Positions 1 through 64,000 of a stretch of DNA of 64,000 bases are shown here, in pieces. The stretch's first letter is position 1. Each line of letters opens with the position of its first letter. This stretch comes from Chthoniobacterales bacterium. Its GTDB lineage: Bacteria; Verrucomicrobiota; Verrucomicrobiia; Chthoniobacterales; DASVRZ01. Under the pieces are notes generated by a model. The model did not search any database and had not been told where the DNA came from. It worked only from the letters and a program-made list of their open reading frames with translations. The position numbers and the translations under genes were made by a program. The stretch spans positions 114,570 to 178,569 of the forward strand of contig JBDSQB010000012.1 in assembly GCA_039930045.1 (NCBI GenBank), written 5' to 3'.

Positions 1-262
1 ATAGGCTGGAGCTTTGGAAAGATCGCCGATAGTGCCAAAACATTTCCTCGACCCATCGTGCGCTGAGGCATTCCAAACCCAAAGTTGGCTCTTTGATCAG
101 CCCGAGACGAATGAGATCTTCGTGAATCTCGCCTGGCACTTGAGCGTCCCACGCCCGATCAAGCACGGCGTCTGGCTCGAACAAACGCGTGTGGCGATCA
201 CCTCGTTGGTTGTCATACCAGCGAACTTTCCAAGTTCCATTCAGATCAATACGTTCAGACAT
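1..262 (-). CDS. Glycoside hydrolase family 2 protein (beta-mannosidase-like), 5' fragment; the gene continues past the left window edge
   Basis: Not in the ORF track because it has no stop inside the window. A reverse-strand ATG at 262-260 opens MSERIDLNGTWKVRWYDNQRGD...AWDAQVPGEIHEDLIRLGLIKEPTLGLECLSARWVEEMFWHYRRSF. This fits the GH2 N-terminal sugar-binding domain pattern (LxGxW, VPG..H.DL...G.I..P, W.Y..F). The + strand ORF 14..289 is its antisense shadow. Confidence 0.6.
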   Translation of the reverse strand, partial: MSERIDLNGTWKVRWYDNQRGDRHTRLFEPDAVLDRAWDAQVPGEIHEDLIRLGLIKEPTLGLECLSARWVEEMFWHYRRSFQSSSL

Positions 263-360
263 ATAAGTTTCGCGCAGGGTGCTCTGTAAGGATTCGCGAA
301 GCAAGGAAGCCCCGAATCATATTATAGAATGGAATCCGAGTTGCACTGCGCAAATAATGA

Positions 361-3669
<3,309 letters not shown>

Positions 3670-3708
3670 CATCAAGCAAAGGCTGCAACTCATTCCAGGA
3701 ACCGCAGC

Positions 3709-4233
3709 TCAGGTTGTGTGGCGGTTTTTGATGTAGCAGACGAGCTTGTCTGGGTCGGCTTTTGTGGCCCACACCATGCGGAGAAAATCGGCGGGATGCA
3801 GGCCGTTTGTCTTGAAGAATTTCCGGTCGCCACCGCAGCAATACATGATCTCCGGCGGCAGCGCGCCTTCCAGAAATGCCTGTGCTTTTGGGATGATTCG
3901 CGGGAGCCATTCGATGCCGGCGTAAACCTCGTCCTTCGAGGGCAGATCGGTTTCCAGGATCGGAGTTACACTCCAATGGCGGTGCATCTCGTGCAGGAAA
4001 TAATCGCGCCGCGCGGCCACCATCAAGAGCACGGTGTCCCAGTCTGGCTCGCCCCGTCCGACCCAATCCTCGGCGTAGTCGTAGAGGTGAATCGGGCGCA
4101 ATCCAATGGAGGCTAGATAGGTGGTCTCGTCGTCGTTGAAGTAGGTGTCGGCCCCACGAACACCGCTGCGGTATTTGCCGACGGCGATGTCGTAGAGAGA
4201 GTGAAGTTGCTGGGTCCAGCGATTGAGTTCCAT
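3709..4233 (-). CDS. Hypothetical protein, DUF5069-like C-terminal half
   Basis: 174-aa ORF. The segment LPRIIPKAQAFLEGALPPEIMYCCGGDRKFFKTNGLHPADF resembles my recollection of the DUF5069 pattern. Function unknown. Confidence 0.5.
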   Translation of the reverse strand: MELNRWTQQLHSLYDIAVGKYRSGVRGADTYFNDDETTYLASIGLRPIHLYDYAEDWVGRGEPDWDTVLLMVAARRDYFLHEMHRHWSVTPILETDLPSKDEVYAGIEWLPRIIPKAQAFLEGALPPEIMYCCGGDRKFFKTNGLHPADFLRMVWATKADPDKLVCYIKNRHTT

Positions 4234-4269
4234 GGTTGTGTGTTTACGTTTGAGGCTGCGCGGCGGCTG

Positions 4270-6399
4270 CTATTTTTCGTCGAGGTAAGTGCCGATGGCC
4301 TCCAAAAATGGCGGGAGAACGGTCTCCGCTTTCACCGGGCCGACTCCTTTGATTCGCAGCGCAGCTTCCACGGTGCGCGGCTTCAGGCGCGAGAATGCCT
4401 CCAGCACGACATCGCCGAAAACGATGTAAGCCGGGACATTTTTCTCGGCCGCCAAATCGGATCGAACTCGCTTCAGGCTGGCCAGCAAATCGTGATCCAC
4501 TGGGATGGCCAACGCGCCGCTCGGTTCGCCGACGGCAAGTTCCATCGTCTCGGGCCAGCGCAAGGTGTAACCGCGCTCGCCGCGCATCACTTTGTTGCCA
4601 AACGCGGTGAGCGTCATCAGCGGATACGGGCCGCCGGTGGCGAGAACGAGTCCGCTTTCCTGCAGACTGCGAAAGAGTTCGTTCAGGTAAGCCGCTCCGT
4701 GCGAACGCAGCAATCCGTGAGTCGAAAGCCGGTCCAGGCCAGCGGCCAAAATTTCCCGCGAACGGCTCCCGAGCAGCGTCTGAACGATGCGGCCCTTGCC
4801 GAAACGCGCCTGCCATTCGCCGCCGACATTGGCGCTCATTCTAGCCACGCCGCTGAGGGCTTTTTGGACGAGAATCGCCTCAAACTCCGTTGGCGCGCGC
4901 TCCCCGGCGCGGGTGTCGTCGGTGCAAATATCGCAGTTTCCACAACGCGTCGCGCCCTCGTCGCCGAAGTATTCGAGAATCATTTCCTGACGGCAACGGC
5001 GTCCGTAGGCGAGATCGACCATGGATTTCAGCTTCTCGCGGTCGCGGCGTTCCTTCTCGCGGAGCGGCTCGAAATCAATCTTGAGTTCCTTGGAACTCCG
5101 CTCGCGCTGGAGGACTTTGGTTCCCCTCACCCGCTGGCCGGGGACATCGAAACGGTCAATCGCCCCCGCCCGATCCAGGATCGAAAGCGCTGAGCCGACG
5201 GACATTTCATTCACGTCCTGGCCGACCGCCTCGGCGATGTCGCGAATGGATTTCAACACCACGCCATCCGGGTCAGATAAGGATCGAAGTCGCTCGTAAA
5301 GGTCGAGGATCAACTCCTTCGACGGATTGCTGCCTTCGATGAAAAAATCCTGCACGCGCGTGTCGGCGAAGTTGAAAAACAGCTCGCAAACCGCCGGCTC
5401 GCCGTCGCGCCCGGCGCGTCCGGCCTCCTGATAATAGGCCTCGACACTCCCCGGAATCTCGAAGTGCGCCACGAAGCGAATGTCGGAGCGGTCGATGCCC
5501 ATTCCGAAGGCGTTTGTGGCCACGGCAATGTCGGCGTTGCCATCGACAAATTGATTTTGCGCCTCCGTCCGCGCTTCGTCACTGAGGCCGCCGTGATAGA
5601 CCACGAGTTTGACTTTTTTCTCCTTGAGCACTTCGGCGACGGCCTCGACGCGTTTGCGGGTGGCGCAATAGATCACGCCCGTTTTGTGCTCGGCGATGAG
5701 GGCATTCAGCCGCTCATATTTCTGCGACTCGCCCGTGGTGTGGGTGATCGCGAAACGCAGATTCGGACGCGCAAAGCCGGCGACAAATTCCACCGGGTTT
5801 TCCAGTCCGAGCCTTTGCAAAATATCCACGCGCACCACCGGGGTTGCGGTCGCGGTGAACGCCGCCGCCTGCGGATGTCCGAGTTCTTTGAGGACGCTGC
5901 CGAGCCGAAAATAATCGGGCCGGAAATCGTGACCCCACATGGACAAACAATGCGCCTCATCTACCGCGAAGAGCGCGATTTTGATGCCTACCAGCGTCCG
6001 CATAAAGGCCTGACTCCGAAAACGTTCCGGCGCGATATAGACCAATTTATAGCGTCCCTCCTCCATCCCACGCATCACCTCGCGCTGACCTTCGAGCGAG
6101 AGCGACGAGTTGATCAAAGCCGCCGGAATCCCTTTGTCCGCGAGGCCATCGACCTGGTCTTTCATCAGCGCGATCAGCGGCGAAACAACAATCGTCACGC
6201 CCTCCAGCAGCATGGCCGGGAGTTGAAAACAAAGCGACTTGCCGCCGCCCGTCGGCATGACGGTTAGAACGTCTTTGCCATCGAGAATCGCCTGCACGAC
6301 CGACTCCTGGGCATCGAGAAATTCCCGAAAACCGAAGTATTTTTCCAAAGCAGCGCGCGCATCCACAGGGCGCACACTGTTGGGCAAACGCCCGGCCAT
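4270..6399 (-). CDS. recQ: ATP-dependent DNA helicase RecQ
   Basis: 709 aa. Contains the DEAH box (VDEAHCLSMWGHDFRPDY), a helicase C region, an RQC Zn-binding Cys cluster (CRQEMILEYFGD...CGNCDIC) and a C-terminal HRDC-like region. Confidence 0.92.
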   Translation of the reverse strand: MAGRLPNSVRPVDARAALEKYFGFREFLDAQESVVQAILDGKDVLTVMPTGGGKSLCFQLPAMLLEGVTIVVSPLIALMKDQVDGLADKGIPAALINSSLSLEGQREVMRGMEEGRYKLVYIAPERFRSQAFMRTLVGIKIALFAVDEAHCLSMWGHDFRPDYFRLGSVLKELGHPQAAAFTATATPVVRVDILQRLGLENPVEFVAGFARPNLRFAITHTTGESQKYERLNALIAEHKTGVIYCATRKRVEAVAEVLKEKKVKLVVYHGGLSDEARTEAQNQFVDGNADIAVATNAFGMGIDRSDIRFVAHFEIPGSVEAYYQEAGRAGRDGEPAVCELFFNFADTRVQDFFIEGSNPSKELILDLYERLRSLSDPDGVVLKSIRDIAEAVGQDVNEMSVGSALSILDRAGAIDRFDVPGQRVRGTKVLQRERSSKELKIDFEPLREKERRDREKLKSMVDLAYGRRCRQEMILEYFGDEGATRCGNCDICTDDTRAGERAPTEFEAILVQKALSGVARMSANVGGEWQARFGKGRIVQTLLGSRSREILAAGLDRLSTHGLLRSHGAAYLNELFRSLQESGLVLATGGPYPLMTLTAFGNKVMRGERGYTLRWPETMELAVGEPSGALAIPVDHDLLASLKRVRSDLAAEKNVPAYIVFGDVVLEAFSRLKPRTVEAALRIKGVGPVKAETVLPPFLEAIGTYLDEK

Positions 6400-6471
6400 C
6401 GCAAGGACTTTGCCCGTCTATTTCCCGCCTTTGAGAGGACCGCAGACCGGAGTTCCAGCGTTATCTAACAT

Positions 6472-7068
6472 ATGAAACTTCTCAACAAACACGTCGCCAT
6501 TCTCGCCGCCGATGGATTTGAACAATCCGAACTCCAAGGTCCCAAGGAAGCCCTCGAACTGGCAGGAGCCACGGTCAGCATCGTCTCGCCCGCAGGCCGC
6601 ACCATCCAAGCCATGAAACACGCCGACAAAGGCGATGTCTTCGACGTCGATCTGCCGCTCGACCACGCGAAACCGGAGGACTTCGACGCCCTCATGCTCC
6701 CCGGCGGATTGATGAATCCCGACACGCTGCGGACCAACGAGGACGCGCTCCAGTTCGTGCGCCATTTCGCCGAGGCGGGCAAACCCATCGGTGCGATCTG
6801 TCACGCGCCGTGGATCCTGATCAATGCCGGACTCGTCGCAGGCCGCCGCCTCACCTCGTGGGAAGCAATTTCCAGAGACGTGGAAAACGCTGGCGGCCTC
6901 TGGGAAAACAGCGAAGTCGTCTGCGACAACGGCCTCGTGACCAGCCGCAAACCCGCCGACATTCCTGCCTTCTCCGACAAGTTGATCGAAGAAATCGCCG
7001 AGGGCCGTCACTCCGGCATGGCGGCAGCCGCCACTGTCACCGCTGATTACGACAAAAACTCCGCGTAG
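6472..7068 (+). CDS. DJ-1/PfpI family protein (type 1 glutamine amidotransferase-like)
   Basis: 198 aa with the nucleophile-elbow motif GAICHAPW and a typical N-terminus (KHVAILAADGFEQSEL). Confidence 0.85.
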   Translation: MKLLNKHVAILAADGFEQSELQGPKEALELAGATVSIVSPAGRTIQAMKHADKGDVFDVDLPLDHAKPEDFDALMLPGGLMNPDTLRTNEDALQFVRHFAEAGKPIGAICHAPWILINAGLVAGRRLTSWEAISRDVENAGGLWENSEVVCDNGLVTSRKPADIPAFSDKLIEEIAEGRHSGMAAAATVTADYDKNSA

Positions 7069-8119
7069 TTGCGAGAGCGGGGTAATCCGTGTAACCGGTC
7101 GTGCCCTGCGCGTAGAACGTCTGCGGCTGTGGCTCGTTGAGCGGGGCATTTTCCGCGAAACGCCGGGGAAGGTCGGGGTTCGCAATGAAGAGCTGGCCCC
7201 AGGCGACGGCGTCGGCTGTGCCCGCCTCGATTGCAGCTTCGGCGGATTCCTTGGTGAAAACCTGGTTCGCAATGAAGGTGCCGCCAAATTTCTTCTTCAG
7301 CTCCGGCCCGAGTTCGCTTCCATCGTAAGCTTCCCGCGAGCAGATGAACGCGATCTTCCGTTTGCCTAATTCCGTCGCCACATACCCAAAGGTCGCCGCT
7401 GGATTTTCGTCCGCGATCCCCTGCGTGCCGCCCTTGGGCGCGAGATGCATCCCGACGCGATCCGCGCCCCAGACGTCGATGACCTGATCCGTGACGTCCA
7501 GCATGAGGCGCGCTCGGTTTTCCACCGGACCTCCATAGATATCAGTGCGGAGATTGGTGCCCGTTTGCAGAAATTGATCGAGCAAATACCCGTTCGCGCC
7601 GTGGATTTCCACTCCGTCGAAGTCGGCCCGCAGCGCATTCTCCGCCCCGCGCCGATAGGCCGCCACGATCCCCGGGATTTCGTCCAACTCCAGCGCGCGC
7701 GGCGTCACATATTCCTTCATGGGCCGGATCTGGCTCACATGGCCCTCGGGCTTGACCGCACTCGGCGCGACCGGCAGCTCGCCATTCAAATACGAGGGGT
7801 CCGACACGCGACCGACATGCCAGAGCTGGAGAAAAATCCTCCCGCCTACTTCGTGGACCGCCGTGGTGATTTTTCTCCAACCCGCCACCTGCTCACCGCT
7901 CCAAATGCCCGGCGTATCGGGGTAGCCGACGCCCATCGGATCGACGCTGGTGGCCTCGGAAATGATGAGACCCGCCGTGGCGCGCTGGCGGTAATACTCG
8001 GCCATGAGGTCGTTGGGCACGCGTCCGTCGCTGGCCCGGCAGCGCGTGAGCGGGGCCATGATGATGCGATTGGGCAGGGTAAGCGATCCGAGTTGCAGTG
8101 GCGTGTGGAGAATGGACAT
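7037..8119 (-). CDS. Old Yellow Enzyme family NADH:flavin oxidoreductase (alkene / N-ethylmaleimide reductase type)
   Basis: 360 aa with motifs LTLPNRIIMAPLTRCRA and HGANGYLLDQFL. The 3' end overlaps the convergent PfpI gene by 32 nt. Confidence 0.88.
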   Translation of the reverse strand: MSILHTPLQLGSLTLPNRIIMAPLTRCRASDGRVPNDLMAEYYRQRATAGLIISEATSVDPMGVGYPDTPGIWSGEQVAGWRKITTAVHEVGGRIFLQLWHVGRVSDPSYLNGELPVAPSAVKPEGHVSQIRPMKEYVTPRALELDEIPGIVAAYRRGAENALRADFDGVEIHGANGYLLDQFLQTGTNLRTDIYGGPVENRARLMLDVTDQVIDVWGADRVGMHLAPKGGTQGIADENPAATFGYVATELGKRKIAFICSREAYDGSELGPELKKKFGGTFIANQVFTKESAEAAIEAGTADAVAWGQLFIANPDLPRRFAENAPLNEPQPQTFYAQGTTGYTDYPALATTRSFCRNQR

Positions 8120-8200
8120 AGTTCGGTGATTCTCGAACTTACAGGTCTATTGTCAACTGCTTTCCAGCCGCTGAGGTCGGTGCCATCGCGGACTAATGCT

Positions 8201-8239
8201 AAAAAAGAAAGCCCGCCGGTGATGGCGGGCTTCTTTTTA
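8201..8239 (-). terminator. Rho-independent terminator after the small Cys/His-rich lipoprotein gene
   Basis: Perfect 9-bp stem AAGCCCGCC (8209-8217) / GGCGGGCTT (8224-8232) with loop GGTGAT. On the minus strand it is followed by a T-rich run (the A-run 8201-8210 on the plus strand). Confidence 0.65.
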
Positions 8240-8269
8240 ACGTTAGGGCTGAGTCGAATGAAACTCGAC

Positions 8270-8476
8270 TTAGGATTTTGGCTTTTGCTTGGCCTTCTCC
8301 ATGGTGCCGCCGTGGTGCATCGGGCAACTCATGTTGTGGCAATCCTTGGCGCTTTTGGCGTGGCATTCCGCTTTGTGGGCGGAACATTCAGCCTTGTGCA
8401 TGGGGCATTGTTTCGACGTGGCGCAACCGGTGAAGGCGAGGCCAAGCATGGACAGGATCAGGAGGGATGTTTTCAT
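8270..8476 (-). CDS. Small Cys/His-rich lipoprotein (putative periplasmic metal-binding protein)
   Basis: ATG at 8476 gives MKTSLLILSMLGLAFTGC, a signal peptide with a lipobox. The mature part is CATSKQCPMHKAECSAHKAECHAKSAKDCHNMSCPMHHGG..., followed by a strong terminator. The track ORF starts 12 codons further upstream. Confidence 0.55.
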   Translation of the reverse strand: MKTSLLILSMLGLAFTGCATSKQCPMHKAECSAHKAECHAKSAKDCHNMSCPMHHGGTMEKAKQKPKS

Positions 8477-8573
8477 ATTGGTTATCCAACTCCCAAAAGC
8501 GTCTGTCGTCAATGGTGGGCGTGCCGTAGGTCAGTCGGTGACGGCGGCGGGTTTCTTTGCTAACGTCGCGGGC

Positions 8574-9272
8574 ATGGACACGATTTTGATCACGGGCGCG
8601 AATCGCGGCATCGGGCTCGCCCTCACCGAGGAATGCCTGAAACTCGGCCACTCCGTCATTGCCACGGCGCGCGATCTCTCGAAGGCGACGGAACTCGCGG
8701 CGTTGCAGGAAAAATTTCCCAATCGACTTGCATTGCACTCGCTGGAGGTGACTTCCGAGGCATCGGTCGCGAAGCTCGCGGCGGAAGTTTCCAAGGTCGA
8801 TGTGTTGGTGAACAACGCCGCGGTTTTTCCGGAGGACGGCGAGGAAACGGTGGATCGCTGGCAGATGACGCATCTCACGGAGGCGTTTGAGACGAATGTG
8901 GTGGGCGTAGCGCGAGTGACCCAGGCTATGCTCGGGCCGTTGCGGAAATCGGCGGCACCGAGGGTGGTGAATATATCGTCCACTGCGGGGTCGATCTCGG
9001 GGAAGCACTCCCATTTTTATTACGCCTATTCGACCTCGAAGGCCGCGCTGAACATGCTGACGCGGGCGATGGCATTCGACTTAAAGTCACATGGCATCAC
9101 GGTCGTCGCGGTGAATCCGGGCTGGGTGCAAACGGAAATGGGCGGGGCGGATGCGACGCTCACGACGGAGGAATCGGCCGCTGCGCTGGCGAAATTGCTG
9201 GGGAAATTGACGTTGCAGGACGCCGCCAGTTTCCTCGAACGCGATGGCGCGCCGTGCCGCTATGCCTGGTAA
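8574..9272 (+). CDS. Short-chain dehydrogenase/reductase (SDR) family oxidoreductase
   Basis: The internal ATG at 8574 gives MDTILITGANRGIG (the TGxxxGIG NAD(P) motif) and a catalytic YSTSK (YxxxK). The upstream 95 codons of the track ORF are antisense to the lipoprotein gene. Confidence 0.88.
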   Translation: MDTILITGANRGIGLALTEECLKLGHSVIATARDLSKATELAALQEKFPNRLALHSLEVTSEASVAKLAAEVSKVDVLVNNAAVFPEDGEETVDRWQMTHLTEAFETNVVGVARVTQAMLGPLRKSAAPRVVNISSTAGSISGKHSHFYYAYSTSKAALNMLTRAMAFDLKSHGITVVAVNPGWVQTEMGGADATLTTEESAAALAKLLGKLTLQDAASFLERDGAPCRYAW

Positions 9273-9942
9273 AAAAGAACGGAGTTGGAGTGCAATCGGG
9301 CTGGTTGTTAGCGCGGTGTTGCTGGCGGGCGCGTGCGTTTTCCTCGCGTTGCAACCGCGACCACCAAAGGGAAATCCCGATCCGCGTTTCTGGCCGGTGG
9401 ATGCGGTGACTCTGGCCACGCTGCCGCTGGCGACGCGGTTCGACATGCCGCTGGGCAGCGAACACGGCGCGCTGGTTTACAATGCACAGCCGTTCACGGA
9501 AAACCGCCATCTGGGCGACGACCTCAATGGTATTGGCGGCGAAAACACCGACTTCGGGGACCCGGTTTACGCAATTGCCAATGGGCGCGTGATCTACACT
9601 GGCTGGCCCGCCGATGGCTGGGGAAATCTCATTCTCGTGATGCACGCCTACGAGGAAAATGGCCGGCGGCGCTACGTGCAATCGTGTTACGCCCACCTGA
9701 ATACGATGGAAGTCCACCCCGGCGAACTCGTCCGGCGCGGCCAGAAAATCGCGACGGTGGGGACAGCGGGCGGGCATTATCTGGCGCATCTGCATTTCGA
9801 GTTGCGTGAGTTTATGACTCCCTTCATCGGCCCCGGCTACCGGGCAGACGCACGGGGCTGGCTCGATCCCTCGGAGTTTGTGCGCCAGCATCGCGGTGCG
9901 GCGGAATCGGACTTGCGGACGGAGCCGACGATCGGTCCCTGA
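9244..9942 (+). CDS. M23 family metallopeptidase (membrane-anchored)
   Basis: 232 aa with an N-terminal TM helix, an HxxxD-like region (HLGDDLNG) and the HLHFE motif of LytM/M23 peptidases. The start (9244 or 9262) overlaps the SDR stop. Confidence 0.85.
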   Translation: MARRAAMPGKKERSWSAIGLVVSAVLLAGACVFLALQPRPPKGNPDPRFWPVDAVTLATLPLATRFDMPLGSEHGALVYNAQPFTENRHLGDDLNGIGGENTDFGDPVYAIANGRVIYTGWPADGWGNLILVMHAYEENGRRRYVQSCYAHLNTMEVHPGELVRRGQKIATVGTAGGHYLAHLHFELREFMTPFIGPGYRADARGWLDPSEFVRQHRGAAESDLRTEPTIGP

Positions 9943-10048
9943 AAAAAAAGACCAGAGAGCTACGGCAAAGAGAAGCTGGCTACCGTTGCTGCCTTCCGGC
10001 CCTGGCGGGGTTTGCCGGTTCGCAGTCCATAGTCCCTGGCAGCGGCAA
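9943..10048 (-). ncRNA. ffs: Putative signal recognition particle RNA (small 4.5S type)
   Basis: The minus strand reads ...CGCCAGGGCCGGAAGGCAGCAACGG... (plus-strand coordinates 9983-10005). This matches the universally conserved SRP domain IV core CAGG-NCC-GGAA-GGN-AGCA, with a compensatory G-C pair where E. coli has U-A. Flanking segments can pair (CGGCAAA/UUUGCCG, CCAGGG/CUCUGG), and the RNA ends in a U8 tract (9943-9950). End coordinates are approximate. Confidence 0.55.
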
Positions 10049-10198
10049 AGTAGGGAGGAAAGCCGCGCAGGCAACTGTTTTTTAGAAAAAATCGAGCGTT
10101 GTAGGTTGTCACCAAAAAAAAACATCGCTTATGATCTGTTTCTGCTAGAAAACATCCCGCTTCACTGATACTTACATTCATTCCCTACCCAGACATCC

Positions 10199-10978
10199 AT
10201 GCCTAAGATTCTTCTCATTCTCTCTGTCGTTTTCATGCTCGGTTCCGCCGTGCTCGGTTTCCTTAACAAAGGCAAACTAGACACCGCCGCAGCTGGAGAG
10301 GCCACCGCTAAAAACTCCATCGCCGCAGCCACTGCGGAAGCGGACAAAGCGAAGAAAGCCGCCAAGGACACCAGCGAAAAACTCACCGCCGAAACCGCCA
10401 AGGTCGCCGACATGGAGCAGAAAGTCTCAACAGCGGAGGCTCAAGGTGCCAAGTCCGCCGCTGACGTGACCAACCTCACGGCCCAGCTCACCGACAAAAC
10501 CGCCGCCCTCGACGCCGCAAATGCGGAGATGGAAAAACTCAAGGCCGCTCCTCCAGCTCCAACGCCTGAAGCGCCCGTTCCTGACAACGCCGCCCAAGTC
10601 GCCGAGCTGACCGCACAAATCGAGGCACTCAAGAGCGAAAAACAAATCATCGGCGACAAACTCGTGTCCGCCGAAGCCAAAACCAAGGAACTCAACGAGG
10701 TGGTTTCCAAGACCAAGAACGCCGTTATGACCAAAGGGCTCGAAGGCCAGGTCATCGCCGTCAACCAAGCCTGGGGCTTTGTCGTTCTCAACCTCGGCAT
10801 GCACAGTGGTGCCGTGGCCAACGCCGAAATGGTTGTCATGCGTGACGGCGACCGCGTGGGCAAAGTCAAAATCACCTCCGTCGAGCCTTCCAATTCGATC
10901 GCCGACATTGTTGCCTCCAGCGTTCCCAACGGCCAGCGCGTGCTGCCAGGCGACCGCGTGATTTACGGCGGCAACTAA
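10199..10978 (+). CDS. Membrane-anchored coiled-coil protein with a C-terminal beta-rich domain (function unknown)
   Basis: 259 aa with an N-terminal TM helix, a long Ala/Lys/Glu-rich coiled-coil and a Pro-rich linker. The C-terminal domain (GQVIAVNQAWGFVVLNLG...GKVKITSVEP) is loosely MreC-like. Confidence 0.65.
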   Translation: MPKILLILSVVFMLGSAVLGFLNKGKLDTAAAGEATAKNSIAAATAEADKAKKAAKDTSEKLTAETAKVADMEQKVSTAEAQGAKSAADVTNLTAQLTDKTAALDAANAEMEKLKAAPPAPTPEAPVPDNAAQVAELTAQIEALKSEKQIIGDKLVSAEAKTKELNEVVSKTKNAVMTKGLEGQVIAVNQAWGFVVLNLGMHSGAVANAEMVVMRDGDRVGKVKITSVEPSNSIADIVASSVPNGQRVLPGDRVIYGGN

Positions 10979-10987
10979 CCGATTCTT

Positions 10988-11185
10988 ATGATTCAGCGCA
11001 CGGCATTTTTCCTTCTCATTGCAGGCACGGCGACGCTCTTCAGCTCCTGTGCCACCCAGGAAAAGCCCGTTGCGCAAACGCCCGCTTTTGGCGAGCCAAC
11101 CAGCACGATTCCGTGGAATCAGCCCCAGAAATGGGAAGGCGGCGGCGCTGGCTTCAATGCCATGCGCGGCAACGAAGAGAATTAA
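10988..11185 (+). CDS. Small putative lipoprotein
   Basis: 65 aa with a signal peptide and lipobox LFSSC. It starts 9 nt after the preceding gene. Confidence 0.45.
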   Translation: MIQRTAFFLLIAGTATLFSSCATQEKPVAQTPAFGEPTSTIPWNQPQKWEGGGAGFNAMRGNEEN

Positions 11186-11252
11186 GAAACGCCTGCAGAT
11201 AGCGATGGAACTCGCTTGAAAAGCGGTTCGCTGCGGGAAAATTTCACCCGTC

Positions 11253-12170
11253 ATGTCAGGTCGCATTCTCATCATTCGTGGGGGCGCGATTGGTGATTTC
11301 CTCCTCACGCTTCCAGCGATTGGGCTGATCCGGCAGAACCTGCCGAAGACCCGGATCGAAGTCCTCGGTTACCCATCGATCACCCGCCTCGCGCTCAGTC
11401 CGAAGTATGCGGACGCGGTGCATTCCATCGAATACGCCCCGCTCGCCGGATTCTTCAGCCGCCGTCTACAGCTTGATCCGGAAATGGTGACTTTCTTTGC
11501 CAGTTTCCAACAAGTCATCAGCTATCTCTACGACCCGGATGAGATTTTTGCGCAAAACCTGCGCACTGCCGGAGTCAAAAACCTCCTCACCGGTCCCGGC
11601 AAACTGAGCGACGACGCCCACGCAGTGCAACAACTTGCGCGTCCGCTGGAAAAAATGGCGTTCTTTCTGGAGGAACCCACGGCCGAGTTCAATCCGACTC
11701 AGACCGATTTGGCGGCGGCAGCGGCGATTCTGCCCGCGCAGCCGTTCATCGCGCTGCACCCCGGCAGCGGGGGCAAAAGGAAAATCTGGCCTCTGGAAAA
11801 CTGGCGGAAACTCATCGCCTTCCTGCTGGAACACCAGCAGTCCATTCTCCTCGTCGGCGGCGAGGCGGATGACGAAAACATCGCCGTTTTACGATCTGAG
11901 TTCCATTTGCCTCTGGCCGATCATTTGCCGCTGCGAACGCTCGGGGCGGTGCTCTCGCAGAGTCAGCTTTTTCTCGGACACGACAGCGGGATTTCGCATC
12001 TGGCCGCCGCCGCAGGCGCGCGCTGCCTGCTTCTGTTTGGCCCGACCGACCCGGAAATCTGGGCGCCACTGAATCCGAAGGTGGAAATTATCACCTCGCC
12101 TGACGCGACGATGGAAGCCATCGCCTTCGATGCGGTCGCCGAGCAGGTCAAAGTCCTCCTCGCGAGCTAA
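11253..12170 (+). CDS. Glycosyltransferase family 9 (heptosyltransferase-like)
   Basis: 305 aa. The N-terminus RILIIRGGAIGDFLLTLPA and the C-terminal GHDSGISHLAAA motif are typical of GT9. Confidence 0.8.
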   Translation: MSGRILIIRGGAIGDFLLTLPAIGLIRQNLPKTRIEVLGYPSITRLALSPKYADAVHSIEYAPLAGFFSRRLQLDPEMVTFFASFQQVISYLYDPDEIFAQNLRTAGVKNLLTGPGKLSDDAHAVQQLARPLEKMAFFLEEPTAEFNPTQTDLAAAAAILPAQPFIALHPGSGGKRKIWPLENWRKLIAFLLEHQQSILLVGGEADDENIAVLRSEFHLPLADHLPLRTLGAVLSQSQLFLGHDSGISHLAAAAGARCLLLFGPTDPEIWAPLNPKVEIITSPDATMEAIAFDAVAEQVKVLLAS

Positions 12171-13072
12171 AGCTGCTCGACTGAATAACCTTCGCTGCGG
12201 AGTTGGCGGACGATGCCGCTGCGACCGACCAAATGGCCGCTGCCAACGATGATGAGGACGTTTCCCTTGCCGCCAATCGTCCGCCGAATCGCGGGCATCC
12301 AGGCGTTGTTGCGGTCGTCGAAGATGGATTTGTAAAAGCCTTTTTCGTCCTTCGTCGAGTGGTTGATCAACGCATCGAGCGCGGCGGTGTCGCCAGTCTG
12401 CCAGGCATGAATCATCTGCCCAAACCAGACGCCGGTGAACGGCAGCGAGCCTAGCGTCGAGCGCAAATAACGATCCGCCTCGACATCGGAAAACTGCCGG
12501 AACGGCGCGGTCTGCGCCTGGACTTTTTCGAGTCCGCCGGTGGGTTTGCCGCGCTTCTGAGCGAGCTTGAAAAAATGAAAGTCGAGCCCGCGCTCGCTGT
12601 CGTAGCCGTTGCGTTCGAGGTAGAGACTCATCATCAGATCCGAGACGAGCCAGGGCCGCATCGGCTCCAATTTTTCGAGGGGAATCCCGAAATACGGTAG
12701 CAATGTTTTCAGCATCGTCAGCGTTTCGAGGCTGAGGTGCTGGCTGAGTTTTTCGCCCTTCGGATAGAGACCGTCTTTGAAGGAGTCGGCCATGGCGTTG
12801 TCGTGCTTTTCGTCGCCGAGCGCGATTTCAAAGATGACGCGCTGCGAGTCGTTGAAGGCATGGCAAAGCGCTGGTTTCAGAGGGTAAACGGACTTGGGCA
12901 GCACATGGATTGAGCCCATCAGATAGACCGTGTTGGTCGGCGATTGCACGCGCCAGAGGGTGCTTTTTCCCGTGGGCTGCGGGGCGAGGCTGCTGCAGCC
13001 GCCACTAAGGAAAAGGACGGCGAGGCCGAGAAAGGAGAGGAGTCGGTTTTTCAGAGTCGAGTTAGATTTCAC
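12167..13072 (-). CDS. TraB/GumN family protein (lipoprotein signal)
   Basis: The conserved block TLWRVQSPTNTVYLMGSIHVLPKSVYPL...FEIAL is typical of TraB/GumN. The probable GTG start at 13072 precedes the signal-lipobox LLSFLGLAVLFLSGGC. The track ORF extends further upstream into the M14 gene. Confidence 0.72.
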   Translation of the reverse strand: MKSNSTLKNRLLSFLGLAVLFLSGGCSSLAPQPTGKSTLWRVQSPTNTVYLMGSIHVLPKSVYPLKPALCHAFNDSQRVIFEIALGDEKHDNAMADSFKDGLYPKGEKLSQHLSLETLTMLKTLLPYFGIPLEKLEPMRPWLVSDLMMSLYLERNGYDSERGLDFHFFKLAQKRGKPTGGLEKVQAQTAPFRQFSDVEADRYLRSTLGSLPFTGVWFGQMIHAWQTGDTAALDALINHSTKDEKGFYKSIFDDRNNAWMPAIRRTIGGKGNVLIIVGSGHLVGRSGIVRQLRSEGYSVEQL

Positions 13073-13844
13073 CGGCAAAACGGTGCTGGCGCAATACGAG
13101 TTCGATCGCTGTCTGGATAATGATTCGCTGGGCGCGAATGCGGCGGTCGAGGGAAAATTCAGAGGGCGTTTCGATGGTGAAGCAGGTGTCCACTTTGCCA
13201 CGGGCGAGAAAGATGGACTCGGGGCCATCGGGCATTTTTCGGCGGGTGACATTGCGATGAAGGTAACCCGGCTGGGTAAACTGGCGACCATCTATCCTAC
13301 GTCGCGGGTCGCGTGGAAGGATGTGCCGGGCTGCGGCCAAAAGCTGCGGGCTGAGTGGAGTCAGGGCGGAATTTAGCTCGTAAATGTAGATCCCCTGCCC
13401 GTCGTAATCCTCGTGGAGAGCGAGCGATAAAATGTAACGCTGACCGGTGATCACGTCGTGCAGCGCCTTGAAAATCGGCAGGCTGGCGTCGTGAAACTGG
13501 CGGTTGAGATCGATCCCGCTGGCGTCGGAGCGGCGGTTGTGGGTCAGCCCCCAAGGGTTCAGACACGGGAAAATAGTGAAACGCGCGTGGCGAAACATTT
13601 TGGGATTTTTCTGCGCCCACGCCAGCGTGCCCTCGGTGCCGCCCGGTTCGTCGCCGTGAATGCCAGCCGAGAGGTAAATCGACGGCGCGTCCTTCGCGGG
13701 ACGCCGCGTTTGCAGGACGTAGAGGGGAAATCCATCGTGCTCGGCAAACTGGGTCATCGTCAGGCCCGAGCTTCGCGCGACGGCCCGCCAGCGACGGAGG
13801 AGCGTCGGGTAATGATGCGCGAAATGCTGCGGGAGCTGTTTCAT
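13062..13844 (-). CDS. M14 family zinc carboxypeptidase/amidase (MpaA-like murein peptide amidase)
   Basis: 260 aa with zinc ligands in SAGIHGDEPGG (HxxE) and LALHEDYDG. Its ATG overlaps the mpl stop (ATGA). Confidence 0.75.
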   Translation of the reverse strand: MKQLPQHFAHHYPTLLRRWRAVARSSGLTMTQFAEHDGFPLYVLQTRRPAKDAPSIYLSAGIHGDEPGGTEGTLAWAQKNPKMFRHARFTIFPCLNPWGLTHNRRSDASGIDLNRQFHDASLPIFKALHDVITGQRYILSLALHEDYDGQGIYIYELNSALTPLSPQLLAAARHILPRDPRRRIDGRQFTQPGYLHRNVTRRKMPDGPESIFLARGKVDTCFTIETPSEFSLDRRIRAQRIIIQTAIELVLRQHRFAGEI

Positions 13845-15235
13845 TTTGCCGAAAGCGCGGCCAGCAGTTTGTCGTGAATGCCGTCGAACCCGCCATTGCT
13901 GAAAACGACAATCACGTCGCCGGGCCGCGTCTGCGGAACGAGATGCGCGACGATGCTGTCGGCGTCGGGCAAATAATACGCCGGAATGTGGCGCGACTGA
14001 AGGTCCTCGACGACTTTCTCCGGGTGAAGCCGGTCGGCGGCGGGAAGCTGTTCGAGCCGGGCGACTTGGGAAAGATAAACGCCATCCGCTCCGGCAAATG
14101 CCTCGGGCAGCGCGTCCTGAAAAACGGCGCGGCGAGTCGTGTTCGACCGCGGCTCGAAGATGGCCCAGAGTCGAGTTCCAACATATTGATGGCGCAGGCC
14201 GGCGATGGCTTGTTTGATGGCAGTCGGATGGTGCCCGAAGTCGTCCACGACTTTGACGCCATTCACTTCGCCGCGCACTTCCTGACGGCGTTTCACCCCG
14301 GTGAAGCAGGCGAGTGCCCCGGCGATGACTTCCACAGAAATGCCGTAGCGATGCGCCGCGCTGATCGCCATGGCGGCGTTGCGGACGTTGTATTCGCCAA
14401 TCAAGGGCAGATGAAATTGATGTCCGAGCAAGGTGAATTGCGAACCCTCCGGCGTGTAACTGACCGCATGAATCGGAATGTCGGCGTCGTCCGCAAACCC
14501 GACTCGCAGGAGTGGCGCGGGACAGGTCGATGCGGCTTCGAGGGAATTGACGTCGTCGGCATTGACCAGCACGACGCCATTTTTCGGAACGATATTGAGC
14601 AGCCGCCGGAAGCTGAGTTGAATGGAACTCAAATCGTCGAAGATGTCGGCGTGATCGAACTCGATGTTGTTTACGATGACGAGTTCGGGCAGGTAATGGA
14701 CAAACTTGGAGCGTTTGTCGAAAAACGCGGTGTCGTATTCGTCGCCTTCGATGATGAAATGTTCCGATGGCGCGAGCCGGGCCGACTGGGGCAGGTTCTT
14801 CGGAATGCCACCGATCATGTAACCGGGGGCGAGTCCCGCCGACTCGAAAATCCAGGCGAGCAAGGTCGTGGTGGTGGTTTTTCCGTGGGTGCCGGTGACG
14901 ACGAGGTTCGTGCGGCCACGGAGGAAGAATTCCTTGAGCGTTTCCGGCAGCGAGAGGTAGTAAAGTTTCCGGTTGAGAACTTCCTCGAGTTCGATGTTTC
15001 CCCGGCTAATGGCGTTGCCGACAACGATGAGATCGGCGTTTGTGGGGATGTTTTCGGGGTGAAAGCCGGACTTCAAGGCGATTCCGCGCGCTTCCAGATA
15101 GGTGGACATCGGCGGGTAAACATTGGCGTCGGAGCCGGTGACGCAGTAGCCCTGCTCTTGCAGCGCGGCAGCGACCGATCCCATCGCGGTGCCGCAAATG
15201 CCGATGAAGTGGATGTTTTTTATTGGTTGATGCAT
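13841..15235 (-). CDS. mpl: UDP-N-acetylmuramate:L-alanyl-gamma-D-glutamyl-meso-diaminopimelate ligase
   Basis: The internal ATG at 15235 gives MHQPIKNIHFIGICGTAMGSVAAALQEQGYCVTGSDANVYPPMSTYLE, an Mpl-type N-terminus. The Mur ligase P-loop GTHGKTTTT is present. Confidence 0.88.
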   Translation of the reverse strand: MHQPIKNIHFIGICGTAMGSVAAALQEQGYCVTGSDANVYPPMSTYLEARGIALKSGFHPENIPTNADLIVVGNAISRGNIELEEVLNRKLYYLSLPETLKEFFLRGRTNLVVTGTHGKTTTTTLLAWIFESAGLAPGYMIGGIPKNLPQSARLAPSEHFIIEGDEYDTAFFDKRSKFVHYLPELVIVNNIEFDHADIFDDLSSIQLSFRRLLNIVPKNGVVLVNADDVNSLEAASTCPAPLLRVGFADDADIPIHAVSYTPEGSQFTLLGHQFHLPLIGEYNVRNAAMAISAAHRYGISVEVIAGALACFTGVKRRQEVRGEVNGVKVVDDFGHHPTAIKQAIAGLRHQYVGTRLWAIFEPRSNTTRRAVFQDALPEAFAGADGVYLSQVARLEQLPAADRLHPEKVVEDLQSRHIPAYYLPDADSIVAHLVPQTRPGDVIVVFSNGGFDGIHDKLLAALSAK

Positions 15236-15442
15236 GGAGAAAATGGACGACCAGCGGACCGGACGTTGCTCGATATTCAATAGGCCGCCCGGCTTGTCGA
15301 GGAGAAGCTTGCTCGCAGAAGGTTCCAATCGTTGAAAAATCCTGGCTCGAAAAGACCGTTTTCCGCTTGACCCCTTCTCTTTACAAGGCATCATACCGCC
15401 GACTTTTGGGTCTTTGAGGCCAATGAACTCTCTATCAGTGAC

Positions 15443-16948
15443 ATGCATCTAAATACGGGCACAATTCTATGGACTTTCTGCTACTTATCCGTGCTCCTTG
15501 GGCTGTCCGCCTATGGGTTGCACCGATATTCCATCATCTTTCTCTTCCTGAAATATCGGAAGCAGGAACCGCGTCCGCTGCGCCAATTTGAGTCGCTGCC
15601 GGTGGTGACGGTGCAACTGCCGATCTATAACGAATATTACGTGGTTGAGCGCCTGCTCGAATCCGTTGCGCAGTTGGATTACCCGAAGGAATTACTGCAA
15701 ATCCAGGTGCTGGACGACTCCACCGACGAAACGGTGGAACTCACCCAAAGCCGCGTGAGTGCGATGCAACTCGACGGCTGGGACATCGCCGTCGTGCGCC
15801 GGGAAAACCGGATCGGCTTCAAGGCCGGGGCGCTGGAGGAAGGGCTGAAAACGGCCAAGGGCGATTACATTTTCATCTTAGACGCCGACTTCGTGCCGCT
15901 CCCGGACATGCTCCAGAAATCGATCCATTTCTTCACCGATCCTAAGATCGGGATGATCCAGACGCGCTGGGGTCACATCAACCGCACCTATTCGCTGCTG
16001 ACACGGGTGCAGGCGATGTTTCTGGACGGGCATTTGCTTCTGGAACAAACCGCGCGCTGCCGCAGCGGACGTTTCTTTAATTTCAATGGGACTGCCGGCA
16101 TCTGGCGGAAAAGCTGCATTACCGAGGCCGGCGGCTGGCAGCACGACACGCTGACCGAGGATTTGGACCTCAGCTACCGCGCGCAGATGAAAGGCTGGAA
16201 ATTTGTCTTCCTGAAAGACGTGGTCACACCCGCCGAGTTGCCCGTGGACATGAACGGCTTCAAGTCGCAGCAGCATCGCTGGACCAAGGGCAGCGTGCAG
16301 ACCTGCAAAAAAATCCTCCCGCTCCTCTGGCGCAGCCAGCTTCCGCTCGTCATAAAGTTGGAAGCCACCGCGCACCTAACCTCGAACTTCGCCTACCTGC
16401 TGCTGGCTGCACTCTGCGTTTTGCTTCATCCGGCATCCAGCGTGCAGATCAATGGCTGGTGGCATCTGCTCATCATCGACATTCCGATTTTCCTCTCGGC
16501 ATCGGGCTCCGTGGCGCTCTTTTATCTCTGCGCCCAGATTCATCTGCATCCGAAAACTTGGTTGCGCGAAATGCTTCTCCTTCCGCTTCTGCTCGCCCTC
16601 GGTATCGGCATGTCGCTGAACAACGCCAAAGCCGTCCTCGAGGCGATCTTCAACCAGGAATCCGGGTTTGAGCGCACTCCGAAATACGGCATTGAGAAAA
16701 ATGGCCAGCGCTGGAATACCGCGCGTTACATCCCGATCAAGACCCTCCTGCCGATCATCGAACTCGTGTTTGCCGGCTATTTCACCTGGTTTCTCTGGGA
16801 AGCCGTCCAGCGCCGGCAGTTCCTGAACGTCCCATTTTTGCTCCTTTTCCAAGTGGGTTTCAGTTACGTGGCACTCAACTCCCTCCTGCAATGGATGCCA
16901 CGTTTCACCTTTGGGAAACGTTCCCCGGTTGCGCCTTTACCGGCGTAA
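15443..16948 (+). CDS. Glycosyltransferase family 2, processive cellulose-synthase-like membrane enzyme
   Basis: 501 aa with the D,D,D,QxxRW series (VLDDSTD, ILDADF, TEDLDLSYR, QQHRWTKG) and multiple TM helices at both ends. Confidence 0.85.
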   Translation: MHLNTGTILWTFCYLSVLLGLSAYGLHRYSIIFLFLKYRKQEPRPLRQFESLPVVTVQLPIYNEYYVVERLLESVAQLDYPKELLQIQVLDDSTDETVELTQSRVSAMQLDGWDIAVVRRENRIGFKAGALEEGLKTAKGDYIFILDADFVPLPDMLQKSIHFFTDPKIGMIQTRWGHINRTYSLLTRVQAMFLDGHLLLEQTARCRSGRFFNFNGTAGIWRKSCITEAGGWQHDTLTEDLDLSYRAQMKGWKFVFLKDVVTPAELPVDMNGFKSQQHRWTKGSVQTCKKILPLLWRSQLPLVIKLEATAHLTSNFAYLLLAALCVLLHPASSVQINGWWHLLIIDIPIFLSASGSVALFYLCAQIHLHPKTWLREMLLLPLLLALGIGMSLNNAKAVLEAIFNQESGFERTPKYGIEKNGQRWNTARYIPIKTLLPIIELVFAGYFTWFLWEAVQRRQFLNVPFLLLFQVGFSYVALNSLLQWMPRFTFGKRSPVAPLPA

Positions 16949-17015
16949 ACGATTGGAAAAATCACGATTCCTGAGACACAGATCAGGAATCATAGCTGCT
17001 TTAAGTGTGTGTGTT

Positions 17016-17630
17016 ATGCAGGGAATCAGAATCCTATTCATCGTTTTACTGAGTGCTGTCGCCGTCCAGGCGCAGGCTTTTTTCGCTCCGGTTCGCGAAG
17101 CCATCATCAGTGTGCCCGACCAGAAGCTGGTCGTGATGGAAGGCACCAAAAAAATTGCCAGTTTCCCTGTTTCCACGTCGAAGTTTGGCATCGGCGACCG
17201 TCACAATAGCTGGTCCACGCCGCTCGGGTCTCTGCGGGTCGCGCAAAAGATTGGCGATCACATTCCGCCCGGAGCCGTCTTTCGCCGCCGCCAGCCCACG
17301 GGGGAAATTTTACAGCCCAATGCGCCAGGCCGTGATCCGATTGTAACTCGAATCCTGTGGCTTACCGGCAACGAAACCGGCAATCGGAACGCCTACGAAC
17401 GCTGCATTTACATCCACGGCACGACCGAGGAAAAGATGATTGGCAAGCCAGCCAGCTTTGGCTGCATCCGGATGAAATCGAGCGATGTCATCGTCCTGTT
17501 CGACATGCTTTCGGTCGGTTCCCAAGTGACCATCGTCAATGAAAACGTCCGCAAAGCGCTTAACAGTTTTGCCTTGGCCAAGCTTCAGCCCATGCAAATG
17601 GGAGCGGTGTCGATTACCGCTCCCAAGTAG
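17016..17630 (+). CDS. L,D-transpeptidase (YkuD domain)
   Basis: The ATG at 17016 gives the signal peptide MQGIRILFIVLLSAVAVQAQA. The catalytic block is IYIHGTTEEKMIGKPASFGCIRM. Confidence 0.88.
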   Translation: MQGIRILFIVLLSAVAVQAQAFFAPVREAIISVPDQKLVVMEGTKKIASFPVSTSKFGIGDRHNSWSTPLGSLRVAQKIGDHIPPGAVFRRRQPTGEILQPNAPGRDPIVTRILWLTGNETGNRNAYERCIYIHGTTEEKMIGKPASFGCIRMKSSDVIVLFDMLSVGSQVTIVNENVRKALNSFALAKLQPMQMGAVSITAPK

Positions 17631-17651
17631 CATTGGATTGGAAGTCGAAGC

Positions 17652-18281
17652 TTAGGCAGCGAGACTGGCACCGGTCGTGTCGTTCAACACTTCGCGGAGA
17701 GCGCCGGAGAGTTTGCGAACGGCCAAGTCGAGCCGGGTCTTGATCGTGCCGAGCGGGATTTGCATCTTCTGGGCGATCTCGCGCTGGCTCATGCCTTGCA
17801 GGTAAGCCCATTCCACAGCCTTGCGCTGGGCTTCGGGCAACTTGGACATGAGGTTCGAGAGTAAACGCTGCATCTCGGCGGATTCGATATCGGCCTCGAT
17901 ACGAGTATGCGTCCAAGAGGCGGGTTGCTTTTCCATGTCGTTTTCGAGGCGATCCTCGGCGCGTTGACGGCACTGGAACTTGCGAAGGCGATCAATCGCG
18001 CGGCGGCGGGCGATGGTCATCAACCAGCCTATGACTTTCCCTTTGGCCTCAGAGTAGCGGTCAGCTGACGTCCAGAGATCGACGAAAATTTCCTGAACGA
18101 CGTCCTCGGCGATGAATTCATCGTGCAGCACGCGGGCCACCTGGGTTTTCAGCATGGAAGCGTAGCGGCGGTGCATTTCCTCAAAGGCACCGGTGTCTTG
18201 GTCAACCACAGAGCGCATGAGTTGTTCGTCGGACATTTCGTTAAAGGCGACGGGAGAGATGGAATCGAATGTGTAGAGCAT
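17652..18281 (-). CDS. ECF-type RNA polymerase sigma-70 family factor
   Basis: Region 2 (EDVVQEIFVDLWTSADRY...WLMTIARRRAIDRLR) and a region 4 HTH (MSQREIAQKMQIPLGTIKTRL) are present. The start is at 18281 or 18314. No anti-sigma gene is adjacent. Confidence 0.85.
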   Translation of the reverse strand: MLYTFDSISPVAFNEMSDEQLMRSVVDQDTGAFEEMHRRYASMLKTQVARVLHDEFIAEDVVQEIFVDLWTSADRYSEAKGKVIGWLMTIARRRAIDRLRKFQCRQRAEDRLENDMEKQPASWTHTRIEADIESAEMQRLLSNLMSKLPEAQRKAVEWAYLQGMSQREIAQKMQIPLGTIKTRLDLAVRKLSGALREVLNDTTGASLAA

Positions 18282-18543
18282 ATTGGTTGTCTGTAAGTGG
18301 TTTAAGCGGGACAAGTTCTCTTTAGCAGTCGAGGTGCCATGGGCGTTTACGGGGCAGAAGCGTCAAAAGCGGCGCTTTTTGTGTATTGCAAACGTGTCCA
18401 TGTGTAGCGCATGAATACAATCGGACTCCACCCTGAGGGCCTCATATCCCGACACTCTGGGCCTCCCCGTGCCTGCGAGAGCCATTCACATTGACCTTCC
18501 CCGGTCCAGCCGCGATAGTGCGCTCCCTTTTTTCGCTCTCACA

Positions 18544-20349
18544 ATGTCCACCGCCAACACCCGTAATTTCTGCATCATTGCCCATATCGACCACGGCAAA
18601 ACCACCCTCTCCGACCGCCTCTTGGAGCACACCGGCACCATCCAGGTCCGCGAGCAGCAGGACCAAATGCTCGACGCCATGGACCTCGAACGCGAGCGCG
18701 GCATCACCATCAAGTCGCATCCCGTCACGATGCAATACAAGGCGAAGTCCGGCGAAATCTACAAACTCAACCTCATGGACACGCCCGGGCACGTCGACTT
18801 CGCCTACGAAGTCTCCCGCTCCCTCGCCGCCTGCGAAGGCGCCCTCCTCATCGTGGACGCCGCCCAAGGCGTCGAAGCCCAGACCGTCGCCAACGTCCAC
18901 CTCGCGATGAAACAGGGCCTCACCCTCATCCCCGTCATCAACAAGATCGACCTCCCGAACGCCGACCTCCCCACCGTCAAAAAGCAACTCGAAGAAATCC
19001 TCGCCATCCCCGGCGAAGAAGCCATCCCCGCCAGCGCCAAAGCCGGCATCGGCATCGACGACATTCTCGAGGCCGTCATCGCCCGCATCCCCCCGCCCGT
19101 CGATACCCCCAACGAAAAACTCCGCGCCCTCGTCTTCGACTCCACCTTCGACACCTACCGCGGCGTCGTCGTTTACGTCCGCGTCGTCGATGGCTCCATC
19201 TCCGCTGGTGACAACATCAAAACGATGGCCACCAACAAAAGCTACGACGTCAAAGAAGTCGGCATCTTCCGCCCCAGCAACCCCAAAATGTCCGTCCAGC
19301 CGCGCCTCGGCCCAGGCGACGTCGGCTACGTCATCGCCAACGTCAAAGACCCCGCCGAAATCAAAGTCGGCGACACCCTCACCAACGGACGCCTCCCCTC
19401 CCTCATCCCCCTGCCCGGCTTCCAGATCGTCCACCCCATGGTCTTCTCCGGCATCTACCCCATCAACACCGCCGACTTCGAAGCCCTCAAAATCGCCATG
19501 GGCAAACTCCAACTCAACGACTCCGCCTTCAACTTCATGCCCGAAAGCTCCGTCGCGCTCGGATTCGGCTTCCGCTGCGGCTTCCTCGGCCTCCTCCACA
19601 TGGAAATCATCCAGGAACGCCTCCGCCGCGAGTACGACATGGACATCATCGCCACCTACCCCAGCGTCATCTACGAAGTCCTCCGCACCAACGGCGAAGT
19701 CCTCCTCGTCGACAACCCCGAGCACCTCCCGGATTTCAGCGTCATCGAAGAAATCCGCGAACCCATCGTGCAGGCCTTCATCATGGTCCCCAACGAATAC
19801 ATCTCGCCGTTAATGCAGCTCATCCTCGAAAAACGCGGCGTCCTCGAACACACCGAAAGCCTCGATACAAGGCGCGTCATGTTAACCTGCTCCCTGCCCC
19901 TCAACGAAATCGTCGTCGACTTCAACGACAAAATAAAATCCATCACCCGCGGCTACGGCAGCATGGACTACGAACACGCCGGCTACCGCGCCGACAAACT
20001 CGTCAAACTCGACATGCTAGTGAATGGCGAGCCCATCGACGCCTTCAGCAGCATCGTCCACCGCGAAAAAGCCGAATCCCGCGGCCGCCAGCTCGCCGCC
20101 AAACTCAAAGAAGTCATCCCCACGCAACTCTACCAAGTCAGCATCCAGGCCACCATCGGCGGCAAAATCGTCGCCCGCGAAAACGTCAGCGCCATGCGCA
20201 AAAACGTCATCGCCAAATGCTATGGCGGCGACATCACCCGCAAACGCAAACTGTTAGAAAAACAAAAAGAAGGCAAAAAGCGGATGAAGAGCTTCGGCAC
20301 CGTCAACATCCCCCAAGAAGCCTTCATCGAAGTCCTGAAGTCGAACTAA
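18544..20349 (+). CDS. lepA: Translation elongation factor 4
   Basis: The ATG at 18544 gives MSTANTRNFCIIAHIDHGKTTLSDRLL. The GTPase motifs and the LepA C-terminal domain (KCYGGDITRKRKLLEKQKEGKKRMK) are present. Confidence 0.95.
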   Translation: MSTANTRNFCIIAHIDHGKTTLSDRLLEHTGTIQVREQQDQMLDAMDLERERGITIKSHPVTMQYKAKSGEIYKLNLMDTPGHVDFAYEVSRSLAACEGALLIVDAAQGVEAQTVANVHLAMKQGLTLIPVINKIDLPNADLPTVKKQLEEILAIPGEEAIPASAKAGIGIDDILEAVIARIPPPVDTPNEKLRALVFDSTFDTYRGVVVYVRVVDGSISAGDNIKTMATNKSYDVKEVGIFRPSNPKMSVQPRLGPGDVGYVIANVKDPAEIKVGDTLTNGRLPSLIPLPGFQIVHPMVFSGIYPINTADFEALKIAMGKLQLNDSAFNFMPESSVALGFGFRCGFLGLLHMEIIQERLRREYDMDIIATYPSVIYEVLRTNGEVLLVDNPEHLPDFSVIEEIREPIVQAFIMVPNEYISPLMQLILEKRGVLEHTESLDTRRVMLTCSLPLNEIVVDFNDKIKSITRGYGSMDYEHAGYRADKLVKLDMLVNGEPIDAFSSIVHREKAESRGRQLAAKLKEVIPTQLYQVSIQATIGGKIVARENVSAMRKNVIAKCYGGDITRKRKLLEKQKEGKKRMKSFGTVNIPQEAFIEVLKSN

Positions 20350-20378
20350 CTTAAATGGTATCTACCAAAGAAACTAAC

Positions 20379-20852
20379 ATGCAATTATTGAGCAAGGTCA
20401 TGGTTGCCTTGCTGTTAGTTGTCATGCCGATTCGGGCCGATACCATTGATATTTCCGGAACCGGCTATCAATTTGAATACGATTCGAAAGTTTGGAATAT
20501 GCTGCCAAAAAGCACGGAAGGTTTATGGTCATTCTCAGACCACCTGCTCTATCTTGATGGCGGTGTAGTGCTTGGCTCTGGAAGTTCCGACGGGGTCACC
20601 GCCGAGCAGTCAGCTAACGACATGGCCGAGGTCATGGGTGATGGTTATGGACAGGTAAAAGAAGATAAATCTATCTCTGGTCTGAAAACATTTCGGGCTT
20701 CCCGAAAGAAGGACAAAAAAGAAATAATACTTTGTTGTTTGGTGGATAAGCACTCCTCTCTTTTCATCTTTATAGAAGGTGATGCTGTCAGCCTAACGTT
20801 ACGAAAATCCACAGTTCGTGCTTTTCTGAGCGGGTTGAGTAAGAAAAAGTAA
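20379..20852 (+). CDS. Hypothetical secreted protein (orphan, visibly AT-richer than its surroundings)
   Basis: The ATG at 20379 gives the signal peptide MQLLSKVMVALLLVVMPIRA. I recognise no family. Codon composition differs from the neighbours. An alternative ATG is at 20355. Confidence 0.5.
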   Translation: MQLLSKVMVALLLVVMPIRADTIDISGTGYQFEYDSKVWNMLPKSTEGLWSFSDHLLYLDGGVVLGSGSSDGVTAEQSANDMAEVMGDGYGQVKEDKSISGLKTFRASRKKDKKEIILCCLVDKHSSLFIFIEGDAVSLTLRKSTVRAFLSGLSKKK

Positions 20853-20863
20853 TTGACTCCCTC

Positions 20864-20922
20864 GTTCCCAAACTCCGTTTGGGCACGCACTTGTCCCGGC
20901 AACTGCGTTGCCTCCCCATTCG
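20864..20922 (+). repeat. REP-like double-hairpin element, copy A
   Basis: Sequence GTTCCCAAACTCCGTTTGGGCACGCACTTGTCCCGGCAACTGCGTTGCCTCCCCATTCG. It carries hairpin 1 (CCCAAAC/GTTTGGG) and hairpin 2 (GGCAAC/GTTGCC). It is near-identical to copy B at 21687-21745. Confidence 0.75.
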
Positions 20923-20934
20923 ACTCTAACTCCC

Positions 20935-21675
20935 ATGAAAATCCTCCCTCTCATCGGCGCAGCGCTCCTCCTCGGGCTCAGCGGCTCCCTACGGGCCGTC
21001 GATTTCAGTTCCACAACCTTCAACGGCAAACGCATCACCGTCTGCCAGGTCGATCTCCGAAAGGGAAACCTCCGACTCTTCCTGCGCGACGAAACAGGCG
21101 CGACCTTCAAGCGATTCGACAAGCTGGCGTCTTGGCTCGCAGCCCGTGGCGAAAAGCTCATCTTCGCCATGAACGGCGGGATGTATCATGGCAACTTCGC
21201 CCCCGTCGGACTCTTCATCTCCGAAGGCAAAACCCTCGAGGCACTCAACCTCTCGGACGCCCCAGGGAACTTTTTCCTCAAGCCCAATGGCGTCTTCCTC
21301 ATTTCCAAGAGCGGCGCGAAAATCGTCGAATCCTCCGAGTTCCCGGCCAACGGCAAAGGCGTCCTGCTCGCCACCCAATCCGGTCCCCTCCTCGTCCAAC
21401 ACGGCAGACTCCACTCCGCCTTCCAGTCCGGCTCGACCTCGTGCCTCTTCCGCAATGGCGTCGGCATCGTCAATGCCAACACCGTCGTCTTCGCCATCAG
21501 CGAGGAACCCATCAACTTCGACGAATTCGCCCGAGGCTTCCGCGATACATTGCACTGTCAGGACGCCCTTTTTCTCGACGGCACCATCTCCAGCCTCTAC
21601 TCCCCAGAACTTAAACGCAGTGATTTCCGCATGGACCTCGGCCCCATCCTCGGCATCACCGAACCATCGCGTTAA
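20935..21675 (+). CDS. Phosphodiester glycosidase family protein (DUF2233-like), secreted
   Basis: The ATG at 20935 gives the signal peptide MKILPLIGAALLLGLSGSLRA. The blocks FAMNGGMY, NFFLKPNGVF, QSGPLLV, RNGVGI and ALFLDGGTISS-like fit the family as I recall it. Confidence 0.72.
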   Translation: MKILPLIGAALLLGLSGSLRAVDFSSTTFNGKRITVCQVDLRKGNLRLFLRDETGATFKRFDKLASWLAARGEKLIFAMNGGMYHGNFAPVGLFISEGKTLEALNLSDAPGNFFLKPNGVFLISKSGAKIVESSEFPANGKGVLLATQSGPLLVQHGRLHSAFQSGSTSCLFRNGVGIVNANTVVFAISEEPINFDEFARGFRDTLHCQDALFLDGTISSLYSPELKRSDFRMDLGPILGITEPSR

Positions 21676-21686
21676 AATACCCCTCT

Positions 21687-21745
21687 TTCCCAAACTCCAG
21701 TTTGGGAACGCCCTTGTCCCGGCAACTCCGTTGCCTCCCCATTCG
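21687..21745 (+). repeat. REP-like double-hairpin element, copy B
   Basis: Sequence TTTCCCAAACTCCAGTTTGGGAACGCCCTTGTCCCGGCAACTCCGTTGCCTCCCCATTCG. It has the perfect palindrome TCCCAAACT/AGTTTGGGA plus GGCAAC/GTTGCC, in the same orientation as copy A. Confidence 0.75.
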
Positions 21746-21794
21746 CGCATCCATCAGATGGAAACGGAGTCCGAATTGCTTATAAGCTGAACGC

Positions 21795-22012
21795 GGAACG
21801 TCTTTTGGCGGGTCGGGAACGTCTTTTTCCATCTTAGGAACGTCTCCCGGCGGGGAGGGAACGTCCCGGTGGACCTGCGGAACGTCTTTCGGCCCCTCGG
21901 GAACGTCCCGGCGCGCTGCCGGAACGTTGTTCGGCCCACTGGGAACGTCCGCGATGGGCCAGGGAATGTCTCCCGCCACTGATGGAACGTCTTTTTTTGT
22001 ATTCGGAACGTC
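21795..22012 (+). repeat. Array of 11 direct GGAACGTC boxes at an exact 21-bp periodicity (iteron-like or phased protein-binding array)
   Basis: Boxes start at 21795, 21816, 21837, 21858, 21879, 21900, 21921, 21942, 21963, 21984 and 22005. Nine are GGAACGTC, one is GGAACGTT and one is GGAATGTC. The 13-bp spacers are not conserved. The array is intergenic, ending 96 bp upstream of the ATG at 22108. Confidence 0.9.
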
Positions 22013-22107
22013 TTTTTACTCCCAAAAATACATTCCCTCGGCTACAAGCCCTCATCCACACGCACAGTAGACAGATAACCATCTAACTCGGATCAGAAAA
22101 AAAACTC

Positions 22108-23055
22108 ATGGAATACTATCAAGCCTATCAGACTCGCGCCACGCAGACGGTCGCCGTCATCAATCAATACATTTCCACGCTCACCGTCGGTGGGTTTACC
22201 GTCACCGACCTGTCGAACCAATCCACCGCCCTCGATGCGCTGGCCCAGACTCGCGACAACGCCCTCGCCGATTACGACCTGGCCAACAATGCGGAAAATC
22301 AGGGCTTCCTGCTCATCTCCGGGCTTACCCTTTCGCTGCCGCAGTCGGCTGAGGGCGAACTCAGCGACAACATCGAAGCCGAGTCCCCGCTTCTCGATCT
22401 GCTCTCCTCGGCCTACGCCATCAAACCGCGCACCACGGCTCTCGCCCTCGACCGCGGCAAGAAAGTCGTCGCCGCCCTCACCAAGATCAACGCCTACCTC
22501 GCCGCTCTTCCAACCCCACGCGCTCCCATCACCAGCGGAGGCAAAGGCATGGCCGACCTCAGCGCCGCCATGACGGCTCAACCCCAGCTCGAACAAATCG
22601 TGGAAGACCGCGCCGCCGACGTCACTGAAGCCCGTTCCACCCTGCGCAACGCCGCCGTCGCCGTGGACCGTCTGAATAAACGCTTTTACAGCAAGCTCCA
22701 GAGCGAAGCGCGCTCCAATCCAGCCCTCGCCGACGCCCTCGGGCAGATCGTTACCGAAGGCTCGAACCTGCCCGGCACCCTCGGCATCCGCTCCCTCCTG
22801 CAAGGCGGCACGGATAATTTGCACATCCTCCTTTCCTACGAAAACGCATCCTACGATGGCACCGCCACGAGCACCGTGGAATGGCAGATCGTCGGCACGG
22901 ATCAGGATTTCGCCCACAGCGTGGCCGCTGATCCGAGTGGCAATGCCCTGGGGCCATTCGTCGCCGGCCAGACGGTGAAACTGCGCACTCGCGTCTCCAA
23001 CGCCAACGGCACCACGACCGGCAGCGTGCGGACGTTGACCCTCGTCGCGGCGTGA
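22108..23055 (+). CDS. Hypothetical protein: helical N-terminal region plus a C-terminal beta-sandwich (FN3/Ig-like) domain
   Basis: 315 aa with strong coding-type C3 codon bias and no signal peptide or TM helix. The C-terminal ~90 aa (VEWQIVGTDQDF...GQTVKLRTRVSNANGTTTGSVRTLTL) looks FN3-like. I recognise no family. Confidence 0.7.
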   Translation: MEYYQAYQTRATQTVAVINQYISTLTVGGFTVTDLSNQSTALDALAQTRDNALADYDLANNAENQGFLLISGLTLSLPQSAEGELSDNIEAESPLLDLLSSAYAIKPRTTALALDRGKKVVAALTKINAYLAALPTPRAPITSGGKGMADLSAAMTAQPQLEQIVEDRAADVTEARSTLRNAAVAVDRLNKRFYSKLQSEARSNPALADALGQIVTEGSNLPGTLGIRSLLQGGTDNLHILLSYENASYDGTATSTVEWQIVGTDQDFAHSVAADPSGNALGPFVAGQTVKLRTRVSNANGTTTGSVRTLTLVAA

Positions 23056-23116
23056 CCCGTTGCGCGCACCACAGCCGAGCTATCCCGGGACCAGCGCAGA
23101 TGAGGCTGTTTTTTCC

Positions 23117-24583
23117 ATGAACGAAACTTCCTCAGCTTTCACCGGCATCCCGCTTTCCCGGCTGGGGGTGGAGGCGTCGCCATCGGGAGTCGGCCCCCGC
23201 CGTGTCGTCTCGCCGGTGGAATGGGTGGTGGCCGGGATTATTTTACTCGTTACGCTTTTCCTCATTTTCCCGGAGGTGCGGGGGATGGCGACGATGTCGC
23301 TCTACAATGATGAGATTTACACGGTGCAGAAGTTTAGCTCCAAAGGGCCGCGACAGGTGCTGACGGATTATCGCGCTCCGAATAATCACATGTTCTATAA
23401 CTTGGTGAACTCGGTTACGCGCGGGTCTCGCTCCTGTCTGCCGGGGCGGGCGCGGCTATTTTCGTTCCTGTCGGTGGCTGCCATGGTGGTTTTGGTGGGC
23501 CGTTATTTTGTGCAGCAGGGTCGTCCGGTACTGGGGGCGCTGCTGCTCTTCTGGCTTTTTGCCAATCTGACCTATCTGGATGTGATCCTGCAGGCGCGCG
23601 GCTACGGTTTCCTGGCGCTGGGGGCGTCGCTTTGCTGCATGGGCACGCTCCGTTATTTCCAGCGGCAGGCCACGCGCGACATTGTGTTGGTGGCAACGGC
23701 GGTCTGGCTGGCGACGTGGAGTGTGCCGTCGTTTATTTTCTTTGGCGGGCCGCTTCTGCTGCTGGTGACGGGGGTGAGCCGCGACAAACGCTGGCTGTTC
23801 GCCGGAATGATCTGTCTGGTGCTGATCGTGTGTTCGTATTGGGCGGTGCATGTGCAGCTTTTGCACAATGCCGACAATTATGGCGATGAATGGGGCGAGG
23901 CGTTTAAGAGTTGGGAAGGGCTCCACTCTTTTCTGAACAAGTATCTGCTCTTCGGCTGGTTCTGGCACTATTCGTGGGTGACGTTTCTGCTCTTCGCCGC
24001 GTTGATCGCTGGGGCTCAGGCATTGCGGCGGTCCGAAGGAACGGATCTCGCCTCGCTGCTGATCGGGGCCGCTGTGCTGGTGACGTTTCTGATTTGCCTC
24101 AAACTCCGCACGCCGAGTCTGAAGTCGATGTCGTTTATCGTGGTGCCGCTCGCGTTTGTGGCGATGCAGATTCTCCACCGGCTGGTATATCGGGAGGAGG
24201 CCGTGCTGGGGCCGCTGATCGCCCATGGCGCCATGGTGATCGGGGTGATCGCGCTGAGTTGGACGATCTGGAGAGGCTTTACCTACGTGCCGATCGAGAA
24301 CTGGCTGGGCACGGCGCGGAAGATCCAGTCGGAGTTTCCCAAGCAGACGGGCGTTTTGGCTCCGTTCCGTCCTGAACACCTTCGGGCTTATCTGAAGTCG
24401 TCCGATTATCCGAAGGTGACGACATTTAACCGCGAGTCCTTTCTGCGCGGAGAATTGGTGGTGGTGGATTCCTCATTTCGCGACCGCGATAATTGGGATG
24501 TAAAGGTGCTGCCGAAAGGCTTCCGGACATTCGTAATTCCGCAGCAGCGTGGCGGTTACCAACGGATCTACTATTACAGATAA
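23117..24583 (+). CDS. Polytopic membrane protein, possible GT-C fold glycosyltransferase (ArnT/PMT-like)
   Basis: About 488 aa with roughly 10-12 hydrophobic helices. The first extracytoplasmic loop carries an acidic LYNDEIYTV motif, reminiscent of the DE/DxD loop of GT-C enzymes. An alternative TTG start is at 23060. Confidence 0.55.
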   Translation: MNETSSAFTGIPLSRLGVEASPSGVGPRRVVSPVEWVVAGIILLVTLFLIFPEVRGMATMSLYNDEIYTVQKFSSKGPRQVLTDYRAPNNHMFYNLVNSVTRGSRSCLPGRARLFSFLSVAAMVVLVGRYFVQQGRPVLGALLLFWLFANLTYLDVILQARGYGFLALGASLCCMGTLRYFQRQATRDIVLVATAVWLATWSVPSFIFFGGPLLLLVTGVSRDKRWLFAGMICLVLIVCSYWAVHVQLLHNADNYGDEWGEAFKSWEGLHSFLNKYLLFGWFWHYSWVTFLLFAALIAGAQALRRSEGTDLASLLIGAAVLVTFLICLKLRTPSLKSMSFIVVPLAFVAMQILHRLVYREEAVLGPLIAHGAMVIGVIALSWTIWRGFTYVPIENWLGTARKIQSEFPKQTGVLAPFRPEHLRAYLKSSDYPKVTTFNRESFLRGELVVVDSSFRDRDNWDVKVLPKGFRTFVIPQQRGGYQRIYYYR

Positions 24584-24637
24584 GGGCTCTGCAACTCCCC
24601 TCAGAAAAAGACTTGGCGCACTCGGTTTCTCCAGTCG

Positions 24638-25759
24638 ATGCTACGCGCCTCCATGTTCTTCGCTCCCAAATACGTCAAGCAGGCTCACGAAATCGTTAAA
24701 AACGTCACCCGCCTGCTCCATTACAAGCGCGACATTCTTTCCCCGGCGGATCATGCGCGGCTGACGGCCAAAAACCGGGAGTTGCAAGCGGCGGCGCGGG
24801 CACGGGATCGCGCGAAAGTGGACCAGATCACGATGGAACTCGACTCGGAAATCGGCAAAGTCGTCCCGACCCCCTCGAACCAGGCGATCCGGGAGAATTG
24901 CGAGACGTTTCTCGTGGCCATCGTCATCGCGCTGGGCATCCGGGCGTATTTTCTCCAGCCCTTTAAGATTCCCACCGGCTCCATGCAGCCCACACTCAAC
25001 GGCGTCATCGGCAAACCGCTCGCCGGCCCGCTCCCCGCCCTGCCGCAACGCATCTGGGAAACCGTCTGGAACGGGCGGAGTTACGTCGATGTCACGTCGG
25101 ATCTCGACGACACGGTGGTGCAACTCCAGTCGGTGCCGTTTCTCTGGTTTTCCACGTCGAGTGTGATCGTGATGGAGAGCGGGCGGACGTATAAAGTGGG
25201 GTGTCCGCCGCAAAACTTGATCACAGATTTTGGCATTCACGCCGGCAAAGAGGTAAAGGCGGGCCAGCCGTTCGTCCACGGCGTCGTCCAGACCGGCGAC
25301 CAGGTTTTCGTGGATAAATTCACCTATCATTTCCGCGCGCCGAAACGGGCCGATGTCTTCGTTTTCACCACGGATGGCATCCGGGGAATCATGGATGACC
25401 CGCGCAGCGGCGGGTTGACGCAGTTTTACATCAAGCGCCTCGGGGCGCAGCCGGGCGACAACGTGAGGATCGACGCGCCAAATCTTTTCATCAACGGCCA
25501 GATCGCCAGCGAGTGGCCGTTGCAACGCGTGATGTCGGCGCAGAATGGCTATCGCGGTTACGGAAACATCGGGCCGCTTTTGCTGCGTCATGCGGATGAG
25601 ACGTTCGATGTGCCGCCGCGCAGCTATCTCGCCCTCGGCGACAATAGCTACAATTCGAGTGACAGTCGATTCTGGGGCCCGGTGCCGGAGCAAAACGTGG
25701 TGGGCCGTGGGCTGTTTGTGTATTGGCCGTTTGGCCAGCACTTCGGGCTGATTCGGTAG
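24638..25759 (+). CDS. lepB: Signal peptidase I
   Basis: 373 aa with the catalytic Ser box IPTGSMQPTL, the Lys box region and box E (LGDNSYNSSDSRFWGPVPEQNVVGR). Confidence 0.9.
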   Translation: MLRASMFFAPKYVKQAHEIVKNVTRLLHYKRDILSPADHARLTAKNRELQAAARARDRAKVDQITMELDSEIGKVVPTPSNQAIRENCETFLVAIVIALGIRAYFLQPFKIPTGSMQPTLNGVIGKPLAGPLPALPQRIWETVWNGRSYVDVTSDLDDTVVQLQSVPFLWFSTSSVIVMESGRTYKVGCPPQNLITDFGIHAGKEVKAGQPFVHGVVQTGDQVFVDKFTYHFRAPKRADVFVFTTDGIRGIMDDPRSGGLTQFYIKRLGAQPGDNVRIDAPNLFINGQIASEWPLQRVMSAQNGYRGYGNIGPLLLRHADETFDVPPRSYLALGDNSYNSSDSRFWGPVPEQNVVGRGLFVYWPFGQHFGLIR

Positions 25760-25764
25760 TCTTC

Positions 25765-25869
25765 CGGGAGCGCACGCGTCCCGCGTGTTCCAGCGGACGT
25801 CCCGTCCGATGGCGAAACCGGCCCTTTCGCGAGACGCAAAAGGGAACACGCGAACCGCATGCGCTCCCG
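25765..25869. repeat. Long imperfect inverted repeat / structured intergenic element between convergent genes
   Basis: The 27-nt arms at 25765-25791 and 25843-25869 are complementary at 23 of 27 positions. An inner perfect hairpin GCGAAA (25812-25817) / TTTCGC (25825-25830) is also present. Confidence 0.6.
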
Positions 25870-25878
25870 AAAGCCGTT

Positions 25879-27126
25879 CTAGCTAGACTCCAGCATCCAC
25901 TGGATGGCTTTGTCGGCTAGCTTGTCGAAGGCGATCACGGCCTGCACGAGGTGTTCTTCCTTGGTGTCCTCGATTTTATTGTGACTGATCCCGTGCAGGC
26001 TCTGGACGAACATCATCACGGTCGGAATGCCCGCTCGGGAAACTTCCGCCGCGTCGTGCAATGGCCCCGATGGCATCCGATGGGAGACGCCCGCCGTTTC
26101 CTTGATCGCCTCGTCGCAGAGTGCAATGAGACTCGGATGAAACGGCATCGGCGCGATCTGCCAGAGGCGTTCCCAGTGGACTGTGACTCCGCCCTCTTTG
26201 GCAAAGCGTTCGCTTGCCGCCTGAGCCTCGGCCAGCATCGCGGCGAGCGCGGGCGCATCGAGGTGGCGCTGGTCGAGGGTGATCCGGCACGTTTCCACGA
26301 CGCTGGTGACGATCCCCGGCTGCGTCGTGCAACTCCCGATCGTGCAGACGCCGCCATGTTTCTCCGCGATCCGATAAATCTCCGGGCTCATCTGCGCCGC
26401 CGCCAGAAACGCGTCGCGCCGACGGTTCATCGGAGTGGAACCCGAATGCGCCGCCTGTCCGTGAAAGGTGATCGCGTGCCGCTCGACGCCAAACGTCCCG
26501 AGCACAGCGCCGAGCGGCAGATCGAGGTCGAGGAGCACCGGGCCTTGCTCGATGTGGAGTTCGAGATAAGCGGCGGCGTTTTTGAGCTCGCGGCCCGATT
26601 CCTTCACCTTTTCAAAATCAATCCCGTGCCGCGCAATCGCTTCCGGCAGCGGAGTTCCATCCTTATCGACGAGGCCGCGGGCTTCATTCATATCGAGCGA
26701 TCCAGAGCAGGCGGAGGAGCCGAAAAGACTTTTCCCAAAGCGTGCGCCCTCTTCATCCGCCCAATCTACCAGGCGCACCGTGACGGGAAGCGCGTCACCA
26801 TATTCGGCATGGAGCCGCCGCAAAATCTCCACGCCGGCGAGGACATTCAGGCAACCATCGAGCCAGCCGCCATTCGGCACGGAGTCGATGTGACCGCCGA
26901 TGAGCAGCGTCTTTTCCGACGCGCCGCGCAGGGTGCTCCAGAGATTGCCGGCCTCATCCTGATGCAACTCGACTGGCAGCCTGGCGAGTTTTTCCCGGAG
27001 AAACTGCCGCGCCGCGCTCCACACCGGAGTGAAGGCCACACGCTGGGCTCCATTTTCATCGCCGGTGAGCGCCCGAAGTTCTTGGAGTTCGGCAATCGTG
27101 CGCTGCGGATTCACCGGGCTTTTCAT
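25879..27126 (-). CDS. M20 family Zn-dependent amidohydrolase (N-carbamoyl-amino-acid / allantoate amidohydrolase type)
   Basis: The ATG at 27126 gives MKSPVNPQRTIAELQELRALTGDENGAQRVAFT... The block LLIGGHIDSVPNGGWLDGCLNVLAGVE is typical of the AmaB/AllC subfamily. Confidence 0.85.
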   Translation of the reverse strand: MKSPVNPQRTIAELQELRALTGDENGAQRVAFTPVWSAARQFLREKLARLPVELHQDEAGNLWSTLRGASEKTLLIGGHIDSVPNGGWLDGCLNVLAGVEILRRLHAEYGDALPVTVRLVDWADEEGARFGKSLFGSSACSGSLDMNEARGLVDKDGTPLPEAIARHGIDFEKVKESGRELKNAAAYLELHIEQGPVLLDLDLPLGAVLGTFGVERHAITFHGQAAHSGSTPMNRRRDAFLAAAQMSPEIYRIAEKHGGVCTIGSCTTQPGIVTSVVETCRITLDQRHLDAPALAAMLAEAQAASERFAKEGGVTVHWERLWQIAPMPFHPSLIALCDEAIKETAGVSHRMPSGPLHDAAEVSRAGIPTVMMFVQSLHGISHNKIEDTKEEHLVQAVIAFDKLADKAIQWMLESS

Positions 27127-27228
27127 GGCACCAATGCTGCTACATGAGAGGGAAAACTCAACCAATATTTATTTAAATACAATATCGACGAACAGTTGGT
27201 TAGGAGCCAGTCTGTGAGAACAACAAAC

Positions 27229-28932
27229 ATGTTAACCCAGGCTGGAAATGGCAGTAAAAGCGGCGCGCTGAAAACCGATGTCTGCATCATCGGCAGCGGC
27301 CCGGCTGGAATAACGATTGCCCGCGAACTCGCCCGCACGGGTCAGCGCATTTTCATCGTCGAATCGGGCGCGGAAACGGACACGCCGCCCGCCTCGGAAC
27401 TGAATCGCGGCACGGTGGATTCGCCGCAGGGTTACCCTGCTAATGTTTTGCAAGAGGGACGTCGACGGCAGATGGGCGGCTCGGCCAATCTGTGGAATCA
27501 CGAGCCGCGCGGGCAGAAGGATAAATTCATCCGCTGCGTGCCGCTCGACGCGGTCGATTTCGAGGAACGCGACTGGGTGCCGAACAGCGGCTGGCCATTT
27601 TCCAGAGCCGAGTTGGATCCGTATTACGAGCGGGCGCAGCGGGCGTTCGGCATTGGGGCGTTTGATTATTCGTCGAAGGCCTGGCAGGGCAGCGACCCGG
27701 CGGCGCAGGCGCTGGAGTTGGGTGGAATGGAGAGCTCGGTCTCGCAGTTTGGGTTGCCGCGCCACTTTTTGCAGGACGCTTTTGCGGAACTTGGCCAGGC
27801 GAAAAACGTCCGCTTCTTTCTGCAAACCAACCTGCTCAGTCTGGAGCGGGAAGCGACTTCGGGCCGGATCATTTCCGCAGAAGTATCGGACTCGACTGGC
27901 AGCCAGTTTCGGATCCAGGCGGATACGTTTGTCCTTGCAGCGGGCGGACTCGAAAACCCGCGCATCCTGCTGCTGAACGACGCGGCGCAGGCGGGTGGTC
28001 TAGGCAACCAGAACGACATGGTGGGCCGCTGTTTCATGGATCATCCGTCGATCACGCTCGGCACATTGCTCCCGCACTCGGCTGCACTTTTTGACCACGC
28101 CTGCTTCTACGATCAGCGCGTGGTCAATGGCCAGCCGGTGATGGGAAAACTCCAGCTTCGCTCCGACGTGATGCGTCGGGAGAAGCTGCTCAATCTCTAC
28201 TCCGTGCTCGTGCCGCGCTTCCGCGACCTGCATTCCAATCTGCCGTTCATCCTCAAGGAATTGCTCATCAAAGGGCCGCAGTTTCTCTCGCGTCAGCGGC
28301 ACTTGAACGATTGCCATCACACTCCCGATCAGCATCCCGAGGCGGCGTTGCCGATTCGTCAGCGGCTGCTCGAAGGTTATTTTTCCGAGTGCTACTGCGG
28401 CTGGTCGCAACTCGGAAACAAGGCGAAGCGGTTCGGCGATTTCCGCGTGCGCGCATTGGTCGAGCTGGCACCGGACCGCGACAATCGCGTGATGCTCGGC
28501 GAGGAGACGGATCGTTTCGGCCAGCCGAAAATGAAGGTCGTCTGGCGCTGGAACGAACTCGACTTGCGCAGCATTCGACGCACCCAGGAAATCTTTCGAG
28601 ACGAGCTGGCGGCCATCGGGAAATTCACGCCCGTCGAGGAAGGGACGCCGGATTTTCCCCGTTCCTTTTACAGCACGCACCACTTCATGGGCACCACGCG
28701 GATGCACGACGATCCGAGTCAGGGCGTGGTCGATGCGCATTGCCAGTTGCATGGGACAAAGAATCTTTTCATCGCCGGCAGCTCGGTGTTTCCGACCGGC
28801 GGCTGCGCGAACCCGACGCTCACCTTGGTCGCGCTGGCCATTCGTCTGTCGGATCATTTGAAATCCAGAACGGCAGCGATTTCGGTGAAGCCGGGTTTGA
28901 GCGAAGTCATCCCGGTCACGGCCGTTTCCTGA
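27229..28932 (+). CDS. GMC family FAD-dependent oxidoreductase
   Basis: The ATG at 27229 is followed by the FAD-binding motif DVCIIGSGPAGITIARELA, and there is a C-terminal GMC block (HHFMGTTRMH...LFIAGSSVFPTGG). Confidence 0.85.
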   Translation: MLTQAGNGSKSGALKTDVCIIGSGPAGITIARELARTGQRIFIVESGAETDTPPASELNRGTVDSPQGYPANVLQEGRRRQMGGSANLWNHEPRGQKDKFIRCVPLDAVDFEERDWVPNSGWPFSRAELDPYYERAQRAFGIGAFDYSSKAWQGSDPAAQALELGGMESSVSQFGLPRHFLQDAFAELGQAKNVRFFLQTNLLSLEREATSGRIISAEVSDSTGSQFRIQADTFVLAAGGLENPRILLLNDAAQAGGLGNQNDMVGRCFMDHPSITLGTLLPHSAALFDHACFYDQRVVNGQPVMGKLQLRSDVMRREKLLNLYSVLVPRFRDLHSNLPFILKELLIKGPQFLSRQRHLNDCHHTPDQHPEAALPIRQRLLEGYFSECYCGWSQLGNKAKRFGDFRVRALVELAPDRDNRVMLGEETDRFGQPKMKVVWRWNELDLRSIRRTQEIFRDELAAIGKFTPVEEGTPDFPRSFYSTHHFMGTTRMHDDPSQGVVDAHCQLHGTKNLFIAGSSVFPTGGCANPTLTLVALAIRLSDHLKSRTAAISVKPGLSEVIPVTAVS

Positions 28933-28947
28933 GTTGAAGTCGACTCG

Positions 28948-29889
28948 TTAGACCGCTGGCTTTTGCGCTGCCAGAACCTGCGGCAGAAACTCGCCACCGG
29001 CGGGCACGAGCGTGATGTCGGCCTTGCTCGCCACGAGACGCTCCACTTCCAGCACATCGAAGAGCACTTCGGCCACCCGTTTATCCTGGGAGATTTGCTC
29101 CAGCGCGCCGCCGACGATTTGCGGGCGCAATGCCGCGGCCTTGGCAAACTCGATCGCCGCCTGACGTTCCGCCGTGCTGGTGATCACGCTCACTTGGTTG
29201 GCTCCGTCCTGCTTGATCGCCGAGGTGACCTGACGCAGGCGGTTGACGACTTTGCTTTCGATCTGCTTGATCATCTCGAAGTCGCGGAAATGGACTTTGC
29301 GGATATAAACCGAACCCAGCTTGTAGCCCCATTCCTGCGAGGACGCGGTCACTTCCTCACGGACGGTCAGGCTCATTTGGTGGCGGTTTTCCAGCATGTC
29401 GCCGAGTTTCATATTGCTCAGGCAACGCACCGTCGCACTGCTGACATTGGCAGCGAGAGAGCCGCGCGGATTGGCGTTGCGGAACAGATAAGCCACCGGG
29501 TCGCTGACGAACATTTCATACCAGATTCCGATGCCCATCGGGGCGCCTTCCTCGGAGTTCACCGGCTGGCTGCGCAGATACGCCTGGTCGAGACGCAGGT
29601 CGAGGACGTGACATTTCCCCAGCCAATGCACGATGAGCGCGGCGGGTCCGAGCTTGAAAAGCAGGATATGAAATCCCGGCTCGTCGAGGATACCGATGAC
29701 CTTGCCAAAGAGCACGTAAACGTGGGCGCGGCGCTCCTCGATAATGACGTAACCGCCGAGCAAACGCAGCACGGCCAGAAACATCGGCATGGCGATGAAC
29801 ATGCCAAAGAAGGCGACTGCCATCGCAATCAGAAAATAAGAAAAACTATTCACGTTCGACCTCCAGGATGGCGCGTTTGGCGTTGTCAA
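28948..29889 (-). CDS. SPFH / band 7 domain membrane protein
   Basis: 313 aa with an N-terminal TM helix followed by an SPFH core (VYVLFGKV...YIRKVHFRD) and a coiled-coil tail. Confidence 0.8.
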   Translation of the reverse strand: MTTPNAPSWRSNVNSFSYFLIAMAVAFFGMFIAMPMFLAVLRLLGGYVIIEERRAHVYVLFGKVIGILDEPGFHILLFKLGPAALIVHWLGKCHVLDLRLDQAYLRSQPVNSEEGAPMGIGIWYEMFVSDPVAYLFRNANPRGSLAANVSSATVRCLSNMKLGDMLENRHQMSLTVREEVTASSQEWGYKLGSVYIRKVHFRDFEMIKQIESKVVNRLRQVTSAIKQDGANQVSVITSTAERQAAIEFAKAAALRPQIVGGALEQISQDKRVAEVLFDVLEVERLVASKADITLVPAGGEFLPQVLAAQKPAV

Positions 29890-30874
29890 ACAGTCGCAGG
29901 CGCACGCTGCGGCGGTAGGATTCGAGGGCGTTTTTGCCTTTGGCTTTCAATTCCTGAAGCTGGTTGGCGAGCGCCAGAAGCGGCTCCAACTCGGCTTGCA
30001 CTTTGAGCGTCTCGATTTCCACGGCGCGCTTCGAGAGGACGATCTTCTGGTCCGCCGAAGCGTGCGCGAGACTGATGTCGGAGGAAACGTGGTTGTGCGC
30101 GGTGTTGATCGCGGCCAGAGCCGACTCGACCTCCGGCGGTGGGTCGATGCCGGTGATGAGCGACGCCTCCAGTTGAATGCCGTAACGCGCCGCCGACGTG
30201 CCGCATTCCTGCTCCATGCGGTCGTTGAGATCGCGCAGGTTCTTGCGCAAGTCATTAATGGAAACCCCGGCGATGCTGAGGGTGTTGGCGGGGTTGGCCT
30301 CCTCGACGATGACGATGGGCGGCGCCTCGAAATTTGCGATGCGCTCGCGGAGAACGCTGATGAAATAACCCATCACGTGGATGATCGGATTGCGCACGGC
30401 GAAGAGGTAGGCGTAGAGGTTGCGCTCGTCGGCTTTGTAGCGAATCTGGCCGGTGAGCCCGGTGTTCAGTTGATCCTTCGTCACCGCATCCAAGATGGTG
30501 CCGTTCTGGTTCGCCTCAGGCGTTTCCAAGTCGTAGGCCATGCTGATCGTCTGCGTGGCGATGGGCACTTTATAGACGCGCTCCCACGGCCATTTGAAAT
30601 ACGGACCGCCGGGCGGGATGACGCGGAGTTGCGGGTAATTGTAGCGCTCGCGTTCCTCGGCATTGAGCCCCGCCGCCATCGGATCGCTCCCGGTAAAACC
30701 ACCGAGCCGCTGGGCGCGACCGAAGCTGGTTTTCACCGCCCGCTCGCCTTGGTTGACGGTGTAAATGCCCGCCGCCAGATAGCGCACGAGAAACCAAAGA
30801 ACGAAACCAAAGAAGAGTCCGGCAGGTATCATGATGTGCGAGTAGTAGGACGATGCGGATGGCATTCCAAGCAC
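29846..30874 (-). CDS. SPFH / band 7 domain membrane protein
   Basis: 342 aa with an N-terminal TM helix and an SPFH core (IYTVNQGERAVKTSFGR...). The start may be the internal ATG at 30832. It overlaps the downstream paralogue by 44 nt. Confidence 0.8.
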   Translation of the reverse strand: MLGMPSASSYYSHIMIPAGLFFGFVLWFLVRYLAAGIYTVNQGERAVKTSFGRAQRLGGFTGSDPMAAGLNAEERERYNYPQLRVIPPGGPYFKWPWERVYKVPIATQTISMAYDLETPEANQNGTILDAVTKDQLNTGLTGQIRYKADERNLYAYLFAVRNPIIHVMGYFISVLRERIANFEAPPIVIVEEANPANTLSIAGVSINDLRKNLRDLNDRMEQECGTSAARYGIQLEASLITGIDPPPEVESALAAINTAHNHVSSDISLAHASADQKIVLSKRAVEIETLKVQAELEPLLALANQLQELKAKGKNALESYRRSVRLRLFDNAKRAILEVERE

Positions 30875-30930
30875 CTTTTTTCACCGGAAAGATCATTGAC
30901 CCTTCGCACTGTCACTGGTTGGTTGCGGGG

Positions 30931-31320
30931 ATGTTGCGCTCGATCGGAAATGCCCTCGCCTTGCTGGCGCTCATTTTCATTTGCGGGCTGCACCTGGCCG
31001 TTTTGCAGGGTGTGGCCTCGATGCGGATGGTGGTGAATTATTCCAAGTCCGCCACTTTTTCCGAGGGCCTTATTAAAGCGCTGGACGGCGAACATCCCTG
31101 CGCGATGTGTCTGAAGATTCGCAAAACCCAGGGCGACGAGAACAAGAAGTCTGAGGCCATCGGCTACTCGCAAAAGAAATCCGAGGCCGCCATTCTCCTC
31201 ACTTCGGCCCAGGTTCCAGTTCCATTGGTATCGCAGTCGGACTACGCCGGTTTCGTAGAGAAAATGGGCAGCCGCACGCTCAAACCGGCATTACGCCCAC
31301 CGCGAAACGCGGACGTCTAA
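30931..31320 (+). CDS. Small membrane protein with a conserved-looking HPCAMC motif (function unknown)
   Basis: The ATG at 30931 gives MLRSIGNALALLALIFICGLHLAVLQGVASMRMVVNYSKSATFSEGLIKALDGEHPCAMCLKIRK... It has one TM helix and then a CxxC motif. The track ORF starts at 30853 and would overlap the divergent SPFH gene. Confidence 0.5.
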   Translation: MLRSIGNALALLALIFICGLHLAVLQGVASMRMVVNYSKSATFSEGLIKALDGEHPCAMCLKIRKTQGDENKKSEAIGYSQKKSEAAILLTSAQVPVPLVSQSDYAGFVEKMGSRTLKPALRPPRNADV

Positions 31321-31431
31321 CCATTCCGTTCTGCTTTCCCAGCATCGCTGCCGTGCAGTGATGTTAGTGCCCGCTCATTCTGCGGGTGCGCCGTGCTTTG
31401 GCACATCCACATCTAACTCCTTTTTTTAATT

Positions 31432-32429
31432 ATGAAACTTTCTCTATTCCTCACATTCATTCTTCTCAATGCCTCCACCCAAGCCTGCGACCTTTGCGGG
31501 TGCTACATCTCCACTCTGCGAGCGGCCAGATCCACCGACCACGGCTTTCAGGCCAGCGTCGCGGAGCAATTCACCCATTTCGGCTCCATTCGGATCGACG
31601 GCCATGAAGTCGCGGACCCGAGCGGTCAATATCTGGATAGCTCCATCACGCAGCTCGTCGTTGGCCAAAGCTTTTTGCGGAACCGGCTCCTGCTCCAGAC
31701 GAATCTCCCCACCATTTACCGCGACTATAAACGCCCCGACGGCGACGGCGTCGAGCGCGGTCACGAATCTGGTTTTGGCGACGCCTCGCTCCTCGCCAGC
31801 TACGAGGTTTTTCGCCATGCCTCTCAGAACGACAATCCGGAAGAACCGACCCATCAATTCCTCTTCACCACGCGCTTAAATGGCGGCATCAAATTTCCCA
31901 CGGGCGACGCCCATCGCCTGAGCGAAGAATTTGCCGAGGGTCATGAGGCTGAGCACGCCGATGACGCCGAGCATTCGCACGAGGCGGCCAGCGGCATCCA
32001 CGGCCACGATCTCGCGCTCGGCACCGGCTCTTACGACGCGCTTTTTGGAGGGGAAATTTACGCACGCATGGACCGGTTTTTCTTCGAAGCCGATGCGCAA
32101 TTTACCCTGCGCGGCGATGGCCGGTATTCCTATCATTACGCCAACGATCTCACCTGGAGCTGCGGGTGGGGAGGTTATTTGCTAGAGCGTCGGGACGCCT
32201 CGATCACTCTACAGGCCGTCGTTTCTGGAGAGTATAAAGACACCGATCGTTTCCAAGGCCGCGTGGCCGAGGACACCGGCATCACGGCGGTGTATCTGGG
32301 GCCTAAAATTGTGGCTAGCTACAAACGCGTCACAGCCGAGTTAGGTTTCGATCTGCCGGTGCTGCTCGACAACACCGCCTTGCAAATCGTCCCCGCCTAC
32401 CGCCTGCGCGCGGCGGTTAGTTTCCATTT

Positions 32430-32433
<4 letters not shown>
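31432..32433 (+). CDS. Outer-membrane beta-barrel protein (MetA/phenol-degradation-like transporter family) with an N-terminal CDLCGC motif and a His/Glu-rich loop
   Basis: 333 aa with a signal peptide and a mature N-terminus CDLCGCY. It has the GFGDASLL motif, the His-rich loop EGHEAEHADDAEHSHEAASGIHGHD, alternating beta-strand patterns and a C-terminal Phe. Confidence 0.65.
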
Positions 32434-33422
<989 letters not shown>

Positions 33423-33428
33423 AACGAT

Positions 33429-34412
33429 CTAACTCAACTGGATTTCGCCCTGCTGCACGCGCAGGCAGGCGCTGCCCTGGCCGGGCCGGGTTTCGAGCAA
33501 TTGCACAGGCGTCTCCCGGCATTTCTCCAGGACAAATTCGCAGCGCGGCGCAAACGGACAACCGGGCAGCGGCTGGGTGAGACTCGGCGGCGCGCCGGGG
33601 ATGGTGAATAGCTCTTTTCCCTTCGGCTGAAGCGCGGGGATGGATTTTTGCAGGGCGCGATTATACGGGTGCTGCGGCTGGTAAAAAATGTCGCGCACGG
33701 AGCCGGTTTCGACGATCCGCCCGGCATACATCACGAGCACGCGGTCGCAGAAATTGGAGACGATGCCGAGGTCGTGCGTGACGAAGATCACGGCCATGCC
33801 CTTGCGCTTTTGCAGGGCGCGAATGAGTTCGAGAATTTGCGCCTGCACGGTGACGTCGAGCGCGGTGGTCGGTTCGTCGGCAATGAGCAATTCGGGCTGG
33901 GTGATCAGCGCCATGGCGATCATCACGCGCTGCCGCATCCCGCCGGAAAATTGGTGCGGATAGAAGCGAATGCGTTTCGCCGCGTCCTGGATGCCGACTT
34001 CCTCCAGCGCGGCGATGCCCCGGCCGACGGCGGTTTTGCGGTCGATTTTTTCGTGGATGAGGAGTGGCTCGATGAGTTGATCCTCGACCCGCAAATAGGG
34101 GTTGAGCGAGGTCATCGGGTCCTGGAAAATCATCGAGATGCGCTTGCCGCGAATCGACTGCAACTCCGCCCTCGACGCGTGCAGCAGGTCAGTGTCGTAA
34201 AAAAGCGCGCTGCCGTTTTCGATGCGGCCGGGCGGTTGCGGAATCAGGCCCATCAGCGAGTAGCAGGTGACGGATTTGCCGGAGCCGGATTCACCGACGA
34301 TGCCGAGAGTTTCGCCGGGTTCGAGCGAAAATGAAACGTCGCTCACCGCCCGCACGATGCCCGCGCGCGTGTGAAAATGAGTCGTGAGATGGCGAACGTC
34401 GAGCAGTGGCAT
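33429..34412 (-). CDS. Peptide ABC transporter ATP-binding protein (OppD/DppD type)
   Basis: The ATG at 34412 gives [18 protein letters not shown]. Walker A (GESGSGKSV), the signature [15 protein letters not shown] and Walker B ([11 protein letters not shown]) are present. Confidence 0.9.
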
Positions 34413-34414
34413 TG

Positions 34415-35290
34415 TTAGTCTTTGGAGGCTCGCGGGTCGAGGGCGTCGCGCAGGCCGTCGCCGAAGAAGTTCAGGCTGAAAAGCGTGAGCGAAAAGAAAA
34501 TGGCCGGGAAAGCTAGTTGCCACGGGTATTCCTCAATGGCTGACGCTCCCTCTTGAATGAGTACGCCCCAAGAGCTACGCGGCGGCTGAATGCCGAGCCC
34601 GAGAAAGCTCAGGACGCCCTCCAAAAGCATGACGCTCGGGATGGTGAGCGTGGCGTAAACGATGACTGTGCCCATGACGTTGGGGATCAGGTGGCGGAAT
34701 ATGATGCGGTGCTTGGGGATTCCCAATGCGATGGCGGCCTCGATGAATTCCTGCTGGCGCAAACCGAGCACTTGGCCACGAATGATGCGGGCCATGGTGA
34801 GCCATTCGACCGCGCCGATGGCGACGAAAAGGAGGACGAAGTTTTTCCCAAAGAAGACCATCAGGAGCACGACAAAAATGGCGAATGGCATGGCATACAT
34901 GATCTCGACGAAGCGCATCATGACGGCGTCGAGTTTGCCGCCGAAATAGCCGGAGATGGTGCCATAGAGCACGCCGATGGTCAGCGAAACGGCGGTCGCA
35001 CAGAGGCCGACTAACATCGATACCTGGCCGCCTTTCAGCACACGAACGAAGAGGTCTCGGCCCAAATTATCAGTTCCCATCCAATGCGCGGCGCTGGGAG
35101 CTTGCGCGGCGATCTGGAGATTTTGATCGGACTCGCGATAGGGAATAATCAGCGGCCCGAGCACGCAAACGAGCGCGATGAGCAGGACGGTGATGCCGCC
35201 GAAGACAGCGAGTTTGTTTTTGAACAAACGATGCCGCGCGTCGCTCCAGAGCGAAGTGCCGGGTTCTGCGATTTCGGGTTCGATCACCAT
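34415..35290 (-). CDS. Peptide ABC transporter permease (OppC/DppC type)
   Basis: The ATG at 35290 opens a protein with a binding-protein-dependent transport inner-membrane component pattern and about six TM helices. Confidence 0.9.
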   Translation of the reverse strand: MVIEPEIAEPGTSLWSDARHRLFKNKLAVFGGITVLLIALVCVLGPLIIPYRESDQNLQIAAQAPSAAHWMGTDNLGRDLFVRVLKGGQVSMLVGLCATAVSLTIGVLYGTISGYFGGKLDAVMMRFVEIMYAMPFAIFVVLLMVFFGKNFVLLFVAIGAVEWLTMARIIRGQVLGLRQQEFIEAAIALGIPKHRIIFRHLIPNVMGTVIVYATLTIPSVMLLEGVLSFLGLGIQPPRSSWGVLIQEGASAIEEYPWQLAFPAIFFSLTLFSLNFFGDGLRDALDPRASKD

Positions 35291-35291
35291 G

Positions 35292-36209
35292 TTAGTCGAA
35301 GCGCAGCCGGGGGTTGAGGAGGACTTGGAGAACGTCCACGACCAAGTTGAGTAAGATAATAATCGAGGCGTAGAAAAGCACGGTGCCGAGGACCATGGTG
35401 TAGTCGCGGTTGAAGGCGGAGAGAATGAAATAGCGGCCGAGTCCGGGGACATTGAAGATGGTTTCGACAACGAAAGAACCGGTGATTTCCGCCGCAATGG
35501 CTGGCCCAAGATACGAGATGACCGGCAGCAATCCGCCGCGCAGGGCGTGATGAAACAGCACCCGCAACTCCGACGCTCCCTTGGCTCGGGCGGTGCGGAT
35601 GAAATCCTGATTCATGACATCGAGCATGCCGCCGCGAGTGAGGCGCGCGATGTAGGCGGCGGTGAAAAAACCAAGCGTGATCGCCGGCAAAACGCGGTCG
35701 CGCCACGAGAACCAGCCCGAGGCGTCGAACCACTCCAGGCGAATGCCGAAGGTCAGCGCGAGGACGGGTCCGAGGACAAAGGTCGGAATGCAAATGCCCA
35801 GCATCGCGATGCTCATTGGCAGATAATCGAGCCACGAGTTAGGTTTCAATGCAGCCAAAATTCCAGCGGGCAAACCGATGGCGAGCGCGATCAGCATGGC
35901 CCAGAAACCGAGTTCCGCCGACACAGGAAACGAATCGCCGATCAGTTCGGACACCGTGCGGTTGGCGTATTTGTAAGACGGCCCGAGATCACCATGGACA
36001 GCCTTCCAGAGGTAGTTGCCATATTGTTTCCAGAGCGGTTGATCGAGACCGTATTGCGCGTTCAGATTCCGCAAAACTTCGGGAGTCACCTTGCGCTCCT
36101 TGCTGAACGGGCCGCCTGGCGCGGCGTGCACCATGAAGAAAGTCATGGTCGCGATGATCAGCAAAACCGGGATCGCCTGCAGCGCGCGAATGGTTAGAAA
36201 ACGAAACAT
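35292..36209 (-). CDS. Peptide ABC transporter permease (OppB/DppB type)
   Basis: The ATG at 36209 gives MFRFLTIRALQAIPVLLIIATMTFFMVHAAPGGPF, a classic OppB/DppB N-terminus. Confidence 0.9.
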   Translation of the reverse strand: MFRFLTIRALQAIPVLLIIATMTFFMVHAAPGGPFSKERKVTPEVLRNLNAQYGLDQPLWKQYGNYLWKAVHGDLGPSYKYANRTVSELIGDSFPVSAELGFWAMLIALAIGLPAGILAALKPNSWLDYLPMSIAMLGICIPTFVLGPVLALTFGIRLEWFDASGWFSWRDRVLPAITLGFFTAAYIARLTRGGMLDVMNQDFIRTARAKGASELRVLFHHALRGGLLPVISYLGPAIAAEITGSFVVETIFNVPGLGRYFILSAFNRDYTMVLGTVLFYASIIILLNLVVDVLQVLLNPRLRFD

Positions 36210-36210
36210 G

Positions 36211-37860
36211 TTAGTGGCTGGCCTCCGGTTTTCCAAACCAGACATATTTGTAAGGATGATGGTCCAGAATATTCGGATACCAACCCTGGACTTCCGGCCT
36301 AATCAAGTAAACACGCGTGTACCAATAGACCGGCAAAATCGGCGCCTCGGCCATCAGCAGCGCCTCCATTTTTTGGAAGATGGAGATGCGATCCGCCGGA
36401 ATCGAGGTGTTCTGCAATTTCGCATAGAGTGCGTTGTATTCCGGGTTGTCCCAGCCGGTATGATTGTTGCCGCCGCCCTTCACCCACATGTCTAAGAAAT
36501 TCTGCGGATCAGCGTAATCTCCGATCCAGGCGGCGCGGCAAATCTGGTAATTTTCCGTGTCCTGCGCGTCAAGATACACCTTCCACTCGAGGTTGGTGAG
36601 TCCAATGTCGATGTGCAGATTGTTCCTCCACATTTCCTGAATCGCCTCGGCAATCGTGCGATGACTTTCGAGGGTATTAAACATCAAGTCGAGTTTGGGA
36701 AAACCCTTTCCATCGGGATAACCGGCCTCGGCGAGAAGCTGCCGAGCCTTCGCAAAGTCCGTGGGAATTTTCGCCTCCGCCGTGTAGTTTGCCGTGCCCG
36801 GAGGTGTGTAACTATCCGCTGGCAACTGGCCGCCGCGCGTGATTTTTTCGACGATCATTTTCCGGTCAATTGACATGGCGAGTGCGAGTCGAACCTTCGG
36901 ATTATCCAGCGGCGGCTTGCGTGTGTTCACCCGGAAAAAATACGTGCCGAGATACGGCTCCTGCCGCAGCAAGTCGGGCCGGTTTTCGCGATACCAAGGG
37001 ATTTTGGAGAGCGGCAGTTCGTTCGTTTTGTGAAGTTGCCCGGCACGAAACGCGCGTTCCTCGGTGTTGGAACTTTCGATGGGATAGAAGACGATCTCGT
37101 TGAGTTTCACCGTTTTCGCGTCCCAGTAATTCCGGCTTTTTACGCAGCGGATGATCGACTGCTGCTTCCATTCCTGGAGGGTGAAGGCGCCGTTCGTCAC
37201 GCAGTTTCCAGCCTTCGTCCAAAAGGCCGCCTTGCGAGCCAGTCCGCCGAATTTTTTCACCGTCGGAATGTGCACCGGATACCACGAGGCGTGATTCATC
37301 ACGGAGAGGAAAAATGGCGTGGCGGTGGTGAGGGTGATTTCAAACGTCAGCGGATCGACGACCCGATAGCCGACCTGGCTGAAGTCCTTGATTTTTCCCG
37401 TCGCGTAAGCCTCCGCGTTCTTCGTGAAAAAATGCATGTAGATATAATCGGAACCCAGCTCGGGAGTTAGAATCCGATGGTAGGAATCGTAGAAATCCTG
37501 CGCCGTGACCGGGTCGCCGTTGGACCATTTGGCGTCCTTCCGCAGATGAAAGGTATAGACCAGACCATCGGGCGAAATGTCCCAGCTTTCCGCGACTCCA
37601 GGAACCGGATGCAAGTCGTGCGGGTCCTCAGAAACGAGCCCTTCGTAGATGGCTAAAAAAATACTATGCTCGCTGACTCCAGTCGCGGTTTGCGGATCAA
37701 GATCCTCGGGTTCGACTCCATTGTTAATGAGCAAAATCCCCTGCTCCTGCGCAAGGACGGTTTTCTTTTCCTTATGACAACCCAGGCCACCTAACATCAG
37801 CGAAAACGCCAGGACCACCGAAGCGATTCTGCGGGATGAAGAGCAGTCCGACATCCGCAT
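36211..37860 (-). CDS. Peptide ABC transporter substrate-binding lipoprotein (family 5, OppA/DppA type)
   Basis: 549 aa with the lipobox LGGLGC and SBP family 5 blocks. The start overlaps the upstream M3 peptidase stop (TAATG). Confidence 0.87.
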   Translation of the reverse strand: MRMSDCSSSRRIASVVLAFSLMLGGLGCHKEKKTVLAQEQGILLINNGVEPEDLDPQTATGVSEHSIFLAIYEGLVSEDPHDLHPVPGVAESWDISPDGLVYTFHLRKDAKWSNGDPVTAQDFYDSYHRILTPELGSDYIYMHFFTKNAEAYATGKIKDFSQVGYRVVDPLTFEITLTTATPFFLSVMNHASWYPVHIPTVKKFGGLARKAAFWTKAGNCVTNGAFTLQEWKQQSIIRCVKSRNYWDAKTVKLNEIVFYPIESSNTEERAFRAGQLHKTNELPLSKIPWYRENRPDLLRQEPYLGTYFFRVNTRKPPLDNPKVRLALAMSIDRKMIVEKITRGGQLPADSYTPPGTANYTAEAKIPTDFAKARQLLAEAGYPDGKGFPKLDLMFNTLESHRTIAEAIQEMWRNNLHIDIGLTNLEWKVYLDAQDTENYQICRAAWIGDYADPQNFLDMWVKGGGNNHTGWDNPEYNALYAKLQNTSIPADRISIFQKMEALLMAEAPILPVYWYTRVYLIRPEVQGWYPNILDHHPYKYVWFGKPEASH

Positions 37861-39974
37861 TATTTCTTGATTCCGATGGTCTCCAGAAAGGGCTGGATGG
37901 ACCGTGGACGTCCGAGAAATTTCTCGATGGAAATGTTCACATCGCGCGCGTCGCCCTGCGCGTAGATTTCATTGCGCATCCGCATTCCAGCGTCCTTGTC
38001 GAGGAAACCGCCGGGAGATTTTTCAAACACGGTCGCCATGTCGGCCGCAATCGCATCGGCCCATGCGTAGCCGTAGTAGCCTCCATCGTAGCCGTTTAGA
38101 TGGCCGAAACTCGCGACCATCGCGGTGCTGGGATCTACCCGCAGAAAGGTGTCGTCCAGTATCTTGTTAGAAATGGCGACGACATCGAGTTTTTCACCCG
38201 GCGCATGAGGTCCGTGCAGGACGAGATCGGTGATGCCGAAGGAGAGTTGCCGGCGATAGGTCGTGCCCGCTAGCGCGTATTTTGCGAGCTTCATTTTCTT
38301 GAGAATGTCCGCTGGCATCTTTTTCTTCGTCTTGTAATCGGCCGCAAACTGATCGAGCACGGCCTTGTCCCAGACCCAGTTTTCCAGCATCTGCGACGGT
38401 GCCTCGACGAAATCCTGCGGAACGCTAGTACCGCTGAAGCGAACGTATTTGGCCTGGGTTAGAATCGTATGCATCGCGTGGCCAAACTCATGGAAAAGCG
38501 TCTCGACCTCGTCATGCGACAGGAGCGAGGGCGCGTCTTTTCTCGGCGGCGGAAAGTTGCAGCAAAGCGCCGCAGTCGGACGCTGATACGTGCCGTCGGG
38601 CAGCAGTTTTCCCTCAATCAAGCCGAACTGCGCGAAGTGGTTGTATTTCCCCTCGCGCGGAAACATGTCGAGATAGAACAAGCCGAGCGGCGCGGTCGTT
38701 TTCGCGTCGCTCACATAGTAAAGCTGCACGCCGTTGGTCCACGAATAATCGAGCGCGACAGCTTCGATCTTGATCCCGAAGATGCGCTGATAGGTGGCAA
38801 ACATTCCATCGAGAACCTTCTGATACGGGAAAAAACTGCGCAGGACTTCTGTGTCCACTTGGAATTTTTGCTTCTTCAACTGCTCCGCGCAAAAACGCCA
38901 GTCCCAGATGTTCACATCGGGAGTTTCACTGTTCTTGTCGGCGGCCTTGATCGCCTTAAACTCCGCCAGTTCCTCATCGTACTTGGGTTGGAGGCCAACC
39001 TTCAAATCCTCCAAAAACTTCAACGCCGTGGCGCCGTTTTTCGCCATGCGCTGCTCGGTCTGATAGTCGTCCCAGGATTTGTAGCCGAGTTCCAATGCAA
39101 TCTCGGAACGGAGTTCGACCATCCGCTGGATCAACGCGATGTTTTTGTCGCGCGCGCGATTGTCGCGAGCGATGTAAACCTTCTTGCGCGACGATTCTTT
39201 CACGCAATTTTCCAGAACTCCCAAGGCTTGAAATGTGACATTCGTGTCGATGGTGTATTCGTCGTCACCCGTTTTCACCCCCGACGTTTCCAACACGCTG
39301 TCGGGCACGCCTTCGAGTTCGGCCTTGGTAAATTTCACCGGCACCGCGGCGTTGGCGATATTGGTATCGAAGTCCGTTCCGACCGAGGAAAGCTCCTTAC
39401 GCAGCGCCTCGACACGCTGGCGTTTTTCCGGAGGCAGGGCGAGTCCGGCTCGTTTGTAGCCGAGGAGCGTGTCCTTGATTAGGTGCTGATCCTCGTCATC
39501 TCCCTTCGGTTTCGTGTCAGCAAATGCCTGGAGAATTTTGTAAACGTCCTCGCGATAATCCGTGCTCACGTCCCAATCTTCGAATTTCTTGATCGCCGCC
39601 GTCGCCGCCTCGCGCATCTTCGCATCGGGGCTGGTTTCCTTGATCCAGACGATGCGATTGGAAACAGAGTGCGCTTCAAATCCGATCATGTCCATCTCCT
39701 GAAACGTGTTCGCGAAGGTCGCTTCCTCGGGCTTGAGCGCGGCCACGGCGTCGAGCCTTTTGTTGGCCAGGGCGATGACTTTATCGACGGCGAGATTCAC
39801 CTGCTGCGACGTTTTTTCCCATTTCGGCAGCGCCAGAACGGTCTTGAACTGGGCCGCGCTGAGTTGCAGATCTTCGAGCTTTCTCATGGGCGGTGTGGGC
39901 GAGGGCGAGGCCGCGTTTCCTAACATCGTGAGCAGCCCGATGGAAGCCGCAGTCAGCAAAATGGATTTCCTCAT
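37860..39974 (-). CDS. M3 family metallopeptidase (oligopeptidase / peptidyl-dipeptidase type), secreted
   Basis: 704 aa with a signal peptide and the HEFGHAMH zinc motif. Confidence 0.9.
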   Translation of the reverse strand: MRKSILLTAASIGLLTMLGNAASPSPTPPMRKLEDLQLSAAQFKTVLALPKWEKTSQQVNLAVDKVIALANKRLDAVAALKPEEATFANTFQEMDMIGFEAHSVSNRIVWIKETSPDAKMREAATAAIKKFEDWDVSTDYREDVYKILQAFADTKPKGDDEDQHLIKDTLLGYKRAGLALPPEKRQRVEALRKELSSVGTDFDTNIANAAVPVKFTKAELEGVPDSVLETSGVKTGDDEYTIDTNVTFQALGVLENCVKESSRKKVYIARDNRARDKNIALIQRMVELRSEIALELGYKSWDDYQTEQRMAKNGATALKFLEDLKVGLQPKYDEELAEFKAIKAADKNSETPDVNIWDWRFCAEQLKKQKFQVDTEVLRSFFPYQKVLDGMFATYQRIFGIKIEAVALDYSWTNGVQLYYVSDAKTTAPLGLFYLDMFPREGKYNHFAQFGLIEGKLLPDGTYQRPTAALCCNFPPPRKDAPSLLSHDEVETLFHEFGHAMHTILTQAKYVRFSGTSVPQDFVEAPSQMLENWVWDKAVLDQFAADYKTKKKMPADILKKMKLAKYALAGTTYRRQLSFGITDLVLHGPHAPGEKLDVVAISNKILDDTFLRVDPSTAMVASFGHLNGYDGGYYGYAWADAIAADMATVFEKSPGGFLDKDAGMRMRNEIYAQGDARDVNISIEKFLGRPRSIQPFLETIGIKK

Positions 39975-40036
39975 AAAATAAGCCGCGGCAGTCTGGGTTC
40001 GACCGTGAAGTGTCCCTTGTTTCCCTCAGCCCAAAG

Positions 40037-40798
40037 CTAAGCCGGACGGGCCGCTTTTTTGCCAAACGCCCGGATCTTGTCGCGCAATTCGGCGGCGCGC
40101 TCGTAGGCTTCCAACGCGATGGCTTTTTCCATTTCGCGCTGCATGGTTTCCAGTCGCGTAACGGGTTTTTTCTTGCCTATTTCCTCGGCCCATTCGTCGA
40201 GAAATCCGATCTCTGGACTCTTCGTCGCGAGTTCCGCAGGATCGACGTCCTCCAGCACCTCGGCGATGGCAGCGCGGCCCTTGGCGATCTCTTTGAGTGC
40301 GCCCGTGAAGTCTTTTTTCTCCAGACGAATAGCCGCCTTGGCGCGCGTGTTCATCATCAGGACATACGGGCGAAATTGCTCGAATGACCAGCGGATGTCC
40401 TCGTTGTCGGTGCAGCGCGAGACGAAGGTAAAGAGCTCAAGATTCCGCTGCGTATCGCGGATGACGTTGGCGAAATCGTTGATCTGAAAAAAGCTGATGT
40501 AGCGATGATAGTATTGGATGCCCTCCTGCTGTAGCTCGCCGCATTCCTCGGGCGTGAGGCTGTAAGTCTTGCCCTTGGCCTCAATGCGTTTTGCCTTCTT
40601 TAGATGCCATGCCAGGAGCGACTCGGAATTGTGCGGACGGCGTCCGTCGGGGCGTCCGTTGACTTCCATTTGAATCAGACCCAGATCGATGCGGAGCTGG
40701 AGCTTTTCCTTTTGGTCGTTGCCGACGATTTTGCGAACCTTGATGTGACCCGGCTCGTGTGGCCAATCCTCCAATAAGTTGTCGAGATCGTTATTCAC
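40037..40798 (-). CDS. UVR-domain (UvrB/UvrC motif) containing protein, function unknown
   Basis: 253 aa with a C-terminal UVR-like helix pair (LETMQREMEKAIALEAYERAAELRDKIRA). Confidence 0.6.
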   Translation of the reverse strand: MNNDLDNLLEDWPHEPGHIKVRKIVGNDQKEKLQLRIDLGLIQMEVNGRPDGRRPHNSESLLAWHLKKAKRIEAKGKTYSLTPEECGELQQEGIQYYHRYISFFQINDFANVIRDTQRNLELFTFVSRCTDNEDIRWSFEQFRPYVLMMNTRAKAAIRLEKKDFTGALKEIAKGRAAIAEVLEDVDPAELATKSPEIGFLDEWAEEIGKKKPVTRLETMQREMEKAIALEAYERAAELRDKIRAFGKKAARPA

Positions 40799-40877
40799 CG
40801 ATCAACTATCGAAAGCAGCGGCGGGTTTGTCAACGAGCAGGAATCAACGCCGCCCGTTTCAGAGGCGAGTTCCATCG

Positions 40878-42521
40878 TTATCTTTTAACGACGCACTCGT
40901 CGCAATTCGCCGGGAGTTGCTTGAAAAAATCGTTGCCCTTGTCATCGACCAGGATGAAGGCGGGGAAATCCTCGACTTCGATCTTCCAGATGGCTTCCAT
41001 GCCGAGCTCGGGATATTCCAAAACCTCGACGTGTTTGATATTATTCTGAGCAAGAATGGCCGCCGGTCCGCCGATGCTGCCGAGATAGAAGCCGCCGTGT
41101 TTTTTACACGCGTCCGTCACGGCCTGGCTGCGGTTGCCCTTGGCCAGCATGATGAGCGAGCCGCCGAGGCACTGGAAAAGATCGACATAGCTGTCCATGC
41201 GCCCAGCGGTGGTCGGCCCGAATGATCCGGATGGAAGTCCCGCCGGAGTTTTCGCCGGGCCGGCGTAGTAGATGGGATGGTTTTTCAGGTAATCGGGAAT
41301 TCCGAGACCGGCATCGATGCGCTCTTTGAGTTTGGCGTGGGCGATGTCGCGGCCGACGATGATCGTGCCATTGAGCGAGAGCCGCGTGGCGACGGGATGT
41401 TTCGTGAGTTCGGCTAGAATCTGCGCCATCGGCTGTGCCAGATCGATGCGAACGACCGGGCCTTCGGACGGAAGCTGATCCTGCGCGGGAATGAAGCGTC
41501 CGGGGTGATGCTCCAGTTTCTCGATCCAGACGCCGTCGCGGTTGATTTTTGCCTTAATGTTGCGATCTGCGGAACAGGAAACGCCCATGCCGACGGGACA
41601 CGACGCGCCGTGACGCGGCAGGCGAATAATCCGCAAGTCCAATGCAAAATATTTCCCGCCAAACTGCGCGCCGATGCCGAGATTCTGCGCGGCGGTGAGC
41701 ATGCGGGCTTCCAAGGCCACGTCTCGAAAGGCCTGGCCGAGATCGTTGCCAGAAGTGGGCAGATGATCGAGATATTTGGCAGAGGCGAGTTTGACTGTTT
41801 TCAGGCAGGCTTCGGCGCTCGTGCCGCCGATGACGAAGGCGATGTGATACGGCGGGCACGCAGCGGTGCCGAGGGATTTCATTTTCTCGATGAGAAATTT
41901 CTCGAGCGAAGCCGGGTTCAGCAGCGCCTTGGTTTCTTGAAAGAGAGCCGTTTTGTTGGCCGAGCCGCCGCCTTTTGCTACGAAGAGGAAACTGTATTCG
42001 CTGCCGCCCGTGGCGTAGAGATCGATCTGCGCGGGGAGATTGGTGCCGCTGTTTTTTTCGTTGAACATGTCGAGCGGCACGGTCTGCGAGTAGCGGAGGT
42101 TTTCGCTCGTGTAAGCCTCGTAAACGCCCCGGCTGATCGCTTCGCTGTCGTCGCCGCCAGTCCAGACGTGCTGGCCTTTTTTTCCAATGATCGTCGCCGT
42201 GCCGGTGTCCTGACAAAATGGCAAAATACCCCGCGCGGAGACCTCGGCATTACGCAAAAGAGTCAGCGCGACGTAGCGGTCATTCGGAGTTGCATCGGGA
42301 TCATCGAGAATGGCGGCGACTTGCTGCAAATGCTTCGTTCGCAAATAAAACGAACAATCGCGGATCGCCGCCCGCGCTAGAGTCGTCAGCACCGCTGGAT
42401 CGACCCGCAGGATTTCCTCATTTCCGAAGGACTCCACGGTCACGCCGTCGCGGGTCAACAAGGCGTATTCAGTAGTGTCGGCGCTGAGGGGAAAGGGCGC
42501 TTGGTAACGAAAGTCGGGCAT
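40878..42521 (-). CDS. fumA: Class I (Fe-S) fumarate hydratase
   Basis: The ATG at 42521 gives a 547-aa protein. The block [22 protein letters not shown]...[30 protein letters not shown] closely resembles E. coli FumA/FumB. Confidence 0.9.
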
Positions 42522-42638
42522 AGTGGAGTGTATTCTGTCGCAACTGCGGCGGACGACAACCGGAAGTTGATACGAATGCAACTCGTCTGCTGGCTTGCCA
42601 GAACGCGGGCAGTCATGTTCATTCTCAGTTTCCCAGAC

Positions 42639-44384
42639 ATGAAATTTCTCCCATTCGCCTTTCTCGCTGTCTCCCTCAGCATCCCTCTTCACGCGCAGAC
42701 TCCCCCTGCGGCGCCAGCTAACGTGATTACAAATGGAGGGTTCGAGCGCTTCTCGGGTCAGGACAATCTCTGGGATGGCGTGGATAGCACCGGTTATCTG
42801 GGAACTTTTCGCGACAGCGTCGATGCGATTGCGGAGAGCGGTTTCCGTTCAATGGCGATGCCCGTCTCGGTGAGTGCGGGCGACATGAACGGCGATGGCC
42901 TGATCGATATCGTTACGGCGTCGACGCCTGGTTACTATCAAGTTTATTTTAACAGCGGCTCAAAGACCTCTCCGACTTTCACAAATTCGGAGATGATTCC
43001 GATCTATTTAACGCTGCCAGAATCCAAAGTGCGCCGGGCACCACACATCAATCTCAACGACTGGAGCGGGCGCGGCCAGCTCGACCTGATGATGGGCGAT
43101 TACGACGGAGAACTTTATTTTCTCCAGAATATCGGAACACGGTCGGTGCCGGATTTTCGCCACCCAGCGGATCTTTCGAAAATCAAGGTGCCCACGACGA
43201 AAAGCGGCCAGCTGTGGGGCAACCTATTCTCGCCGGCTGCATTCGACTTTAATAAAGATGGGAAACCGGACATCGCGCTCGGCGAGGGCAGTTATTCGGC
43301 CAACTCCATCCATCTCCTGATCAATCAAGGCTCGGGCAGCGTCCCGAAATTCGATGAGGCGAATCGTTTCTATCTGGCCTACGGCGATGGCCGCGAGCAT
43401 CTCACGCCCGCCGTGGTGGATTACAATGGGGACGGCGAAATGGATATCATTTCCTCAGATCGCGAGGGCAAGGTCGGCATCTATCTCAACCCTGGTCCGC
43501 TCTGGAAACCCGGCGGCGAGTTTAAATTTGCCAGTTTCATCAAATTCGGCGCATCCGAAATTCTGGGCGGCTTGGTCACCGTTTGCACTGCGGATATGAA
43601 TGGCGACGGGCTGTTCGATATTTTGATCGGCAAATCCAACGGACGCATTGCGCTGGCCATGAATGTCGGCACGAAAACGGAGCCGAAGTTCAGCGTCCCG
43701 GTCGAAATCAAAGGCACTGATATCTGGGGCCGCAACATCCATCCGCCGAGCGGCTGGCAATCCGACGTGGGGTTTTGGAGAGGAAACTTTTATGCGGCGG
43801 CGAGCTGCTTCTCTGAGGCAGACGAACCCAAGATTGAGCCGCCAGAGGGGAAGTCCTGCCTAAAGATTAGTTATTTCCCCTCTCCGAATAAAGTTCTCAA
43901 AGTCCCCGCGTTGATTACTCCGGGAAATCCGACTTTTCAGGATCTCTTCATCGCGCATTTCAACAACGAATTCGACAAACTGCCCGGCAATGTCTTTCTG
44001 TTGCGCAAAGATCTGCCCAACTTAAAAGTCGGCACAGCTTACACGCTTTCCTTCAAGAGTAAGGGCGTGAGCGCGTCCGCAGTGAAATGGAGTGTCGGCT
44101 GGCGCGGCTACAAAAAACTGGCCGAGGAAAAGGTTGAGGCGGGCGAGCGAGGCAGCGCCAACGTCAAAAAATTTGAGGCTATTGAGGACAAGGACACTGG
44201 TGCCGCCGTGAATGTCGGCTCCGCTTGGACGGCCAGCACTAAGACGTTTACCATCGAGAAATTTGCCAACAAGGATCTGGCTGACCTCACGACTGCATCG
44301 GCCCTAATTGAGTTCCGCGGCACTCTGACTCCAAACGTGGGTGCTTTCTACCTCGACGACGTCCAACTCGTGGAGAAAAAATGA
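42639..44384 (+). CDS. Secreted FG-GAP/VCBS repeat protein with a C-terminal carbohydrate-binding-like domain
   Basis: The ATG at 42639 gives a signal peptide ([19 protein letters not shown]). Repeated Ca-binding FG-GAP motifs are present ([49 protein letters not shown]). Confidence 0.8.
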
Positions 44385-44391
44385 TACGCTG

Positions 44392-44428
44392 ATTGCCATC
44401 GAAGTCGCACCACGACTTCAATGGCAAT
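44392..44428. terminator. Hairpin between the convergent FG-GAP and ssb genes (putative bidirectional terminator)
   Basis: The 16-nt arms ATTGCCATCGAAGTCG (44392-44407) and CGACTTCAATGGCAAT (44413-44428) pair with one mismatch around a 5-nt loop. There is no strong U-tract. Confidence 0.5.
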
Positions 44429-44467
44429 GAAAGTCAGCTCTCTACGAACTGACGAAGGCCTCCGTCC

Positions 44468-44959
44468 TTAAAACGGGATATCGTCGTCCGCCGGGTCCAG
44501 ATCAGGATCGGTCGGACGCGGGCGCGCGGGAGGCGGAGCCGATGGGCGAGGGCTGCTGCTGCGTGGCGAACCACCACGTGGGCCATCGGAATACTCCTCG
44601 CCACCGCCACCTTCGCTGCCACCTTGGCGGCTGCCAAGGAATTGAAAATTCTCGCCTTGGACCCGCAGTTTGCTGCGTTTCTGGCCCGTCTGCTTGTCGT
44701 CCCAAGTGTCGAGTTGCAGTCGACCCTCGATGTAGAGCGGTTTTCCCTTGGTGCAATACTGCTTGATGACTTCCGCCTGTTTTCCCCAGAAGGTAACGTC
44801 CACAAAGGTCGTTTCCTCCCGTTTTTCCCCAGAGTCGGTGGTGTAAGATCGATTGATGGCCAGCCCCAATTCTGCAATCGCATTGCCTTTCGGCGTGTAT
44901 TTAACCTCGGGATCTCGCGTGAGATTTCCGATGAGCATGACCTTGTTCAGATTAGCCAT
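44468..44959 (-). CDS. ssb: Single-stranded DNA-binding protein
   Basis: 163 aa with an OB fold (MANLNKVMLIGNLTRDPEVKYTPKG), a Gly/Pro-rich linker and the acidic tip DDDIPF. Confidence 0.95.
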   Translation of the reverse strand: MANLNKVMLIGNLTRDPEVKYTPKGNAIAELGLAINRSYTTDSGEKREETTFVDVTFWGKQAEVIKQYCTKGKPLYIEGRLQLDTWDDKQTGQKRSKLRVQGENFQFLGSRQGGSEGGGGEEYSDGPRGGSPRSSSPRPSAPPPARPRPTDPDLDPADDDIPF

Positions 44960-44976
44960 TGGAGAACGATCTGTAC

Positions 44977-45318
44977 TTATTCAGCGGCGGGAACGCGGCG
45001 CGGCGTGCGCACCGGAGCGACCACCGGCTTGAGCGGAAGCTTTTGGTAATGCTGACGATAAACGTCGGCATCGAGCTTGAACTTGGCGCGCAGTTTGCCA
45101 GGCAAAGTCGGCTCTCCAGCGAAAATGAAATTCACGAAATAACCCGAGTCGAGATCGCCCGCAGCGTAACTGAATTGCTTGCGCTCCATGCGCTGCACTT
45201 GCTCGATCGTGCCGCCTTCGCGTTTGATCTCGCCCTCGAGGCGCTCAATGGTTTCTTTGACGGTGTCGTCCTTGCCTTTGGTGTTGAGGACGAGGAGTCC
45301 TTCGTAACGGTTTTTCAT
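44977..45318 (-). CDS. rpsF: 30S ribosomal protein S6
   Basis: 113 aa starting MKNRYEGLLVLNTKG..., located directly upstream of ssb as in many bacteria. Confidence 0.9.
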   Translation of the reverse strand: MKNRYEGLLVLNTKGKDDTVKETIERLEGEIKREGGTIEQVQRMERKQFSYAAGDLDSGYFVNFIFAGEPTLPGKLRAKFKLDADVYRQHYQKLPLKPVVAPVRTPRRVPAAE

Positions 45319-45321
45319 AAA

Positions 45322-45900
45322 TTAGGGTGTCTGGTTGTAAAGGTTCATAGCCGTTTCCAGGCCGGAAGAGCACGCAGTCTCCACTGCTTCGGCAGCGCGG
45401 TCAAGCACTGGCTCGATTTTCTCACGGTCAGACGTGGAAAACGGAGATAAAACATGGTCCGCAAGGTCGCGCTCGTCTGATTTCGCCCCGACTCCGATGC
45501 GCAGGCGGGGAAATGCGTCGGTCTGAAAATGCGCGATGAGCGATTTCAAGCCATTGTGGCCGCCTGCGGAGCCGGATTGGCGCAGGCGCAGCCGGCCGAC
45601 TTCCAATGCAATGTCATCGACCACGGCCAGACATTGCGCGGGTTCCAATTTGTAAAAACGCGCGACCTGCCCGGCGGATTGACCGCTCAAATTCATGTAA
45701 GTCAGCGGCTTGAGAAAGATCAAACCCGACTCAGTCGCGACTTCGGCTTGAAACTGCCGGTTCGCCTGCCAGCGAAGATTTTTCCCCGCCAGCAATCGAT
45801 CCAAGACCTCGAACCCGACATTGTGGCGGGTTCCAGCGTATTGGCGGCCCGGATTTCCCAGGCCGATGATGAGGCGGATTGGAGACGAGGCTTCGGGCAT
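45322..45900 (-). CDS. pth: Peptidyl-tRNA hydrolase
   Basis: 192 aa with LIIGLGNPGRQYAGTRHNVGF and the GHNGLKS motif. Confidence 0.92.
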   Translation of the reverse strand: MPEASSPIRLIIGLGNPGRQYAGTRHNVGFEVLDRLLAGKNLRWQANRQFQAEVATESGLIFLKPLTYMNLSGQSAGQVARFYKLEPAQCLAVVDDIALEVGRLRLRQSGSAGGHNGLKSLIAHFQTDAFPRLRIGVGAKSDERDLADHVLSPFSTSDREKIEPVLDRAAEAVETACSSGLETAMNLYNQTP

Positions 45901-45940
45901 AAAAAAAATCGCTGTCAGCGGTGAGACTGACAGCGATTTT
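45901..45940 (-). terminator. Rho-independent terminator between rplY(ctc) and pth
   Basis: Perfect 11-bp stem ATCGCTGTCAG (45908-45918) / CTGACAGCGAT (45927-45937). On the minus strand it is followed by T8 (the A-run 45901-45908), which abuts the pth ATG. Confidence 0.7.
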
Positions 45941-45965
45941 GAAAGGAGTTTGAGCGAACTGTAAA

Positions 45966-46640
45966 TTACTTCTTCGCAGGAGCGGCGGCAGCAGCAGGCG
46001 CGTCAGCCGGTTTTTTCTCCTTGAGCACTTCCGGCGCAGCGGCTGCGGCGGCGACAGGTTCCTCAGCGACCAAAGCCTCGGCCACGGCAAAGACAGTCAA
46101 ATCGCCGTCGAGCGTGGTGACGACACCCGCTGGAAGAACGATGTCGCGGACGTGAATCGAGTCGCCGACATTCAAAGCGGAAACGTCCACCTGAATGGAT
46201 TCGGGCAGATCTTTCGGCAAACATTCGAGTTCGATTTCGTGCAGGTTTTGCGAGAGCAAACCACCGAAATTCTTCACGCCATTGGACTCGCCGACAGGCT
46301 CCACAGGAACGCTCGCGGTGAGGGTCTCGGTCGCGGAAACAGCCTGGAAATCCACGTGCAAAACGTGGCGGCCAACTGGGTGATGCTGAATCTCATGGAT
46401 CAGCGCGAGGCGGCTGACTTTGTTTGGGCCGTCGCTGATTTCGAGATCGACGAGAATGTTTTCGCTGGAGGCGTGGGCCATCAGGGCATTCAGGTCGCGA
46501 GTGGCGATCTGGAGGTTTTGCGGGGCGTTTTTATCACCGTAAATGACGGCGGGAACGAATCCGGCGGCCTTGACTTTTTTAACGGCATTGCGACCGGAAA
46601 CGGTGCGGTTTTGGGCGGCGAGTTTGAGTTGTTGGGACAT
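45966..46640 (-). CDS. rplY: 50S ribosomal protein L25 / general stress protein Ctc
   Basis: 224 aa starting MSQQLKLAAQNRTVSGRNAVKKVKAAGFVPAVIYG, with an Ala/Pro/Lys-rich C-terminal tail. Confidence 0.9.
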   Translation of the reverse strand: MSQQLKLAAQNRTVSGRNAVKKVKAAGFVPAVIYGDKNAPQNLQIATRDLNALMAHASSENILVDLEISDGPNKVSRLALIHEIQHHPVGRHVLHVDFQAVSATETLTASVPVEPVGESNGVKNFGGLLSQNLHEIELECLPKDLPESIQVDVSALNVGDSIHVRDIVLPAGVVTTLDGDLTVFAVAEALVAEEPVAAAAAAPEVLKEKKPADAPAAAAAPAKK

Positions 46641-46658
46641 GACTTTATGGGTTGTGAG

Positions 46659-47612
46659 TTAAATGGCGTGAATGCGGAAAAGCGAGCTGACGGATTCGTC
46701 GTCGTGAATGCGTTTGATGCCTTCGCCGAGGAGTTCGGCGATGCAGACGACGGAGATTTTCACTTCATCGGTCAGCTTTACCGGAACGCTGTTCGTCGTG
46801 AATAATTCCTCAATCTCGGAGTTTTTCAACCGCTGATATGCCATCTCATTAAGGACGGCGTGGGAGACGGCGGCGTAAATCCGGCGCGCACCGTTCTTCT
46901 TCAGGAGCTTCGCGGCGCTGGTCAGCGTGCCGGCGGTCTCGGTTAAATCATCGATCAAAAGCACGTCGCGTCCGTCCACTTCGCCGATGACGTAAAGGGC
47001 GTCGATCTCCGTCGCGCTCTTGCGGCGTTTCGCGACAATGGCGAGGCCGGTGTTCAAGGCTTGCGAGTAGGCAGAGGCCATTTTGATGCCGCCCACGTCT
47101 GGGGAAACGACCACACAATCCTTCGGAAGTCGCTCCTGCAAAGTCTTGATCATAGCGGGCGACGCATACAAGTGGTCCACCGGAATATCGAAAAAACCCT
47201 GCACTTGCTGCGCGTGGAGATCCATCGTCAGCACGCGGTTGACTCCGGCAGCGACGAGCAGATTCGCCACGAGTTTGGCCGTAATCGGCACGCGCGGCTG
47301 ATCCTTGCGATCCTGCCGCGCATAGCCAAAAAATGGAATCACCGCTGTGATCCGGTCCGCACTCGCCCGGCGCGCCGCATCGACCATGATGAGGAGTTCC
47401 ATCAAATTTTGGTTCGTCGGCGGGCAGGTCGGCTGAACGATGAAAATGTCGCGTCCGCGAATGTTCTCGTTGAACTTCACAAACGTCTCGCCGTCGGGAA
47501 AACTGCTCACCGTCGCGTCGCCCAGCGGCACGCCCACGGCAGCGGCGATCCGCTCGGCCAATTCACGATGGGCTGAGCCGGTAAAAATTTTGAGTTCGCG
47601 CGAGGCAGACAT
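46659..47612 (-). CDS. prs: Ribose-phosphate pyrophosphokinase
   Basis: The ATG at 47612 gives MSASRELKIFTGSAHRELAERIA... The PRPP-binding loop VLLIDDLTETAGTL and the block YARQDRK are present. Confidence 0.92.
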   Translation of the reverse strand: MSASRELKIFTGSAHRELAERIAAAVGVPLGDATVSSFPDGETFVKFNENIRGRDIFIVQPTCPPTNQNLMELLIMVDAARRASADRITAVIPFFGYARQDRKDQPRVPITAKLVANLLVAAGVNRVLTMDLHAQQVQGFFDIPVDHLYASPAMIKTLQERLPKDCVVVSPDVGGIKMASAYSQALNTGLAIVAKRRKSATEIDALYVIGEVDGRDVLLIDDLTETAGTLTSAAKLLKKNGARRIYAAVSHAVLNEMAYQRLKNSEIEELFTTNSVPVKLTDEVKISVVCIAELLGEGIKRIHDDESVSSLFRIHAI

Positions 47613-47667
47613 GGTTTGGCGGGACGCGAATACTAGGTGGCTTTTGTGGAAAAGCAACCACTCTGTT

Positions 47668-48789
47668 TCAGTCCTGCGCCCAATCGCGGATCAACGAGAT
47701 CACGCGCCGGACCGCCGCCTCGCTGAGTTGGGGATGCAGCGGCAGGCTGAGAACCTCCGCCGCGGCCCGCTCGGTCTCGGGCAGACCACCCGCCGCCAGC
47801 GCGATGCGACCGGCATACGCGGGCTGCAAATGAACCGGCACCGGATATAAGACCGCCGTGGGAATGCCGTGCTCCTCCAGATATTGACCTAACTCGGTTC
47901 GGCGCTCGGCTCGCACCACGTATTGATGAAAGACCGGTTCGGCCTCCGCTGCGACCGAGGGCAGTTGCAGTCGAGTTCCATTTAACTCAGCCATGTAAAT
48001 CTCCGCCAGCCGGCAACGCCGGGCATTTCCTGCGTCCAATCGCGCCGCCTTCACCCGCAGGATTGCCGCCTGCAACTCATCGAGTCGGCTGTTTCCGCCG
48101 GCATTTTCGCTGATGTAACGCCGCTCCCAGCCATATTGCCGGAGACTGCGCAGGCGTTGCGCGACGTCCGGGGAATTCGTCGCCACGGCCCCGCCGTCGC
48201 CGATCGCGCCGAGATTTTTCGTTGGGTAAAAACTAAACGTCGCCACATCGCCCCACGTCCCGACCTTGCGGCCCTGCCACTTCGCGCCGTGCGCTTGCGA
48301 GCAATCCTCGATCAACTTTAACTCGTGAGCCCGCGCCAGTTTCTCCAGCGCCGCCATGTCGCACGGATGCCCGTAAAGATGCACCGGGAGCAGCGCTTTT
48401 ACCCGGCGATCCGTGCGCAGGACCGACTCGACTTGCATCGCATTCATCGTGAACGTCCCCGGCTCGATATCGACCAGCAGCGGGATCGCCCCGACCCATT
48501 CGATGGCCGCCACCGTGGCCACGGCGGTGTGGGAAACCGTGATCACCACGTCGCCCGGACCGATCCCGCACGCCTTCAACGCCAGCACCAGCGCATCCGT
48601 GCCGCTGGCCACGCCCACCGTTTCCCGGACACCGAGCCAGGCCGAAAATTCCCCCTCAAACGCCGTCACCTCCGGGCCGAGAATGTAGCGTCCGCTCATC
48701 AAGACGCGCTCGATGGCGGCGTCGATGGCAGGTTTGTCCGCCAGATATTCGGCCAGCGGCTGCGGTGGAAATAACGAATCCGTCGTCAC
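47668..48789 (-). CDS. DegT/DnrJ/EryC1/StrS family sugar aminotransferase
   Basis: 373 aa with a GTG start and typical blocks (GPEVTAFEGEFSAWLG, FSFYPTKNLGA with the PLP lysine). Its GTG start overlaps the upstream epimerase stop (GTGA). Confidence 0.85.
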   Translation of the reverse strand: MTTDSLFPPQPLAEYLADKPAIDAAIERVLMSGRYILGPEVTAFEGEFSAWLGVRETVGVASGTDALVLALKACGIGPGDVVITVSHTAVATVAAIEWVGAIPLLVDIEPGTFTMNAMQVESVLRTDRRVKALLPVHLYGHPCDMAALEKLARAHELKLIEDCSQAHGAKWQGRKVGTWGDVATFSFYPTKNLGAIGDGGAVATNSPDVAQRLRSLRQYGWERRYISENAGGNSRLDELQAAILRVKAARLDAGNARRCRLAEIYMAELNGTRLQLPSVAAEAEPVFHQYVVRAERRTELGQYLEEHGIPTAVLYPVPVHLQPAYAGRIALAAGGLPETERAAAEVLSLPLHPQLSEAAVRRVISLIRDWAQD

Positions 48790-49868
48790 AGATAATGCCC
48801 CAGGTTTTCCTCATAATACGCCAGCGTCCGCACCAGCGTTTCTCGCAGGAAAATGCGCGGCTCCCAGCCGAGTTCCATTTTTATGCGACTGAAATCCGCG
48901 TGATAATCCCCGATGTCGATCCGCCGCCGTTCTTCGGGAAATGGGCGCACGGTCCGACTGCCACTGCCATGGACGTCGATCAGAAGTTCGGCCAGTTCCC
49001 CGAGCCGAATCGTGCATGGACCGCCTAGATTATAGACCTGCCCGACCGCCTCTGGCTGTGCCGCCAGCAACATCGCATCGACCGCATCCTCCACATCGGT
49101 AAAGTCCCGCACCTGGCCGCCATTCCAGACATCGATCGGCTGGCCTTCCAGCAATTGCCGCATCCAGACCCCGAGAAACGTCTGCCGCGCATCCCGGATT
49201 CTCATGCCGGGTCCGATCGTATTTGTCAGGCGTAACACCGTGCAGGGCAGCCCGTGGACCTCGTTGTAGAGCAGGTGATAATTCTCCGCCGCCATCTTGT
49301 GAATGCCATTGATGTCTACCGGCTGCAGCGGGTGTTTTTCATCCACCGGCAGATAGTGCGGACGCCCATAAATCTGCCGCGTGCTGGCAAAAACCACTCG
49401 CGCCCGACTGCCCGACTTTCGGCAGGCCTCCAGCAGCGCGAGTTGCGCGGCGCAATTGTAAGCCAGGTCCGCCGCCGGATTCTCCATGGAATCGAGGTGG
49501 CTCGTCTGCCCGGCCAGATTGAAAATGAAATCCTGCCCTGCCACGAGCGGAGTCAGGTTCGTATCACGCAGATCCACCTCGTGAATGCGGACGCGGTCGC
49601 GGTAATCGGCCACATTCCGCCAGTGGCCGCCCTGCTCGGGGACGAGACAATCGAGCAGTTCCACCCGCGCTCCCGCCGCCGCGAGACGACGTCCCAAGTT
49701 CGACCCGATGAACCCCAGCCCGCCGGTGATCAGGATCGCTCGATCTCGGAAAAAGCCGTCCGCAAGGGACGCTGGCTGGGGGATTTCGGACACCGGCACA
49801 TAGAAACGACGCGCCGGAATCTTGTCCATCCTTTCGCGCAAACTTTTCGCGTCCAGAGTTCGATGCAA
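48786..49868 (-). CDS. NAD-dependent nucleotide-sugar epimerase/dehydratase
   Basis: Rossmann motif ILITGGLGFIGSNL and a YxxxK-type catalytic region. The start is uncertain: TTG at 49868 or ATG at 49829. Confidence 0.8.
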   Translation of the reverse strand: MHRTLDAKSLRERMDKIPARRFYVPVSEIPQPASLADGFFRDRAILITGGLGFIGSNLGRRLAAAGARVELLDCLVPEQGGHWRNVADYRDRVRIHEVDLRDTNLTPLVAGQDFIFNLAGQTSHLDSMENPAADLAYNCAAQLALLEACRKSGSRARVVFASTRQIYGRPHYLPVDEKHPLQPVDINGIHKMAAENYHLLYNEVHGLPCTVLRLTNTIGPGMRIRDARQTFLGVWMRQLLEGQPIDVWNGGQVRDFTDVEDAVDAMLLAAQPEAVGQVYNLGGPCTIRLGELAELLIDVHGSGSRTVRPFPEERRRIDIGDYHADFSRIKMELGWEPRIFLRETLVRTLAYYEENLGHYL

Positions 49869-49883
49869 CTCGAATCATTTTCC

Positions 49884-50936
49884 ATGAGAAAAACTTTTGC
49901 CTTCGCTGGTCTCGACGCCACCTCGCCGCTCGTCCCCTATTCCTTTGACCGTCGCGATCCGCTGCCGACCGATGTCCAGATCGACATCCTGTTTTGCGGC
50001 GTCTGCCATTCCGATCTGCACACCGTGCGCGGCGAATGGGGCGGGACGATGTACCCCTGCGTGCCGGGTCACGAAATCGTCGGGCGCGTCTCCGCCATTG
50101 GCAGCGAAGTCAGCAAATTTGCTGTCGGCGACATCGCGGCGGTCGGCTGCATGGTGGACTCCTGCGGCAGTTGCGCCAACTGCCAGCGCGATCTCGAGCA
50201 ATTCTGTGAAAAAGGGGCCACGTTTACCTACAACGCCCCGGATAAACACACCCAAGGCGTGACCTACGGCGGCTATTCCAACGCCATAGTGGTCGATGAG
50301 GCGTTCACCCTGAAAGTGCCCGCCAGTCTCGATCTCGCGGCCACCGCTCCGCTGCTTTGCGCGGGCATCACGACGTATTCGCCGCTGCGCCGCTGGAAAG
50401 TCGGGCCGGGGCAGAAAGTGGGCATCGTCGGCCTCGGCGGGCTTGGTCACATGGCGGTGAAATTCGCCGCTGCCTTTGACGCGCACGTCGTTCTTTTCAC
50501 CACCTCGCCGGGCAAAACCGAGGACGCGCTGCGGCTCGGCGCGCACGAAGTCGTCGTCTCCAAGAACGCCTCCGAAATGCGCAAGCACACGGGCAGCTTC
50601 GACTTCATTCTCGACGCCGTCTCCGCGCCGCACGACCTCAATACCTATCTCTCCCTCCTGAAACTCGACGGCACGATGGTCATGGTCGGAGTGCCCGCCG
50701 AGCCGCTGCCGGTGAATGTTTTCAGCCTCATCATGCCCCGAAAACAACTGGCCGGCTCCCTGATTGGCGGCATCGCCGAGACTCAGGAAATGCTGGATTT
50801 CTGTGGCGAGCACAACATTACCTGCGACATCGAAATGATCCGCATGGACGAGATCAACACCGCCTACGAGCGCCTCCTGAAGAGCGATGTGAAATACCGC
50901 TTCGTAATCGACATGGCGACCCTCAAGGAGGCGTAA
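49884..50936 (+). CDS. Zinc-type NAD(P)-dependent alcohol dehydrogenase (YahK/cinnamyl-ADH-like)
   Basis: The ATG at 49884 gives a 350-aa protein with the GVCHSDLH zinc motif, the structural-Zn Cys cluster CGSCANCQRDLEQFC and GLGGLGH. Confidence 0.87.
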   Translation: MRKTFAFAGLDATSPLVPYSFDRRDPLPTDVQIDILFCGVCHSDLHTVRGEWGGTMYPCVPGHEIVGRVSAIGSEVSKFAVGDIAAVGCMVDSCGSCANCQRDLEQFCEKGATFTYNAPDKHTQGVTYGGYSNAIVVDEAFTLKVPASLDLAATAPLLCAGITTYSPLRRWKVGPGQKVGIVGLGGLGHMAVKFAAAFDAHVVLFTTSPGKTEDALRLGAHEVVVSKNASEMRKHTGSFDFILDAVSAPHDLNTYLSLLKLDGTMVMVGVPAEPLPVNVFSLIMPRKQLAGSLIGGIAETQEMLDFCGEHNITCDIEMIRMDEINTAYERLLKSDVKYRFVIDMATLKEA

Positions 50937-50985
50937 CGTTCTTTCTGCTCGACCCCACCGGGCAGCCGATTCTTAACTGCCCACC

Positions 50986-52317
50986 ATGCTGAACTTCATC
51001 TGGCTCGGGCTCCTTCTCATCGCCGTGATTCTGGGCGGACTCACCGGGTCGCTCGACGCCGTGACCATCGCAGCATTCGACGCCTGCAAAAACGCCGTTC
51101 TCAATCTCGCTCTGCCCCTCATCGGCTTGATGGCTCTCTGGCTGGGCATGATGCGTCTCGCCGAACGCGCCGGGCTCATCCAGCTCCTCGCCCGCGCCCT
51201 GCGCCCGCTTATGACCCGCCTCTTCCCCGATGTGCCGCCCGAGCACCCGGCGATGGGCGCGATGCTGCTCAACATGGGCGCCAACATGCTTGGCCTCGGA
51301 AACGCCGCCACTCCTATGGGACTCAAAGCCATGGGCCACCTCGAGCGCTTGAATAAGACTCCCGGCACCGCTTCCAACGCCATGTGCACCTTTCTCGCCA
51401 TCAATACGAGTTCCATTCAACTCATCCCCGCCACCACCGTCGCCTACCTCGCCGCTGCCAAATCCGCTGATCCCACCTGGATCATCGGCCCAGCCTTTCT
51501 CGCCACCGTCTGCGCCGCCACCTCGGGCATTATCGCCGTCAAACTCCTCGAAAAACTCCCTGTCTTCCGCAACCGCGCCGCCACCGTCGGCATCTCTGAT
51601 TCCATTGAAACTCCGCTCACCGAGGAAACACCCGCCGCCCCGTCTCCGCTCGTCTCCTGGGCATGGCTGCCGCTCGCCGTTTACTTCGGCCTCTTCGCCT
51701 GGTTTGCCTGGATGCTCATCGGCCACGCGCAAACCATCGACCTTAAAAGCACCGTCCTCGCCGTCGTCCGCGCCATCTCCACCCTCGCCGTGCCGTTCCT
51801 GTTCTCCTTTTTCCCGCTTTACGCCGCCCTACGCCGCATCCCCGTCTATGAGGAATTCATCGAGGGCGCCAAAGAGGGCTTCGCCGTCGCTACCCGCATC
51901 ATCCCCTACCTCGTCGCCATCCTGAGTTCCATCGGAATGGTCCGGGCCGCCTTCGCCGCCAGCGCGCATCTCGATTGGTTTGCCCACGGAATGGGGGCGC
52001 TCTCCCGGTTTCTGGCCTTCATCGGAGTGCCCGGCGACCTCCTGCCGCTCATCCTCCTGCGTCCCCTCAGCGGCAGCGGCGCGAGCGGCGTCTTCAACGA
52101 AATCATCCGCAACCCCGCCCTCGGCGGCCCCGACAGCCTGATCTCGCGCATGGCGGGCTGCATCATGGGCAGCACGGAGACCACGTTTTACGTCATCGCC
52201 GTTTACTTCGGCAGCGTGGCCATCCGCAGAACGAGGCACGCCATCCCCGCCGGCCTCATCGCCGACCTCACCGGCGTCATCGCCAGCATCACCATCTGTC
52301 GGCTAATGTTTTCCTGA
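50986..52317 (+). CDS. Nucleoside recognition domain membrane protein (SpmA/SpmB-like fusion)
   Basis: 443 aa, polytopic. The blocks ALPLIGLMALWLGMMRLAERAGL and NMLGLGNAATPMGLKAM are typical of the Gate/nucleoside-recognition family. Confidence 0.78.
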   Translation: MLNFIWLGLLLIAVILGGLTGSLDAVTIAAFDACKNAVLNLALPLIGLMALWLGMMRLAERAGLIQLLARALRPLMTRLFPDVPPEHPAMGAMLLNMGANMLGLGNAATPMGLKAMGHLERLNKTPGTASNAMCTFLAINTSSIQLIPATTVAYLAAAKSADPTWIIGPAFLATVCAATSGIIAVKLLEKLPVFRNRAATVGISDSIETPLTEETPAAPSPLVSWAWLPLAVYFGLFAWFAWMLIGHAQTIDLKSTVLAVVRAISTLAVPFLFSFFPLYAALRRIPVYEEFIEGAKEGFAVATRIIPYLVAILSSIGMVRAAFAASAHLDWFAHGMGALSRFLAFIGVPGDLLPLILLRPLSGSGASGVFNEIIRNPALGGPDSLISRMAGCIMGSTETTFYVIAVYFGSVAIRRTRHAIPAGLIADLTGVIASITICRLMFS

Positions 52318-52402
52318 AGCCGCTGCGAGGCGAAAACAAGACTACGCACCGCAAGGTTACGGGCAATGGCATACGAAATTAAGCACCACAGGAGCGAGCC
52401 CA

Positions 52403-53083
52403 TTAGTGAGCGGACTCTGTGTCCGGCTCGGCCTCGTGCATATTGCGCAGGAGTCGGCGGGCGATGGATGGACTGAAAACCATCAGCGGATGAAAGAGTT
52501 TCCAACGGGTCTCATTCGCGGCCACGTCCCAATGCGAGCTGCTCGACGGTAGGATGATGAGGTCGAACGGCGTGTAAATCGAGAGTGGGTGCATTCCATT
52601 GAAAGTCGGATCGTGCGTAGCCAGGTCTCGGAGAAACGGGCTGTGCGGCCGCATTTCCAGGACGCCGGGCTGGCGATTGATGTAGGCAAATAGCGTCCCG
52701 TGATGTGGCGCGCTGAGCGTGGCGTAACTGATTACCCGTTCGCGCACCGGAAAATGAGCCACCCAATAACGCGAAATCAGCCCGCCCATGCTGAAGCCGA
52801 CGATGTGCAGTGGACGACGGCTGCCGAAGTGCGCGACGACTTCCGCATCGAGAAATGCGGCGGCGTCTTCCAGTCGCATCGCTCCATTGCAAGGCGTCAC
52901 CGACGGGCAAAACGTCTCGTAACCGGCGCGTTGAAACTGGTGCGCGAGCCATTTCATCTTGTCGCCCGAATCGTAAATGCCGTGGACCAAAACGACAGCG
53001 GGCTTCGCGGGATCGGCCTTCGGTGGAGCCGGGGAAAGGCTCACGAGCAGCGCGGCCAGCCAGTTGGTGGGGTTGAAGTTCAA
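52403..53083 (-). CDS. Alpha/beta hydrolase (lipase/esterase-like), secreted
   Basis: 226 aa with a TTG start overlapping the ispE stop. It has VVLVHGIYDSG and the nucleophile elbow GFSMGG. Confidence 0.7.
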   Translation of the reverse strand: MNFNPTNWLAALLVSLSPAPPKADPAKPAVVLVHGIYDSGDKMKWLAHQFQRAGYETFCPSVTPCNGAMRLEDAAAFLDAEVVAHFGSRRPLHIVGFSMGGLISRYWVAHFPVRERVISYATLSAPHHGTLFAYINRQPGVLEMRPHSPFLRDLATHDPTFNGMHPLSIYTPFDLIILPSSSSHWDVAANETRWKLFHPLMVFSPSIARRLLRNMHEAEPDTESAH

Positions 53084-53898
53084 AATGGCGTGACGATGGC
53101 GGTCCAGTTGCGTTCGCCAAACTCGGAGAGCAATTTCTCGCGGACGCTTTCCGCGGCAGCCAGATCGCGGGTCAGTGCAAACATGGTCGAGCCGGAGCCG
53201 GACATCAGCGCGCCGAGTGTTTCCGGCTGGGCGAGGAGAAATTGTTTCACGAGGGCGAGCAGGAGATATTTCTCAAAGACGGGACGCTCAAGGTCGTTGG
53301 CCAGTGTCCCAAACGGCGTCGATTGGACTTCCATCGGGATGCCGGGGAGCGGCTGGCTGGCGGCGAGATTTTGGTAAGCCCAAGGCGTGGGGACGCCAAA
53401 AGGCGGCTTGAAGAGAATGATATGGAACTCGCCCGGCGGCGGAATGGGACGCACGATTTCCCCGCGACCCTCGCACCAGGCGGCGGACCGATGGAGAAAA
53501 AATGGGACGTCGGACCCGAGAGTCGCGGCCAGCGTTTCCAACTCGGGAAACGCGAGCGGAGTTTCAGTGCAATCATTGAGCGCGAGCAAGGTCGTCGCCG
53601 CGTCACTGCTCCCGCCGCCGAGCCCGGCGCTGTGCGGGATGTTTTTCTCCAGGTGAATCGCGACATTGGGCAGCGTGCCGTGGCCAAAAAGACGCGCGGC
53701 GCGGACGACGAGGTTGCGGTCGTCGGTGGGAATCGTCGGATCGGAACAGGTGAAGGAGAAATTTTCAGCGGAGGTGCAGTCGATTGTGTCCGTCAGCGAG
53801 ATCGGTAAAAAGAGGCTGCGCAAATCGTGAAATCCATCGGGGCGACGCCCGAGAATTTCGAGAGAGAGATTGATTTTTGCAGGCGCAAGTCGCTTCAT
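53080..53898 (-). CDS. ispE: 4-(cytidine 5'-diphospho)-2-C-methyl-D-erythritol kinase
   Basis: The ATG at 53898 gives MKRLAPAKINLSLEILGRRPDGFHDL, and the GHMP motif PHSAGLGGGSSDAA is present. An alternative ATG lies 4 codons upstream. Confidence 0.87.
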   Translation of the reverse strand: MKRLAPAKINLSLEILGRRPDGFHDLRSLFLPISLTDTIDCTSAENFSFTCSDPTIPTDDRNLVVRAARLFGHGTLPNVAIHLEKNIPHSAGLGGGSSDAATTLLALNDCTETPLAFPELETLAATLGSDVPFFLHRSAAWCEGRGEIVRPIPPPGEFHIILFKPPFGVPTPWAYQNLAASQPLPGIPMEVQSTPFGTLANDLERPVFEKYLLLALVKQFLLAQPETLGALMSGSGSTMFALTRDLAAAESVREKLLSEFGERNWTAIVTPF

Positions 53899-53904
53899 GG
53901 GGCG

Positions 53905-54639
53905 ATGCATTCTTCCGCAAACCCATCGTCGGCAAAAGATAAAATCATCGTCGCACTCGACCTGCCCGACGAAGCCTCGGCGCTGCGGACGGTGGAGCAA
54001 TTGACCGGCGAAGTGGGGCTTTTCAAAGTCGGCCTGCAGCTTTTCACCGCGTGCGGACCGTCGATTGTGCGGCAGATCCGTGCGCTGGGCGGCGGGGTGT
54101 TTCTCGATCTCAAGTTTCACGACATCCCGAACACGGTGCGTCACGCCGTCGAGTCCGCCATGGCACTGGATGTGCAAATGCTGACCGTCCATGCCGGTGG
54201 CGGGCGCGAAATGCTGGAAGCGGCAGCGACAGGCGCGGCAGGGTCGAGTTGCTTCGTGCTCGGCGTGACGGTGCTGACGAGTTCCAACGAGCGGACTTTG
54301 AGCGAAATGGGGGTCCAGCGCAGTGTGCCGGACCAAGTCGCCGCCCTGGGGAAAATCGCCGCCGAATCGGGTTTGAGCGGACTCGTCGCCAGCGCCCACG
54401 AGATCGGGCTTTTGCGCGGCTGTATTCCCAGTGGAATGAAACTCGTGATCCCCGGCATTCGCCCCGCTGGAGCCGATGTGCAGGATCAAAAACGCGTGAT
54501 GACGCCGCTCGAAGCCGTCACCGCCGGGGCCGATTATCTGGTGATCGGGCGTCCCATTTTAGGAGCGGAAAATCCAGTCAACGCCGCCCGGGAAATCGCG
54601 GCGAGCCTTTCAGTTGAAGAATCCAACAAAAACCAATAA
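53905..54639 (+). CDS. pyrF: Orotidine 5'-phosphate decarboxylase
   Basis: The ATG at 53905 opens a protein with the blocks KIIVALDL, FKVGLQLF and FLDLKFHDIPNTV. Confidence 0.9.
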   Translation: MHSSANPSSAKDKIIVALDLPDEASALRTVEQLTGEVGLFKVGLQLFTACGPSIVRQIRALGGGVFLDLKFHDIPNTVRHAVESAMALDVQMLTVHAGGGREMLEAAATGAAGSSCFVLGVTVLTSSNERTLSEMGVQRSVPDQVAALGKIAAESGLSGLVASAHEIGLLRGCIPSGMKLVIPGIRPAGADVQDQKRVMTPLEAVTAGADYLVIGRPILGAENPVNAAREIAASLSVEESNKNQ

Positions 54640-54651
54640 ACCTTTCGCCTC

Positions 54652-55419
54652 ATGAAACTCTCCCCCCTTTTTCTCGCACTCATCCTTTGCAATCCTGCAA
54701 TTCTCCCGGCTCAGCCAGTCCCTCAATCGAGTGCAACTCCGGTCATTTCACCCACTCCCAAGCCTACGCCACTTCCGCGGACGCCGGAATCGGCCGTCAC
54801 TCCCGCAGTCAAAGACCCTAATCGGCACGTGGAATTTCTCGACCGCAAGCAGCGCGGCCCGATCGATCTGCTTTTTCTAGGCGATTCCATTACTGATTTC
54901 TGGCCTCGTCGCGGCGAAACCACCTGGCTAAAATTTGCCGCGTGGAATCCGGCTGATTTCGGTATCAGCGCCGATCGCACCGAACACGTTCTTTGGCGGA
55001 TCACCAACGGAGAACTCGATGGCATTCAGCCTAAAGTCACCGTCATTATGATCGGCACCAACAATGTCGGCCAATGCCCGGATGAGAAACCGGAATGGGC
55101 AGCGGAGGGAGTGAAAAAGATCGTCGCGACTGTTCACGAAAAGCTGCCGGCGACGAAAGTTTTGCTTCTGGCGGTATTCCCACGCGACATCAAAGGCAGT
55201 CGGCTGCGCGAGGCCGTTGCGCAGATCAACCAATCGCTGGTCAGTTTGGATGACGGAAAACAGACGCGTTTTCTGGACATAGGCAGTCAATTTCTCGACG
55301 CCCAAGGCGAAATTCCGAGCGACGTTATGCCCGATAAATTGCATCCCAACGCCAAAGGTTACGAAATTTGGTATGGTGCGATGCAGCCGCTCCTAAGTGA
55401 GATGATGGCTGAAAAATAG
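54652..55419 (+). CDS. SGNH/GDSL hydrolase family protein, secreted
   Basis: 255 aa with a signal peptide, block I FLGDSIT, the GTNN block and a C-terminal DxxH-like DKLHPN. Confidence 0.8.
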   Translation: MKLSPLFLALILCNPAILPAQPVPQSSATPVISPTPKPTPLPRTPESAVTPAVKDPNRHVEFLDRKQRGPIDLLFLGDSITDFWPRRGETTWLKFAAWNPADFGISADRTEHVLWRITNGELDGIQPKVTVIMIGTNNVGQCPDEKPEWAAEGVKKIVATVHEKLPATKVLLLAVFPRDIKGSRLREAVAQINQSLVSLDDGKQTRFLDIGSQFLDAQGEIPSDVMPDKLHPNAKGYEIWYGAMQPLLSEMMAEK

Positions 55420-55443
55420 TCCGGTTGTGGCTATGGGCGAAAT

Positions 55444-57036
55444 CTAACTGATATGCATTTCGGGTTGTTCGGGAATCTCGAACAACTCGATGCCCGCATT
55501 GGTTTCGCCGAAGTATTTCAGGGTCCAGGCGGAGGGAAATAAGACGACGGGAAGGCCGCTGGCGTCGGTGGCGAGTTTGACGCCAGTGGGGAGTTTCAGT
55601 TGAGTTAGATCGGTATCTGGGCTGAGCCAGCGGGCGATGCTCCAGGTGGCGGTTTCGAGACGCGATTCGGCGCCGTATTCGGTTTCGAGGCGATATTGCA
55701 CGACTTCGAATTGTAACGGGCCGACTGCGGCGAGGAGCGGGACTTTGATGACGGAGTCGTTCAGATGAAAGACTTGGATGACGCCTTCCTGGAGGAGCTG
55801 TTCGAGACCTTGACGGAATTGTTTGTATTTGCCGGTGTTCGGATTTTGCAAAAACGCAAAGCACTCGGGAGGAAATCGCGGGATTTCGTGATAAACCACG
55901 CCCGGTTCCTCGGTGAGCGTGTCGCCAATGCCGAATTCGGAGTAGCCGACCAGGCCCAGAATGTCGCCAGCGTAAGCGGTGTCGATGGTTTCGCGTTCCT
56001 GAGCGAAGAGTTTGTGCGAGTTTGAAAGGCGGACTTTTTTCCCCGTGCGCTCGTGGATGACGGACATGTCGCGAGTGAATTTGCCGGAGCAAACGCGCAA
56101 AAACGCGATGCGGTCGCGGTGGCGCGGGTCCATGTTGGCCTGGATTTTGAAGATGAAGCCGGTGAAATTGGGCGAGTCGGTAGGGACGTATTCCCCGTGG
56201 CTGATGCGAGGTCCGGGAGGAGTGGATTCGGCCAAAAAGGCGTCGAGCATGAGCTGGACGCCGAAGTTGTTCATGGCGCTGCCAAAGAAAACGGGGGTTT
56301 GTTTGCCGTTGAGAACGCGGTTGTGATCGTAATCTTCTCCCGCGCCTTCGAGCATTTCGAGTTCCTCACGAACGCGCTCATAAACGTCGGGGTCGAGTTT
56401 TTCGGCGACGATGGGGTCGTCGATTCCGGCGATGGAAACCGGGGCGCGGTAGGCTCCATGAGGCGTTTTCTCGAAAAGATGGACTTCCCGTTTCTGGCGG
56501 TCGTAAACACCCTTGAACTGCACACCTTCGCCGAGCGGCCAGTTGATCGGATACGCGCCGATGCCGAGAACGCTTTCGAGTTCGTCCAAGAGGTCGAGCG
56601 GCGGACGCGACGGGCGGTCCAGCTTGTTCATGAAGGTGAAAATCGGAACGCCACGGCGGCGGCAAACCTCAAAAAGCTTTCGGGTTTGCGCTTGAATGCC
56701 CTTGCCCGCGTCGATGACCATGACGACGGCATCGACGGCGGTAAGGACGCGGTAGGTGTCCTCGGAGAAATCGTGGTGGCCAGGTGTGTCGAGGAGATTG
56801 ACCGCATAACCGTTGTACTCGAATTGCAAAACGGTCGAGCTGATGCTGATGCCGCGTTTGCGTTCGAGTTCCATCCAGTCGGAGGTGGCGGCGCGCTGAT
56901 TTTTCCGCGAAGTGACCGAACCCGCCAGTTGCACCGCGCCGCCATAGAGGAGAAGTTTCTCGGTGAGTGTGGTCTTGCCTGCATCCGGGTGCGAGATGAT
57001 CGCAAACGTGCGGCGGCGATTGATTTCGGAAAGCAT
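55444..57036 (-). CDS. prfC: Peptide chain release factor 3
   Basis: 530 aa starting RRRTFAIISHPDAGKTTLTEKLLLYGG, with GTPase motifs throughout. Confidence 0.95.
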   Translation of the reverse strand: MLSEINRRRTFAIISHPDAGKTTLTEKLLLYGGAVQLAGSVTSRKNQRAATSDWMELERKRGISISSTVLQFEYNGYAVNLLDTPGHHDFSEDTYRVLTAVDAVVMVIDAGKGIQAQTRKLFEVCRRRGVPIFTFMNKLDRPSRPPLDLLDELESVLGIGAYPINWPLGEGVQFKGVYDRQKREVHLFEKTPHGAYRAPVSIAGIDDPIVAEKLDPDVYERVREELEMLEGAGEDYDHNRVLNGKQTPVFFGSAMNNFGVQLMLDAFLAESTPPGPRISHGEYVPTDSPNFTGFIFKIQANMDPRHRDRIAFLRVCSGKFTRDMSVIHERTGKKVRLSNSHKLFAQERETIDTAYAGDILGLVGYSEFGIGDTLTEEPGVVYHEIPRFPPECFAFLQNPNTGKYKQFRQGLEQLLQEGVIQVFHLNDSVIKVPLLAAVGPLQFEVVQYRLETEYGAESRLETATWSIARWLSPDTDLTQLKLPTGVKLATDASGLPVVLFPSAWTLKYFGETNAGIELFEIPEQPEMHIS

Positions 57037-57053
57037 CGGAGTAAGAGCGGATT

Positions 57054-57094
57054 CAAAGAAAAAGGACGCCGCCGGCGGGCCGGGGACGTCCTTT
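57054..57094 (-). terminator. Rho-independent terminator after rpsR
   Basis: GC-rich hairpin AAAGGACG...CGTCCTTT (57061-57094) with a GC-rich interior. On the minus strand it is followed by a T-rich run (the A-rich 57054-57064 on the plus strand). Confidence 0.6.
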
Positions 57095-57117
57095 CATTCG
57101 AGCGGAAAGCTCTGTGA

Positions 57118-57357
57118 TTAAGCCATCAGAAGAACCGACCGGCTGCGCTTGATCTCGCGGGTAATTTTACGATGGAAATGCGCGGGCATACCAGTGAGGC
57201 GGCGGGGAAGGATTTTGCCACTTTCGGTGACGAATTTCTTCAGAATATCGGGGTTCTTGTAATCGATCGCGTCGATGGTGATGTCCATCCGGCGGCGGGG
57301 CATGATGCGGTTCGCACGGCGGAAATTGGAGCGGCGTTGAGCGGTTTTAGGCTGCAT
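57118..57357 (-). CDS. rpsR: 30S ribosomal protein S18
   Basis: 79 aa. The block [43 protein letters not shown] is typical of S18. Confidence 0.9.
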
Positions 57358-57377
57358 AAGAATGAAAGTCGAAGCGG

Positions 57378-57551
57378 TTACTTAGTTTCGCGATGAAGCG
57401 TGTGGCGGCGGAGGAAGGGATTGTATTTCTTCTTCTCCAGACGCGTCGGAGTGTTGGGGCTCTTTTTGTTACGTGTGGACATGTAACGGGAAGCGGGTTT
57501 GCCCTCAGCTTTTGCTTCGGTGCATTCGAGAGTGATGATGTCTTGGGCCAT
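57378..57551 (-). CDS. rpmG: 50S ribosomal protein L33 (Cys-poor, C-minus form)
   Basis: Not in the ORF track (57 aa). Hand translation of the minus strand from the ATG at 57551 gives [57 protein letters not shown], with stop TAA at 57380-57378. It matches the L33 pattern (Y.T.KNK...P.RLE.KKY.P..R.HTLH.E.K). Confidence 0.85.
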
Positions 57552-57574
57552 GGTGGACGTGGGTTATACGCTAA

Positions 57575-58153
57575 TTATTCTTTGGTATCAACCGGGGATT
57601 CTTCTTCCTCGGTTTCGTTGCCATCCTCATCGGTGAGGCCAAACAAAGATGTCACTGACTGGCGGACGCGGGTCATCTTGCTCTGCTTCTCCAGAATCGC
57701 CTGGCACTCGACTGTGTAACGGGTGAAAGGGATGGCTTCGAGGCGAACGTGAGGGATTGGTTTGTTCGACATCTCGCAGATGCCATAAGTATCCGACTCG
57801 ATTCTACGGAGCGCTTCCTCGATTTCATTGAGCGAATCCTGCTCGCTGGAAAGCAAGCTGAGGGCGAAATCGCGATCGTAAGCGTCGCTGCCGGCGTCGG
57901 CCTGGTGCATTCCAAAAGCGGAGGCTTCGCTGCCCTCGGCACGAGCGCGAAGGTTATCCTTGGCGACACCCATCATGGAATCAACCATCGCATCGCGCAG
58001 GGCGACGAGGCGGGCCTTTTGCTTCTTCAAAAAGGGCGAGAGACCCGCATCGGGATCCGGCTTTTCACCCGGGAGAATGGTCACGGATTCGTCTACTTCA
58101 AAGACCTCGTGTTCTGACGAATTGGATGGTTTGTCGTTCTTGGTTTTGGGCAT
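57575..58153 (-). CDS. DksA/TraR family protein with a degenerate (2-Cys) zinc finger
   Basis: 192 aa with a coiled-coil region, then LNEIEEALRRIESDTYGICEMSNKPIPHVRLEAIPFTRYTVECQ. Only the first Cys of each canonical CxxC pair is retained. The C-terminal tail is acidic. Confidence 0.7.
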   Translation of the reverse strand: MPKTKNDKPSNSSEHEVFEVDESVTILPGEKPDPDAGLSPFLKKQKARLVALRDAMVDSMMGVAKDNLRARAEGSEASAFGMHQADAGSDAYDRDFALSLLSSEQDSLNEIEEALRRIESDTYGICEMSNKPIPHVRLEAIPFTRYTVECQAILEKQSKMTRVRQSVTSLFGLTDEDGNETEEEESPVDTKE

Positions 58154-58295
58154 AGAGCAGGGATTTATTTGGCCAAGCCGGATTTGGGGAGCGGGTATTT
58201 AATGGCTATTCACAGGCTGTGCAAGTGGAAAAAGGGGTTTTCTTATGTTTGCACTAGCATGTGCTTTGCCCACGGGTTACCTAGTCACGAATCTT

Positions 58296-58772
58296 ATGGC
58301 TAAACCAGTTGTCGAAGTCCAACCCCGGGCAGTCATTCCGACCAATGGCGGGAGCGCTGTTTTTCTGGGAAACCAATTCAAAAATTTCGTCATCTACGTC
58401 GATAACGGCGTGGGTCAGGCCATTACCATGTTCATGCGGCAGACGGCCAAGGCGCGCCCCCTCACCCACGACCTGATGGCTCACATATTGACCTCACTCG
58501 GAGCCAAGGTGGAGCGGGTCATCATCAACGACCTGCAAGAAGGCACGTATTTCGCCCGGCTCATCCTCAGCGCCGAGAACGAGCTGCACGAGCGCAAGAT
58601 CGTGGAAATCGACGCCCGGCCCAGTGATTGCATCGCGCTCGCCGTCCAGCAAAACGCTCCCATTTACGTCGTGCAAGACGTCTGGAGTCAGGTCGAGGAC
58701 ATGAGCGAGGTCCTGGAAAAAATGGCCCAGGGCGACCACTCTTCCGAAGACGATCCAACGGCGGAGGAATAG
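58296..58772 (+). CDS. Bifunctional nuclease (BFN/DUF151) family protein
   Basis: The ATG at 58296 opens a protein with the blocks RPLTHDLMAHILTSLGAKVERVIINDLQEGTYFARL and DARPSDCIALAV. An alternative ATG is at 58245. Confidence 0.8.
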   Translation: MAKPVVEVQPRAVIPTNGGSAVFLGNQFKNFVIYVDNGVGQAITMFMRQTAKARPLTHDLMAHILTSLGAKVERVIINDLQEGTYFARLILSAENELHERKIVEIDARPSDCIALAVQQNAPIYVVQDVWSQVEDMSEVLEKMAQGDHSSEDDPTAEE

Positions 58773-58810
58773 CCGGGTTTTCGCCAACTCGCTGCGCTTT
58801 GGCAAATCCC

Positions 58811-61453
58811 ATGTTGGGTGAGATTCGTAGCTTGATTTGCAGTTTAAACGACGAAACACTGACGCCCTTGAAATTGGAAGATCCGGCTTTGGGAAATACG
58901 AAAATGGGAGTGCCAGAGACCGCCGGAGTCGCTGACACTGCCGGCGTTTCCACGCGGAATCCCGCCCTGCCGTTCTTCACCGCACGCAAAGCCGGAGAAA
59001 TCCGCAATCTCGAGGAGCGGATGGACGCGACTTTGAGAGAAATGGGAGTGAGCTTCGACTTCGTGCGGGGCGAGCACGCCGAGACGCCTTGGGTCTGCGA
59101 CATCTTGCCGCACATTTTCACCGACGACGACTGGCAGACGATAGGCAACGGATTTCGCCAGCGGTTGCGGGCGTTTGAAATGTTTCTGCACGACGTTTAC
59201 GGCAAAAAAGAAATCCTCCGCTCCGGCATGTTGCCGCTGCAAGCCGTCCTCGGCAGCCCCCATTATCAACGCGTCTGCCCCAGCCTGCATCCGGCCGAGG
59301 GTGCGTATTTGCATCTCGCCGGGCTCGCCGTTACCCGCGACGCCAGTGGGCGGCTGGTGGCGAAAAACCACTACTTCAGCCACGCCTCGGGCGTCGCCTA
59401 CATGATGCAAAACCGGCGCGTGCTGGCCCGTGTCGTGCCGGAGATTTTCCGCGATTTCCCGGTGACTTCCATTGCGAACACGCCGCTCGACATCCTGGAA
59501 AAACTCCGCGCCATGACGCCGGAAACGCACGACCCGACGGTGGTTCTGCTCTCGCCCGGCACCACCAGCGCGGTCTATTCCGAGCACAGCTTTCTCGCCC
59601 GGCGCATGGGTATTCCGCTCGTGCAGGGTGGCGACCTGCTCGTGCTCGACGATTGCGTTTATCTAAAGACCGTCTCCGGCCTCGAAAAAGTCGAAACGAT
59701 CTACACCCGTGTCGCCGACGCCTGGCTCGATCCGATGGTTTTCCGCCGCGACTCGCGACTCGGCGTGCCGGGTCTCGTCCATTGCATTCGCAAAGGCACC
59801 GTGGCGCTCGTCAATGGCATTGGAAGTCAGCTCGCCGACGACCGCAGCCTGCTGAATTTCTCCGCGAAAATCATCCGCTTCTATCTCGGCGAAATACCCG
59901 TGCTCCCCAGCCTGCCGACCTACTGGCTGGGCGACGCCGACCAGCGGGAAATGGTCCTTTCCGAAGCCGAAAAATACCGCATCCGCCCGCTCACCGGCGA
60001 ACGCATTCTTGGTCATCCGCTCGGCCTCGTCCCGACTGAGGAACAGCTCGCCGCCATTAAATTGGAAGTCCGCAAGCACCCGCACACGTTCGTTGCCCAA
60101 GTCGGCGGCGATGGCGAGCTCGCGCCCTGTTTTAGTAATGGAAAACTGAACGAGCGCTTGCAGGATCACATCGTTTTCGCACTTCGCCGTGGCTCGTCCT
60201 ACGAGATTTTTCCAGGCGCGCTCACCCGCGTCGCCCCGCCGGGCAGCCAGCTCACCGCCTCGTTTTTCGGCAGCGGCAGTAAGGATTCCTGGGTCTCCGC
60301 CCGCGCCGGCGGCGAGGAATCGGGCAATCCGCCACAGATTAGTACTAACGAATATCTGCCGCCCGCGCGCCAGGTCACCAGCCGCGTCGCCGACGGCTTC
60401 TATTGGATGGGCCGTTACCTCGAGCGCGCCCTCAGCATGGCCTACATGATCCAAGTCGTGGAAACATTGGAACTCGAGGAACTCACCTCCGCCGAGCGCA
60501 AACTGTATCGCCCGATGTGGAACCGCATCCTACCGCCGCTCGAAGCCGCCGCCGGCACCACCGGGCGGCGCAGCATCGCGAGCGCCTCGGAGCGTTATCG
60601 CCTGATGCTCGACCCAGGAGTTCCGGGGACCGTCATCGGCACCTTGCGCCGGGCTCTTTCCAACGCCGAATCGCTTCAGGAAAGTCTCTCGCCCGAGGCC
60701 TGGGGCACGCTGGTTAAAATCCAGGAACTGACGGAGAAGATTAAGTTCACACTCGACCAGGAGGACGCCGCCTTTGCCCGCACCACGCGCCGCGTCGCCG
60801 ACTTGATTGTGAATCTCATTCCGCAATTTTTCGCCATCGCCCAAGGCTCCATGCTCGCCGACAACGGCTGGAATTTCTGTGAACTCGGCCAAATGCTGGA
60901 ACGAGCCGTGGTCACCGCCAACGCCATCGTTTCCATCGAGGCATCGCTCACCACGCAATCCACCAACGGCCCGCGCCACTCGAATGAGATCGAGCTCTCC
61001 GCGTTTCTTCGATTGCTGGGAAGCCGCGACGCCTACCGCCGCGTCTATCAAATGCGCACCGCCCCGGCGCAGGTCCTGGAGATTCTCTGGAAAAACCCCG
61101 AGATGCCGCGCTCGGTTACGCGCTGTCTAAAGAAATGCGCTCATCTCTTGCGCGAATCCATGGGGTCCAATTCCCAGTATCCGGCCCATGTTCTAACATC
61201 GGTCGAGGAACTGATTTTCCGTATCCAGCACATTCATTGGCAGGAGTTTTTCGTCACCACACAGGAGGATGAGTCGGGCATTTCAGCTCCAATGCAATCA
61301 CCGCCGTCGCTGCCGCCGAAAAAACTCTCGGAACTCCTCAACGCCCTCCTCCGCCAGACGGCTAACATTCACAACGTCATCGCGGATAGTTTCCTCAATC
61401 ACCAGGCGATCATTTCCCAGCGGGAACAATTGCTCTTCACGAGCTTTCGCTAA
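58811..61453 (+). CDS. Circularly permuted type-2 ATP-grasp protein fused to an alpha-E domain
   Basis: About 880 aa from the ATG at 58811. The N-terminal ~500 aa carry the CP ATP-grasp blocks (PWVCDILPHIFTDDDWQTIGNGFRQRLRAFEMFLHDVYG, GIGSQLADDRSLL). The C-terminal ~310 aa start with the alpha-E signature SRVADGFYWMGRYLERA. Confidence 0.85.
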   Translation: MLGEIRSLICSLNDETLTPLKLEDPALGNTKMGVPETAGVADTAGVSTRNPALPFFTARKAGEIRNLEERMDATLREMGVSFDFVRGEHAETPWVCDILPHIFTDDDWQTIGNGFRQRLRAFEMFLHDVYGKKEILRSGMLPLQAVLGSPHYQRVCPSLHPAEGAYLHLAGLAVTRDASGRLVAKNHYFSHASGVAYMMQNRRVLARVVPEIFRDFPVTSIANTPLDILEKLRAMTPETHDPTVVLLSPGTTSAVYSEHSFLARRMGIPLVQGGDLLVLDDCVYLKTVSGLEKVETIYTRVADAWLDPMVFRRDSRLGVPGLVHCIRKGTVALVNGIGSQLADDRSLLNFSAKIIRFYLGEIPVLPSLPTYWLGDADQREMVLSEAEKYRIRPLTGERILGHPLGLVPTEEQLAAIKLEVRKHPHTFVAQVGGDGELAPCFSNGKLNERLQDHIVFALRRGSSYEIFPGALTRVAPPGSQLTASFFGSGSKDSWVSARAGGEESGNPPQISTNEYLPPARQVTSRVADGFYWMGRYLERALSMAYMIQVVETLELEELTSAERKLYRPMWNRILPPLEAAAGTTGRRSIASASERYRLMLDPGVPGTVIGTLRRALSNAESLQESLSPEAWGTLVKIQELTEKIKFTLDQEDAAFARTTRRVADLIVNLIPQFFAIAQGSMLADNGWNFCELGQMLERAVVTANAIVSIEASLTTQSTNGPRHSNEIELSAFLRLLGSRDAYRRVYQMRTAPAQVLEILWKNPEMPRSVTRCLKKCAHLLRESMGSNSQYPAHVLTSVEELIFRIQHIHWQEFFVTTQEDESGISAPMQSPPSLPPKKLSELLNALLRQTANIHNVIADSFLNHQAIISQREQLLFTSFR

Positions 61454-61454
61454 C

Positions 61455-62339
61455 ATGTTTTTCGACATCACGCACAGCACCGATTACGCCTACGCCACGC
61501 CCGCAGCGGAAGCGTATCTGGAGGCGCGGCTCACTCCTCCTAACCATTCCGGCCAGCGCGTGGTTCGCCACAAGATTAGCATCAATCCCGACACGCCGAC
61601 TTCGCAATATGTGGACTTCTGCGGCAACACCGTGGACTTCCTTTCCCTGCCCTACCGGCATAAGCGGCTCACCATTACCAACCAAGTCGTTGTCGAGACG
61701 ACTCCGCGGCTTTTGCCCGACGATATTCTCTCGGCCAGCGTGCAGGAGGCGAAGCAGATTTTGGGCTCGTCCGTCACGGATATTTACGACTATCTGCAAC
61801 CCACCGAGACCGTGAAAATCGGACGCGAGGCGCATCAATGGTCGCGCCGTTATCTCCCCGGAAATGCCACCCTCCGCACGGGTCTGGAAAGCCTGAACAA
61901 AGCCATCTTCGAGACCTTTGAATATCGCAAAGGCAGCACGGATAATTCGACTCCGCTCAACACCGTCTGGCGCGACCGCAAAGGCGTCTGCCAGGACTTT
62001 GCGCACATCATGCTAGCCATTCTGCGCACGGCCGGTTTTCCCGCCCGCTACGTCTGCGGCTACATCGACGCCAATCCGGTCACACCCGATGGCAAACGCC
62101 TAGTCGGCGCCCTCGCCACCCACGCTTGGGTGGAGGTGTTATTGCCCGGCCGCGTCTGGGTTGCACTCGATCCTACTAACAATAAATGGTGCGGGGAACG
62201 TCACATCACCGTCTCCTTCGGACGCGACTTTCGCGACGCCACTCCGCTGCGCGGAACCTTCAAGGGAACCGGCGCACAAAACATGCGGGTAAAAGTCCTC
62301 GTCCGCGAAGTCAGCCCGGCCCGTGCGGCAAAAATCTAA
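61455..62339 (+). CDS. Transglutaminase-like cysteine peptidase family protein
   Basis: 294 aa with a Bact_transglu_N-like N-terminus (MFFDITHSTDYAYATPAAEAYLEARLTP). The catalytic triad context is GVCQDFAHIM (Cys), HAWVEV (His), DPTN (Asp). It starts 1 nt after the upstream stop. Confidence 0.85.
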   Translation: MFFDITHSTDYAYATPAAEAYLEARLTPPNHSGQRVVRHKISINPDTPTSQYVDFCGNTVDFLSLPYRHKRLTITNQVVVETTPRLLPDDILSASVQEAKQILGSSVTDIYDYLQPTETVKIGREAHQWSRRYLPGNATLRTGLESLNKAIFETFEYRKGSTDNSTPLNTVWRDRKGVCQDFAHIMLAILRTAGFPARYVCGYIDANPVTPDGKRLVGALATHAWVEVLLPGRVWVALDPTNNKWCGERHITVSFGRDFRDATPLRGTFKGTGAQNMRVKVLVREVSPARAAKI

Positions 62340-62340
62340 C

Positions 62341-63195
62341 ATGCGCCTCCGCATTCACAGCCATACACGCTACGAATACGAAAAAGCGGCCAGTTTTTCC
62401 CCGCATCTCGTGCGCCTCTTTCCGCGACAGGAGAGTTTCATCCATATCCTGGAAACAAGATTCACAACGCTCGATGGCGCGGTCGTCAACCATCGCCGCG
62501 ACCTCTTCGACAACCAGATCGCGCGTTGTTTTTTCCCGGAGAAGGCGAGCGTGCTCGACTTCGATGTTAGTCTCGACTTGATGTTAGAAGAACGCAGCGC
62601 CTTCGACTTCCTGATCGATGGACATGCCACGCGATTTCCCTTCACCTACAAGCCGGAGGAACAGCACGTCCTCGCTCCCTATCTCATTCAGCCGGACGCA
62701 GAAAAAGTCGAGGCTGGCGACTTCTGGAAACTGGAGAAAGACATCCCGACCCTCGACGCGTTATTGGAACTCAACAGTGCACTTTTTTCCAACCTCAGCT
62801 ACGAGCGCCGCGAGGAGGGTCAGGCCCGCCTCCCGTCGGAAACGCTCAATCTGCGTATCGGTGCCTGCCGCGATTTTTCCCGTCTCGCCGCCTCGCTTTT
62901 GCGCAGCGCCGGCGTCGCCGTGCGGCTCGTCAGTGGCTATGTCGCCGAGTTTGGCAAAGCCGAGGAAGACCGACGCGCCGAGGGCAGCCTGCACGCCTGG
63001 ATCGAGGCCTACATTCCCGGCGCGGGCTGGCTCGGAATGGACCCCACCAACGGCGTCCTCTGCGATCACCATTTCATTCCCGCCGCGGTCGGGTTGCATC
63101 CCGATGACATCTCGCCGACGGCGGGGAGCTACTACGGCAACGAGTTCATTTCCGCCGAGCTCACCTCTCTACTAACCATCGATCCCATCGAATGA
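62341..63195 (+). CDS. Transglutaminase-like protein (corresponds to the N-terminal module of large DUF2126-type proteins)
   Basis: 284 aa starting MRLRIHSHTRYEYEKAASFSPHLVRLFPR. The triad context is GACRDFSRLAA, HAWIEAYIPGAGWLGMDPTNG. Confidence 0.8.
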   Translation: MRLRIHSHTRYEYEKAASFSPHLVRLFPRQESFIHILETRFTTLDGAVVNHRRDLFDNQIARCFFPEKASVLDFDVSLDLMLEERSAFDFLIDGHATRFPFTYKPEEQHVLAPYLIQPDAEKVEAGDFWKLEKDIPTLDALLELNSALFSNLSYERREEGQARLPSETLNLRIGACRDFSRLAASLLRSAGVAVRLVSGYVAEFGKAEEDRRAEGSLHAWIEAYIPGAGWLGMDPTNGVLCDHHFIPAAVGLHPDDISPTAGSYYGNEFISAELTSLLTIDPIE

Positions 63196-64000
63196 TTCCT
63201 AACACTCTTCTAGCACCGGCCAAAAAGGTCGAGGCGCTCCTCAATAAAAAGAAAGTCCGACTTACGCAAGGCGGCGAGCCGACTTTGGTTCCTATCAGTC
63301 CCGAGGGGCCGGAATGGTCCATCACCGCTGTCGGCCCGACCAAGCTGCGCTACGCCTACGAGTTTGCCAATGAAATGGTTAGGACCGTCGCTCCGGGCAG
63401 CGTGGTTTTTTATTCACCCGGCAAATCTTATCCCGGTGAAACCAATCCGCGCTGGGTGCTGAACATGCTCACCTTGAAGAGCGGAAAGCCGCTCCTGGAT
63501 CTAGCCTTCTCCAGCGAGCCAGTGACCCAGGCGGGTTACAAACGGTTCCGCGAACAACTTCTCATTCAACTCAAACTCAAAGCTAGCTGGATCAAAGGTC
63601 TGCCCGCCGAATCCAGCGTCTGGATTCTCCCGCTCGATCACGACAAGAAGTTTGTCTCTGCTGACTGGAAGAAGAAATCCATGACGCTTCTTCAGCTCGA
63701 CGCACCGGCGGGATTGCGATTGCCGCTGAATGAAGTTCCAGCCGACTTGAGCCGGCGCGCACTCACAGTCGAGTTGCAGGACAATGCGCTCGCGATTTTC
63801 TTTCCGCCGCTCTTGCAAAAGCCGTTTCTGGAACTGCTGAAAATCATTCAAGACATTCTAGCTTCGCTGAAAATTTCCAATGTTAGATTCCAGGGTTACG
63901 TCCCATCCGACGACGCCGACATCTGGTCAAAGCTAGGAGTCGCCTCCGACCCGGGCGTGCTGGAGATTAACATTCCGCCCTGCGAGACATGGACGGAATA
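63192..64000 (+). CDS. DUF2126-like protein (putative amidoligase module), 5' fragment; runs off the right window edge
   Basis: Not in the ORF track because it has no stop in the window. The ATG at 63192 overlaps the upstream TGA (ATGA). Hand translation gives MIPNTLLAPAKKVEALLNKKKVRLTQGGEPTLVPISPEGPEWSITAVGPTKLRYAYEFANEMVRTVAPGSVVFYSPGKSYPGETNPRWVL...GVLEINIPPC, open to position 64000. It matches my recollection of DUF2126 blocks (GGEPTFV, GQGKWYPGE.LPRW, EVN..P). Confidence 0.72.
   Translation, partial: MIPNTLLAPAKKVEALLNKKKVRLTQGGEPTLVPISPEGPEWSITAVGPTKLRYAYEFANEMVRTVAPGSVVFYSPGKSYPGETNPRWVLNMLTLKSGKPLLDLAFSSEPVTQAGYKRFREQLLIQLKLKASWIKGLPAESSVWILPLDHDKKFVSADWKKKSMTLLQLDAPAGLRLPLNEVPADLSRRALTVELQDNALAIFFPPLLQKPFLELLKIIQDILASLKISNVRFQGYVPSDDADIWSKLGVASDPGVLEINIPPCETWTE

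Follow-up and report, generated by a model that had tools for sequence, protein, structure and literature searches.

An array of eleven short boxes at strict 21-bp spacing and the gene for a 315-aa protein that follows it constitute, as judged by comparison of homologous loci, a conserved two-part module rather than an orphan array and an unrelated reading frame. We estimate at about 0.6 the probability that the array is a lattice of protein-binding sites on a single face of duplex DNA, abutting a weak sigma-70-type promoter, and this lattice probably controls the 315-aa gene via a DNA-binding factor. Our preference for a lattice on the duplex is based on the two-turn period, the bipartite repeat unit, the head-to-tail orientation of the units, their pairing at 42 bp, the neutrally drifting spacers of fixed length and the register of the array to the putative promoter.

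Results

Phased boxes upstream of the 315-aa gene

Direct reading and exact search of the window, the whole 64-kb stretch of DNA that was analysed, located eleven boxes at exact 21-bp steps between positions 21795 and 22012, which reproduces the number, starts and phase of the boxes given in the initial annotation of this DNA. The sequence GGAACGTC accounts for nine of the eleven (21795, 21816, 21837, 21858, 21879, 21900, 21942, 21984 and 22005), while box 7 at 21921 is GGAACGTT and box 9 at 21963 is GGAATGTC. The array as a whole covers 21795–22025 on the plus strand, each of its 11 units of 21 bp consisting of an 8-bp box followed by a 13-bp spacer, and because the boxes recur every two helical turns they would all lie on the same face of the helix. 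Outside the array only two exact boxes occur in the 64-kb window, both strands counted; 100 shuffles of the window gave 3.08 exact boxes per window and a maximum of 7.

Tracts of four to seven T residues directly follow boxes 1, 2, 10 and 11, and the inner spacers are GC-rich and free of T-tracts. These tracts, as well as the string ACATTCC at 22030–22036, the distance to the ATG and the flanking lepA and lepB genes, had been described before and hold. The accompanying statement that the spacers share no sequence needs correction: they are not wholly unrelated, as Tandem Repeats Finder reported a 42-bp super-period over 21857–21950 with 83% matches and as position 9 and positions 13–15 of the unit carry weak information.

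The array is situated between a gene for NAGPA (phosphodiester-glycosidase; 20908–21675) and the 315-aa gene (22108–23055, plus strand), with 95 nt separating the last box from the ATG at 22108. Both lie in the interval between lepA (18469–20349) and lepB (24638–25759), among cell-envelope housekeeping genes that include a Mur ligase and glycosyltransferases. An ECF sigma factor was the only regulator seen among the genes scanned within about 10 kb of the array. In two independent assemblies of the same organism the array was 100% identical; SRR26386596 and SRR26386597 are assemblies of this organism.

Array and gene recur together in many genomic contexts

Homologous loci fetched at 85, 80, 77 and 71% protein identity all carried an array of 11–12 units with a 21-bp period, located on the coding strand at about −350 to −100 from the ATG. 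The genomic setting varied: locus L123 lies in a lepA–lepB context but has DUF3800, DUF4926 and DUF456 genes as neighbours, L125 is found near gcpE, and L127 and L129 adjoin DNA methylases. A metagenome scan added 49 further loci, and a combination of autocorrelation and 21-bp wrapping revealed a 21- or 42-bp array upstream of most of them, always in sense orientation relative to the gene. The set curated from these relatives, all of which are metagenomic or MAG sequences, comprises 31 arrays and 369 units, with 8–15 units each. Arrays also accompany distant homologues, with twelve CTGCACGkC units in L181 (31% identity) and TCGGGAACG...GAAGTCA units in L183 (27%), and the periodicity is weaker in L182 (25% protein identity). 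In L135 and L169 the register of the array slips by 1 nt, and the sequence at hand for L144, L147/L156 and L170–L173 contains no array.

All-against-all comparison of the flanking ORFs across loci yielded no other recurrent neighbour gene or regulator, and the module therefore consists of the array and the gene. Two elements of the original description thus have to be given up: the array is not an orphan, since 21-bp arrays accompany the 315-aa gene family across many genomic contexts, and the supposed gene pair dissolves, since the 507-aa membrane-protein neighbour is specific to the lineage of the window and is not kept with the 315-aa gene in the loci of relatives.

Boxes and phase are conserved while spacers drift

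Relatives L123 and L125, at 80–85% protein identity, have 11-unit arrays that are collinear with that of the window. Among these three arrays the boxes are 93–95% identical, the spacers are 0.67–0.71 identical versus 0.70 at four-fold degenerate sites of the adjacent gene, and not a single indel occurs across 231 bp. Throughout the curated set (31 arrays, 369 units), 336 of 338 intervals measure exactly 21 bp, the exceptions being a compensating pair of 20 and 22 bp. On the basis of these comparisons, box and phase are under selection and the spacers drift at the neutral rate. Selection on the box and its spacing had been argued from the window alone in the initial annotation, and the comparison of the window with L123 and L125 bears it out. 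Its further assertion, that the array is not a recent minisatellite, agrees with spacers that have diverged to the neutral level between three arrays which have all kept their boxes and their 11 units.

Within the unit, positions 1–9 carry 1.2–1.7 bits of information and positions 13–15 about 1 bit (often TG), the remainder being at 0.5–0.8 bits. A unit of this bipartite structure (1–9 plus 13–15) would therefore reach across two adjacent major grooves on the same side of the helix. In many arrays two types of unit alternate, resulting in a 42-bp super-period.

The box itself is specific to the lineage, its type largely tracks the protein tree, and its core is in most cases close to A-Y-G-N-C. 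The box of the window, GGAACGTC, is shared by L123, L125 and L131; GGAACGkC is found in L127 and L132, GGAAAyGkC in L129, GTAAACGTC in L138, L140 and L152, GTAAATGAC in L141 and L164 (and also in L175), TGrAyGTC in L159, TGGAyGsCC in L143 and L154, TmATCGTCTG in L148 and AGATrCCT in L165, in addition to the CTGCACGkC of L181. Even within one Luteolibacter MAG, two paralogues with proteins 70% identical carry different boxes (GyAAACGTC vs. GGACCyTGCTCC).

With core positions set by eye, which may bias the register by about 1 nt and for which a window of three residues allows, the distance from box core to ATG was 12–14 modulo 21 in 22 of 30 loci (P ~5e-13) over gaps ranging from 78 to 565 bp, and in 16 of 24 cases (P ~7e-9) when each distinct gap length was counted once. 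Eight loci, which represent both promoter architectures described below, have the first base of the −10 hexamer at register 14. A variation of 1 nt in the register excludes reading frame as its cause. On the sense strand T exceeds A in 28 of the 31 arrays, and many lineages have T-tracts behind the first and last boxes, in step with the 21-bp period.

Elements flanking the array and a putative promoter

The left edge of the conserved module is formed by the motif GCTTATAAGCTGAACGC (21778–21794, plus strand), which contains the 10-bp palindrome GCTTATAAGC and is the only upstream stretch common to the window, L123 and L125, homology ending about 20 nt before box 1. Related motifs of the form AAAACTGATAyryCsrAACGC stand ahead of the arrays in other lineages, and the pre-array motif is identical between two paralogues of one MAG. 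Directly 5′ of unit 1 there is a −10-like motif, CTGATAnnnC, which reads TTATAAG in the window.

On the gene-proximal side, the tail of the last unit, TTTTTACTCCCAA (22013–22025, plus strand), contains a T-tract and is invariant in the window, L123 and L125. It ends in a putative weak −35-like hexamer, TCCCAA (22020–22025, plus strand), recognised by consensus only; other lineages have TTGCTA, TTGCCA or TTGCAT at this position, with a −10-like hexamer 17–18 nt later. The conserved motif AAAAATACATTCC (22024–22036, plus strand) contains the ACATTCC at 22030–22036 that had been taken for a partial inverted box. That interpretation is not sustained: the sequence AAAAA(G/T)ACATTC, to which it belongs, recurs in L123 and L125 as well as in L141 and L175, and because it is conserved also in these latter lineages, whose box is GTAAATGAC, it is probably a separate element.

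A candidate −10 hexamer, TACAAG (22043–22048, plus strand), likewise identified by its consensus only, has TATAAA (L123), TACAAA (L125), GATAGA or GATATA (L127, L132, L133) and TACCAT (L165) at the homologous position, as well as CATACG elsewhere, and −10 hexamers of the window type end 58–70 nt before the ATG. TACAAG would imply a transcription start near 22055 with a leader of about 50 nt, which would put the last box at about −50 to −43 relative to the start.

Two architectures can be distinguished, both with promoter-like elements downstream of the array. In the architecture of the window, about 80 nt lie between the end of the array and the ATG, and the −35-like hexamer comes after the T-tract in the last unit. 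In a second clade, the array ends 190–565 nt upstream and a strong promoter-like element, TTGCnn-17-GATAAA, ends 19–22 nt before the ATG. One clade has a promoter-like element some 45 nt ahead of the array (CTTTTTAGCCAC, 17 nt, GAnAAT), because of which the array may be transcribed there; in this clade 140–500 bp separate the array from the gene-proximal promoter. REP-like hairpins are present between array and gene in L131 and L175.

The 315-aa protein and its family

The 315-aa protein consists of an internally duplicated helical bundle (residues 1–215) and a C-terminal FN3-like domain (residues 227–311), and its AlphaFold2 model has a pLDDT of 92.8. The protein as a whole has an acidic pI of 4.9 and its middle domain a basic one of 10, and its most conserved motif is a basic patch, DR(L/N)NKR(F/W)Y (DRLNKRFY), on a 53-residue helix within this middle domain. 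The protein lacks a hydrophobic segment resembling a signal peptide and has no Pfam, NCBIfam, PHROG or PADLOC match. A PDB sequence search and Foldseek returned matches to FN3 only; for the helical part Foldseek gave nothing significant, the best PDB matches (flagellin core, McpS sensor domain, AhlB/C) being at E ~0.1, and no DNA-binding fold was recognisable by Foldseek. No hypervariable patch that might read the box was found in the protein family, though the boxes differ widely.

We collected 207 homologues, all unannotated, of which the few named ones come from Verrucomicrobia MAGs (Luteolibacter, Pedosphaera); the family forms 281 clusters at 50% identity, and the source names for ten homologue clusters were only "hypothetical protein". 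A search of 72,556 plasmid records and of viral contigs gave no relative of the gene, and several copies of the gene are possible within one genome.

Coding potential, RNA structure, origin features and other promoter types

No frame is consistently open across the arrays, the best being open in at most 21 of 31. In the three collinear arrays amino-acid identity is 0.63–0.68 in all six frames, and spacer substitutions are spread as 46/50/38 over the three codon phases. On these coding tests of frames, identity and codon phase we rejected a minus-strand "DVP" heptad ORF at 21656–21979; the concern raised in the initial annotation, that the region might be part of a translated heptad-repeat ORF, is thereby answered in favour of a non-coding array.

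Compared with shuffled sequences, the sense strand folds no better (z = −0.57) and the antisense strand has z = −1.87. The RNAalifold covariation term for five arrays was −0.04 kcal/mol, and Rfam gave no match at the gathering threshold nor at E <= 1. Near-matches to the DnaA box numbered 7 vs. 5.4 expected, the minimum GC content was 0.44 and no AT-rich stretch was found. An origin of replication was rejected, with GC skew (a check proposed earlier and carried out here) giving no clean switch, DnaA boxes at chance level and several copies per genome.

The genome-wide pattern search that had been suggested for the box, GGAAYGTY-N13 repeated three times, was run over 185,579 species genomes and returned at least 120 loci. 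Among the matches listed, almost every one is an ordinary tandem repeat of 21 bp, from unrelated phyla and with spacers that scarcely differ, and none is accompanied by the 315-aa gene. The box alone is therefore not diagnostic, and the true relatives are missed by the pattern.

Three further candidates were discarded. ECF-sigma promoters, with GGAAC as −35 and CGTC as −10, have a spacing of 16–17 nt; the 20 nt between adjacent boxes, together with the unrelated boxes of other lineages, led us to reject this reading. The GGA expected of a CsrA-type sponge is not conserved across lineages, and a sigma-54 enhancer was dismissed when inspection by eye of the displayed upstream sequences gave no match to TGGCAC-N5-TTGC.

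Discussion

Considering the features described above, we propose that the boxes jointly serve as a lattice to which an oligomerising protein would bind sequence-specifically, either head-to-tail as a filament or by wrapping the DNA, possibly as dimers on 42-bp unit pairs. Occupied cooperatively, and with its last box directly upstream of the weak −35, such a lattice would exert cooperative, switch-like control over transcription of the 315-aa gene; in the window activation would be the most likely sign, because the −35 is poor. That a protein binds the array, that the promoter lies where we place it and that regulation is positive are all inferred. Counting against the lattice are the promoter itself, recognised by consensus only and with its poor −35, the few homologue loci with no array in the sequence analysed, and, in one clade, both the promoter-like element ahead of the array and the 140–500 bp between array and gene-proximal promoter, which is far for a simple activator. 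The paralogue-specific boxes within one genome argue against a single global factor and would leave, as possible readers, paralogous dedicated factors or the product of the gene itself.

The main rival to a lattice on the duplex is a transcribed array, present in a long leader or in an RNA of its own, in which the GGAACGUC-type motifs would recruit an RNA-binding protein in many copies or as a ring, in the way that TRAP binds 11 triplets in the trp leader, with effects on mRNA stability, termination or translation. The constant sense orientation of the arrays, the conserved −10-like motif (CTGATAnnnC; TTATAAG in the window) directly before unit 1, the fuller promoter-like element that one clade has some 45 nt ahead of the array, and the tolerance of REP-like hairpins between array and gene in L131 and L175 are all consistent with transcription, but the strict 21-nt spacing (336/338) and a register to −10 and ATG kept within 1 nt fit the helical repeat of the duplex and are unexpected for RNA–protein arrays. 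There is, moreover, no stable fold (z = −0.57), covariation or Rfam match, and as conservation in the clade of the window extends only about 17 nt beyond the upstream end of the array, no −35 region is kept there; we therefore regard this rival as unlikely. A further reading, to which we give a similarly low probability, is that the 315-aa protein reads and polymerises on its own array, for autoregulation or as a chromosomal nucleoprotein anchor, each paralogue and its box evolving together in the manner of partition proteins and centromeres. In favour of it, no partner other than this gene constantly accompanies the array, two paralogues of one MAG with 70% protein identity carry different boxes, and the most conserved parts are, in the protein, the basic patch DR(L/N)NKR(F/W)Y on the long helix of the pI 10 middle domain and, in the box, the common core A-Y-G-N-C. 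Against it speak the overall acidity of the protein (pI 4.9), a predicted structure with no recognisable DNA-binding fold and a family with no hypervariable reading patch despite the diversity of boxes. If it were true, divergence of boxes between paralogues would serve to avoid cross-talk, a principle familiar from the partition and incompatibility systems of plasmids, and the protein would represent a new DNA-binding fold within a chromosomal iteron-like autoregulatory or anchoring system, apparently specific to Verrucomicrobia.

The remaining readings fare worse. Intrinsic DNA structure, in the form of phased T-tract curvature or an extended UP-like region acting on RNA polymerase with no dedicated reader, would accommodate the T-tracts that follow the first and last boxes at 21-bp phase in many lineages and the excess of T over A on the sense strand of 28/31 arrays; it is nevertheless very unlikely, in that curvature needs no GC-containing box of 8–9 bp kept at 93–95% identity amid drifting spacers, inner units have no T-tracts, and information is high in the box and low in the spacer. 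We consider it highly improbable that the repeats are iterons or a partition centromere of a replicon or integrated element, as the initial annotation had considered. Direct repeats of about two helical turns upstream of a gene do resemble iteron–rep and parC–parMR layouts, and the boxes are copy-specific, but neither the gene nor its neighbours encode a Rep, ParA, ParM or ParR domain, the surroundings are chromosomal housekeeping genes (lepA, lepB, Mur ligase, glycosyltransferases), the gene is absent from the 72,556 plasmid records and the viral contigs, DnaA boxes are at chance level with no cluster or AT-rich region, and one genome may hold several copies. As to a neutral tandem repeat (minisatellite) or a translated heptad-repeat ORF, 21 bp does equal seven codons, gene-calling programs occasionally place minus-strand ORFs over the arrays, and GGAAYGTY turns up by chance in many unrelated 21-bp tandem repeats. 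The comparisons already contradict this reading, whose probability we put close to nil: 11 units are stable at 80–85% protein identity, the array is identical in two samples, boxes are kept while spacers change at the neutral rate, no frame is open in more than 21/31 arrays, amino-acid identity is similar in six frames and substitutions are even across codon phases.

Returning to the lattice on duplex DNA, the array would by analogy work like known phased direct-repeat operators. It differs from them, on the loci compared here, in its scale of 8–15 units, its near one-to-one link to one protein family, its lineage- and paralogue-specific boxes and a distance to the gene that is quantised in steps of 21 bp. 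To our knowledge, bacterial promoters rarely have arrays of 8–15 sites in strict phase. Searching the literature for the box, or for repeats of 21 bp in Verrucomicrobia, returned nothing relevant, and we found no description of a phased array tied to one protein family down to 25–31% identity with a drifting box. The module may be viewed as a natural experiment on the evolution of a protein–DNA lattice and of spacing, in which the 231-bp array could serve as bait for finding the regulator, and it offers a handle on the function of an abundant uncharacterised family of soil and freshwater Verrucomicrobia. Should the product read its own array, a new kind of chromosomal protein–site pair would be at hand.

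Several known systems share individual features with the array, those of RemA, BldC and the LytTR regulators coming closest in mechanism. Iterons (P1 oriR/incA, R6K, pSC101) and ParR–parC sites are direct repeats of about two helical turns beside the gene of their reader, are copy-specific and have a promoter within or abutting the repeats; iteron repeats are conserved over 17–19 of about 22 bp. The array has the same phasing of direct repeats at about two helical turns, here exactly 21 bp, but only 8–9 of 21 bp are conserved, and neither origin features nor a plasmid or phage setting is present. The adjacent gene, which encodes a helical bundle and FN3 with no Pfam or NCBIfam match, is not a winged-helix Rep initiator, and the flanking genes contain no domains of a ParM/ParA NTPase or a small ribbon-helix-helix adaptor. 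Half-sites of AraC/XylS proteins (araI1-I2) are asymmetric, spaced by 21 bp from centre to centre, composed of two submotifs one turn apart, and adjoin the −35, with two per promoter; the spacing and the two submotifs per unit are found here as well, whereas the units are many and no AraC-family gene is linked to the array.

LytTR operators (AgrA, ComE, PlnC/D, BtsR) are direct repeats of about 9 bp that lie 12–13 bp apart, with a 21-bp period, just upstream of the −35, and have two, rarely three, repeats per promoter. The resemblance noted at the outset is real, with 336 of 338 intervals at 21 bp, a box of 8–9 bp, a spacer of 12–13 bp and a bipartite unit (1–9 plus 13–15); in contrast to known operators, the window has 11 units and its relatives 8–15, and the box differs between paralogues of one genome. 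As no LytTR gene was present among the genes scanned within about 10 kb, we treat this analogy in geometry as only a lead. A single LytTR domain contacts two consecutive major grooves (PMC8481266), in agreement with the bipartite structure of the unit.

Bacillus subtilis RemA, which acts at eps and tapA, is an octameric ring of LytTR-like units for which wrapping of periodic upstream repeats and activation of transcription have been proposed; its sites, AT-rich repeats of 7 bp that are poorly conserved and lie 3 bp apart, have a period of about 10 bp, and are at least six in number and located far upstream of a sigma-A-type promoter (PMC8481266). Many periodic direct repeats upstream of a sigma-70/sigma-A-type promoter, here a putative one, are common to both, but the boxes of the array are well conserved and contain G and C, recur at strictly 21 bp in 8–15 units and belong to one gene family. 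Searching the window with a RemA sequence gave no RemA-like ORF. BldC binds cooperatively and head-to-tail on a variable number of direct repeats, forming a protein–DNA filament, and its contiguous 9-bp repeat AATTnnnnC, in 2–4 copies, serves a pleiotropic regulon (PMC5859096). The variable number of direct repeats in the same orientation is shared by the array, which differs in that its units measure 21 bp and its target is one gene family.

Spacing between the array and the gene

Across 30 loci related to the window, the gap that separates the array of 21-bp units from the 315-aa gene varied from 78 to 565 bp, and REP-like hairpins were found inside some of these gaps. The spacing between array and start codon was quantised, with a value of 12-14 modulo 21 in 22 of the 30 loci, which may reflect either selection for phase or the decay of former array units. 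In a subset of homologous loci (L138, L141, L145, L148, L152, L164 and L175), we also observed two (C/T)ATTAG motifs spaced about 22 bp apart, with AAAAA(G/T)ACnTTC between them. Relative to the ATG, this pair spans approximately -125 to -85, with the array on one side of it and the strong TTGCnn-17-GATAAA promoter on the other. Part of the same element, AAAAATACATTCC, is present at 22024-22036 in the window. The motif pair may constitute a second operator.

Dense families of palindromic, REP/MITE-like elements occur upstream of the arrays in L138, L145, L146, L148, L152, L158 and L175, and also between array and gene in L131 and L175, filling the intergenic space around the modules of array and gene in these loci. 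Examples are GGTAGGGCGCGTCACTCCGTGCGCGCCG...GGTCAGGGGACTGACCGCCCTACC and TAGCCCACGGCTAAAGCCGTGGGCTA.

Divergence of the box between paralogues

Two paralogues of the 315-aa gene (L179 and L180) are carried by the same Luteolibacter MAG, GCA_039915545.1. The motif preceding the array, GGAAAACTGATACACCGAACG, is identical in both, whereas the conserved boxes of the units differ (GyAAACGTC in L179 vs. GGACCyTGCTCC in L180). Since unit 1 of the L180 array still reads GGAATGGC, the sequence suggests that a variant unit was amplified within this array.

Genes and RNAs surrounding the module

The phosphodiester-glycosidase (NAGPA) gene, located between lepA and the array, is flanked by two directly repeated copies of a 65-bp element (20859-20922 and 21681-21745), one on each side and about 90% identical to each other. 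Each copy is a pair of short hairpins, CCCAAACTCC(A)GTTTGGG and GGCAACTnCGTTGCC, and no further copy was found elsewhere in the window. Taking into account these flanking repeats and the fact that the gene is missing from the corresponding place in the close relative L123, the NAGPA gene may be a recent insertion or, alternatively, may be bordered by REP-like elements.

At 3.5 kb upstream of the array, an ECF sigma factor gene (17652-18314, - strand) is oriented divergently to lepA, and it is kept at the same place in L123/L124; in L180, another ECF sigma gene is found 1.3 kb downstream of the 315-aa gene homologue. Because such genes are usually numerous in these genomes, their proximity to the module is likely due to chance. 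The gene following that of the 315-aa protein (23060-24583, + strand) does so only in the window's own lineage. Its 507-aa product contains about 9 hydrophobic segments, and searches of Pfam, NCBIfam, PHROG and PADLOC returned no match for it. The window also encodes a bacterial small SRP RNA (9947-10041, - strand; RF00169, 55 bits).

A distant homologue of the 315-aa gene (27% identity; L183, 1962-3509) has its own 21-bp array and is located directly upstream of cas1 and cas2, an adjacency that is probably coincidental.

Unrelated 21-bp repeats

Six loci (L010, L019, L042, L066, L083 and L088) contain 21-bp tandem repeats based on the palindrome GGAACGTTCC, which are unrelated to the window's array. 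Their hosts are termite-gut metagenome MAGs from different phyla (Planctomycetaceae, Dysgonamonadaceae and Spirochaetaceae). These repeats are often situated at contig ends, and in several loci (e.g. L010, L019, L042, L066 and L083) they were matched on both strands.
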